Assembly: GCA_951406725.2 (NCBI GenBank)
Contig: OX597816.1
Location: 92,876,001 to 92,940,000 of the forward strand
Origin: Octopus vulgaris
Taxonomy: Eukaryota
Direction of reading: 5' to 3'
Length of the DNA: 64,000 nt
A program made the translations under genes and the position numbers. The notes beneath the pieces are model-generated. The model saw only the letters and a program-made list of their open reading frames with translations. It ran no database searches and was not told where the DNA came from. Of the stretch, positions 1-64,000 are shown piece by piece; position 1 is the first letter of the stretch; each line of letters starts with the position of its first letter.

Positions 1-1122
1 CAAAGCAAAATTTATCAATGAGTTCAAGCAAAGAATTTAGTGTTCAATTAAGTGTCCATCAGGGCTTGGCTCTCAGCCATCCAATTCATTATAATTCTCC
101 TAGCCACAACAGACAAATTTCATGTCTAGGTATCTTTGATAATTCCTGTAAGCCACTATCCTAGTTTTATCAACTAAATCAGTTAAAAAGTAAAAGGAAA
201 TGTTCCAGATATGAAAGGGGAGAACCAGGAAGTCTAAACGTAAAATGAGCAAAAATAAAACTTAGCTGAGAAAAAAAAATGCAAAACACCTGCTAATACC
301 TGGGAAAATAGCTGTGCTTGATATGTAGAAAAGATATTGGCAGTGATTTTATACTGTGTGCCCTGATTAAACTATAAATGCCTAAGAGATTCAGTGGAGC
401 CTCAGATAGGTTGAAAGAGAATGATTTTATATGTAATAGGTACAGAGGTGTAGTTAGCAATTTGAGCAACCTTGAAATTAATTCTTTCAAATACCCAGGA
501 TATTCCCTAAAAGTAGATATGGCTTCTGTTAACTGGGTGACTTATTCAACTATGAAGGTGATGTTCTAAACATGTAGCTAAAGAAAGGACAGAGTGGAAA
601 AAGTTGAGTCGCTTGTTGCCTCTGCTTCCAATGAATGTATTTTTCTCTGAGTGAAAGGCAAATTGTATGATACTTGAGCACAAAATATTATTTAGTATGG
701 TAGCACAACATGGCTAATTAATGGGGAGGATGTGCGAAGGCAGCAAATAAATGAAGCAAGCATGCTCCTCTGGATGTATAATGTTAGTGCATGAATGGTG
801 GAGCACAAGTGAGCAAAAGGAAATACTAAGACTAGGTATAAGAGAAATCAGATGTAGTGTGCAAGAAAGGAGACTGTACTGGTTCGGCCAAGGAATGGAA
901 AGGAAGGGTGACAGTTAGGTAAAGGAGTCCCAAATGGAATGAACCTGCAAAAGATGAAGACCAAGGAAGATATGAAAGACATAGTGAAAACTGATCTTCA
1001 AATGTTGAACCTCATTAAGAGGACACTGATTGATTACAATAAGCAGTGAAACACTGTGTTGGAAAATACCCATGCAACTCATACAAAAATGGTAAAACAG
1101 ATGAAAAATATTGATGATGATG
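1..1122 (+). mobile_element. Degenerate RTE-clade LINE, 3' part (RT remnant, Cys-rich insert, C-terminus, (GAT)n tail)
   Basis: Interrupted frames read SKEFSVQLSVHQGLALS (about VGVHQGSVLSP), LCLICRKDIGSDFILC...KRFSG...DFICNR and EASMLLWMYNVS. This is the same family as 20221-20697 and ends in gatgatgatg at about 1113-1122. Confidence 0.8.
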
Positions 1123-1344
1123 TATTTTCTAGTGTTAGAGAGATAGGCTAGTCATTGGGAGGTAATTTTGGTTATGTTATAGCTGTATTGTCACTGTATA
1201 AGGTTATCAGATGTTGTGTAAATGCAGTGATTCAATCATTTTTATTTCACAGCACACTGGAAATCAAACAAAATTACTGTCACACGTGGCATGGATGATT
1301 AAAATTTATATTGCTACACTTTGCATGAGAAATTAAAAATTATA

Positions 1345-1551
1345 CAAGGAGGTGCTGAAAAGTTCCTGGCTTTAAGGATATTGTGAAAGGCCTGGTTGGG
1401 GGCCTGACCTTCTGAGTTCTTTTACAGAGTTTAGAAAAACTGAAGGACCACCATAATGAGTGTGTAAGCCTAGAGGGGAACAAAATCATAATTAACTGGT
1501 CTACCTCTGTTTTCTTATATGCAAAGCTAGGAACTTTTTAGCACCACCTTG
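1345..1551 (+). mobile_element. Mariner-derived MITE
   Basis: TA flanks on both sides. TIRs are caaggaggtgctgaaaagttcctggcttt and aaagctaggaactttttagcaccaccttg. The interior encodes a mariner C-terminus-like remnant, LEKLKDHHNECVSLEG. Confidence 0.8.
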
Positions 1552-2919
1552 TACTTCCACACTGCATGCAAAGTTAAAATTATACTTCTACACTTTTCAT
1601 GGAAAGTTGAAAGTTACTGACATATTTTACATGTAAATTTACAAATAAACTGTGTTTTGAAGTTAAAAATACAAAAAATAAATTAGTTTACCTTGTTTGA
1701 TTAATTACAGTTGTGTATAACAAAACATAACTTGTTTTGAAGATACTCAGCTATTTGTATCAATTTTCATGTCTTAAATGATATTCTTGAAAATCTACTG
1801 CACACCTAAATTCCTTTTGAATATTACCATTGCACAACTATGCATCATTGCATAGCAGTGTACCATCACACTGAATTGAACCAATGTAGTCAGGCACATC
1901 ATTTGAAAACCTCTATAGTGTCTCTTGACAGTATCTTAGCACTGATGGAAAAAATGAGACTGTCACTCTCCCTTAACAAATGTTTGTAAGTTCTCTATTC
2001 ACAGAAGTATCATGTGCCAAAGATATATGAAAATGATATAAATATTAGTACAATGTTATTACATATATAGTCTAATCACTTAGTATTAATGCAACATTGA
2101 TCTCAAAGGAGGTGAATATAATTAATGATTAACAATGATTGAAGGGTGATCAATGATACATATGAGTTAGATGGAAGGCAGGGGAGAGAAGGTGATGACC
2201 GGCAGTGCAGAAATGGAGATGATGTGTAGGTGCATAGGTTTCAAGCATGTAGGGGAAGAGATAGATGTAGTATGGGGAGAGAGAGTGATTTATTGCACTG
2301 GGGAGAGAGAGAGAGAGAGAGAGAGGGGAGAGAGAGAGAGAAAGAGATAATTTGGTTGGTAGAACAGAAGAGTGATCAATGTAAAATGTGAGTGGAGGGA
2401 GACAATGATGAGAATGAAGGATGAATGTGAAGTGTAGTGGTTCTGTATAGTGAGAAATACAACTCATCTCATAGAAACAGATAATGATGAAAAATGTAGT
2501 TCTGCATTCTGCTTTCAATTAATTACAGCAGCAGATATGTGCGAATATATGTCCCCCCCCCCCACTCTCTCTCTCTCTCACACACACACATACACAAATA
2601 TATACTGATGCATTGGCAGTGTTTATCTACTAAATTTCAGTCACAAGGTATTGCTCACCCTGAAGTTAGTACAGAAATACTTGCTCATGGCTCTGCACAA
2701 AAATGAGGTACAATCTCATATCAGGGGACTTCCAGACAAGATCTTTGACTATGCAGCGATGCCTGGTAAAATTATCAAAAGTAATTCAAAGATGATTAAT
2801 TTTATGAACGAAATGCGACATTTGTTTATATCATGCCTCAATTCACTTCTATACATTTTAAACATTTAACAGAACCATGAGGAATACAGATTCAGATGGG
2901 ATTGTGTTTTGAATAATAA

Positions 2920-3277
2920 CACTCAATAACTGTTGGTACGTAAAATGCACCCTTCAAACATTGGGCCTCGCAGAGGCAATGATAAGCAACTGAGATCTTT
3001 GGCAATATGCTGTGCTTGAGAAAACCTTTCAAGCCGAGTGAAATCGCAGTTGTGATTGATGTTGGTGTTATGTAACCGGTACCCATGTAGGGGGCACATA
3101 AAAAGCACCCATTACACTCTTGGAGTGACTGGTGTTAGGAAGGGCATCCAGCCATAGAAACCATGCCAAATCAGATTGGAACCTGGTGCAGCTCTTCAAC
3201 TTACCAGCTTTCTAACCCATGCTGGCATGGAAAACAAATGCTAAATGATGATGAGGATAATGATGATGATGATGATG
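2920..3277 (+). mobile_element. RTE LINE 3'UTR/tail fragment
   Basis: ggcacataaaaagcaccc...aggaagggcatccagc...catgctggcatggaaaac...(GAT)n, homologous to the 3'UTR at 19625-19830. Confidence 0.75.
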
Positions 3278-3489
3278 GGTGTTGTTTGCCTGAGGGTATG
3301 TTAATGTTACACCACCTTAAAGTTTGCTACTTATGCAATGAAAGCAGCTTTATTTCATTTGAATTTCATAAATATTAGTGAAAATAAGTTTTATAGGCTA
3401 CAAATCAGAAATTTAAAAAAACATTAAGAGGTAATATGATAAATTTGTCATGTAATGCAGACTGGACATGAAGGAGTTATCATATTTCT

Positions 3490-3895
3490 TATCTTTTGCT
3501 TGCTTCAATCATTAGACTGTGACCATGCTGGGGCAACACCTTGAAGAATTTTAGTAGAATAAATTGACTCCAGTATGTATTTTTTTTTTAAGCCTAGTAC
3601 TTATTTTATCAGTCTCTTTCTGCTTAATTACTAAGTTATGGTGACACAAACACTGGTTTCAAACCAAGGTGGAGGACAAACACAGACAGAAACACATGCG
3701 CGCACGCACACACTCGCACACACACACACATGCATGCATACACACAGACACACATGACAGGATTCTTTCAGTTTCTGCCTACCAAATCTCCTCACAGTGG
3801 ATAGAAGACACTTAACAAAGGTATCACACAGTAAGACTGAATCTGGAACCATATGGTTGGGAATCAAGTTTCTCACCACACAGCTACACCTGTGT
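3490..3895 (-). mobile_element. tRNA-derived CORE-like SINE with internal (CA)n tract
   Basis: Reverse complement aligns with the copy at 26391-26805. Confidence 0.75.
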
Positions 3896-5897
3896 CTATA
3901 CATGTAGATATCTGATTATCTAAGTCAAATGTGTTGGTTTTAAAAACTCAAAATCATCCTAGTAATTGTTATATCAGTGTTTAAGAAAAGAAAAATTAAA
4001 GTGTAGCTCCAACATTGCCTTGGTTGCGATGTCTAGAAAAAACTAAAGAACATTATGTGAATAGTGCAATCAGTGTGAGTTCAATAAGAATAAAGGGAAA
4101 CAATGTAGGAACGAACTGTCTTTTTAAGTGTATTGTTTTGATGGACAAAATGGAAACCGAAGGACATACAGCTTCAATATGGATGAAGCAGGGGTTTACC
4201 ATGTTTATCCAGAGTATCCTGGGTAGTATAGTAGCAAACATGTAAATACTAAAAAAATTTAGAAACAAGAATCAAATTTAATCATATGATATCTGGTCTG
4301 TGTTTTTTTTTTCTGCAGATGCATAAACTTTTCTACCAATCCAATATGTACACACACTTTTAGAATGAACAAAATGGCTGTATGATAAGTGAAATAACTC
4401 TGATAATTTGTTATTCTGTAAATGCATTGTAGCAAAATACAAATTAAGCAAAGACCTTTTTATGATTTAATATCATTAATATATTATATGATTTGAATAA
4501 AGTGCAAATATAGCCTTCAGTCATAGGTGTATATTGGATTTCCTTAGTAAATTATAGTAATAAGCAATACACAGTATCTATAGCATAATTTTTTTTTCTG
4601 AGTGTGGTGTGGAGGTATTTTTTAGCAAAGTGCAACTGTATGATGTGTGAGTATGAGAAGTAGTCTCCTAAATGTCTGAGATATATCAAAATTCAACATT
4701 TTCTAATATATATTATTAAGCATCCCTACAGAAAACCTAAGAAGGTAAAAACTAATAGATCAACCAAAGATGTATCAATTTGAAGTAAAAAGAGAAAATA
4801 TACAATAGAAACTAGTAGCTGCTATTAGTCTCAGAAGATGCTTGCATGAATGAGAAGAAAATTAATTCTACTTGCAGTGTAAGTCTCTTATTCAAATAAT
4901 AAGCTGTTGGTAAATAAAGGCTTTTGTGCCAGCAAAGTGTGTTCTACATACTAATTTAATCTCAAACGAAGTAGATACATCATGACTTTAACAAGAGGTA
5001 ATTACTTAACTTCTGTCAATATCTTATAGCAAATTCCCAATCTGTCTTGTAGAGAGAACTCTTCGATACAGATTTATCTGACTTTTGCAAGGTCACTTTA
5101 CCAACAACAATTATCATTTATCTTAATCATAAGTCCAGGGTAGATTTCTAATTAGAAAATATCTTCTGGTTTTACTTTAGAGACATGAAATGAATTTGTT
5201 GAACACAAAATGCAAACAAATACAAACTGTAATATCAATTCATGCAAAGTAAGAAGCTTCAGGAAATGCTACATGAAGAATTATAGCTTAGAATTCTTTG
5301 AATCTTTATTACTTTGAAACTTAAGTTAACTGAAACAATCATTTCCCATCAATCTGGCATTCAAGAGATTGGATTAAAAAGAATCAAAATTATCTTATGA
5401 AATGCTAACCATTAATTATCATTATTTTTATTTGATGGCAGCAGCAAGGACATGGAAATTAAATAACTAATTAACAAAAAACATATAGAGTAAACCAACA
5501 AATAGTTTGATGCCAGCAGCAATCAGTAATTTCAAAGTTTTCCTAAATGTAAGCTGTTAATTATCAAAAATAGACAGTTCTCAGGGCAAAATATAATTAA
5601 ACTAACCAAAAAGAATCGGTTTAAATAACATTTTTTTGCATAAAAAATTATTTTAAAGTCATTTTAGTGAAGCTGTACTCAAAATGTATCGCATGCCACA
5701 TCAGAGCAAGACTGGCACACTACAATTATAACCTGAAAATTCTGCTAATATTAGACAGGAAAATGAGTTGCAGCAGGTCAGGGTTATATAGCATATACAG
5801 TCAAGGGTTTATAATTTCTTGAAAGTTTTCGTTTTCCTGTTGTATCATTATCCTGTTGAAACCAGTTTGTATATTAGATAGAATAGACATAAACATA

Positions 5898-6337
5898 ATA
5901 GGCTGTGTTGTTATGAAGTTTTTTCTCAGCCACATAGTTTTGGGTTCAGTCCCACTTCATGGCATCTTGGGCATGTGTTTTCTATTATTGCCCTTGATTG
6001 ACCAAAAGTCTTGGAAGTGGATTCGGTTGGTGAAAACTAAAAGAGACCTGTCATATATGTATGTGAATGCATGTATATATAGGTGTGTGTGTGTTACTGT
6101 CTCCTTATCTTGACCTTGTACCATAGTTGTTATGAGTGTCATCATTATACAAGTGGTATCCATTGTCTCCACTATTCTATACAAACCAGTACAGGTATGA
6201 GGAAATATTATCTTGCTTGGAAGCAAATGAGGGTTGGTGACAGTAAGGGTAACTGGCCATGCAAAATCTGCCTCAATAAATTCCATCTGCTCCATATAAG
6301 CACAGAAAAGGAAACATTAAATGAGGATGATGATGAT
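5898..6337 (+). mobile_element. CORE-like SINE head with RTE-type (GAT)n tail
   Basis: ggctgtgttgttatgaag...gggttcagtcccact..ggcatcttgggca head; tail gagggttggtgacagtaaggg...aacattaaatgaggatgatgat. Confidence 0.7.
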
Positions 6338-6394
6338 AATGAAATGGTTAAGATGAAAATTTCACCTGGATATATAACTATGGTAGTACAGAAT

Positions 6395-6590
6395 GTATTT
6401 GTTTCAAACTTTGTTACAAGGCCAGCAGAAATTTTAGGGGAAAGGAGATGATTGATTACATTGACCTCAGTACTTGACTGGTACTTTATTTTATCAACTC
6501 CAAAAGAATGAAAGGCAAGGTAGGTGGATGTAGACTCAAAATGGAAAGAGCTGGAACAACATGCTGAAAACTCTGCCAGCTTGCTAGCAC
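6395..6590 (-). mobile_element. SINE with conserved ttgcctttcat(c)ctt...gataaa.taaagtaccag domain (MetaSINE-like)
   Basis: Reverse-strand match to 22466-22701. Confidence 0.6.
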
Positions 6591-7672
6591 AAGTAATCTC
6601 CTCACAAAGTGATTGATTTACCCTACATTCTGTGTTTAAATCTGACCAGGAGTGATTGTGGCTTTCCAACAACTTGAAAGTACAACTTGAGAGTACAAAA
6701 ACTAAGGGCCATTAACCTGCTAATCAACATAATCAGCCAAAAATTGGTTGTGTAAAAAGAAATCAATATTTATATATTGATAATTGGCTTTTAAACTGGA
6801 AATAAAAATATTGTGTGCAAAAATAAATTTAAATTTGTTTTCTTTTTATTTACCCTATTTTTGTTCCACTCTTTTGTTTCTGCTTTTTTTTTATTGTTAA
6901 GCTTTCAATTTGCCTTTATGTTAATATTTGGGTAATGTCCAGCCACCCCCATCAACTATATTGTAACAGGAGGCAGAATAAAACCTTTACTGAAATAAAG
7001 CTAAAAGATATTGAATGCACAGTAAGATACTGAGAGACAGACATTATTTTAATGTAGTTTTGATTGCTTTAATAACACCTAAGTATTGAAGCTGTCTAGA
7101 ATTATGTGGCAACGATCAAATTTGGGATAATACCAGAAAATTTCAACTTCCTGAAAATATCAAATTTCATTTGAAACTAGAAGTCCCCCCAAAATTTGAC
7201 ACCAAAGGTTTTAATTAAAATGTACCGAACAAGATATGAATATTATTAAAGATGAAGTATAAATTGAAATGGCAGAAAATCTAAAAACCATTCGCAATCA
7301 GATAATTGCTGTCTTCACTAAGTGTGATGGTAGAAAGCTAGTGTTCAAAGATTAATATAGAAGTTGTAGAGAAATTGATGCAATTATCTGCCATAATGAT
7401 TTGATCCTTTTATGCTCGCAGTAAATGTGATAAAATTGCCTCTTCCTCAGATATAGCTGACAACAACAACTTTATTGAATTAACATGCTTGCATCTCTTC
7501 TAACATTTATCTCTAATCTCTACTTGTCAATTATTTTTCAATTATCTTCTTTCAATGCCTCAATTTTTAGAATCTATATAATTTTAGTATTTAAATGCAA
7601 AATGTGTTATTTCTATTCAGTGCAGTGCAGATATTTGAACCCACGCATGCAAATGCATGTTAATATATGTGC

Positions 7673-7728
<56 letters not shown>

Positions 7729-7791
7729 CTATACCTGTATGTATATATGTGTGTGTCTGTGTCTGTGCGTGTGTATATATTTATACATACA

Positions 7792-7827
<36 letters not shown>

Positions 7828-8607
7828 TACACATGGGTCATCTCAGTCTGAGTTCTTATTCAGTGTTACTACCTTCCAAGACATATCTGATGACCACATC
7901 TCATGCATATATTTCACTCATACATCACAGTCATATGTCTCACTATGGGTATGATTTCTACACCTGGCTGCTTTTAGTAACACCAATTGCTTCACAGAAA
8001 GTACAAAGTGCATTTTCTCTTGGCACCAGATCCAGTGAAGTTGTCATGCCCTTGACAGTTCTATAATGTCTCTATTTGATTTTGCCAACTGTTTTACAGA
8101 GTGTGCAGGAGGCATTTTATCATGACACCTACTCTCATGAAGCCACCTTGTAACTCACAAGACTATAAAGGCCCCACTATTCTGAAAGGGAAAATAGAGT
8201 AGAGGAGGGAGATGACATAAGCTGAGCTGAAGGTGAGATGTTGAGGATGGCTAAAGTATAAGAGAAGGAACAGCTTTATTGGCGTAAGAGAGTAGTAGTG
8301 AGAAAAGTAACAAGAGAGACAGTGCTGAGGGTGTGGTGGAAGGGAAACAATAGTGCTAAGTATAAGTGGGAGAGAAAAGGAAGAAGAGACAATGATAAGG
8401 ATATTAGAAAGGAGCAAGAGAGGGAAGGTCCTATGAGCTGATGCTTGATAGGAAGAGAGAAAATGTGGGGATTGCTAAGGAAGCAGAGCAGCCATGAGGA
8501 GTTGATCGGTGAAGGAACGGGAGGCAGAAGGGAGTTGCAGAGACAGGTAGATGTGGTGGAAGAACGTTACAAGAGTATCGCAGCTACTTTCAGTACCACT
8601 GTTTTAA

Positions 8608-8828
8608 CCCTTTAGCATTCAGATTTCTCAGTCAAATGTAATGCTTATTTATTCACATCAATAAAAATTTGCTATGCATTACTTTGTAGCTTTGAGATTT
8701 CAATGACGTAATTGTCTAATTTTAGAATAAAATTGTAAAGTAAGTGTGAGAGATTGGAGCTGGCCAGTTTGAAGATAAAAACAGGTAGATTATTTTGGCT
8801 GGATATGGTTGGTTTAGATGCTAAAGTG
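8608..8828. mobile_element. piggyBac-type MITE
   Basis: TTAA at 8604-8607 and 8829-8832; termini ccctttagcat and atgctaaagtg. Confidence 0.8.
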
Positions 8829-9195
8829 TTAAACATTCTCTTTGCTTTCCTTGCCCAAAAGTACAGGTCTTCTCCTATACTACAGGTTGTCAATCAACAC
8901 AGTCTTTCATTGTCTCCTTGGGATCAATTTCATCTTTGGTTTTCCTCTTTCACAAATTCCATTCCCTTTGGGCACTCAACACTTCTTTACACACTTGTCT
9001 TCTTCCATAAGCATCATATGGTTGTACTAGTACAATCATCTTGTACACTGCATCTTATTCCTCTTATGTTTAGTTTTCTCTCAAATCATTTGTTGTCCAA
9101 CATTCATAATGACAATTACTACACATTCTGTGGAGCATACGTATTTTATTTCTTCCAAATCTTCCATAGCCATAATCCTCATCTTCATCATATTA

Positions 9196-9249
<54 letters not shown>

Positions 9250-9618
9250 CAAGGGATACATCTAAACTAGTTATGCAGTAACCCATCCATGAAGGATTGA
9301 TGCTGGATTGATTGAAGTGATTGTAGTGATCAATAAAGATTCTTGTATCTTCCATCTTCCATCTGTGTAATTACACACACACACACACATATACACTCAC
9401 ACACTTATATATACACACATATACATACACACACCTATACACACACAAACACATCATGATTTCACTTAAGCATAGCAACCTACTTTTAGAAATTAATATA
9501 CATATTCAATATTCTAAGCCTATCCATGTCATACTACACTGGTTACTTGAGTAGAGTATGGTACAAATTCTGAGCCCAATCTTTGGTTATGTGTTGAACT
9601 TCACAATGCCATTATTTG

Positions 9619-9651
<33 letters not shown>

Positions 9652-9654
<3 letters not shown>

Positions 9655-9963
9655 TCGGACATTTATTTTCAATCACTACAATTTTTTCTACACAATGTAG
9701 TTCTCCAGGTGTCCAGGTACATGCTAATGCAACCATTTCCCTGCATTATTAGATCTAGTTGTGTTTCTTCAGGCAATATGTAAATATTAGCTCTGTGAGT
9801 TGAAATTCTTGGCTTCAAGAGCATCCTCTCTCAGAGAATCACTTGAGGAAACAGAACTAGATCCCATAATGCAAGGAAACATTTGCATAATCAAGTACTT
9901 GCACATCTGGAGAACTATGTTGCATAGAAACAATTGTAGTGATTGAAAGAAAATGTCCAACTG
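9652..9963. mobile_element. Fold-back MITE with ~125-bp imperfect TIRs (TA-targeting, Tc1/mariner/pogo-type)
   Basis: tggtcggacatttattttcaatcactacaatt... mirrors ...aattgtagtgattgaaagaaaatgtccaactg. TA on both sides, with a short spacer at about 9778-9837. Confidence 0.8.
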
Positions 9964-11257
9964 TACTCCTCTGTGACTCCAAATTTTTTCAATTATATAT
10001 ATATGTATATATATCTAAAGCAATTCAGGAGCCAAGAGTGCATGCATTTGTAATACATAAATGATAAATAGCTGTCTGTCTCTTCTGCTCTTCCACGTTT
10101 TCTTTTGTTTTTCACACCACAGAAGACAGAGCATTATGTTTTTCAGCATTAAGAAACTATTTCATGTATAGTTAAAAACCATTTCTGCTTTTTTGCTTCC
10201 TGATATTTTTAATTCACCTTGGTCATTACATTAAAATTTTCTGAGATACCAATACACTTTAGATTTACTAAATTTTGACACAAGTTTTAATTTCTATTTT
10301 CATTCCCCTATTTATAGTCCGACTAAAAAATATTCAAATCTGGTGTGATTATTTACTTTTTTGATTTTTGTTCAGAGAATATAAAAAGCGCAATAATCAA
10401 AATTGGAATAGTCTGCTATTCAAACTGCAAAACAAGTAGAAATCCAACAGGAATCATAGAAAAATATCAAAAATATAACAAAGAAAGTTTTATTCCCAAA
10501 ATTATTAGAATAATTTTGAAATGGTTTAAACAAAATTTTAAAAATAAAGAAAATTGTAATCATTATTTTTTGCTATAATATTTCAGAATAATTGAGAGTT
10601 AAGAAAGAGAGAAATGTTGTAACATTTGGAAGGTAGTCTAAAAATGGGAATATGAGACAGAGTTACAATAGATTCCTATTCTAGACAAAAATGATATAAA
10701 ACTGGAAATGAAAGTAGTGTTTTTAATTATCAATCAGAATGAGACTTAGAATGTCATGACACTGTTTCTCTTCATCAGACGTAATCTGTGCGTGTTTGTG
10801 TGTCTGTGTATGCTATGTATGTGTGTGTGTGTGTGTGTGTGTGTATGTCTGTGTGTGCATGTGTGTGTGCATGTATGTATATATGTGTGTGTGTGAAAAT
10901 TCCTGGCATTGAAAGATAAATCTGAAATGCCTGTAATAGACTTTCACATCTGGCAGTAAAGTATTTCAAAGTTTGCTGTTTTGCGGGTGTATGGAAGGTG
11001 CATTCCTCTCTACAAAGCTGCAAGCTGCAATGTTTTAAATGTGCATCATCATCATACAAGTGAGGTTACTTCTTTCCAGTCTCCCATGAAAAACATGTCT
11101 TGCCATGGGGAAATATAGCCATACCTGGAAACAAATGAGAGTTGATGATAGGAATGGCATCTAGCCATAGAAAAATCAATCTCCAAATTTTGACTGACCC
11201 GTGCAAGCATGGAAAAATGGACATTGAAATGATGATGATGGTCTAAATATAGGCACA

Positions 11258-11421
11258 AGCATGGCTATGTGTTTAAGAATTTCTTTTCCTTCTTTAAGTT
11301 ATTTTACGTTCAGCTTTATTGCACAGCCTCTTGGACAAATGTCTTATACTATAATACCAGGCCTGCCTAAATCTTGTGAGTGGAATTGAGTAGAAGCCCA
11401 TCAAATATATATATCATCATT

Positions 11422-11462
<41 letters not shown>

Positions 11463-11925
11463 TTATCATCTGCTTTCCATGCTAGCATGGGTTAGATGGT
11501 TTGACTGGAACTGGTAAGGTGGAGAGCTGCACCGGGTTCCAGTCTGATTTGGCATGGTTTCTATGGTTGGATGCTCTTCCTAATGCCAATCACTCCAAGA
11601 GTGTAATGGGTGCCTTTTACATGCCACCAGCATGGTACCAGCAACAGCCATGACTACTATTTCACAGGTGACATATATACACACACACATGTATATGCAT
11701 AATGTATATATATGTATGTACATGTGAGTGTGTGCATGCCTTTGTGTTTGTCACCTCGCCACTTGACAAATATTAGCTTGTTTATGTCATCATAAATGGG
11801 CAATTTGACTAAGGAGACTGGTAGAAACACAATTATTGTGGTTGTTTTGCTCAACTAAACCCCATCTAGGAGGTGCTTCTGTATGGCTGCTGTCCAGTGA
11901 CAGAAATGAGTAATAAAATAAAAGA
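11258..11925 (+). mobile_element. CORE-like SINE with an RTE 3' tail (minus, ~11413-11650) inserted in its internal microsatellite
   Basis: SINE head to agaagcccatc at about 11402, then (CAT)n-started RTE tail, then SINE 3' half ending gagtaataaaataaaag. Confidence 0.65.
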
Positions 11926-11944
11926 ACTGATGTTTAATACATAA

Positions 11945-12460
11945 ATATTGGTTTCAAAGTTTGGCACAGGGTCAGTAATTTTGGAGGAAGGGATGAGTTG
12001 ATTACATCGACCCCAGTGTTGAACTGGTACTTATTTTATCAACCCCAAAAGGATGAAAGGCACAGTCGACCATTGCAGAATTTGAACTTACAACATAAAA
12101 ATGTCACTAAGCATTTTAGCCAGTGTGCTAAACTTAACATATAATATTGGTTTCAGATTTTGGCACAAGACCAGCAAGCGTGGGTAGAGGAGTTAAGCTG
12201 ATCACATTTGTCCCCAGTGCTCAACTGGTACTTATTTTTTTGGACCCTGAAAGGATGAAAGGCAAAGTTGAACTCAGCAAAATTTGAACTCAGAATGTAA
12301 AGATTCAACACTCGGAAGGGCAACCAACCATACAAATTATGCTAAATCAGATTGGAACTTGGTACAGCTCTCCAGCTTACCAGTTTCATTCAACCCATAT
12401 AACCCATGCCAGCATGGAAAACAGACGCTAAATGATGATGATGATGATGATGATGATGAT
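11945..12460. mobile_element. Two tandem MetaSINE-like fragments (minus) followed by an RTE tail (plus, ~12312-12460)
   Basis: Repeated atattggtttca(a/g)a.tttggcaca...aactggtacttatttt...aaggatgaaaggca; then ggaagggca...catggaaaacagacgctaaat(GAT)n. Confidence 0.65.
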
Positions 12461-12807
12461 GTAAAGATGGACAATATGTAGCTAAGCATTTTGCCCTGCA
12501 TGCTAAACTTAACATATAAATATTAATAACAAAAAAACAAAAAAACATCCAACTCTATGTAAATACCTAAGGTAACTCTTTTAGAGAGGAAAAATGAGTT
12601 TGTTCAATGCTGGTTGTTTAATGGGTTTGTTTAATGCATTATCAAAGCTGATTAAGATTAAACCCAGAACTGAAATTAGATTGAGGATCCAGCTCAGTGA
12701 GAGCCTACCACTAAAGTTTCTTGATTTCATAAAGACATTATTTCTTGGTTATGTTATCTTTTTCATTTCTTTGCTTATTCAGTATATTATTCTGCAATAA
12801 ATGTGCA

Positions 12808-13300
12808 GACATAACTATGTGATTAGTAGCTTGCTTTCCAGCCACATGATTTGGGGTTACAAACTGATCAAGCAACCTTTTGTATATAAGTGTGTGTGAG
12901 ACTCTGTGTGTGTATGTGTGTGCGTGTGTGTGTGTGCAGTTGTATATGTGTGAGACTGTGTGTGTGATAGTATGTATGGTTGTGTGTGTGTATGCATGTG
13001 TATGTGTGTGCATGTGTGTGTGTCTGTGTGTCTGTGTGTCTGTGTACATGTGTGTGACTGTTCATGTGTGTCATAGTCTCCATGCTAGTGGTGTCATGTG
13101 TTTACATCTTCCCCGAAAATGTCTGGTCATGGGGAAATATTACTAACTTGGAAACAGGTGAGGGTTGGCAACAGGAAGGGCATTTGGCCATAGAAAATCC
13201 ACCTCAACATACTCCATCTCACCTGTGTAAGCATGGAAAATATGCATTAAAATGATGATGCTGATGACGACGACAACGACGATGACGGCGATGATCATGA
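12808..13300 (+). mobile_element. CORE-like SINE with (TG)n interior and RTE-type tail
   Basis: Same organisation as 5898-6337. Confidence 0.6.
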
Positions 13301-13606
13301 TAATGATTTTACAGTAAAGATTGTACATAAATTATATTTAACCTCAGAATGTTTTCTTTCAAAGTATTTAGAAATAGATATAGATTATTCAACATTGTGG
13401 TGATATGCTAAAGCTATGTTGCAAGAATACAGTTAATGTTAGCAGCACAGAATACCTAATTATGTAACAAACAACTCACTCAATATTCTTTCTTTTGATA
13501 TTTATTGAAATACTTCATGTTTGATATTGCTTAAGAGAAATGTTCTTCATTTGATTTTATACATACATATATATATATATATTAATAAATGAATAATATA
13601 TTAATA

Positions 13607-13649
<43 letters not shown>

Positions 13650-14795
13650 TATGTATTTCTGTGTCTGTGTTTGTCCCCCTACCACCACCATTGCTTGACA
13701 ACTGATATTGGTGTGTTTATGTCCCTGTAAATTAGCTGTTTGGCAAAAGGGACCAATGAAATAAGTACTAGGCTTACAAAGAATAAATCCTGGGGTCTAT
13801 TTGTTTGACTAAAGGCAGTGCTCCAGCATGGCCACAGTCAAAATGACTGAAACAAGTGAAAGAATAAAAGAGCATATATGTACACACACAAGCACACACA
13901 CACGCATGCACGCACACACACACACACACACACACATACACACACACACATACACACACACACATATATATATATGGTCCTTAAAAGAAAAAGATGTCAG
14001 CTATAATATCCATTGAAAGATCTTAGCCAAGTGTAAGCCTTATACCAACAGCAGTGGGAAGAATGGCCTTTGTGATATGGAAATATGGCTCTTCTGGAAA
14101 AGCAGCTTAGACCCCTCTACATGTCTAAATTCAAGAACTAAACTTTTGGGATAATGTCCACATATGGCTAAATATTTGTTACGTTTTTGGTCCCCACAAG
14201 ATCACAGATAGAATCTTAGAACCTGCTTTTTATATTGTGTCCACGTACAAGCATTTCATTTCTCATATATATATATTTTTATATTTTTACATATTTTTAT
14301 ATATTTTTTATATATTTTATTGCTTTATAATTTTTTTCTGTACATTACCTTTCACCTTGCATATTTGTGCATGTGCATATAGGGATATGTATATGAACAT
14401 AATTGTGCATGTATGGGTATATATATGTATGTGTGTGTGTGCATGTGTGTGGTACGTATATGTGTACATGTGTATGGATGCATATATATATGTATACATA
14501 TAGGTGTGTGTGTGGGTGTGTATGTATGTGTTTCACGTGAGTGTGAGTGAGCATATGCATATATGCACATGCATGCGGGGTGCATGCACATGTGTGTATG
14601 TATGTACATGTGCACATATGCAGATTCTATGAGTGTGGGTTTACCTTCTTCAAGTATTTTTACTTTCTCCCTATTCAGGTAATTCCCTGTATTTAACTGT
14701 TATTCTCATAGCTCTTTTGTTTATCTTAATAACGGTCATCTTCATAGTAATTTCCCTTTATTTAATAGTCCTTTTCATAGCATTTTTGTTTGTCT

Positions 14796-14858
14796 TAATA
14801 ACTGATGAGATGCTGGAGTAGAATTTCACCCTGACATCCAAAACTCAGAGTTTTATTA
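14796..14858 (+). ncRNA. Decayed type I hammerhead ribozyme in a microsatellite-flanked short element (~14625-14970)
   Basis: Stem I taataa/ttatta; core CTGATGA at 14802-14808; stem II gatg/catc; c-AAAA in place of c-GAAA (CpG decay); stem III actc-a-gagt followed by T. Confidence 0.6.
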
Positions 14859-15047
14859 TGGCAACTGACTAATTGTTACATATTATATTATACTCGTATT
14901 ATAGATAAATTCCTCTAGTTACATAATATTGAGGTCTCATTCATTCTTTTATTGTCATATTATTATTATTAATATATATATATATGCATATATATATACA
15001 CACACACACACATATATACAATGACATGATATATATATATTTATATA

Positions 15048-17147
<2,100 letters not shown>

Positions 17148-17272
17148 GTATATGTATATGTATATTGTGTGTGTGTGTTTATGTATGTATCTATGTATTG
17201 CTACTTGTTCCTACTTTTGTAAAATGTGTATAGCACTAAAAGAGTTAACTTATAAGAAAGAAACTGTTGGTT

Positions 17273-17304
<32 letters not shown>

Positions 17305-17353
17305 GGTGGTGGTGGTGGTGGTGGTGGCGGCGGCAGTGGCGGTGGCGGTGGTG
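17273..17353. repeat. Compound (TAG)n(GGT)n(GGC)n microsatellite
   Basis: Read directly from the sequence. Confidence 0.9.
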
Positions 17354-17507
17354 ATTGTGGAGACAGTGCTGCCAGTTTTTATGGTTGTGGTGGTAGAGGA
17401 CACAGTGTCAGTAGCATTTAGGTTCAGAATGGTGAATGGAGAAAGATACAGAGTGAGAGAAAGAGAGAGGGGAAAAGAGAGAAAGAGACAGAGAATAAAA
17501 GAGAGAA

Positions 17508-17635
17508 TTTCTGACGAAGAGCTCCGATCAAAACATGAAATCCTTCTTCTTTCTTTCTTTGCCTGAGCATCCAATAACACTGTACTTATTCCACATCCTT
17601 GCATTGTTGTGTTTTCTCTTTGTTCATGTTTGGAT

Positions 17636-17639
<4 letters not shown>
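17508..17639 (+). mobile_element. HHR-bearing short element, family A (5'-truncated, decayed core)
   Basis: tttCTGACGAagagctccgatcaaaacatgaaa...tttggattaac, then (TA)n; homologous to 60806-61011. Confidence 0.75.
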
Positions 17640-17684
<45 letters not shown>

Positions 17685-19065
17685 ATCTCCAGTCACCATT
17701 ATCAACACTGTCCCACTGTATGCTGTGTCTGAACCATGACAACCATAATATCTAACACTGCTTTCTCCATCATTACCACTTTCATAATAACCTCAACTGT
17801 TGTCTCCACCACCACTATCATAACATCAAACATTTCCTTGAGTATATAAATATTTATGTTTGTGTTGTTATGTTTTTGATGTAATGGACATCCACAAATG
17901 AGTATGAGTCTATCTATCTTTATAACTGTTATACATGCCAGCATGAGACACAAAGAGATTGCAGACTTATACACAAGTTACAAACTGGATTTGTTTTACG
18001 TGGCACGAAATCTAGGAAATTTTCTGGATTTCTAAATAATGATCTTTTGAAAATTTTAACAATTTCGGTATCCAAGCTTGAATTATATATGCCATAATGC
18101 ACAAAAAGTTCTTTCTTTTTATATCACTTTTTATAAATGTTTTCAATTAATTCTTAATTTATTTGGCAGTAATCATGCATTATATATTGTACATTCATAT
18201 AACTCAACTGCTTTGTCATTTATATATTTTAATACATAATGCAGAACAGAAAAGTATTAAGGTACAATGTCAGGTAAAAACCTCTTTCCTGTCAATAAAG
18301 CATATTATAAATACCACGGAGCAAATCTTATTTCAATTATTACCAAACTAATGAGTAGTTAATAATCAAATAAATGAAGTAATGGATTAATTGTCTGTTT
18401 TGTGTCATTCTCTCTCTAGTCAATTTGGGACGTACATTACTTTGATATGCACACACATGTATGTGTGTGTGCATAAGTGTATGAGTATGTGTTCTTGTAT
18501 AATCATTTTGACATCATGCATTAATTGAAAACAAATGTCACCATCATAAAGACAAAGACAGTGTCAGTTGTTCGCAATCTTCCAGGAAAACATGTTCAGC
18601 CACTGAGCAGTTAGCTTTTGAAGAGAGATAACTATGATGGCATGGTCTGTAATGTGTATGAATGATGACAGATGAGTAAAAAATGTTTCAAGTGAACCAT
18701 GTGACACAACAATGAAAAAGTAAAGCCTGAGCAGAAATGTTGAAAGCTGATCTCAGGATAATAAACATCACAAAGGAGATGACATACCACAAGCAATGGA
18801 GGGACACTGTATCACAAGCAAGGGAAAATGGATGTAAAATTATAATGATTATGATGATGAAGAGGATACGATCAATGCCAACTTTTATTTCCATGCAAAG
18901 GCTTTAAGCTAATATCCAAATATTTGGATTTGGCAAATTCTGGCTGACTTTTACTACAGTTGTAGTATGAAACTGTTCACAAGTGTGTATTGAGCACTTT
19001 GTGGTTGTATGTGAAAAAATAGAAAAAGGATTTTCTGACCATATTCTTTGTAGCATCTTATATTT

Positions 19066-19497
19066 TATACTTGTTTTAGTCATTAGACTGTGGCCATCTT
19101 GGGGTGCCACCTTGAACAATTTTAGTCGCACAAATTGACCCCAGCACTTATTTTCCCTTTTTTTGTTTTTGAAGCCTGGTACTTATTTTGTCAGTACCTT
19201 TTACTGAACTGCTATGTTACGAGGACATAAATGCAGTTGGTGGTGGAGGTCAAACACAGACACAAAGACACGCACACATTGACATACATACATACACACA
19301 TGCATACATACATACATACACACATACATATATGATGGACTTCTTTCAGTTTCTGTCGACCAAATCCACTCACAAAGCTTTATTCAGCCTGAGGCTATAG
19401 TAGAAGATATTTGGACACTTGCTAAATGTGCCATGCAATAGGACTGAACTCAGAACCATGTGGTTGGAGAAGCAAACTTCTTACCACATAGCGCCTA
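19066..19497 (-). mobile_element. CORE-like SINE
   Basis: Reverse-strand match to 26391-26805. Confidence 0.75.
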
Positions 19498-19576
19498 TGC
19501 TTATATATTATCTCATAAAATCAGCTTCACAGCTTCAAAATATCAGTCTGTGAAAATACAGATGCAATTAAATAAA

Positions 19577-19624
<48 letters not shown>

Positions 19625-19627
<3 letters not shown>

Positions 19628-20696
19628 TCATCATCATCATCATCATCGTTTAACGTCCATTCTCCATGCTAGCATGGGTTGGACGGTTCGACCGGGGATC
19701 TGGGAAGCCAGAAGGCTGCACCAGGCTCCAGTCTTATCTGGCAATGTTTCTACAGCTGGATGCCCTTCCTAACGCCAACCACTCCGTGAGTGTAGTGGGT
19801 GCTTTTTATGTGCCACCCACACAGGTGCCAGGCGAGGCTGGCAACGGCCACGGTCGGATTGGTGCATTTTACATGCCACCGGCACGGAAGCCAGTCGAGG
19901 CGGCACTGGCTTCGGCCACGATTCGGATGGTGCTTTTTACGTGCCACCGGCACGGAAGCCAGTCGAGGCAGCGCTGGCATCGGCCACGATTCAGATAGTG
20001 CTTTTTACATATCACCAGTCCAGGGGTCCTGGTATCTGCCGGGTGCCAGTCATAGGATTGGTTCAATTTCGATTCCGATTTCGATTTCACTTGCCCCAAC
20101 AGGTCTTCGCAAGCAAAGGCATGGGTGCCTGTCGTCGGATGAGGTTCGATATCGACTTCGCTTGCCTCAACAGGTCTTTGTGTGTCCAAGGGAGGAAAGG
20201 CATGCATAAGTGGGCTGGACTCACTTGTCCTGCCTGGTCTTCTCAAGTACAGCATATTTCCAAAGGTCTCGGTCGCTGGTCATTTCCTCAGTGAGGCCTA
20301 AAGTTCGAAGGTTGTGCTTCATCACCTCATCCCAGGTTTTCCTGGGTCTACCTCTTCCATGAATTCCCTCAACTGCTAGGGATTGGCACTTTTTCACACA
20401 CCTATCTTCATCCATTCTCGCCACATGACCATACCAGCGCAATCGGCTTTCTTGCACACCACAACTGATGCTTCTTAGGTACCACATTTCTCTCAAGGTA
20501 CTAACGCTCTGTCGAGTATGTACACTGACATTACACATCCATCGGAGCATACTGGCTTCATTCCTCGCGAGCTTACACATGTCCTCAGCAGTCACGGACC
20601 ATGTTTCACTGCCATGTAGCATGGCTGTTCGTACACATGCATCATACAGTCTGCCTTTTACTCTGAGTGAGAGGCCTTAGTCACCAGCAGAGGTAA

Positions 20697-20697
<1 letters not shown>
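19625..20697 (-). mobile_element. 5'-truncated RTE-clade LINE: ORF C-terminus, 3'UTR and (GAT)n tail, inserted in (TA)n
   Basis: ORF 20221-20622 reads MLHGSETW...EASMLRWMC...RLRWYGHVARM...GRGRPRKTW, the typical RTE C-terminus. (TA)n on both sides. Confidence 0.92.
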
Positions 20698-20729
<32 letters not shown>

Positions 20730-21185
20730 GGCCATCCAATCGTGACAGAGGAAGACTATTGCTGACCTTCAGGAACATTGTATACTGTAGGACTAACTTA
20801 TATTTTGCATTTGTGGCTCCATTGGTGCCTAAAGAGCCCTGCTCTTGACAAGCATACATGACTGCAAACATTGCAAACCAAGCTTTTCCTATTCACTACA
20901 CCAGCAGTGTGCTTTCAAGCAGTATGCTTAAATTCTTCATGCAGAATACATGCTCTCTCAAAGGTGTCAATCCCCTTCTTAACCTGCCTCCTGCATTTGT
21001 TGTGATGACAGGCATTGCTCTCCCAGTCGGTCTCCTGCATATCACAGGCCTTTAATAAGGACTTGACACAGTCCTTAAATCACAGACTTGGTTTCTGCTG
21101 GGGTCTCTTTCCATTAACAAGTTCCCCATATAGCATCTGTTTAAGGATCTTGCTATCCTGCATTCTTATAAAGTGTCTAATCCCT
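20730..21185 (-). mobile_element. Second RTE-type LINE C-terminal fragment
   Basis: Minus frame HFIRMQDSKILKQMLYGELVNGKRPQQKPSL*FKDCVK, resembling PKQLLYGEL..GKR..G.PK.RYKD. Confidence 0.7.
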
Positions 21186-21297
21186 GGAGGGTATATCAGC
21201 TAAAATGTGTTAACAAGATGAGGACAAATACCTGTCAAATGTAAATAATGTAAATGATGCTCAAAATATCAGTCTGTGAAAATGCAGATGCAGCTAA

Positions 21298-21331
<34 letters not shown>

Positions 21332-21619
21332 TGAAAACTCCTCACAGCCTTGGCTTTGTTATCACATTTTATGTAATATATATATACATACAAAAACACA
21401 CATTCATACATATGAAATAAACAAATATGTATATTGTTTTTTGTATATATTACATGCATTATATTACACACAATTAATAATAATAATAAATGGTGGCTTG
21501 GAAGAGGAGAGGTAAATATATAGGCAACTTTTAGCCTTCTGAAAAAACAAAACTAGGCCTGTGCCTCCAACTGGAGATATATAATCAGCCTTGACTAACA
21601 GTAGACCCAGAATAATGTG

Positions 21620-21650
<31 letters not shown>

Positions 21651-22465
21651 CATGTTAGTATGCATGATGTATGGTATATTAACTTAACATATAGATATGC
21701 TATATTCTTTATATAATCTATACTTTACACAAAACCAATATTTGCATTGAAATCCAGACACAAACTTTTAATGTATTTAGCTTAAAAATTACCTTTGAAG
21801 ATGCCTCTTTGGTTAAAGCTCAATATGAGATTCTTAACTGATGGATATATTTGTAATTTAATAATAGTAATTTAAATTAACAATAGTAGAATGATTTTTG
21901 TTTTGAGTCATAAAAACATGGAGATCTGACCTGACAAAAAACGAAATTTTAAAATGATAGATAGGTAGGTATATTTAAAATGAATTTTCACAAATCATTT
22001 CATAGTTTCATTAGGGAGTTTTGTAAAATAAAAATACATATATATATTATTTTGTTAGTTAATATTTTTGTAAAAAATCAAAAAAGATATCTATGTTATG
22101 CGCAGAATATTTGTTTACTCTCCATACATTTGACAAACACATTCTAAATACTATGTAGATTTGATAAATTCTATGAAATAAATTTACCAATGTGAAAACT
22201 AATAATACCATCCCAGATATTAAAAATGTATTCAATTTCCTATCAGAAAGTCTAGCTCTTATCCAAATGCAAGAATCAAAAGCAAACAAGAGCAAAACTG
22301 TATACATCAAGTATGGCTGTATGGTTAATAATTTTGCTTTGAAAACACCTAGTTCCAGGTCTGATTCAATTGTGTAGCAACTTGGATAGGGGAACTCTAC
22401 CTTTGTTTTAAGTTGCCCAATGCTTCTTAAATGGAATCTGATAGACAGAAACATACATACATTAA

Positions 22466-22701
22466 GGTGGTGAGCTGGCAGAATCGTTAGCATGCTGGAT
22501 GAAATGCTTAGCAGTATTTCGTCTGCCATTATGTTCTGAGTTCAAATTCCACCGAGGTCGACTTTGCCTTTCATCCTTTCGGGGTCGATTAAATAAGTAC
22601 CAGTTATGCACTGGGGTCGATATAATTGACTTAATCAATTTGTTTGTCCTTGTTTGTCCCCTCTATGTTTAGCCCCTTGTGGGCAATAAAGAAATAAGAA
22701 A
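22466..22701 (+). mobile_element. tRNA-derived SINE with MetaSINE-like central domain (young copy)
   Basis: A-box-like tggcagaatcg and B-box gagttcaaatt; gtcgactttgcctttcatcctttcggggtcgattaaataagtaccag; A-rich tail; sits in (CATA)n. Confidence 0.8.
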
Positions 22702-23451
22702 CATACATACGTTCGTACATACTTATGTACATACATACACACACATACATACATACATACATACATAGACAAAAAGAAATCGACTGGCTAATTTGTACAT
22801 TACAAGTGCAATCTGAAAGTGGAACAGTAAAAATATGCAAGACTTTTCTCAAGTTCCAAATGTGAATTTTTCTGTATTAACTACATCCCAAAGATGGAAC
22901 CTTGTATCTTTGTTGGACACTGGCTCCCTCCTCAGTGGAAGATTTATAATAATTAAAAAATAAAAGAGACATAGATAATATACATGGTGTAAGACAGCTT
23001 GCAACCAAATAAGACTATGTTTTAAACTTAGTAAGTTTGTAGAAACATTCTGAGAGTTCAAGAAATTCCTGTGTATTCATTTATTTTGAGTAGGTAAAGA
23101 GTCATGCAACAATGAACTCACTTTCCAGTACAATCAGCTACAAAACAAGTGACACAGAAGAGGCTGAGACAACTAGAAACCAGCTGCAATTCAAGTTTTT
23201 AATACAAGCTTCCCTTCTCCTAGAAAGAAATCTTAACAAGAACTAGTGCTTGTTTATTCCCAGTCATTCACATGCTAGTTACCCATAGCTGGGACCCTTA
23301 CAGGTGCTTCAACTCCAGGTCAGAGTAGACTTGGGAACAACAGTGGTTAAAATGTGGTTCCACACTTCTCAATACCCTGGAACTCACATACTGAGTCCTT
23401 ACTACTGGATGCTGTTTAAAGTCATAACCAGGACAACATACATACATACAA

Positions 23452-23730
23452 GTGGAGGCACATGGCCTAGTGGTTAGAGCAGCGGACTCACGGTCGAGGG
23501 ATTGCGGGTTCGAATCTCAGACTGAGCGATGTGTGTGTTTATGAGCGAAACACTTCCAGCAAAAGGTAATGGCGAACTTCTGCTGACTCTTGCCACAACT
23601 TTCTCTCACTCTTTCCTCCTGCATCTTGCAGCTCACCTGTGACAGACTGGCATCCTGTCCAGGTGGGGAACCTATATGTCAAGAAAACCAGGAAACCAGC
23701 CCTATGAGCCAGGCATGCTCAAGAAGAAAC
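23452..23730 (+). mobile_element. tRNA-derived SINE
   Basis: Pol III A box tggcctagtgg and B box ggttcgaatc, followed by a non-tRNA body; flanked by (CATA)n. Confidence 0.8.
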
Positions 23731-25508
23731 AATATACATACGTACATACATACAAATAAATACAGGAGAAAGAGGACTTCTGTGGACAATTGATAAGGAG
23801 TTGGTAAATCAAGTTCCCAAGATACACTTTCACCTTCATACTCACTTGCGTAGCTAGAGTGTGTGCTGTTCAGGTGGCCCTTCCATTTGCCACCCCTGGA
23901 CCCCACAAAAAACATATAATGCCTACAGCAGACCCAAAAGTGCTGCCCCTTTAAAAGTGCCCCTACACCCCCCTGTCCCCTAGCTATGCTAGTATTCATG
24001 CATATTATTATTGGAGCTACAGGGTATATACCAACCCATCTGGAGCAAAGTATGGCTGAGCTTCGATTCTTGGGGAGAGAATGCAAACCTTTAATTCATA
24101 TGCTAGAAATGATCACAATATCTGAGACTATAAAAATCTGCAAGACCGTCTTAAGATTTAAAGGATGATGTTTAAAACAAGATATTTTCTTTCTCAACCT
24201 CGCTACCAAATAGATGGCTGGTCAAAATTAAAAAGAGAAAGAGAAGATACATACATACATACATACATACATACATACATACATACATACATGCATGTGT
24301 AAATACACACACAAACTTCTTCATAACACAGCCACACCTGAGCTTATTATATGCACATAAATGTACACATATAAATATTCACATACATATGCACATGTAA
24401 ATATATAAATGTTGATATTCATCCTCAAAAATACTAACAGACTGGATAACACAAAAACTAATACTACCTATTTTTCGTTGTAGAACTTAGTTCTCTTTCT
24501 CTAAACAGCACTTGCAAGACTAATTGAAACCCTACTGTAAGAATTTTCTGGAAGAGCTACTGCTTCTAGCAGCAGCTTAGATGCTCTACTTGGCTATGAA
24601 TGTGTGATTCCAAAGTTTCAGATCTGTAATTTAGTTTACAAATAGTATTATAGAAGGCATATATAAACTATATAGTAATCATTAAGCCATGATATTGAAA
24701 ACATTTAAAGTAACATAATGGTGTATCATCTTGAAACAAAAAACAACAGGCATTATAAAAAGTAAAAAGAACAAATAATATAGATTATTAGTAATGGACA
24801 TTTGGACATTCAAGAGATGAAACTATGAAATGTCAGAACCCTGAACCAAAGAGTATATTAATTTTAATTTCTAACAACTTCAAAGAAACATGAAAAAACT
24901 ATAGATTTTTATTTCTATTTTTTGTTCGGCATTTGTATTTCCATTCATATTGGAGACTATATATATGCAATCAATCTCCATGTACATTTGAACATGTATG
25001 AATATATATGCACATATATGTGCTAATGTATGTATACATATGTGTGTTATTACTGCTGTTCTTTAGCTCATTCAGCTGACCTATGATCAAGGGTAATCCA
25101 TTTTTGATCATAGGTCTATATCCAGGATTGTATTGTGCAATTTATACTTCACAGTTGTAGGATTGTATGGTATAATTTCAAGATATTTGACTATAATTTC
25201 CTGCAGGCTGCATGACCAGATGGAGACTTCTAATGACGATATCAGGACAATTTCACTTCTTTATCTTTCTTTTTTTTTTTTTCTGTTCTCTCCTTTTAGG
25301 GATCATGAAAACTATTTCAGTCACTATTTCTGAATTATGTATTATTTTTTTTATTATTTCACTGGTTTCAGTCTGTAGTCATGCTGGGTCACTACCTACC
25401 CAGAACTGTAGTTGCTTATATCAACCTCTGTAGTTGATCTGATACTTACTTTATCAATCATATAAAGTGAGATCAACCTGGACATAAAGGCATGAAAATC
25501 ATACAGGT

Positions 25509-26012
25509 ACAGGCATGGCTGCGTAGTTAAGATCATTTTGCAACCACACGGTTTGGAATTCAGTCACACAACATGGGACTTTGGGCAACTATCTTATATT
25601 ATAGACATAAGTTCACCAATCTCTAGTGAGTGAATTTGGTGGGCAGAAAGTGCAGGCAACTCCTTATATATAAGTGTGTGTGTGCATGCACACTTGTATG
25701 CACGTGCGCACATGTGTTTGTATTTGAGCATGTGAGAATGTGTGTGTATGCATGTGTGTGTATGCATTATGTGTATGCATGTGTGAGTGTGTGTATATGT
25801 GTGTGTGTGCTCGTGCCTAACTTAGTGTTGTCCCCAACCACCACTTGACAACTGGTGTTTGTTTGTGCTCCCATAACTAATAAATTAAGCAAAGGACTGA
25901 CAGAATAAGTACCAAACTCAAAACAATAAGTACTGGGACCAATTTGATCGACTAGACACCCAAAGATGGGGCACCGGCATGAGTACAGTTTAATGACAGA
26001 AACGAGTCAAAG
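25509..26012 (+). mobile_element. Degenerate CORE-like SINE
   Basis: Colinear with 26391-26805. Confidence 0.65.
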
Positions 26013-26123
26013 AAAATATGAGTATATCAGAAGCTACTTTTGTTTGATGTGCCAATTTGGAGGAGCAATCCAATTTTCTAAAAAAATCTGTCTTAAAGCA
26101 GCACATCATTACGATTTCTTCAT

Positions 26124-26340
26124 TATTGGTTTCAGATTTTGACACAAGGCCAGAAATTTTGAGTGAATGGGTCAGTCAATTATATTGACTCCAGTGCTCA
26201 GCTGGTACTTATTTTATCAACACTGGATTAATGAAAGGCAAAGTCGATTTCAGTGGTATTTGAACTTAGAACATAAAGACAGATGAAATGCCGCTAACCA
26301 TTTTGTCTGGCATGCAAATGATTGTGCCAACTCACTGCCT
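26124..26340 (-). mobile_element. MetaSINE-like SINE
   Basis: Reverse match to 22466-22640. Confidence 0.65.
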
Positions 26341-26390
26341 TGATTTCTTCATTGCTAACTTGATATTTTGATAGTTTTGCTAGTTTCATT

Positions 26391-26805
26391 AGGTGCAGGA
26401 GTGGCTGTGTGGTAAGTAGCTTGCTTACAAACCACATGGTTCCAGGTTCAGTCCCACTGCGTGGCACCTTGGGCAAGTGTCTTCTACAATAACCTCGGGC
26501 CGACCAAAGCCTTGTGAGGGGATTTGGTAGACAGAAACTGAAAGAAGCCCATCGTGTGTATATATATATATATATGTATTTGAGTGTGTATATGTTTGTG
26601 TGTCTGTGTTTGTCCCCTCCAGCATCATTTGACAACCGATGCTGGTGTGTTTACATCCCTGTAATTTAGCAGTTTGGCAAAAAGAGACTAATAAAATAAG
26701 TACTATGCTTACAAAGAATAAGTCTTGGAGTCAATTTCATCAACTAAAGGCAGTGCTCCAGCATGGCCACAGTCAAATGACGGAAACAAGTAAAAGAGTA
26801 AAAGA
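26391..26805 (+). mobile_element. Full-length CORE-like SINE (best copy)
   Basis: tggctgtgtggtaag A box, ggttcagtccc B box, ccttgggcaagtg CORE-like motif, internal (TA)/(TG) tract, tail gaaacaagtaaaagagtaaaag. Confidence 0.85.
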
Positions 26806-27626
26806 ACCTGTTTTGTTAGTTTCCTTGTTATTTATTGCTTTTCCAGGGGTGAAAGCTTTTTAGATGCTTTGAGATGAGACAGAGGAAGTGAGTAAGTAAT
26901 CCTTAAACAGAACATCAAACCTAAATGTTCATGATAAATTTTACTCCACTGAAAACACCTGAAGGCCAGGTGTTTGTATTCAAATAGGTAATGATATAAA
27001 TCTACCTTCTAAGAACTCATATGCTTCCACACAGTTTTTCATCTAGCCAATTTTACTCACAAGGCTTTGGTTGAGCTGCTCTTGTGATAGAAGTTCTAGC
27101 TCCCACACAGTAAGATTAAACCTGAAACCATGTAACTGTAGAGTAAACTTCTTTAGAACATAGTCATGATGTCCAATACCCATTGAATTTGTTGGTTGGT
27201 TGGATTGACATTTCGCTTTGACTGTTGACTTATTAAATTATCATAGCATAACTGAAAAGAAAATAGCTACTAGAAACCCAAAGTTCCATTTCCTCTTAGA
27301 TTTTTGATTCTGTAAACTTTGATATCTGAATGTATCAGTCTGTGTGCATGTGCGTGTGTGTGTGTGTGTGTGTGTGAAAGTGGTAGAGGAAGAAAGAATA
27401 TTCACTCATAATTAGATAGCAGCAAACATATCTATAGCTTTGGTTATATCTCATTGGAATTTGCTATATTTATTTTATTAATATATCAGTGTAAAGCTTT
27501 GTGAGTTCACACACACACACACACATATGTATGTATATGAATATATGTGTACATACACTGACACATGTATATATGTATATGTATATGAATATGTATACAA
27601 GCATATTTATATATGTGCATATGTCT

Positions 27627-27658
<32 letters not shown>

Positions 27659-28402
27659 ATTGTGTGTGAATCTTTATCATTTTATACAGGTGCAGCATAT
27701 TCATATAAACATACCTTATATCTTGAAATCCAACTACGAGTCATAAAATGTAACACATATTTTAGTTCTGCTTATTTGTCTAACAAATATATGTGGAACA
27801 TAAAAGAGGTATGCTATTTCAGCCTGCTAAACACATATATGCTTTTTCTGATATCACTGATGCTGCAACTTCATTCATGGAACTGCCAAAGGAGCATATC
27901 TTCTTTCTGTTCAAATCATCTATAGTTACAGGAATATTCCACCCCTTCCCCACGAACCATTTGGCTGTCGAATCCTTTTTGAATATGATTTTATTGCATG
28001 TAGCTAACATCCATATCTTTTGCTGAAACCACAAGAAGAATCTAGTTCAGTTTTAAAAAATAGTGAAATTATATGTCGTATTGGATGCACAATTAGGAAT
28101 TAGATTGTGCATTCAAATTTTGAACCAGCCAGCTGTTTTGCCCTTGAGCAAAATACTTCATTTCATGTTGCTTCAGTTCACTCAGATGAAAATAAGTACC
28201 AGTTACAAGTGGGGTGCTGGTGGCATAACTAAGCAACTGATTGGTGTCCCATTCAGGAAAGAGTTTTTTACTCTCCATTAAATGCTACAGAATGTGAGGC
28301 AAGCTCTGGGCTGATGGGCCTGTAGTCAAACCAGCAAAGTATTTCAAAATTATGCATACATATTTATATACACATGCTTACAAAATGCATATATATATAT
28401 AT

Positions 28403-28603
28403 GTGACCTCGTGAGTACCACTGGCGATTTTTTTTCCTCTGTCTTCCCTTCTTGGGATCTTTCCTTCTCCTATGTTTCCGACGAAGAGCTCCGCTCAAAA
28501 CATTAAACCCTCCTTCTTCCCTTCTTTCCTGAGCGTCTAATACTACTTTATTTGTTCCACATCCTTGCGTTATTGTTTTTTTGTTTTCTTGTTTGGATTA
28601 ACT
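28403..28603 (+). mobile_element. HHR-bearing short element, family A (full length, decayed core)
   Basis: gtgacc...gtttCCGACGAagagctccgctcaaaacattaaaccc...tttggattaac between (TA)n tracts. Confidence 0.8.
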
Positions 28604-28620
28604 TTATATATATATATATG

Positions 28621-28662
<42 letters not shown>

Positions 28663-28957
28663 CACACTGAGCAAGGTATTGTGAGGTATAAACAGTAGTG
28701 AAGTATATTTGCCACTTAAATGTGGATAACCCCTAAGGGTAGATGCTACTGTAGCTTGTAGCCCCAGGAGGACACCTCCTCCAGCTGGCTATTGACACAA
28801 TTTCTGTGCCCTATCAGTATTTTCAAAGGGAAGTCAGCCTTGTCATCTTCAACCTGTATGATTCACACAGACTCGAGTTTCTGGGTATTGACCCATGATC
28901 AGCATGTGACAATCACTGGTTGTCGATGAAAAGTAGGTTCCCTCAGCAAATAAATAT

Positions 28958-30380
28958 CCTTTTTCCACGGACTCCAAGCAATATCTACCATTCAACACAT
29001 GCCACCCCAGACACAGTAGAATGAATGTCTCTTCTGACCTGGCCAAAAGGATTTACTGTATGGTATCTGATACAAGCACCAGGAACACAACAACTACATG
29101 AGCTAAAGGATACACTCATCAGCAGGAACTGCCCACCATCACTATTTGATATTGGTTTTCAATGTGCCCTACAACTAAAAATCCATGAACTCAGACATCT
29201 CAAACTAAGGAATGAATTACAACTAAAAGCCCTAGCATACATATCCACACACAACCCCCTAAGCAATGAGGCCTTTGACACCATTCTCCAGAACGTTCTG
29301 TTACTAAAAAGGAACCATAGAATGAATCAAATTCTCCAAATGCACATCATCACAAAGAGCAAAAGACAGCTCAAGCCAATGGAAAGTATTCTAACACAAG
29401 CCCAAGTACACTCATCAACAACATCGAAACTGATAGTAAACAAATGTGTAAGACCTAACTGTGGTATATGGGTTTACTTAATTGAGGGATTGGAGTTCTT
29501 CAAACAGGGTCGTCAGAAAACCTGATATATGTGGTAACTTTCTCAGGGAGTCAAGAGTAATACATTGGTCAAACTAAAAACGGTCTATGCTAGAGGATGA
29601 CCATACATAGACCCCCAGATTAAAATACAGAAATACAGAAAAATAGCATTAAGTGAATACATTGACATTTGTGCTACTAATGAACAACCCAACTTTAGAA
29701 TGTTTCCCCTCTATAAATTTAGGGACAATGCAACCTATAATCAGTGCATTAGCAAAGAATCATGTTTTATCATGAAATATATGCTTCCACCACATATGAC
29801 ACTACTACAGGGATCTTAAAATAATACCCACAAAAATATTAAAAACAAAAGATATATTAAGAACAATCGCTATACATGAATTGATTTAGAACAATTCCTA
29901 CTAATACTGTTGCTACAACCACAACAGGTCACTTTGAGGCCACATGGCCATTAAAGTAGATTCTACAGACACCCTCTACTACTGGGTGATACCACTCCCA
30001 TCCTTTTCTTCTTCTTCTTCTTCTTCTTCTTCTTCTTCTTCTTCTTCTTCACCTTCTCTTTCTTTGGCTGCTGCTGTTTAAACCATCAAACTTCAGAACC
30101 AAATATATCTCTGCACCCATAAGAACAATTTTTCAGATCTGCTACTTCCTTAAGAGCCTTCACAAAGCAAAGGAGAGCATAACAGAAAAAACGAAAATGC
30201 CCTACCTATTTAAAGACTATGGAAATATTTACAAAATACTACATTTAAATTTTTCTTCAATCTAATTGTTTTTCTTCTCAGTTAATATCTACCTGTGTTT
30301 TACTTAGGTGAAAAAGTCAAAAAGACAGAAACCAGTATTTATTATTTTAGTATTTTCTACTTTTTCTTATTTTCCTTATA
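28958..30380 (+). mobile_element. Penelope-like element 3' portion (RT thumb/linker, GIY-YIG endonuclease, pLTR-like tail)
   Basis: Frames give CHPRHSRMNV, YISTHNP, KSKRQ, KCVRPNCGI, LIYVVT..G.QE*YIGQT and RMTIHR. A decayed HHR-like motif lies at 30308-30337. Confidence 0.8.
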
Positions 30381-30684
30381 CATATCAACTTGTGAGTCAT
30401 TTTTCAACATTCTACACACACACACACACACACATATTTATCTTAACAAGTCAACATTTACCTAAGGCAAGGCTTCTTCTCTAAAGACCTTCTTCTGTTC
30501 AGTCCTCCCCAAAATTTCTTATAATTTTATTTATAAATAGAATAAAATAGGAGTAAGATACTTTCCAATCTCCATGTGATTTATAGACAAACAAACAGAT
30601 AGACAGACAGGCAGACGGACAGATAAAAGACAGATAGATAGACCAACAGGAAGACAGTAGGGCAACAGATATATATATACTCAC

Positions 30685-31080
30685 AGGCATGATTGTGTGG
30701 TTAAAATGTTCATTTCCCAATCAGCTGGTCTTGCATTCAGTACTCTTGCATGACACCTTGAGCAAGTCTCTCCTATTATAGCTCTGAACTAAGCAAAGCT
30801 TCGTGAGAATAGTTAGTAGATGGAAACTGAATGTATATATGTGTGTGTGTGTGTCCTTTTCTTGACACTATGCAATAGTTGTATATGAGCAACATCATCA
30901 TATAAGCAGTGTTATTCCAATCTGGCCTTAGAAAATATCCTTCAAAAATTCCATCGGATCTATGCAAGCATGGATGGAAAGTAGACATTAAAACAATGAT
31001 GACAATGGTAGCAGCAGTGACAACAACAATGATGATCATGATGATGATGACAGCAATGACAATGAACATCATGATGAAGG
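30685..31080 (+). mobile_element. Degenerate CORE-like SINE with RTE-type tail
   Basis: aggcatgattgtgtggttaa...accttgagcaagt...gtagacattaaaacaatgatgac. Confidence 0.6.
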
Positions 31081-32066
31081 TCACTCTTGGAAAATATATT
31101 AAAATGCATTCAAGTCAAATAACGGTTCTGAACAACCCAGAAATATCATTCGTCTGTTATTTGTGCACTGAGAATCAAACATTACCAACAGGGATTTATG
31201 ACCTGAATTAAATTGGAAAGAGAAAATAACACATGCAATGAAAATTAATTCGTTATTGATAGTTCATTTCCAACTTTAATGATCAATGTCTGTATATCGC
31301 TAACATATCTTTCTTTAATATGGACAATTTTTCATGTAAAAGAACAAACACACATCTGGTTGTTGCCACTGCTTGTCTAGGATTGGTGAAGTTTGGCCAA
31401 AACAATGAATCAAAACACAGATGGAAGATGAGAGAATATTGTATAATCAGTTGATCCTACTTTCAGGTGAAGCAGATCAGATTAAGCAAAGACAACTGAC
31501 AACTAGCTTCAGCTAGTATTTCTTATTGACCAGGTCATAGATCAAAAGCTTTGAACTATCATCAATTGGATACTCAAGATAGATTATTATCAGATGGCTA
31601 ATCATAACAACAGCTGGCTTTTCATGAACTTTAGAGAGGCTGAAAAGTAAACTATTTTTGTTCATTATCATTATTCTTCTTCAATATTTATTTAGCTTAC
31701 AGTCTGGAAGGTGGTAAGTGCTACTAATGTTATCAGTATATGGCTGTACTGTTGGAAGTTTGTATCTGTTTGCCTGTCTGTATCAGGTTGCTGCTATCCT
31801 GTTACCAACATTTACTTTTCTGATTTAACGAGCAAACTTTAACCCAAGTCACATTGGTGAATGAAATGACATCATTAGCATTCACCAATCTAGCTTTGGT
31901 TAGGATTTCCACTCACATAATGATGGCTAAAACAAACTAAAACTCTATAGAACTTTACAATATGCTTTCTAATAGATCCTATGTATCTGAATTTCTAGGT
32001 GACCGGGCAGAGACTCTTTAATTGGCTCAAAGAGTACACAGTATTTAGAGCAGAGTTAAAGAATAA

Positions 32067-32254
<188 letters not shown>

Positions 32255-32429
32255 TATTTATAGTCCACAACATCATTGAGGCTGTTTTTGTAATACAATG
32301 TTTTGATGTTATTGGGAGGTAAATATAGCTTTGAGTAGAATAAACTATAGTTTGATAGTGTTGCAATTCTGATTCAAAAGTTATGAACGTCTTTAGATTT
32401 TGAGAGAAAATAAAAGAAACCAGGGTCAT

Positions 32430-34001
32430 TAGAAGTGTATTTTATCATTTATTGAAGTTTTCTTCATCACTACTGCCTGAAGTATCACTTTCACCATCAC
32501 TGATTTCATTTTTGGACACTTTATCATTTTTAATAGCTCTAATATGCTTGTAAAGCTTGTTCAGATGAGAATTAGCTTTGTTAATGCATCCTTAGACTAT
32601 TTTGATCTCCAGATTCCGAAATGATGTATACAGTCATACCAGCACTCGCTCAAAGGTGATATTTATGGTGTACTGTCTTCCTACTTCTCCTTTGACAATG
32701 GCCCATATGAGCTTGATTGACTGCAAATTGGAATGATGCAGTGGAGAAATGATGACCTTATGACCTCTTTCTCTTGCCATGGAACAAATAACTGAAAATA
32801 CGTGTAGTTTGTTGTACTCCCTCAGCTTTTCTCCTAGCACACACTTCAGATCTGTTTCAAATGGAATTTCTCATGCTCAACATGAAGTCTGTATTTGAGC
32901 CTTCTTTCATCATCCTTTTGGTGTCGATTCAGAGTAATTAGAGTGATATTTGGCATTGTTCATCACAATGACAGCATTACTAATCCCTTGGTCATCAAAA
33001 GCTTTGAAGAGCTCCATCCACTCAACAAAATACTAGTGGCTAAACATTCCATGGTAGTCTTTTGTTTGCTTTCCTCCAACAAAAATGAGCAGAGTGTTCT
33101 CCATTGAGTGAGCCACTTGATTTTCTTCTGGCACCATGTAGTCAGGATAAATGGCTATGATGAAACAGTATTGCTTTCCTTTGTGTTGTATTTTTACTTG
33201 TTGGTTCTGCTCATCATTTGGATAATGCAAACTGTCGTCATGTTGAGCATAATTCTTGTGAATATAGCTTTCATCCATGTACACAATTCATCACCTCTTC
33301 ACTGTGTTGAGAGAAACCGTATAACGATCCGACTTACGAATGTTCTTGTCTTGAAGCTTGTAGCACATTATTCCTTCCTTCTTTCCACCATGGTATCCTT
33401 TTCACTTGAGGAATCTTTGAACAGATCACAGAGCTGCTTGGACTTGCTTTGGTTGATCACAGTCAATAGCAATGAAACCATTTTTGATACAGCTGTCCAT
33501 CACACCTCGAGCAACTGTCCTAGTGTGAATTGCCCGATGATCTCTGACAAATTTCTGGATTATGGAAGTCACAAGATGAAGATGAGGAACTACTGAAGCC
33601 TTTAGATTTCAATTTCCAGTAATTTTCTGCTCTGAAATTTCTCCAGCCTCAACAAATTTGGTCCAGGTTTTGCCACAGAATTTATTACTTCGACCAAGGA
33701 CATTTGCAGTACGGTTTGTGGCATTTGCATTCTTCTTCATTTGCCCAGGTCTCTTATTACTGTGCAGCACAATATGTTCATGATAAAATTTGGCTTGTAC
33801 AGAGAGAATATCCTGCTTCTCCTTGGTAAGTCCCCTCGGTTGATATTTTTTTTCCCGGAACTTCAAAGATTTAAGAAATGGTTTATCCACAAACTTATGC
33901 ATCTTCTTGAGAATGCAAGAAACAACATTTCCCTGTCTTTTGTTTCTTCTCAGCTCCAAAACACAATCTTCAATTTGGTCCTTTTCTTCATTTCTTTCCA
34001 T
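32430..34001 (-). pseudogene. Disrupted IS630-Tc1-mariner transposase with long D-E spacer (Sailor/DD82E-like)
   Basis: YMDESYIH (D1), KDYHGMFSH, VIVMNNAKYH (D2 to N at 32958-32960), GHKVIISPLHHSNLQSIKLIWAIVKGEVGRQY (E to K at 32712-32714). The D2-E distance is 243 nt, about 81 codons. Several frameshifts and stops. Candidate TA-flanked end at 34246. Confidence 0.8.
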
Positions 34002-35857
34002 AACTTTTGATCTTGGAGGGGAGAGAAAAATAATTAATGGTGCAAACGAAAGATCTCAACAAACTCTATTCAACGATATAATGAGGTTAGACTAGCAGTA
34101 AAAACTGAGTAAAACACAAAATAGGCCTCAGTTGTGTCACAGACTGTTAGTCGTAGAACAAACCATGATCTGGAAATCCAATCGGGAAAATTCTCACCGT
34201 TTTGAAATATCTAGGACTACATTGTCCATACTTTTTTTGAAGGTGGTACAGCATTATTCAAGAGAGTTTAGCTGCTATTTCTGGGAGATCAAATAACTCC
34301 ATAGAGATGCCTTAAATAGTTGTTGCAGTTGTTTTCAACAAGGCTACTCCTTATTAAGCAGACCTACAATCATTGGATTAATGGCATTCTGGCTGCTGCC
34401 ATCCTGTTGTTCTTGTATATAAGTAAAAGAGCCACTAAGTTTATTGTTCATGTAGTAAGCTACAAAATTCTTATATTCTCTTGATTTCCTGTAATTCAGA
34501 CCACCCAGCAGACAAAATAAAAAAAGTGTTGCTCTGGGCAATAGCAAAAGAGAGAACTTCAATATAAACTATAGCCCTTTTTTTCATTTTTACTTTTTCT
34601 TTCTTTTCTTGAGATGACAAGGAGATTTGAGAGCATCTGGTTGCTATTTCTTTCAGACTGAGTGACTGCGAAAATATTTTTCACTGGTTTATTTACTAAC
34701 ATTTTGTAAAAGCATATAGATATACAAATTACAATGGGAAGTAGAATTATTCATTACAACTTTAATAATAGTATGTGTAATGAAAATACAAAAGAGTAGA
34801 ATCAGTGATAACTGTGAAAATAAGGTTAACAGAAGTGTGAGAAACGATGTCATCGTTGCTTCTTTCTACCATATGAGGGGTTCTCTATAAGGGTGTTTAT
34901 TTTTTCTGAAATATTATTTGACAATATCTCTGCTATTTATTATTTTTGTTGGTGAACTTACAAATTGATTTACTTTAGTAGTGGTTTCTATCTGTTAGTT
35001 TTTAGTAGCATTTTAGTTGTGTTTTTATTGGCATTCTGCCATACATGAGGGAAGTTGCCAGCACTGTTTTATTCTTTGTTGTTTCACCATCACAAAATTA
35101 GTTTTCTTTCTGTCTAATCAAATCATCCATTTTCAAAAACTGTAAGACACATTTTCATCTAGTTCACAGTTATTGAACCTCATAAATCTATCAATTGTTT
35201 TACTCTACTTTCAACTACTAAAAGCAGTGGTTTCCAAATGGTGCACTATAGAACTCTGCAGTGTTGTAAAATTTAGCAAGATGCTTCATGAAAATAGTTA
35301 AATTGTCATCATCATTGTCATTATCACTCTTTTAACATTGACTTTTCTGTATTTTCATTGTATTCACTAAGGTAAACTTTCTGTAACCAGATGCCCTTCC
35401 TGTCACCAACCCTCTTCTATTTACAAGCAATGTAAAATTTCCCCAGGGCCAGACATGTTTTTCACTGAAGAATGGAAATGGATGATATTGTTTATGTGAT
35501 GTCGCTACTCATTTTCAACCATTACACAATGGCAAGACAAGAAGAAACATACAAATTCACAGAAATACATACACATACACACACGCACACACACACACTA
35601 ACACACATAGTATATATGTATATGAATATGTGTGTATATGTATGTATTGGGTCATCCCATGTATATGTGTGTATTGGGTTATCCCATAAATAATGTATAT
35701 ATGTATGTATAATGTTTATGTATGTATATGTATATATAGTGTATATATGTATGTATAAATAATGTATATATGTATGTATAATGTTTATGTATGTATATGT
35801 ATGTATATGTATATATAGTGTATATATGTCTGTACAAATAATGTATATATGTATGTA

Positions 35858-37116
35858 TTGGGTCATCCCATAAATAATGCAGTTTTTTCACTTGCATGAA
35901 CTAAAAGTTGGAGGGGCATGGGATAAACTACCTGCATCAACTTGCTATAAAAGCAGGAATTAATTTTACCTTGTACTTATTCTTAATGCAAGTTTTGAAG
36001 AGTGCAGTTCGATTTTAACATTTATTTTCTCAAAGCTATAATGAAAATGATAAAGAAGCATATTCAGCATATTTTTGCTTTATGAGTTCAATAAAGCCAA
36101 CAGAGCAACAGAAAGTGTGAAGAATATTGATGCAGTATATGGGAATTGGACATTAATTGTAAGCTAGTGTCAACGTTGGTTCCAGAAATTCCAAACCGGA
36201 AACTACAGTCTGAAGACAAGATGCATCCTGGAAAATCTGTAGAGCTCAACGAGGACATCCTGCCAATCCTATTGGAACAAAATCCAATTGTAACTGTTGA
36301 GGAACTAGCAGAAAAGCTTGGATTTGGTCATTCGACCAGTCATTCAAAAGAAATTACCATCTTTGGTTTCAAGATGGAAAATGTTCTTCCATCAGGATAA
36401 TGCTCGGCCAAATAAAGCAAGGATGACATTCCAAAGGCTGGAGCAGTTTGAATGGGAAGCGATGCCCTACCCACTATATTTGCTGGACATTGCCCCATTT
36501 GATTATCATTTATTCTGCAGTCTTCAAAATAATTTGAACGGAAAAAATATGAATTTTGTAGATGAGCTCATAACAGTACTGAATGAGTATTTTTCATCAC
36601 AGACAAGTGAATTTTAGAAGAGGGACCTTGCAAGTCTACCAAATAGATGGAAAAGTATTGTAGAAAATGGAGGAGTGTATAAAAAAAAAAGGAGCACTCT
36701 GTTGGTTACGATGATGAGGGTCCCAGCTGATATGATCAATGGAACAGCTTGCTCGTGAAATTAACATGCAAGTAGCTGAGCACTCCACAGACATGTGTAC
36801 ACTTAACATAGTTCTCTGGGAGATTCAGCATGACACAGAGGGTGACAAGGCTGGTCCTTTAAAATACAGGTACTACTCATTTTTGCCAACTGAGTGGACT
36901 GAAGCAATGTGAAATAAAGTGTCTTGCTCAAGGATACAATGCGTCGCTGGGAATTAAACTCATGACCTTAAATTGTGAGCTGAATACTCTAACCACTAAG
37001 CCACGTGCCTTCACTGGTGGAAAGTATATTTTAGATTAAAAAAGAACTATTGTTGATCTTAATTCTGAAGAATAAAAGAGGTATAAAAAAACCACATTGT
37101 TTATGGGATGACTCAA
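35858..37116 (+). mobile_element. Internally deleted mariner (DD34D) transposon
   Basis: TIRs ttgggtcatcccataaataatg and cattgtttatgggatgactcaa; FHQDNARP...PYPLYLLDIAPFDYHLF motifs in ORF 36318-36617. Confidence 0.88.
36692..37015 (-). mobile_element. tRNA-derived SINE nested in the mariner
   Basis: Minus head gtgaaggcacgtggcttagtggttagag...; shares its tail with 41168-41350. Confidence 0.8.
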
Positions 37117-37130
37117 CATATATATATATT

Positions 37131-37184
<54 letters not shown>

Positions 37185-37395
37185 TACACACATATATATA
37201 TAGTCATTACAGATATAGGGTGAAATATAATTAATTTAATAAAATCAACAAATTTCACCTACTAGTATTTCGGTGTGGAAAAGGACCATATTCGGTAAAA
37301 ATTTATATAATTATAATAATAAGGGTTTTTTGCAACAAGTTGCTTAATATATATATATATATATATATATATAAGCATATATGTGTGTGTGTGTG

Positions 37396-37570
37396 TATTA
37401 TTCAAAACAGTTTGATTTGGATTCCTTGCTACTTCAAGTTTCAAAGCCCCTAATAGGGCCTTTCTTGTCAGACTGGTAAGGGATTCTTATCAGCCTGGTG
37501 AGCTAGGCCTCATTAGGGGCTTCAAAACTTGAAGTAGCACGGAATCTGAATAAAACTGCTTTGAATAATA
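37396..37570. mobile_element. Fold-back MITE-like hairpin with ~65-bp arms
   Basis: tattattcaaaacagttt...ctacttcaagtttcaaagcccctaat mirrors attaggggcttcaaaacttgaagtagc...aaactgctttgaataata. Confidence 0.75.
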
Positions 37571-38067
37571 TATGTAACTCCCAATGGAGTTACTCACTCA
37601 CATACACACATGCATACAAAATGATGCTTCCTTTCAGTTTCCATTTACCAAATGCATTCACAAGGCTTTGCTCAACTCAAAACTACAGTACAAGTCATTT
37701 ACCCAGAGTGACTTTCAGTAGTGGGATAGAAATTTCTTAATTATACAGCTATACCTGTTAAGTCAGTGAAAAAGAGTTAAAATAAATTTCATGAATTTAA
37801 ACATATATACTGAAGATCAATTATGAATATATTTATCTTAAATTTTCCACAATATAAACAACATCACCCAGATACATGAGGCATATCTTTCTCATCAGTA
37901 ACGAAGCTTTGATTATTGAATAAAAACATTAATACTTAATTATATATTGTAATTTAAAACATTTATAATTATTGGCTGAAGTGGTGTTTCTGAAATGATG
38001 TGCAGCCATGTGGTTGTGAAGCAAACTTTTAAATCACACAGCCATACCTGTACCTATGTATATGCAT

Positions 38068-38116
<49 letters not shown>

Positions 38117-38262
38117 AAAGAGAGAGAAAAGAGGAGGGATAGAGAGAGGGAAAGACAGTCAGACAGTTGACAGACAAACAGCAGGCAGATAGACAGATAG
38201 ACAGACAGGCAAATAGATAGATTGATAAATATGCATACATATATTATTCTATTATTCTTTTA

Positions 38263-38645
38263 TTCTTTTACTTGTTTCAGTCATCTGGAGCACTGCCTTT
38301 TGTCGAATGAATCAACCCCAGGACTTATTCTTTGTAAGCATGGTACTTATTCTATCGGTTCCTTTTTACTGAACCGCTAAGTGATAGGGACGCAAACACA
38401 CAAACATCAGTTGTCAAGCAATGGTGGGGGGACAAACAGACACAAATAGCAAACACATTCAATTATATATATATATATATATATATACGATGAGCTTCTT
38501 TCAATTTCCATCTACCAAATGCACTCACAATGCTTTGGTTGGACCGAGGTTATAGTAGATGCCTGCCCAAGGTGCCATGCAGTGAGACTGAAACTGGAAT
38601 CATGTGGTTGGTAAGCAAGCTTCTTACCACACAGCCACTCCTGTA
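38263..38645 (-). mobile_element. CORE-like SINE
   Basis: Reverse match to 26391-26805. Confidence 0.8.
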
Positions 38646-38730
38646 CCTTTACATATATGTATGTATGTATGTATATGTATGTGTATATATATATATATGT
38701 GTATATATATATATATGTGCATGTATATAA

Positions 38731-38833
38731 AGTTAATCCAAGCAAGAAAACACAAAAAAACACAGCAACGCGAGAACGTGGAACAAATAAAGTATTATTA
38801 GACGCTCAGGAAAGAAGGAAAGAAGGAGGGTTT
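38731..38833 (-). mobile_element. HHR family A 3' fragment starting at the predicted cleavage site
   Basis: Minus strand reads (TA)n-aaaccctccttctttcc...ctgagcgtctaataatac...ttggattaact-(TA)n. Confidence 0.8.
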
Positions 38834-38883
38834 ATATATGTATATATGTATGTATGTAACCAACATTGTAGCTGTAGCCTGTG

Positions 38884-39172
38884 ACCCCTGACTGGCTCCA
38901 ATGCTGGTGGCACATAAAAAGTACTATCCGAATGTGATCAATGCCAGGGCCGCTTGACTGGATCCTGTACTGGTGGCACATAAAAAGCACCCACTACACC
39001 CTCGGAGTGGTTGGCACAAGTAAGGAAGGAAGGGCATCCAGCTGTAGAAACATTGCCAGATCAGATTGGAGCCTGGTGCATCTACTGGATTTCCAGACCC
39101 CACTCAAACTGCTCAACCCATGCCAGCATGGAAAACAGACAATAAACGATGATGATGAGGATGATGATGATG
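38884..39172 (+). mobile_element. RTE 3'UTR/tail fragment
   Basis: Homologous to 16680-17002, with a (GAT)n tail. Confidence 0.75.
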
Positions 39173-39984
39173 TATGTATATATACATACATGCACATGTT
39201 TATAATATGATGAGCTTCCATTGTTTCCATTGACCGTATTTCACTCACAAGGCATTGGTTGGTCTGCTGATGTAGAAGACAACAGTTCAAGTTGCCACAT
39301 GATAAAACTCAATAATGTAAAGCCATGTGGTTGGAAAACTGACTTCTTAACCACACAGCCATGCTTTATATAACACTAATGAGAGATTGATGAGCTTCAA
39401 TGACTAGTATGAACTAAATGAAAATGTGTCTTCAATTTTGGAAAGTGAATGATTTGATCACACAGTGTGAAAACTAATTTTGTGAAAGTAAAACAGCAGC
39501 TGCAACAACAACAACAACAAAACAATAATAATAGCAACTTACTTTGCCTATGTCAGTAAAGACAAAGCAAAATGTCAAAAATGGTAAGCATAATGTTTTT
39601 TTTTTTGTTTTCTCTAAATATTTAATTTAAATCATTGTCTTTTTTTTTCTTTTAAATTATCTATGCAAATAGAGCTGCTATTTTTCATTTGGTCTCCAGT
39701 GTACCAGAATGTCAAAATTTTAAGAAACATTGGGCAAAACTATATATTTTAACAAAGTGCACAAAAAATATTTTTATTTGCTCAAAAGTGAAGTGAGCCA
39801 TAAATAGAGAAATGTTTGCCAACCACTGGTTCAATGACATACTAATATAGTTGCCCTGGGATGCCCGCATTCTGTTTTACAAGACTGAATGAAGTAGCTT
39901 TATGCGCTACCATTTAAAAATGTCCACCACCATCACCACCACACCACTATCATCATCATCATCATCATTACTGTTGATCTTTTT

Positions 39985-40260
39985 TTAACTCTGGCTTTGT
40001 TGGAACTCCTGGAGTATTGCATGCATAGCGGGCTTGCTATCTGCAGTCTATGGCATCATGCTATCCGTTCTTTTCAGCTGTCTAATACTTTCTTGATTAT
40101 TCTGGCCATGCCAAGGAAGCAAACTTTTGTAACAGTTCTACTGGGCACTCTATTCCAATTTCCTTTATATTCTTCTTGATGCCATCTCATACTGTCCCTA
40201 AGGACCCAACAATAATTGGCTCTCTCCTCTTTGTTTTCCATAGCCAGGTTATTTTGTACT
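39985..40260 (-). mobile_element. R4/Dong-like (restriction-endonuclease-type) LINE 3' remnant
   Basis: Minus frame PIIVGSLGTV*...KEIGIECPVELLQK, resembling the C-terminal PIVVGALG...LQKA.LLGT motif. Confidence 0.6.
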
Positions 40261-40317
40261 TAAGAGGATTGTGTTTGTTGTTGTTGTTATTATTATTATT
40301 ATTATTATTATCATTAA

Positions 40318-40530
40318 GTTGGTGAGCAGGCAGAATTGTTAGCACGCCGGGTAAAATGCATAGCAGTATTTCGTGTGTTTTTACATTCTGTTTTCAAATT
40401 CCGCCGAGGTTCAGTTTGCCTTTCAACCTTTCGGAGTCGATAAATTAAGTACCAGTTGCATACTGGGGTCAATCTAATCAACTGGCTCCCTCCCCCAAAA
40501 TTTCAGGCCTTGTGCTGATAGTAGAGAGGA
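40318..40530 (+). mobile_element. MetaSINE-like SINE between (ATT)n tracts; second head fragment at ~40686-40775
   Basis: Matches 22466-22640, followed by (ATT)n(GTT)n(ATT)n at 40530-40685. Confidence 0.75.
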
Positions 40531-40547
40531 TTATTATTATTATTATT

Positions 40548-40652
<105 letters not shown>

Positions 40653-41167
40653 TTTATTGTTATTATTATTATTATCATCATTATTAAGGTGGTGAGATGG
40701 CAGAATTGTTAGCTTGCTGGACAAAGTGCTTAGTGGTATTTTGACAGTTTTGTCTGTGTTTTTTGTCCTTGAGTCAACTAATTTATGTGATTCTGCTACG
40801 TGAATCTGTGATGAATTTTCTATCAGCATTACTTTCATATCATATCACATCAGAACAATTTCCATTAAAAAATATAGAAAAGAAACATATTGAAGATGAA
40901 GGGATTTTTATTGTTGTTGGTACATATTTGTACCTGAAGTAACATAATTTAGGTTACACATTTCATGCTTCACATTTCAACTGTTTCAAAACTTATTAGG
41001 GCAAAAATATGAAAATAAACATGATCTGAAGGAAACAGTGCAACATTTTCGTCAAGACAGCATTCAGTTACTCAGGTTTGTTATCTTTTAATATTTCATT
41101 GTTGATATATAGTTATAAAATAGACGAACTGAAAAACCTACAGTAAACTGACAAATGACAATTGAGA

Positions 41168-41552
41168 TGGAAGCACTCCGTCGGTTACGACGATGAGGGT
41201 TCCGGTTGATCCGAATCAACGGAACAGACTGCTCGTGAAATTAACGTGTAAGTGGCTGAGCACTCCACAGACACGTGTACCCTTAACGTAGTTCTTGGGG
41301 ATATTCAGCATAACACAGAGAGTGACAAGGCCGGCCCTTTGAAATACAGGTACAACAGAAAAAGGAAGTAAGAGTGAGACAAAGTTGTGGTGAAAGAGTA
41401 CAGCAGGGATCACCACCATCCCCTGCCGGAGCCTCATGGAGCTTTAGGTGTTTTCGCTCAATAAACACTCACAATGCCCGGCCTGGTAATCGAAACCACA
41501 ATCTTACAACTGTGAGTCTGCTGCCCTAACCACTGGACCATTGTGCCTCCAC
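41168..41552 (-). mobile_element. tRNA-derived SINE
   Basis: Minus head tggaggcacaatggtccagtggttagggcagcagactc...ggtttcgatt, related to the head at 23452. Confidence 0.8.
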
Positions 41553-41884
41553 AAAAACAACAGCAATAGTGATAGCAATAAATAACAATTAATCTATAAA
41601 TCAATCATCATCATTGTTATTGTTGTTGCTGCAATGTCCACTTCTCCATACTTGCATGGGCTGGATGGAATATTGTTGAGGCAGATTTTCTCCTGTTAGG
41701 TGCCTTTCCTATCACAAACCCTCATCTGTTTCCAAATATGATAATATTCCTTCATGATTTTACACAGAAGGTCAGGAATGAAGGACATCACTTACAGGAG
41801 GGAGACATTAGTTTTTGACTATAACATGATATCAAGGCAAGGAAATTGTAATACACACACACTCACATGTATATATATATATAT

Positions 41885-41939
<55 letters not shown>

Positions 41940-41971
41940 CATATGGAGTAGAAATGTGAAGCATGAAATAT

Positions 41972-42156
41972 GTCATCATTATCATTTAACATTTGTTTTT
42001 CATGTTGGCAAGGGTTCAATGGTTTGATAGGTGGTGATCAGCCAGAGAGCTGCAAGAGGCTCCAGTTTTCTCTTTTGCATGGTTTCTACAGCTGGGTGCC
42101 CTTCCTAATGCCAACCACTTTACAGAGTGTACTGGGTTCTTTTTACATGGCACCAG
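41972..42156 (-). mobile_element. RTE 3' tail fragment
   Basis: Matches 19625-19815. Confidence 0.65.
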
Positions 42157-43553
42157 CACACACAATGGCTTTCTTTCACTTTCTGTCTACCAAATCTATT
42201 CATAAGATTTCGGTCATTCTGGGGCTCTAGTAGAAGATATTTGCCTTAGGTACCAAATGGAAGGATTGAGCTTGTAACCATGTGATTAAGAAGCAAATGT
42301 CTTATCACACAACCATAACTGTGTCCAATATTTTTGATATTTTTGCCAATACATTAATTATGAAGCAATTCAATCTACTTACTATGTAAGCATTCTATTC
42401 CTAGAATTAAAAACATAAATGGTGAGAAATGGGTTACCGTTTCCCATCATAAAATGTCTTCTTTGGTATCACAACAATAAAGTGCTTACTAGGTTCTTTG
42501 ATTAGCTGCCTTTTTTCTATATCTTTGTTTTTCTAAGTCCAAAATAATTTGACAATGACTAGTCTCTAGGGAAGTAAATATTTTCTTTCAATCTCTTGCA
42601 ACACTTGAATGTTCTAAGAGGATTGCCTCTGTTTCTCATGCAGTCTTAGAATTTTATTTTCCTTTAATTTTACTTTTCAAAAGCATCCATGTATATTTAA
42701 GCTCCAATAAGTACATGCATGTCAATGCTGTGACATACATATGTTCATATACATAGATGTATGTGTGTATGAGTGTGAGTATGTGTGTGCATGCATGTGT
42801 GTGCATAGAAATACACGCATATATACATTCATACATACCTACATACATATATGTATGTGCATGTATATATATACATACACATATACATATATATGTATAT
42901 GTATGCACACACACACACATATATATATATATTATATGCTACTCTACTGTGAGTGAGCATAAAAATGTATTTATTTAATATGTAGAACAATGCATATTCA
43001 ATATCTCCGTCTATACTTGTGTGTACTGTGCTCTTTATGCATGTGACATACAAAATTGTGTGTGTATTTAAACAATGCTTTCTGGATATAAAGCTGGAAG
43101 GTCTGAGTTGTGGGGAACTTGGAGCCACCCTTTAATTACTACAACTCCTTGGTCCATTCTGATCTGGAAGAATAGTATCTGTCAGGGTCCCATCTAAGGG
43201 TGAAATAAATTTCCTCCAGGTAGAGGAGACTCCCATTAATTTTAACAAAATCATGGAAAACACAGCACTTCTAAGAATAAGTTGCTCTGATATAAAACTT
43301 GAAATCAAAATGGTACCTGTAATCTTGCAATGCTTCTCAATGGAACCTTCCATGGTAAAAAAGTGAGTGGTAGAAGTGTTGTACAAGCGTTTGTCATTTA
43401 AATCCAGTGATGTATGGATGTGTTGCTTTCATTTAATAATCTTTGATCCATTCTGTATTTTATAAAGCAATCAGGCTGAATGTGAGATGACTATCATCTG
43501 ACAAGATGTGGCAATCATCATACATGCATACATATATTTATATTCTGGGTTTA

Positions 43554-43640
<87 letters not shown>

Positions 43641-43854
43641 TTATCTATCTATCTATCTCAGTACACTCACACACACACATACACACACATGCAGTCATAC
43701 ACACACACACACACACACACACACATGCAGTCATACACGCATACACACACACATATATTCGGTACTTTGCTATACGTACTCATAAATACCTGTTCTCCAC
43801 TGCAGAATTGTTAATGCCACTTCCCTTACAAAAGAGGTTTGGCCTGTAAGACCC

Positions 43855-44065
43855 TGAGCTGGTGGCACATAAAAGCACCCATGTTAGCAACACATAAAAA
43901 GCTTTCATGTCAGTCCAACAAAATAAGCACCCAGCACATTACGAAGGGCATTCAGTTGTAGAAACCAAGCCAACTTGGACTGGTACCTGGTGAAACTCTT
44001 TGGCTGGCCAGCTCTGGTCGAACCATCTAACCTATGCCAGCATGGAAAACAGAAATATGATGATG
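43855..44065 (+). mobile_element. RTE 3' tail fragment
   Basis: ggtggcacataaaagcaccc...atgccagcatggaaaac...gatgatg. Confidence 0.6.
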
Positions 44066-44471
44066 GTGATATATGGTGATCATATGCAATTACAATAAAA
44101 AGAAAGAAATTTGAAGATATGCGATATCAAAGTCATAACTGAAAATTTAAATTGTTTCTCAATTAAATATTTGTCCTTTAAATTCTCTTGTTATCGAATA
44201 TTTTGCTCCTTTACTTTCAGAAGAAACATAAATATATTAAATGATTAAAAGGCTGAATAGTAACGTGTCAGAGTGAAAGAGTGAATATAAAAAGGGTAAG
44301 CAAAAGCATGAATCCATTGTCTGTCAAAATTTGGGTTTTTAATCATTTAGCATAATTATATTGCATTGAAAAACAAAATCAATAATGAAAGAAAATATTT
44401 TAAAAAAACCCTATGTAAATTTAAATTTAAACTTATGTCTATAACAGTATTTTCCTGCAAAAGACTTAATA

Positions 44472-44520
<49 letters not shown>

Positions 44521-44588
44521 ATATGAGCATATATATATATATATATGCATACATACATATATATGAGTATATATATATGCATACATAC

Positions 44589-44647
<59 letters not shown>

Positions 44648-44667
44648 CATACATACATACATATATA

Positions 44668-46257
44668 CAGTTGCGGCCACAATGTTCAGAACGGCATTGT
44701 TTTCGTCAGAAAAGTAAGTATAAGTTTTTATCAAAGTAGTTTTATATTCTATAATTTTCACAAACAATAAATACAAGATTAATTGTTATTGTCTAAGATT
44801 TTGGTGTAATTTGAGAGGATAATACAAAAGTTATGGATGATCTAGTGATTTACTGCAAAACCTATGGCGGCCAAAATGACCAGAATGGTTGAAAAAATAA
44901 CAAAATAATCAAAAATGACAGAGAATACTGGAATTATTTAATATTTAGTGTGAAGCCCTTTAGCTTCAATCACACTCTGACATCTTCGACTGCATGAGGA
45001 AATTAAATTTTCAATTTCTTGCTGGGTGATTTTATTCCATTTTTCCTAAAGGGCATTCCATAATTGCTCAGTTGTTTTAGGATTTCTGGCTTTCGAACGT
45101 TCTCCTAGAATATTCCATACATTTTCAATAGGATTGAGATCTGGGCTTTGAGCAGGCCAATCCATAACAATTACCTTTTCAGCCTTGTGACATGGGGCAT
45201 TGTCCTGCATGAATATGGGTGGTCGCTTAGTTGAATTTCTCAGCACAGGCAAGACATGATCTATTACAAGTTGTTTATAAACTCCTGCATTTACCTTTCC
45301 ATGTAATCGCACCAAAGGGCCCACACCATCTCCAGATATCATTCCCCAAACCATGACACTTCCTCCACCGAATTTAACACTAGTCTTAAGGCATTTAGGC
45401 GACAACTTTTCACCTACTTTTCGACGAACGTACCTTTTCCCATCTGAGCCAAATAACATAAACTTAGATTCATCACTGAAATGCACCGTTTGCCATTTTT
45501 CTTGAGACCACAACACATGTTCAGTTGCAAAGGTAAGACAACACTTTTTATTCTTGGAGCTGATCAGTGGCTACACTGCAGGTGCTCTTGCTTGTAGGTC
45601 ATGTTCAACTAAATGACGAGACACAGTTTTTCGAGATAAAGTTTTCTTCAATACAATGCTCATTTTCCGAGAAACAGCAGCAGCAGTTTTAAATCTGTCC
45701 TTTTTAACCAACTTTACCATAGCACGATCTTCTCTCTTGGTCGTTTTTCTTGGCCTACCTGTAAACCTTCTTGCTTCACACGAACCACAATCATCGTAGA
45801 CCTTAAGAATACCGTGTACAACACCTTTTGACTTGTTAACAATCTTTGCAATAGATCCAATACTTAAATTATCCTTCCTTCGAAGCTTAATAATCTGCTG
45901 ACGGAGTAAGTGGCATTATATTAACAAAGTACACTGCAAATATTCTTACTAATGTTTAGTAAACGAACCGTCACGTAAACAAATTCAAAACATTAGAGTT
46001 CGCCGGTTAAATTACTAAAACACGGAGTAAAAGCAACCGTTCTGATCATTTTGGCCGCCATGGGTTTTGCAGTAAATCACTAAATCATCCATAACTTTTG
46101 TATTATCTTCTCAAATTACACCAAAATCTCAGGCAATAACAAATAATATCATATTTATTGCCTGTGAAAATTATAGAATATAAAACAACTTTCATAAAAA
46201 ATTATATCTACTTTTCTGACGAAAACAATGCCGTTCTGAACATTTTGGCCGCCACTG
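44668..46257 (-). mobile_element. Full-length Tc1-family transposon (1590 bp) with 224-bp IR-DR terminal repeats
   Basis: TA|cagttgcggccacaatgttcagaacgg ... ccgttctgaacattttggccgccactg|TA. TIRs at 44668-44891 and 46034-46257, each carrying outer and inner copies of gcggcca(a/c)aatg..cagaa(c/t)gg. Confidence 0.95.
44938..45914 (-). pseudogene. Tc1 transposase pseudogene
   Basis: HTH region with GRPRKTT, then FSDESKF, VMVWG, MQDNAPCH, WPAQSPDLNPIENVW and C-terminal AKGLHTKY*. In-frame stops near 45572 and 45046; D-E spacing is 25 rather than 34. Confidence 0.92.
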
Positions 46258-46289
46258 TATATATATACTTACATACATATATATATTCT

Positions 46290-48180
46290 GTAAATACATT
46301 TCTTATATTTCACTAGTTTTAATTATTCTGACGAAGCATAAAATTCAAGTAAACACTTGATGTGTCATAAATAAAATCTACATTTTTAAAACTTTAAATG
46401 TCTTTGGGGACCATTTTCCTTTTTGATTGTGGTGTTCACTTATTCTTCAAACCCCATACGCAGCAAGTAAACTTAGCAGCTTCATCGATGTACCAGAATG
46501 AAGGGAGGTGTTTAGCATAATGTTTTTTGAAATCGCCTTCACATAGCCTGCTGTAATTTTTTTTTATTTCAGTTAGGTTATCTTGAAACGTTGCCGTGAC
46601 TACTGCCTCATATACAATGACATTTATCATACATACAGCTGTATGATATTTCAAACAAACATCTGTTGAAAATCTTTCTGTATTCATTATTTACTGGGAA
46701 ATGCTTATCTAAAAGAGACAGGAATTTTGTGTCTACGTTAGTTTTAATATTTAGAGAAAAAGTGAGGGCGGATCATATTATGATCCTAGGTCTATTTTCT
46801 GATGGTGATCCACATTTTTACTTTAAAGGTTGTAATGTACCTTTTCTTTGAAGCGGCTGTTAGCAAAAGCATTGTTATAGTAGGGGACTGCCTTATCGAA
46901 TATTTCTTTAGAAGATGTTAGCTATCAGGCTCCTAAGCACTATCATAGGTAGTAAGAGGACTGTTTGTGTATGTAGGAGAGTTTCTATTTTAGTTTATAG
47001 TATGATTTGTAAGAGTGGGAGTTTAGATCTAGGGAAACATATAAAAAATCGACTTTTGATAGATTAGTAGTAACAATGATTTTATGGCCTAATTAACTAA
47101 GGATGTCAATGAGTTCTTTCCTAAATTTATCGATAGTGTGACCATCGCAGCCATGAAATATTCCCAACCCATCTTCCTGGTGTATATCGATATCGTAGGG
47201 TGGGAATTCGGACATCAACGTATTTAATGTAAAGAAACTTACAAGATTACAGATGTTCACACTGTCATATGATCCCATTGATACATCGAACAATTCACCT
47301 GCATAAGATTTTTTAACCCCTACTAAGTCCTTACTAAATTGAAGTGTTTTTCTCACATGTATGATAAAGTCCAGCTCTATGTGGTCTATATTAACATATA
47401 TTTTCACGAACTCTGTTGCCTTATCAAGCAGCGATTTTGATATCGAGTGATAACAACTAGAATATCAAACTGTATAAATCTAGTCCTTTGCTTATCCTTG
47501 AAATTCTTCAACCAGTCGATTACAGTACTGCTATTATCCCATTGCTGTAGAATAGCAGAATCTCTAATTCTGATGTTAATATTCCTCAGGTTTTTTTTTT
47601 TTTTTCTTGTAGTGAACTGATTTCAATCCTCACAGTTATCAGTCTACAAGTGGGTTTATTACTGAAATTAGGTTTGTGATATTTCAGAGTGATGACAGCT
47701 CCTCTTTCTGCTAAGCTTTCTAATCTATCATCAATGTTATTACGTTTAAAGAGGAATTTAGCTTCATCATTAGTATCATTGTATCTATGTTAGCTTTCTT
47801 ATATTTAGTGTAAATAATGTCATTCAGTAACTTATCATATAGATCATTAGTGATTTCATACAGCTTGTTGGTCTGATAAAAAGTATGAACATCTTTTCAG
47901 AGCTTCTAAAGTTTCTAATATAAGATTTTAGCTTGAATTGAATTTACAGAATTGGTAACTAAATCAATGAGGTCTGCCCCAAAAGGGGTTAAATCTTTTA
48001 TCTTGAGAGGGTATTTAAGTGTCTTTTATTCATAACACTCTGAAGTAGTGGAAGATAGTATAGCATCAAAAACTAAGGCCATCCATCTCATCCATTTTAT
48101 GAGGTCAACTTTCTCAAGAAGCATCCTGTGGATAGGTATTTTGGTGGTGCATGTATATTCTTAGCAGAGTAATCCATGTG
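46290..48180 (-). mobile_element. Penelope-like retroelement, degenerate RT plus C-terminal GIY-YIG ORF
   Basis: N-terminal MDYSAKNI...LIKWMRW; RT FDVSMGSYDSVNICNLV..., DIHQEDGL (about GLYRDDGL); endonuclease region VIVYEAVV...KNYSRLCEGDFKKHYAKH. Confidence 0.85.
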
Positions 48181-48800
48181 GTATAAATCGATAATAGTGT
48201 GCGAATTGGTGGAATCCTTAGAGTCACTCAACTTAACATAGCAATAATGCCAAACATGTATATAATAAATTTGCAGTAGAAAACAATGTGTTAGAGGTAT
48301 ATAGTTTACTGTTCTGTTAAGGTATGATCAAGAAAAATAGTACTCAATTCAGTAAGTGATAAATACAGTATAAAAATATGAGTTGCTAATAGCTTCTTGC
48401 TTTGGAGACAAGGGCTAAGGCAGGTTTTTATAATATGCCTTATGTTTGTAAGCAATATTCTGGCCTAGTTGCTGTAGAATAATTCAACGGGTGGGGTCCA
48501 AGGTCTGCGAGACAGCTGCTCAATTCAGAAAGGGTGTTGTCCTCCACTTTGCCAAAAGAAATTTGTCCATGTGCTTGCATTTACTGAAAATTTTGGATCT
48601 GGAATTCAAGATAACCCGATCAAAAGGAAAAATTACATCGGGTTATGTGAAGGTAATTTCAAAAGATGTTATGCAAACCACCTATCTTCTTTCTGGCACA
48701 TAAACAAAGCGACTAAGTTTTCTAGCCCCGTGTGGGGGCTGGAAGATCAACTGCACACCACATACAATCAAGCAGAGAATTGTAAAGAAATATTTTCATA
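48181..48800. mobile_element. Upstream pseudo-LTR (minus, ~48600-48181) and inverted 5' segment (plus, ~48607-48800) of the PLE
   Basis: Minus 48600-48525 encodes an ORF end, SKIFSKCKHMDKFLLAK. Plus 48607-48800 encodes KNYIGLCEGNFKRCYANH, homologous to 46436-46590 in the opposite orientation. Confidence 0.7.
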
Positions 48801-49477
48801 AGTCCCAAGGTTTTCTAGTAACTGAAAAATTATTGAGAATGTGTATCATATGCTAGGACGCCAGGAAAATATTTCATCTGAGTCACGTGTGATGCACACG
48901 ATGAGGGAAGAGTTAATAACTATGGCATATTTTAAATAGAGCTATTGCAGTTGATTCAGTTATTGTAATCTTTGCATATTACAGCTGGCAATATCTCTCA
49001 ATAAAATCCTGAGGTATATTTCAGTAATGATACATTTTTCCTAGAAAAATTCTTGCTTGCCAACATTGTAAGCCATTCTAAGTAATTTCATAAAAATTGG
49101 TATTTTATGAGCCAAGAGGAGTAATTTCCCTTGCTAATGTAACTAGATGTGAATTAGGATACTTTCCTGATATCATAATACCCTAGTAATTTTTGGGGTC
49201 TGCAATGGCTCAGATCACATGATCAGCCTCAACCAATAACAACAGATGTTACTGGTGTTCTGTGGAAATATCACCTCTTGCATTCATTCACAAAACTGCC
49301 TGACTGATCATGCATTTACTTCACATGTGTGTGAAACTCCAGTAATAGTGTAAATCATTAACTGTTAACTTACACATAAAGATACACAGACACACACATA
49401 TATATATATATATACAGACACACATACATACATTTATAAATACATAACTACACACACACACACACATGCATATATAC

Positions 49478-49508
<31 letters not shown>

Positions 49509-49851
49509 TCATCATTATCATATGTGTGTATGTGTGTGTGTGGTGTCTGTACATGTGTGTGTGTGTTTGTATATGTATATAAGCACCTATTTTACTTCTT
49601 CTATAGTTACCAAGACAGAACCATTTTTTTGTCATTCTTCATTTATCTTCTATTGTCTTTCACTTCCTTAGTCAGATGTAGTTTTCTTACTTGCTTTCGA
49701 ACCTTTACTTTCGATGCCTTTTTTTTAAAATTCAGCTTCTCTATTTGCTTCCTTCAGTTTTGCTTTTATTACTTTGTATTTTGTTTGTCTCTTTTCTTAT
49801 TGTTTCCTTCCTTCCTTTTGTATTGTAATTTGTACCAGTCAAGCTCTCTTT

Positions 49852-49923
<72 letters not shown>

Positions 49924-50442
49924 CATACATACATACATATATACATAAATGCATACATACAAGCATACATACATATGTGTGTGTACATATATATATGTAT
50001 ATATTGCTTTTGTTATTTGTTTTTTTCTTTTTTGGCAAGTCCTTAACAGCCTAATTGCATCACAGAAATATCTTTTCAATGCTTTTCAATGAGATGATTT
50101 ATAACATTTAATATTTCTCTGCTGAAGAACAGTTTCAGTTTTATTTCTGTTTTTATTATTTTTCATTGTCTTTCTGTTTTTTTAATATATTTCCTTGTTG
50201 CTGTTCTTGTTTTGGCTCCACTTCTCTCTCCATCCATTTCCTTCTCTTGCTTTTCTTCTTCTTTCCACCCCACCCACCCTCAACAGTATCTCCCTTTCCT
50301 GCCTCTTGTTCTCATTTTTATTCCCTCCATTTACATAACTCTCTTTCTCATAAATTTTCTTTCCCATTTTCTGCTTTCTTCACTTTCCACACATTTCACC
50401 TTTCAACTCTTGCCTGGTTTGTTTTTTATTCTAACCCTCATT

Positions 50443-50499
<57 letters not shown>

Positions 50500-51951
50500 A
50501 CACACATATGCTCTCTCACACTCCCTATTTATCTCTTTCTCACTCTCTCTTTTTGCTTCTCTCACTCTATCTCATTATGTCTCTCTCTCTCCCTCTCTCT
50601 ATTTGTCCCTTATTCTTTTCTAGTAGTTCTTCTGTTTGGCCAGTTTTCTTTAGCTTATATCTCAACAACATTTTCCTCTTCTGTATTCTCTCCATCTTGT
50701 TTTATCCACTCTCAGTATATTTCTCAGTTTATTTATCAAACAGATTTTTCATCATGTTCAATATAGCCTTCCCTCTCTTCTGATTGCCTTCCATTATTCA
50801 GCTGGAGAAGACTAAGCCTCCTTTAGGGATAAAAGCAAAAGTTTTTCCTTTCAGTAATATCATATCAAGTGATATTTCTCCCAGAATAAAAGCATAACTG
50901 TAGTTAAAATAGCAATAACAAGAACAATATTTCTGGTGTAATATCAACCCATGGATTCTTTCATACACATCCGCTACATGTTACTTAAATCAAATTGCAT
51001 TTGAATGTAAAGTAAGAAAGATACAAATATCCAACAATTCCAAATACATTTTTATTCTTTGAAATTCCATTTACCACAATAGGCAATAACTGTATATGTA
51101 TATGTGCGTGTATACATATATATATTTATATATATTTATATATCATATATATATATATCATATATTTATCATATATATGTATATATATATATATCATATA
51201 TATGTGTATATATATATGTATGTATATATATGTATATATATGTATATATATATCATATATATGTATGTATGTATATATATATGTATATATATACATATAT
51301 ATATATATATAGATATAGATATATATATATATCATATATATGTATGTGGGTAGGTAAGTAGGTATGGATGGATGGATTGATGGATGTATTGATTGTCACA
51401 TTTCTATCAATGTAATGAATACATTTCTGTACAATTATCATAAGTTTTAAACTTCAATAATATACAAAGCTTATTATTTCTAAAATATTTTTTTTTATTT
51501 CCTAAAAGGATTTTTTTTCTTAGGATGAAGTAATTTATTCTAAAGAATATCTATAAATAGTAGCAGGGTTTTTTTTTTTCTACATCAAACATTAAAGAAC
51601 GTTGTAAGAAGTGGCGTACATATATTCTGATGAATCCACATATATACATATGCTTGAAATGTATAAAAGAAAGTGGGCAGCTATATGACTCCCTAATGAG
51701 GAATTTACAACACCAGTACCCATAATTCACATCCAGCTTGATATTTATAATTACTGGATCAAAAGGCTTATCAGAATTTAGTGGGTAAATTTATGCTAGA
51801 TTATCTGCATTTTTCCTCTTTTACAAACTTCAAAGAAGTGATACAGCTGAGAAATTAAACGAATGCAAGAGAGAAAGACCATGCAAAATATATTAGAAAC
51901 ACAAGATGTTCTCATTTGCTATTGCCATCTTTCTGCTTTTAGTATTCATGT

Positions 51952-51994
<43 letters not shown>

Positions 51995-52844
51995 AAAGCA
52001 CCTTGTTGCAAAAGAAATGTTTAATCAAAATGAACAAAATGTTCCCAACATTTGTCTCACTGTCTCTGTTTGTCTGTCTGTTTCTCTCTCTTTCAAACAC
52101 ACAAACACACACACACACATACACAAACACATGCATACATATATGTATGCACAAATGTGTGTACAAAGGTATTTACAAACACAATGAGTATCCTACAGTT
52201 TCCATTTACCAAATTTGCTCACATGAAGTTTGTTTGTCATGGGGCTACAGTGGAAGTCACTTTATCAAGCTGCTGTACAGAGAAACACAGACCTTGGACC
52301 CATGGAGTTGGCAAGTGAACTTTTTAACATATATAAAACATGCTTACATATGTTTTCTTTTCTCCAGACAATCAAGCTGTTTTTCTCTTAATGACAGTTC
52401 AATTTTAGAGAATTCTTGATTCCTGAAGATATCTCCCATACTAATTTGGAGTTGTTCAAAAATACCATCAATTAATTATTTTACCACCATTGACAGCAGA
52501 GATAATTTCAATAAATTAAGATTAATAATGAATAATACTATTTACATATCCTCAAAAATTAGAGTGGAGTTTAGAGGAAAGATGTATAACACCAGGTCTG
52601 TCACAATCAAATGAAGAACTTAATCAACAAAGCATAGCCTTCATTGTTCTTGACAATGCAGTAATGAGAGAATTGCTAAGTAAATGTACAGGACTACATA
52701 CTGTGAGATTAAATAATTCAGAAACATCATTATTTCCAGTTAAGTTGTTATTGCACTCTGTACTAAATAAGTTAATAGTAACATAACGTAGTTATTGTTT
52801 ACTAAGCTAAAATGTGTGTATGTGTTTATAATTCATTAATTCAT

Positions 52845-54420
52845 TTTACTCCGTATAGAGCATAAGGCATTAGCAAAGAATTTCTGTCCGTCTTGATCTT
52901 TGGCAACGGATTGTAGTATTCCTCAGATGAAACTATTTGCCAGTACTTCAGTTTCTGTGGACGTTTTCCATGTTAGCTTTGGTCCCTCGTGCTTGTTCTC
53001 CCTTGAGAAGTCCACTGGAGAGTGTTGCTTGTAACAAATTTCCTAAGGTTGTTTCCAAGCCAACACCACTTCATTCTTTTAATCTGAGTTTTGTTAGGTT
53101 TTGATAAGTTAATGTTTCACAAAGCTTTCTTTGTGAGTCTCTCGTACTATCTTAGCTCAAGGATGTCCCGGAGATATCAATTCATAAATGTTTTGAGCTT
53201 GTCGATGGGGAAATTTTATGACTTGCTCTATTTCACACATGTACAGCAGAATCGATTTCACATTCGCATTAAAGAGTTTTGCGTTTGTGATTTCTCCGTT
53301 GGTTTGAGCGACCTGAAGACAGTTGTAGCTTTCCCAATTCCTATTTACATGTCCTGATCTGTTCCACCCTCCTTACTGACGACGCTTACCATGTATATGA
53401 AATGAACGACATCTTCAATTTCCTCACCTCTGACTGAAGTTCACGTCGTTGATTGCGTGCTCTCTCATGCTTTGTGTTTTCACAATGTTGATCTTGAGGT
53501 CAACCTTCATGGATAGTACGCTCGTTGTTGTGACCTCCTTCTGTCAATGTGGTGCTGGAAGAGAAGAGCAACGTCATCAGCGAAGTCGATTTCTTCCAGA
53601 TGGTTGGAGAAGAACAACTGAATTCTTCTGGCTTGAACATTGTTTCTTTCATCATCCATCAATTGCCATTAGGAAAAGAAAGGGAAATAGCAGACATCAT
53701 TTGTCTCACCCCCGTTAAGATAGTGAATAGCTGTGTCACACTCCATCGTGTACAGTTTGGCACATTAGTCGTTCATAAATAGCTCTGAGCAAAGTAATGT
53801 TCTTTTAGGGAATACCAGACTGTCAAATGCCTTTTCATAATCGACGAATGTCATGTACAAAGAGTTGTTCAATTCCGTTGACTGTTCGATTAGTATTCGA
53901 CTGATTACTGCAAGGTATCTTCCATCTGAATCCAGCTTGTTCATCTTGTAGAAGTTTGTTCACCTCATCGTTCAAGCTTTCAAGAAGTACCCGATTAAAC
54001 ATTTTTAAATGGATAGGTTGTGGAGCCATCTAATGTGACTCGACTCAGAAGGCTGTAATATTATGGCAGGAACACAGTATAAATAAATACATGGAACAAG
54101 GCGGTAACTTTAAATATCTTTAATGTGGCCAGACGTATATATACAAGGAGAATGATAAATGGAAATAGTTTGATGCGTGGAGGTCATGGTCTTTTCCTGT
54201 GGGTTGTCTCCTGACTGCTAGCTGGCGTATGTGTGAGAGAGAGACTAGATCACGTCTTTACTGTCCGACGTCTTGGCGAGTAAAGAGGAATAGGTGAGCC
54301 TCTGAAACCTAATGTTGCTTATGCCCTCTGTTGCTCAATTAATTAGGCAGCCACCGTTAGGGGAGGTAACCACGCCTACAGATCTTTCCGGAAGTAGAAA
54401 AAGTGTGATGCTTCTCCAAG
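52845..54420 (-). mobile_element. Degenerate RTE-clade LINE (RT to 3' end), interrupted at ~54000-54380
   Basis: A frameshifted remnant resembling WRGITLLS.PGKI at 54381-54420 joins FNRVLL..L.DEVNKLLQDEQAGFR; a remnant resembling FVDYEKAFDSL follows; (TAA/TGAA)-like tail at about 52830-52850. Confidence 0.8.
54000..54380 (-). mobile_element. LTR-like insertion within the RTE LINE
   Basis: Interrupts the GKI|FNR junction. The minus strand starts TGTAGG, contains attaaa, and ends near ...gtcaca followed by tggctcc (PBS-like). No TSD was found. Confidence 0.4.
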
Positions 54421-54800
54421 TGGTGCAGGGAGACAGAAGAAAGAGAGAAAAGAGAGAGATTTGAAGATAGCTTGACACACAAACAGACCAACAAACAGAT
54501 AAAGAAAATAAGGTTAATTTCGTGCGAACAAAAGAACTACATAGTAAACCAAATCTCCTTCAAATCCTACACTACCTTCTTAGAGAGCAGTTGCTAGATA
54601 ATACAGTCTTACATTTCCTGTAGGGATAAAAAGGAATTATCAGGATTCAAAAAAGACAACGACCAAAGAACGATAACAAAGATAACAACAACAGGGCTAA
54701 TTAGCAAATTACAAGCCCGTACGTATATATGTATGTACGTATGTCATTATTCAGTTGCTAATAGAGAAATATCCGATTTTTTAACCAAGATGTAAGGCTC

Positions 54801-55739
54801 AGTAACGGACGCTTAAGGGAAATTTCTCTCTCTGTTATATATACATAAGTACGGACATAGTAGATAATAGCTAGCCTTCGGCCGCCCTTTTGCACCTTGT
54901 TGTGTACACTACTCTGATTGGTTGGTATTGGCACATTTTGTTTCGTCTATTGCGCGCCAATATGCAACCCAACCAATCGCAGCCGTCCGATAAGGTCACG
55001 TGAGGCAGTCTCTTCTAAACCTCAGTTTGCGCCGACTGTTCACTATAAAACTCTAGCGACACACAGAGTTGACGTCTTTTGGTTCCAGACCTTTTTAGGT
55101 CTAACCACTGACCACAGAGCACACAGCCAGTTCCAGCGACAGCACAACAGCAGCCACATGGAGACGCAGCAACACTCATCCAACAGCATACGGCAGTCAC
55201 TTTCTTCGTCGCCTCCGTCATCTTAACGTCATCAACAACATCTCTCTACGTACACAGCAACCAGCAGCACTCGCACAGGTTCTATCTCCTCACTGTTCGT
55301 GAATTACTTCACCATGGTTAACAACAAACACAACCTGCGAGAACCTTCTGTACCAAGTAACCGGCTCTGCACGACATGTGCCTCAATCGGTTCTGCATTG
55401 CAGCCCAACTTCTTGTTACAGTACTTCAACTATCGTGTACCTTGACTACGAACTGGTATTTATCATCATTGTGTCTGAGACTCATTCAATACTCTGTATT
55501 TTATGCACACACATACACTTTGCACACATGACGGCCTATCTATTATTATGTTTATATGACGCATACACACACATGTTAACATATAAATAAAATCTTTTTC
55601 TTAAACATTCTACTGGTTGTGTCTCTCTTTTCCTTCTGGCACTTGTACTCATTCAAACACTTTGTATTTATTGTAATCGACCGTGTGGTGTAATAAAGGA
55701 GCCATTCTTGTCACCTCTCCTTCGCACGGTCGTTCTACA
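54801..55739 (+). mobile_element. Solo LTR (939 bp) with 4-bp TSD GCTC
   Basis: gctc|agtaacggac...gtcgttctaca|gctc. CCAAT at 54957 and 54973, CACGTG at 54997, TATAAAA at 55044, AATAAA at 55586 and 55692; CpG-rich. Confidence 0.7.
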
Positions 55740-57966
55740 GCTCCTTCATTGGAATTTCAACATCAACAACAGGGTGTTTTTTGTATGTATGTATGTATGT
55801 ATGTATGTATGTATGTATGTATGTATGTATGTATGTATGTATGTATGTGTGTAAACGGGCTAACTTGATGATGTGTGTGTGCGCGAGAATAATGTAAAAA
55901 TAATCATTGAAGAACTTACACGTAGGTGAATGAGTAATGCATAGAAATGTTTCTCTAAAAAATTCGCTGAACGATTGATGTAACACTTTTCTGAAGTTTA
56001 GTAGTCTATAAAAAAAAGTCAAATATGATAAATGACATCATAATAGAAAAGAAAGGACGTCAGAGAAAAAGAGAATGTAGAGGAGAAATCGGTGGAAAGA
56101 AACTGGTGCATATAGGAAGAATCGATGTAAGAGTTATGACGTCAAAAGCCTATACAAATTTGTCCGCAATATACTTTTATGACATGACCCGTCACAATTT
56201 GCGTTTATGACCGATTGGATGTGATGAATAAATAGATGGAAAATAGAATAACCACACAGAGCTTTGAGAGAGCGGTATTCAATATCACTGGTATATGTTG
56301 CTTGATGCTTGTGATATCTGTAAGTGATAGAATAATGATTTTTCTTAGTTTTCCAATTTAATAACTGCTTTACAATGGTCTGTGGAAATATTTGATTTGT
56401 GGACAGTATTGATCTATGGTCAATATACTTTATTTCCATGCATGGACAGTGTAGAGTCAGAATTAAGCTCCCTGCGAACTAAGATTGCGTTGCAATTTCT
56501 CTTACATCATTAAAGCGCTTTAAAAGATTTATATCAAAACATTCCGACTGCAATTTTATTGCTTGTAAAATTAAGAATGTTTCAGATTTCAACGTCTCGG
56601 TTCCGATCTGTGTTCTATAATCTTATTTTGTTTCCAACAGTTTGTTCCAACTCATTCAAATGTGACTTTTTCCACTCAAAAACAATAAACATGTAACTAC
56701 TCCATTTCAACACTTTATCTTTATTACATGCGTTATTTTAACTGATCAGGAACTGCCATTATTTGATGGTTCCACGGTAAGATGAATGCATTTCGGCAGC
56801 TCTGCGGCTCAGCAGCATTTTAGATTTTACTGATCACCTGGCTCAACCATGTGGACATAGTAGAAAACTTGTAAGAAATATTATCTAAGTCAAGGTTTTT
56901 TTCGTACCAGTATTTTTACTGACATTCGGTTTTCAGCAATCTGTCTTTTAGAAAGGTCCGTGAGGTTTCGCATCGAAATAAAGATTGTCATCAAGTTGGC
57001 TAACTTCACATCGGACTACCTGATAGAAAAATAATTCTCTCCTTTTCTCTGAAACTCACTAATCTGTTTAACAACCATGTTCTCACTCATGGAACATAGC
57101 ACCTGATAGAGACTGAAATGAATACAGTCTCACGAAAACAGGCATATATTCACATACATACGGAATGAGAAACAGGCATATACTCACATATACACGGAAT
57201 GAGAACTATGTTCTTACTCAAACGTCAAATCATCGACTAGAGACAGCAAAGAACACGCTCCTTGACATATATAAAAGAAGATGCTCTACATACACAGATA
57301 TGTATCGTGTCTGTCACTCACACACTATGTAAAAGACATTCTCGTACACAGACAACATAAAAAATCATTTTGATTCTTATCATATGCCTAAAATGTTGTC
57401 AACACACAAAAACAAAACGCAGAAATAATTTGGGTTGGGTTTGTATCACAAATTTGAAATGGTGTCTGTTTCATGTCCATTCTTTCATGAACAGTAGCAG
57501 TACTGATCTCAGTATAGTATTGAGGACGGTGTATGTCGACATAATTTAAGCGAACTTTTCACCATTTCATTCACTGCAGTCATTTTATCTTGTATGGTTT
57601 CCGTCATGATTTTAATCTTCATTAAGTATTTATTACAATTAAAGATGTTCAAAATTATGTTGCCTTATACTCAAGAGTATTCTGTATTCTTCTTACCGTT
57701 ACAAACAAACAATATTATGGAGGTCAGAGCATCTGAAGTGGAGACTGAAATAGGTTACCATGTTACTGAATAGAAGCACTTTAAAAGGAAAACAGATTCC
57801 TTAAGCTAAGATTTAGAGCAAAAGTGATATCCTGAAAATCTCTTACTGAGTTCTGTATATGAAACTATGCAGTGCAACTATCTAGTGGCACACATATATA
57901 TTCACAAGTATTCGTACGTACATACATACATACATATTGTTTGTGTGTATATATATATATATAATA

Positions 57967-58212
57967 TTAAATTAGAGATAAAACCACTATTAGGCAAATC
58001 ATACAATGAAAAACTTAAGCCAATACATAAGATTAATTAATTTTATTATTTTAGATATATATCAAAATTATTAAAAAACGATAATTGATATTAATTATCT
58101 TTTTTTAATGATTTTGATATATATTTAAAATAATATAAATTAATTAATCTTATGTATTGGCTTAAGTTTTTCATTGTATGATTTGCCTAATAGTGGTTTT
58201 ATCTCTAATTTA
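57967..58212. repeat. Near-perfect 246-bp palindrome (123-bp arms, no spacer)
   Basis: ttaaattagagataaaaccactattaggcaaatcatac... mirrors ...gtatgatttgcctaatagtggttttatctctaatttaa, centred at 58089/58090. Confidence 0.92.
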
Positions 58213-58489
58213 ACATAATATAATATTTTACTATAAAATTGGATTCAATCCTAAATCTGATTTTTCCCTGTAAGTTTGGATTTATTCCCTAATATTTTAT
58301 TATTATATATATATATATGCATCTATCTACCTATCACTCTCTCTGTCTCTCTCTCCCCCTCTCTCTGTATACATAAATATATATTCTATTGTGTCTGGGG
58401 AGAGTCATTTTCTTTTTGTACCTTATAATTTAACATACTCACCGGTAAAATTTCCACTTATTTAAAGTAAGAAATAAGTGGGAATTTTA

Positions 58490-58574
58490 CATTGGTTGTC
58501 AAGCGGTGGTGGAGGAACAAAAACAGACACAAATACGCCCACATGTTCCCAATACACACACACACACACATGTG

Positions 58575-58609
<35 letters not shown>

Positions 58610-58762
58610 GTATGTACGTACGTATATACACAACGGATTCATTCGGTTTCCGCCAACCACATCCACTTCCAAGGCTTTGGTTGACCCGAGGCTGAAGTAG
58701 AAGGCACTTGCATAAGGCGCTACACAGTGGAACTGAATCCTGTGGTTGGGAAGCTAGCTTCT
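58490..58762 (-). mobile_element. CORE-like SINE fragment
   Basis: ggttgtcaagcggtgg...ttcggtttccg...aaggctttggttgacccgaggct...gtggttgggaagc. Confidence 0.7.
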
Positions 58763-58787
58763 TGTAGAAATTGCCTGCTATAGGTAG

Positions 58788-58829
58788 TGTAGTGATCCTA
58801 TACGCGCGCTGTTGTATAGGATCACTACA
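58788..58829. mobile_element. 42-bp palindromic mini-insertion, TGT...ACA ends, 4-bp TSD GTAG
   Basis: tgtagtgatcctatac-gcgcgctgtt-gtataggatcactaca; absent from the sister repeat at 59271. Confidence 0.8.
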
Positions 58830-59110
58830 GTAGTTTCTCTTTGTGTTTAAATGTACAGTATTTTATATTGAATAATATGTCGTCTATTGACTTTTTATAC
58901 ATGCTAGGCCACTGGTAGGGAAATTTATAAAAAATTACTACCCTATATAGATATCTAAGTATCAATATTAGCTTTCAAAGTTCATTTCGGAATTTTTCAT
59001 TTTCTGCCGACTGAAACTGCGCTTGTATGGTGGATTTTGAAAAGATCATAATAGATAAAGATGAGACACGTGCTATTGGTCTCATAATTATAGGTTAGTC
59101 TTGGATGGCT

Positions 59111-59184
59111 CGGTTACTGAAGAGAATTTGCCTAGTAAATTATCTTATTTACTAAAAAAATTCCGAAACCTATAGGTATAACCG
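59111..59184 (+). ncRNA. Type I hammerhead ribozyme (intact core)
   Basis: Stem I cggtta/taaccg; CTGAAGA; long stem II gaattt..tagtaaat/atttacta..aaattc; c-GAAA; palindromic stem III acctataggt; GUA site after 59178. Confidence 0.85.
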
Positions 59185-59338
59185 TAAAAACAAGGTAAAG
59201 GTTTTTATTTTTTCATTCTCTTTGATTAAATTTTTTGTGGTTTTCAGTCGTTTTGACTGTCTCCTAGCGTGTAGAAATTGCCTGTTATAGATAATTTCTC
59301 TTTATGTTTAAATGTACACTATTTTATATTTACTACCA

Positions 59339-59374
<36 letters not shown>

Positions 59375-59509
59375 TGTATGTATGTATGTATGTATGTATG
59401 TATGTATGTATGTATGTATGTATATCACTGTTTCGGCCAGATAAGCGTATGTGTCGCTACTGTTAGCCACAGCGCGCTTCTTTGCATTGTTTTTGCTTTC
59501 GAATGATAC

Positions 59510-59670
59510 TCTCCTACTTGGCTAGGTAGGCAGGCCAACACACCCATTGAGAACTGAAAGGGCTGGAGCAACATGAAATAAAATGTTTTGCACAAGGACA
59601 CAATGCACCACCGGTCTGGGAATCGAAACCACGATCTTGCGATCGCGAGTACACACTCAGCCATGCGCTT
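59510..59670 (-). mobile_element. tRNA-derived SINE fragment
   Basis: Minus head gaaagcgcatggctgagtgtgtactcgcgatcgcaagatcgtggtttcgattcccagaccgg. Confidence 0.7.
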
Positions 59671-60805
59671 TCATATACGTACACATATATGTAATTATAC
59701 ATATATACGTGTGTATCTATATGTTTGCACGTATATGTCGATACGTAAAAATATACATGTACACATGCACAGTTACATACACAAAGCACACATACACACA
59801 CGCATAATACATACACATATCTGTATGTGTATGTATGTATGTATATATATATATATATATATATATGCTTGCAGTGTCAGGCATCGCAAGGGTACGTTTT
59901 CACAATTCCGTAATTGAAAGAATCACCATCAAACAGAGGAAGATAATAGCATTCATCTCTGTCATTACTTATTTATGTACATGCGATTTGACCTGGATAT
60001 CTACTTCTATTCTATAAAAAGCATTCAATCTCAAAAGAAAAAAAGGAAACATGTTGAAAGCCTCTCAATGAATGCCAGTTTCGTCATATTTTTGTTGGAA
60101 AAGGAGAACTGTAAATACCTTTGGGAGAGATACGAGAAACGGTCAAGTAATAGCGTTATACTTTACTAAGTCAAAAACTTTGCGGCCATGAACACTTTTA
60201 GCTTGCAAGAAATCAATATTCCTTAATGCATTTTCAATACCAATACCTGTATTAACATTAGGAACACTTGATTTGTAATCGAAGACCATTTATTGTTTAG
60301 ATAAAAAGGAAAGAAACTCAGATAATCATCATTTTTCATATTTGATGGAATATCGATGGTCACAATCTAAATAGAAAGCAATAGAAGTGACCTGGATTCA
60401 AATCAGATAGCTTTCCGATGTTGCGTAGTGTCACACAGAAAGAATACAAAGAGAAATAAATACGTCAAATACATAGCTGTTAATCAAAAATATATCAACA
60501 TACGAACTCCTCTAGAAATATTCAATATTTTATGAGCTTTGCGTTAACCGAAAACTGTTAAACGAGCCAATTTCAGTAGTATTCTGGGTAAGAAATGTTT
60601 CTAACTGTGTAATTATTACATAAATTCGGTTAATGCCATCAACAAAAGGATTAATTCATCTAAGATGAACATATATCATATCACTTCATGCATTAACATC
60701 CTTTACTCGAATATGATTTTTACTGGAACAATTACATATATAGCGCATCTGAACTTCGAACACACAGATACACATATACATATGCATACATTCATATATA
60801 TATAT

Positions 60806-61007
60806 GTGACCGCGTGTGTACCGTTGGCGATTTTTTCTTCCGTTTTCCCTTCCTTGGATCTTTCCTTTTCCTATGTTTCTGACGAAGAGCTCCGCTCGAA
60901 ACGTTAAATCCTCCTTCTTTCTTTCCTTTCCTGAGCGTCCAATAACACTATACTTGTTCCACGTCCTCGCGTTGTTGCGATTTCTCTTTGTGTTTTCATG
61001 TTTGGAT

Positions 61008-61011
<4 letters not shown>
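60806..61011 (+). mobile_element. HHR-bearing short element, family A (full length, intact core)
   Basis: 206 bp between (TA)n tracts; three other copies lie in this window. Confidence 0.85.
60875..60909 (+). ncRNA. Minimal type I hammerhead ribozyme
   Basis: gttt-CTGACGA-a-gagc-tcc-gctc-GAAA-cg-TT-aaat, with palindromic AACGTT in place of stem III (dimer-type HHR). Confidence 0.7.
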
Positions 61012-61070
<59 letters not shown>

Positions 61071-61278
61071 CAGTTTTTCGGGATTAATAGATATGCGGGT
61101 ATTCTATTTCAGATAATACAAAAAATACCCTGAGTATATCTGAAAGTAAACTCATGGTATCCATTTGCACATCACAAAATAATACTTTAAAGGATATAAC
61201 CAGTATATCAGCAGGGTATAAAATATACTTCCTCAATTATCTCCTACTTAAGTTAACACTTAAATTTATTAATTATGA

Positions 61279-61317
61279 CAGAACTACACGTGTTTCAGTA
61301 TTGGAAGATTACAATAC
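61279..61317 (-). ncRNA. 3' half of a hammerhead (CUGANGA strand lost to the (TG)n tract)
   Basis: Minus strand: gtattg-taatcttc-caatac-t-GAAA-cacgtg-TA-gttctg; stem III acacgtgt is palindromic. Confidence 0.5.
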
Positions 61318-61334
61318 ACACACACACACACTCA

Positions 61335-61384
<50 letters not shown>

Positions 61385-61398
61385 CATACATACATACA

Positions 61399-61432
<34 letters not shown>

Positions 61433-61835
61433 AATATATGTATGCAATCATCAGATTTACAATTATTCCAATACATCTTCAGGTTCTTTTTCAAAGTATA
61501 GTATTGTTAATCTAATTTTACATCCCTTTAAAAAATAAGCGTTAAATTAAGCAATAAATTAAGGATTAAAAATTGAAAGTTAAAAATAAAAATTATACTT
61601 TGTAATATTAAGAATTAAAACCTATAAATTATACATAATAAATATGAATTAGTATATATATCAACCTTATAAAATCAAGTATGTAATGTCAAATACAAAC
61701 TATAAGATATAAAATTATACATCAGAATTAAAATGTCTGTGTTTAAATGTGAAATGTAACAAGAAAAATGCAAATACATATATTCCTTTTTGTTGGAACC
61801 AAGATTTCTTTTCAAAATGGCGATTAGATACATAC

Positions 61836-62296
61836 ACACAAAATTAATATAAACATCAGGTTGCAATGTTTCACTAAACAGGAGAATTATAACTGTCACT
61901 AAATGTGGCTAGGGTGTTAGAAAAACCCACCTACATTTCTAGAAATAAGAGCTGAAATGCTCCAATGCTGTTGTTAACGCACATGAATGAAAACATATAC
62001 ACTAACAGGGACCGTAATTGTCCGAAAAATGCCAACCGAGAATTCTTCAGACTGACACATCTGTTTCGGCAATTTCCTTTACCATCATCAGTAAAGCCAG
62101 CTCGGTGTTCGGCTGTTTCCGGACCTGCTTCTCTATTAGTATATATGTCTTCGTTATCCAACTTAATAGATGATTTAGTGATTTGCTAATATGTATACAC
62201 AAAATTAATATAAATAGCAGGCTGCAATGTTTCACCAAAAAGGAGAATTATAAGTGTCACTAAATGTGACTAAGGTGTTAAAAAGCACCTACATTG
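61836..62296 (-). mobile_element. Direct-repeat-bounded short element (361-bp period) carrying a hammerhead ribozyme
   Basis: A ~100-bp repeat acacaaaattaatataaa...cacctacatt at about 61836 and 62197, adjacent to (CA)n. Confidence 0.75.
62050..62098 (-). ncRNA. Type I hammerhead ribozyme (intact core, weak stem I)
   Basis: Minus strand: ggcttta-CTGATGA-t-ggtaa-aggaaa-ttgcc-GAAA-ca-gatg-tg-TC-agtc; GUC site at 62054. Confidence 0.7.
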
Positions 62297-62579
62297 CTAC
62301 ACACACACGCACATATATACATACATATGTGTGCGTGTGTGTATGTGTGTGCACGCGCGCGTGTTTGTAAACTGGTGTTTAAAGTATCATGTACTTCTTG
62401 GAAAGTTGGATAAAATGTCAGTGAAGGAGAACAGCAAAATGAGACCCACACAGAACGTCATTAATTGCCATGTTGACCCTTAGTGTTACACATTACTGAC
62501 CAACAACTAAAAGGAAATGTATCAAGAAAACCAGTGTTAATGTTAGTGCGATAAAACTATTTTTACTTTATTTTTTTAT

Positions 62580-62963
62580 ATTCTTTTGCTTGTTTTAATC
62601 ATTTGGCTGCGGCCTTGCTGGAGCATAGCCTTGAAGGGTTTTAGCTGAACAAATCGACCCAAGGACTTTTTTAAGCGTGGTGCTTATTCTTTCTGTCTCT
62701 CTTGACGAACCGCAAAGTTACAAAGACGTAAACACACCAACACCGGTTGTCAAGCAGTGATGGGGGACAAACACACACACATACACACACACATACACAC
62801 ACATATACGACGCGCTTCTTTCAGTTTCCGTCTACCAAATACACTTCCAAGGCTTTGGTCCGCCCGAGGCTGTAGTAGAAGACACTTGTGCAAGGTGCTA
62901 CGCAATGAGATTGAACCCGGAAGCATGTGGCTCGAAGCAAGCTTCTTACCACACAGCCACGCA
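62580..62963 (-). mobile_element. CORE-like SINE with CpGs retained
   Basis: Reverse match to 26391-26805. Confidence 0.85.
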
Positions 62964-64000
62964 TGTTTTGATAAAAAGGAGGATATTTCTTTTACGCGTT
63001 AAGCATAATTTCAAGATTTTACTAAAATATAAATTTATATAAGTAGGTTCTGCTGTTATATCGGTTTGGAACATTAGAAAAAAAGCGTTTTCTTGGTTTT
63101 TATAACCAGACCTTGCATATTGCCTCTTAGAAACAAATGGATTATTTCACTTTGTGAAGGAACGAGTGATAATACCAATGAATAGGGTTGAGAGATATGT
63201 TCAATTTCAGACAGTGTTTACTTTTAACTCTGTATGTCTTACTAAAATATTAATCAATCAGACATTCAAAATCGCCTGAATTATACCTAATTTAACGCCT
63301 CCAGAAACATTCAAAGTAATACTTTCAATATCAAAAGAACTGTTTACTAAGTATTCTCCAGAAAAATATAATTTAGGCTCATTAATTATAATTAATTATT
63401 AATTTTCGTTTTATCTCCAAGTAAAAAGTAGAAAGGTCAAGGCATCCAAATTAAATCACAACCGATGATCATATTGCAGGGGAACATTACGCTCAAAATA
63501 TTCAGAATTTTTCTGGATACCCTTCATTGTTTAAGTCGTCAAGATAATAATATTCGAGGCATTAAACTAAAACTTTTTGCATTTCATTTAACAGTTTAAA
63601 GAGTCTCCTTTATTCCATTCATGATGGAGACAACGTAGGGTATAGGAATTTAGAATGGTTTGCCATGTCATGGACATATTGAACTCTCTAGTGTATATTC
63701 CATGATAAAATGCAATCAGGGCATTCTGCAATGTGATTTGGAGCTCATGAGATAGACGTGGCCTCTAAGTCGTTTAAGAGGACAGTATTTTCTTAACAAA
63801 AAACCGATTGGGACTGTGACAACCTGTCCAGTCCATGCCACCATGGAAAGCAGATCTAATGTGATGATGATAAAAATGGATGATTTTGCGAACGAAAGCC
63901 TTCGATTGTGGCTAATGAGTGAGATTAAACATATCTTGAGTCCGAATACTTGGTTCGTGAAAGTACGTATTCTTCAGTCAATTGTCATTCCTATATATTT

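What the first reader, a model, noticed from the sequence alone, without database searches (positions are those of the whole stretch)
58764..59333. Best ribozyme candidate: complete HHR inside a ~461-bp unit with terminal redundancy
It has a perfect 6-bp stem I, an exact core, an unusually long two-part stem II and a 10-nt palindromic stem III with a GUA site. The unit is bounded by ~60-bp direct repeats, i.e. slightly more than one monomer in permuted form. That is what reverse transcription around a circular or tandem RNA would leave (inference). No ORF is present.
Basis: partly seen in the sequence, partly recalled or inferred. Interest (0 to 1): 0.78.

Follow-up and report, generated by a model that had tools for sequence, protein, structure and literature searches.

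The report
Ribozyme-carrying Penelope-type mini-retroelement
This is an old copy of a protein-less 461-base repeat that carries a hammerhead ribozyme motif, and most of the family's longer-than-unit copies begin just after the predicted cut site, which suggests they were likely copied from self-cut linear RNA rather than from an RNA circle.

Summary
The hammerhead motif is real and its stems covary across the family. The window holds one decayed copy, about 1.15 units long, of an ORF-less 461-bp repeat (761 exact hits to a 20-mer from its tail). The copies look like Penelope-like (PLE) insertions: two fixed 3' end zones, (TA)n targets, ragged 5' ends and frequent inverted 5' arms.

The 5' repeat is split by a 46-nt insert. 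This copy has an extra C before G12. Upstream sequence is predicted to block the ribozyme fold.

The new point is where long copies start: 47 of 51 longer-than-unit copies begin downstream of the upstream ribozyme's cut site. Only 4 of 18 that approach that site pass it, against 42 of 60 at the downstream ribozyme (P=7e-4). A sister lineage shows the same wall.

This fits a linear template trimmed at its 5' end by the ribozyme and argues against plain rolling around a circle. A transcription start at the same place is not excluded. Cleavage was not tested and no autonomous partner was found. It is a new member of a known kind (non-LTR retrozyme / non-autonomous PLE).

The parts
58626..58762 (+). 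Flank: common SINE-like repeat (label recalled), cut off at the element's 5' junction; no target-site duplication seen
   Evidence: 60 blastn hits among fetched loci; the 9 other copies printed continue with a different sequence at this point
58763..58787 (+). 5' remnant of the upstream unit (m441-461) plus the first 4 nt of the unit; first part of the terminal redundancy
   Evidence: 22/24 identical to 59270-59293
58788..58829 (.). 42-nt hairpin insert flanked by a 4-nt duplication (46 nt in all); matches the first 16 nt of an LTR-like end plus the inverted first 26 nt of the same end; foreign to the family
   Evidence: Its centre is unique in the genome at up to 2 mismatches; the 16-mer has 134 exact hits, often as direct pairs 2-5 kb apart
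58830..59290 (+). One full 461-nt unit (m1-461, where m = position - 58829), ORF-less
59088..59096 (+). Predicted competing helix that pairs with about 59167-59175 and blocks the hammerhead fold
   Evidence: Pair probability 0.99 when 59075-59200 is folded; prediction only
59099..59195 (+). Type I hammerhead: distal helix I 59099-59103:59191-59195, stem I 59111-59116:59179-59184, core 59117-59123, two-part helix II 59124-59163, extra C 59164, GAAA 59165-59168, palindromic helix III 59168-59177
   Evidence: compensatory pairs among 102 family hammerhead regions
59178..59179 (+). Predicted cut site (m349/350); the position at which 5' ends of long copies stop
59291..59330 (+). 3' tail: m1-39 of the next unit, ending in the family's commonest 3' end zone (inferred reverse-transcription start)
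   Evidence: 65 arms end at m39 and 122 of 241 in m30-58
59331..59423 (+). 3' flank: a few bases resembling the second end zone, then (AT)n and (GTAT)n microsatellite target
   Evidence: microsatellite-like 3' flanks in 91 of 110 and 60 of 82 arms of the two end zones

Best explanation
This is a decayed copy of an ORF-less 461-bp repeat with a conserved hammerhead motif, likely spread by a Penelope-like (PLE) reverse transcriptase copying a linear RNA whose 5' end was likely set by ribozyme cleavage. Shown: the family, the covarying hammerhead fold, two fixed 3' end zones, (TA)n targets, inverted 5' arms, and 5' ends of long copies that stop at the upstream cut site. Inferred: a tandem source is transcribed and cut at its upstream hammerhead, while the downstream one mostly stays uncut (a competing helix is predicted). 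A PLE RT/GIY-YIG protein, probably Neptune-type, nicks (TA)n DNA, starts inside the RNA at about m39 or m120-133 and copies toward the cut end, giving at most one unit plus 150-245 nt. Unequal exchange between the redundant ends would rebuild two-ribozyme sources. The window copy stopped about 20 nt into the upstream unit and later gained the hairpin insert.
For: PLE anatomy: 209 of 241 junction-crossing arms end in two zones, and 77 head-to-head pairs occur among 272 arms. Microsatellite flanks in 91 of 110 and 60 of 82 arms. This matches PLE tails, partial tandems and inversions in PMC8557442 and the two internal RT start sites in PMC11167929. Covariation in 102 regions: 59115:59180 T-A 74 / C-G 15; 59125:59163 A-T 51 / G-C 36; 59136:59151 C-G 54 / T-A 24; helix III is a palindrome in three different versions. 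Wall: 47 of 51 longer-than-unit arms start at m356-457; 4 of 18 pass the upstream site against 42 of 60 at the downstream site (Fisher 7e-4; binomial 1e-4). One search ranked by coverage of a near-dimer, so it favoured finding passers. In the tail-anchored sample, 10 of 52 arms start in m350-360 against 3.3 expected (P=0.0015; 0.012 after allowing for an alignment artefact). L283 and L189 start at m350, and L333 of the sister lineage starts on the first base after its cut. Sister lineage: 4 of 10 pass (P=0.005). Drop-off does not rise after one full unit but rises at m381-461 of the upstream unit for both tail classes. An intact PLE ORF (784 aa, RVT_1 above cut-off, GIY-YIG just below it) is present in many near-identical copies.
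Against: No cleavage was measured. Only 2 main-family arms start exactly at m350; most start 6-25 nt inside, in an A-rich stretch where my aligner over-calls starts 1.25-1.36-fold. A subfamily whose stem I looks broken (4 copies seen) also has its 2 long arms starting at m358 and m366. 4 of 18 arms do pass, and only 2 of 6 passers examined share a ribozyme lesion in both units (L254, L307), which is anecdotal. No intact array with two working ribozymes was found among the 40 candidates scored, so the source loci are inferred. No autonomous element with this terminal repeat was found. Why the two ribozymes differ in pass rate is not explained independently. In PMC11167929 uncut RNA was the dominant template in vitro. 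The long-arm set is pooled from several ranked searches.
Confidence: 0.58

Rival explanations
1. Same non-autonomous PLE, but the wall is a transcription start site (internal pLTR promoter) at about m350-356, or a source boundary inherited from one early event. The ribozyme plays no part in each round.
For: PLE pLTRs hold the start site and a 5' intron (PMC8557442). A donor-like AG|GTAATT or AG|GTAGTT sits at m461/m1 in 111 of the matched junctions. A start site in each unit explains a partial first wall and a hard second wall. The weak-stem-I subfamily also shows the wall (2 of 2).
Against: It needs the start site to coincide with the cut site in two lineages about 65% alike, with base-exact starts (L283, L189, L333). 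The ribozyme fold is kept by compensatory change. Redundant parts diverge 9.7%, about as much as sister copies, so they were alike at insertion in each subfamily.
Confidence: 0.17
2. Nicked-circle jump: the template is a cut-to-cut linear monomer whose ends are held together by stem I. The RT jumps the nick once, copies a full unit, and stops at the 5' end the second time.
For: Predicts a partial first wall, a hard second wall, a maximum of one unit plus 150-245 nt, and identical redundant parts.
Against: Junctions at the cut site look clean in the displayed alignment rows, with no added bases seen. It still needs two-ribozyme precursors, and cannot give the passers without other templates.
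Confidence: 0.13
3. Classical retrozyme cycle: a covalently closed 461-nt circle is reverse-transcribed more than once around (first reader; model of PMC4209133 and PMC7229834).
For: Perfect head-to-tail junctions; redundancy alike at insertion; 4 of 6 passers share 1-6 private changes between their units; circles are shown for mussel, coral and axolotl retrozymes.
Against: A circle offers the same junction on both passes, yet pass rates are 42 of 60 and 4 of 18. There is no rise in drop-off at one unit length. L254 has a dead-looking core in both units, so it could not have cut itself in cis.
Confidence: 0.09
4. The ends reflect RT stalling and fold-back at the ribozyme's helices and the A-run/T-run at m356-385, with no cleavage.
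For: Many head-to-head pairs start at m351-373; the aligner artefact lies here too.
Against: The same structure should stall equally at both units. Few arms stop inside the stronger helix II region (4 of 41 in m310-349 in the tail-anchored sample, one of them really at m350).
Confidence: 0.03

Closest known systems
Metazoan non-LTR retrozymes (PMC7229834; bioRxiv 10.64898/2026.07.22.740005)
   Same: ORF-less, low-GC unit of a few hundred bp with a type I hammerhead and a palindromic helix III; co-occurs with PLEs; proposed to be PLE-mobilised.
   Different: Here the copies are dispersed pieces of under two units with PLE tails and inversions; no array of two or more intact units was found among the candidates scored. 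Helix II is long and two-part. The 5' ends argue against a circle template. RNA circles were not tested.
EN+ Penelope-like elements, pLTR and tail (PMC8557442; PAc in PMC11167929; hammerheads in PMC4209133)
   Same: Partial tandems, inverted 5' arms, two 3' end zones, AT-rich targets, hammerhead upstream of the RT start sites.
   Different: No ORF; tail zones are about 80-95 nt apart against 30-40 nt; no autonomous element with this repeat was found; genomic 5' ends stop at the cut site, whereas PAc RNA-seq showed no ends there.
Non-autonomous Chlamys elements such as MRC1 (passage in PMC8557442)
   Same: ORF-less PLE derivatives that form pLTR-like partial tandems.
   Different: Those generally lack canonical hammerheads and resemble their autonomous partner at the 3' end.

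Membership tests
Type I hammerhead ribozyme | Core CUGAnGA, GAAA and UH with three helices | tested here: met
   one extra C before G12 in this copy, and an extra A at the same place is the norm in the sister lineage
Type I hammerhead ribozyme | Compensatory changes in the stems | tested here: met
   102 regions; counts are of sequences, not independent events
Type I hammerhead ribozyme | Match to an Rfam hammerhead model at gathering score | tested here: not met
   none for the window; relative L003 scores 27.4 bits to Hammerhead_3, cut-off 48.5
Type I hammerhead ribozyme | Self-cleavage | not testable with these tools
   indirect only: 5' ends at the site
Non-autonomous Penelope-like element | Partial tandem (pLTR-like) structure, 5' truncation, inverted 5' arm | tested here: met
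Non-autonomous Penelope-like element | Two alternative 3' ends (tail) and AT-rich or microsatellite targets | tested here: met
Non-autonomous Penelope-like element | Sequence shared with the terminal repeat of an autonomous PLE | tested here: inconclusive
   none in 66 loci from the PLE-protein search and its follow-ups (the hits there were the ORF-less sister lineage); PLE fragments near family copies were not joined to them where inspected; only one PLE protein query was used
Non-LTR retrozyme | ORF-less unit with a type I hammerhead | tested here: met
Non-LTR retrozyme | Tandem array with at least two complete hammerheads (the 'active' criterion of the 2026 preprint) | tested here: inconclusive
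   not met at this locus; a few copies hold two hammerheads (L030, L254, L278; L300, L307, L310 in the sister lineage); no long array among 40 scored candidates
Non-LTR retrozyme | Monomeric linear and circular RNA in cells | not testable with these tools
   only assembled contigs were available

The most novel reading that the evidence does not exclude
This lineage preserves a genomic footprint showing that a PLE-type hammerhead cuts in vivo and sets the 5' end of the retrotransposition template, capping copies at one unit plus tail. More-than-unit retrozyme and PLE copies would then come from ribozyme-trimmed linear (or once-jumped nicked) RNA rather than rolling round a circle, and the same end-mapping test can be run on any genome.
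Probability: 0.5. Interest if true: 0.75.

Novelty: new member of a known kind. Interest (0 to 1): 0.56.

Why it matters
The role of hammerheads in EN+ PLEs is called unclear in PMC8557442, cleavage was dispensable in vitro in PMC11167929, and the circle-template model for retrozymes is stated as a hypothesis in PMC4209133 and PMC7229834. A short ORF-less unit lets single insertions cross the same ribozyme twice, so their ends test these models directly, and here they stop at the cut site in two lineages. The single copy in the window is ordinary and decayed; the value lies in the family statistics.

Tried and rejected
Autonomous partner: L011/L021 looked like repeat-internal-repeat but are a local duplication of flanking sequence with no ORF. 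The abundant 784-aa PLE has its own terminal repeat with no similarity to this unit. The sister-lineage copy in L054 is an insertion into a PLE 3' UTR, not its repeat.

Expression: no RNA holder listed. Contigs of guessed-RNA runs hold diverged family copies, none spanning this copy. Three contigs align from 59180 but look like one paralog (same 10 differences and 8 gaps), so I do not use them.

Earlier scan findings: nothing.

Print searches with no hit. Searches listed no paper whose title or abstract start describes this family; their texts and supplements were not read for it, and Repbase/Dfam could not be checked.

Corrections made before the final counts: L278 added as a passer by hand (broken by a microsatellite); L024, L184, L175 and L334 re-scored as passers after hidden deletions or insertions were found; L189 moved to m350. 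The earlier figures 2 of 16 and 3 of 17 are superseded. In the sister lineage I counted 20 arms by hand and left out short or tangled pieces (L302, L323, part of L326) and arms with no upstream unit.

Shared ribozyme lesions in passers are not significant on these numbers. The competing-helix prediction (stem I probability at most 0.15 in 18 of 26 copies with 45 nt upstream, at least 0.9 in 18 of 26 with 20 nt) had no shuffle control.

A second descriptor hit on the minus strand at 62091 has no helix II and was rejected.

Full report
Coordinates. m = window position - 58829, so one unit m1-461 is 58830-59290 and the predicted cut lies at m349/350. The window lies in a 2.8-Gb genome with 227 contigs. 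That it is an animal, probably a cephalopod, is my recall from its repeat landscape and was not tested.

Observation. A strict descriptor found 1 hit in the window and 0 in 150 simulated windows. Rfam has no hammerhead match for this copy; the intact relative L003 reaches 27.4 bits with Hammerhead_3, below the 48.5 cut-off. Three details differ from the finding. An extra C (59164) sits before G12; 21 of 102 family regions are fully canonical and this copy is not among them, although the younger sister lineage normally has an extra A there, so the extra base may be tolerated. The 5' repeat is split by a 46-nt insert derived from an LTR-like end. A helix from 59088-59096 is predicted to out-compete the ribozyme fold in longer RNA.

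Family. A DNA search gave 92 matches from 40 scored of 2352 candidates, the best other copy 91% identical. A 20-mer from the tail has 761 exact hits and 0 for the reversed control. I mapped 272 arms from fetched loci with a profile; they come from ranked searches and from the first 100 of the 761 hits (99 distinct arms, the least biased sample). Several subfamilies differ by about 20%. A sister lineage about 65% alike (E 7.5e-19) has the same ORF-less unit, its own hammerhead and copies 87-95% identical. Stems covary: 59115:59180 T-A 74 / C-G 15, 59125:59163 A-T 51 / G-C 36, 59136:59151 C-G 54 / T-A 24. Helix III stays palindromic in an 8-nt version (18 regions), the 10-nt version (13 regions) and a third version. 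These are counts of related sequences, not of events.

Insertion anatomy. Of 241 arms that cross the unit junction, 122 end at m30-58 (65 at m39) and 87 at m109-141; flanking TA repeats blur the second zone. Microsatellite-like sequence follows in 91 of 110 and 60 of 82 arms. There are 77 head-to-head pairs. These are the PLE features described in PMC8557442 (passages), and PMC11167929 (main text, parts 1-2 of 4) shows that such tails mark two internal RT start sites. The genome holds a PLE with a 417-aa frame and a 784-aa RT/GIY-YIG frame in many near-identical copies. Its CX4CX2C linker fits Neptune or Nematis by the description; no tree was built. Its terminal repeat is unrelated to this unit, so the mobilising enzyme is inferred, not identified.

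Where 5' ends fall. In the tail-anchored sample 10 of 52 arms at risk start in m350-360 against 3.3 expected (P=0.0015). Simulated truncations show my aligner over-calls this A-rich window 1.25-1.36-fold, which leaves P=0.012. A second sample of 43 arms had 4 of 22 in that window (P=0.07) and 12 of 34 in m361-380. Most arms pass this downstream ribozyme: 42 of 60. Among 51 longer-than-unit arms, 47 start at m356-457 of the upstream unit, and only 4 of the 18 that reach m380 pass its cut site (Fisher P=7e-4; binomial P=1e-4 using the steeper drop-off just downstream). One passer is the query, a search that favoured long copies. L283 and L189 start at m350, L151 and L119 at m351. In the sister lineage 4 of 10 pass (P=0.005) and L333 starts on the first base after the cut. 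Drop-off stays at 0.002-0.005 per base after one full unit and rises to 0.014-0.018 only in m381-461 of the upstream unit, for both tail classes (pooled, length-biased set).

Mechanism. A closed circle shows the RT the same junction twice and should change behaviour at one unit length; neither is seen. A linear RNA that begins at a cut site and holds one uncut ribozyme explains the cap. Against this, exact-cut starts are few, a subfamily with a broken-looking stem I shows the wall in its 2 long arms, no intact two-ribozyme source was found among 40 scored candidates, and only 2 of 6 passers examined share a ribozyme lesion in both units. A start site at the same place and a single jump across a nicked monomer remain open. 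Redundant parts differ by 9.7% pooled over 58 arms, about as much as sister copies, so some step re-creates the redundancy in each subfamily; I infer unequal exchange between the redundant ends.

Comparison. It works like a non-autonomous PLE and meets the ORF-less type I hammerhead part of the non-LTR retrozyme definition. Arrays and RNA circles are unshown. The link between animal retrozymes and PLEs is already in print: PMC7229834 (passages and Discussion), PMC4209133 (parts 1-2 of 4) and the 2026 preprint (parts 1-3 of 5; its supplements were not seen). I saw no report of this family or of 5' ends stopping at a PLE hammerhead site in the listings, which cover open-access text only; repeat libraries were not available and may already hold the element unlabelled.

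Verdict. A real ribozyme motif in an old, probably inactive copy of a new member of a known kind. Interest 0.56, carried by the end-mapping evidence on an open mechanistic question.

Noticed in passing
window 58788-58829: Hairpin made of two inverted copies of the same LTR-like end with a 4-nt duplication and no internal sequence; looks like an aberrant integration product. The end motif has 134 exact hits.
   Followed up: partly
L082:4580-5040 and L297-L336: Younger sister lineage of the same ORF-less unit, with an extra A before G12 as its norm, its own two 3' end zones and the same 5' wall.
   Followed up: partly
L077:5668-9209 and following 3' region: Apparently recently active PLE: 417-aa frame overlapping a 784-aa RT/GIY-YIG frame, many near-identical copies, with a hammerhead-like motif carrying the U3-A8 core variant described in PMC4209133.
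   Followed up: partly
window 29025-29522 (+), 47096-47464 (-), 48478-48798 (+), 46439-46627 (-): Decayed PLE protein fragments; the first is 67-72% identical to PLE copies elsewhere; the others look Naiad-like by recalled motifs.
   Followed up: partly
window 45046-45915 (-): Tc1/mariner-like transposase remnants (label recalled).
   Followed up: no
L070 near 798 (+): Another type I hammerhead-like motif with a long helix II in a different repeat upstream of a PLE fragment.
   Followed up: no
L084, L085, L087, L094 near 1500-1850: A roughly 330-bp repeat with inverted arms, flanked by (TA)n, that shares the m408-440 motif with this family.
   Followed up: no
window 59290/59291 (m461/m1): Splice-donor-like motif kept in most junctions matched; PLEs often have a 5' intron. 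Splicing was not shown.
   Followed up: no
window 57958-58222: Near-perfect 265-bp AT-rich palindrome, MITE-like.
   Followed up: no
window 16176-16719: 3.4 copies of a 159-bp tandem unit at 99% identity next to long (TA)n runs.
   Followed up: no
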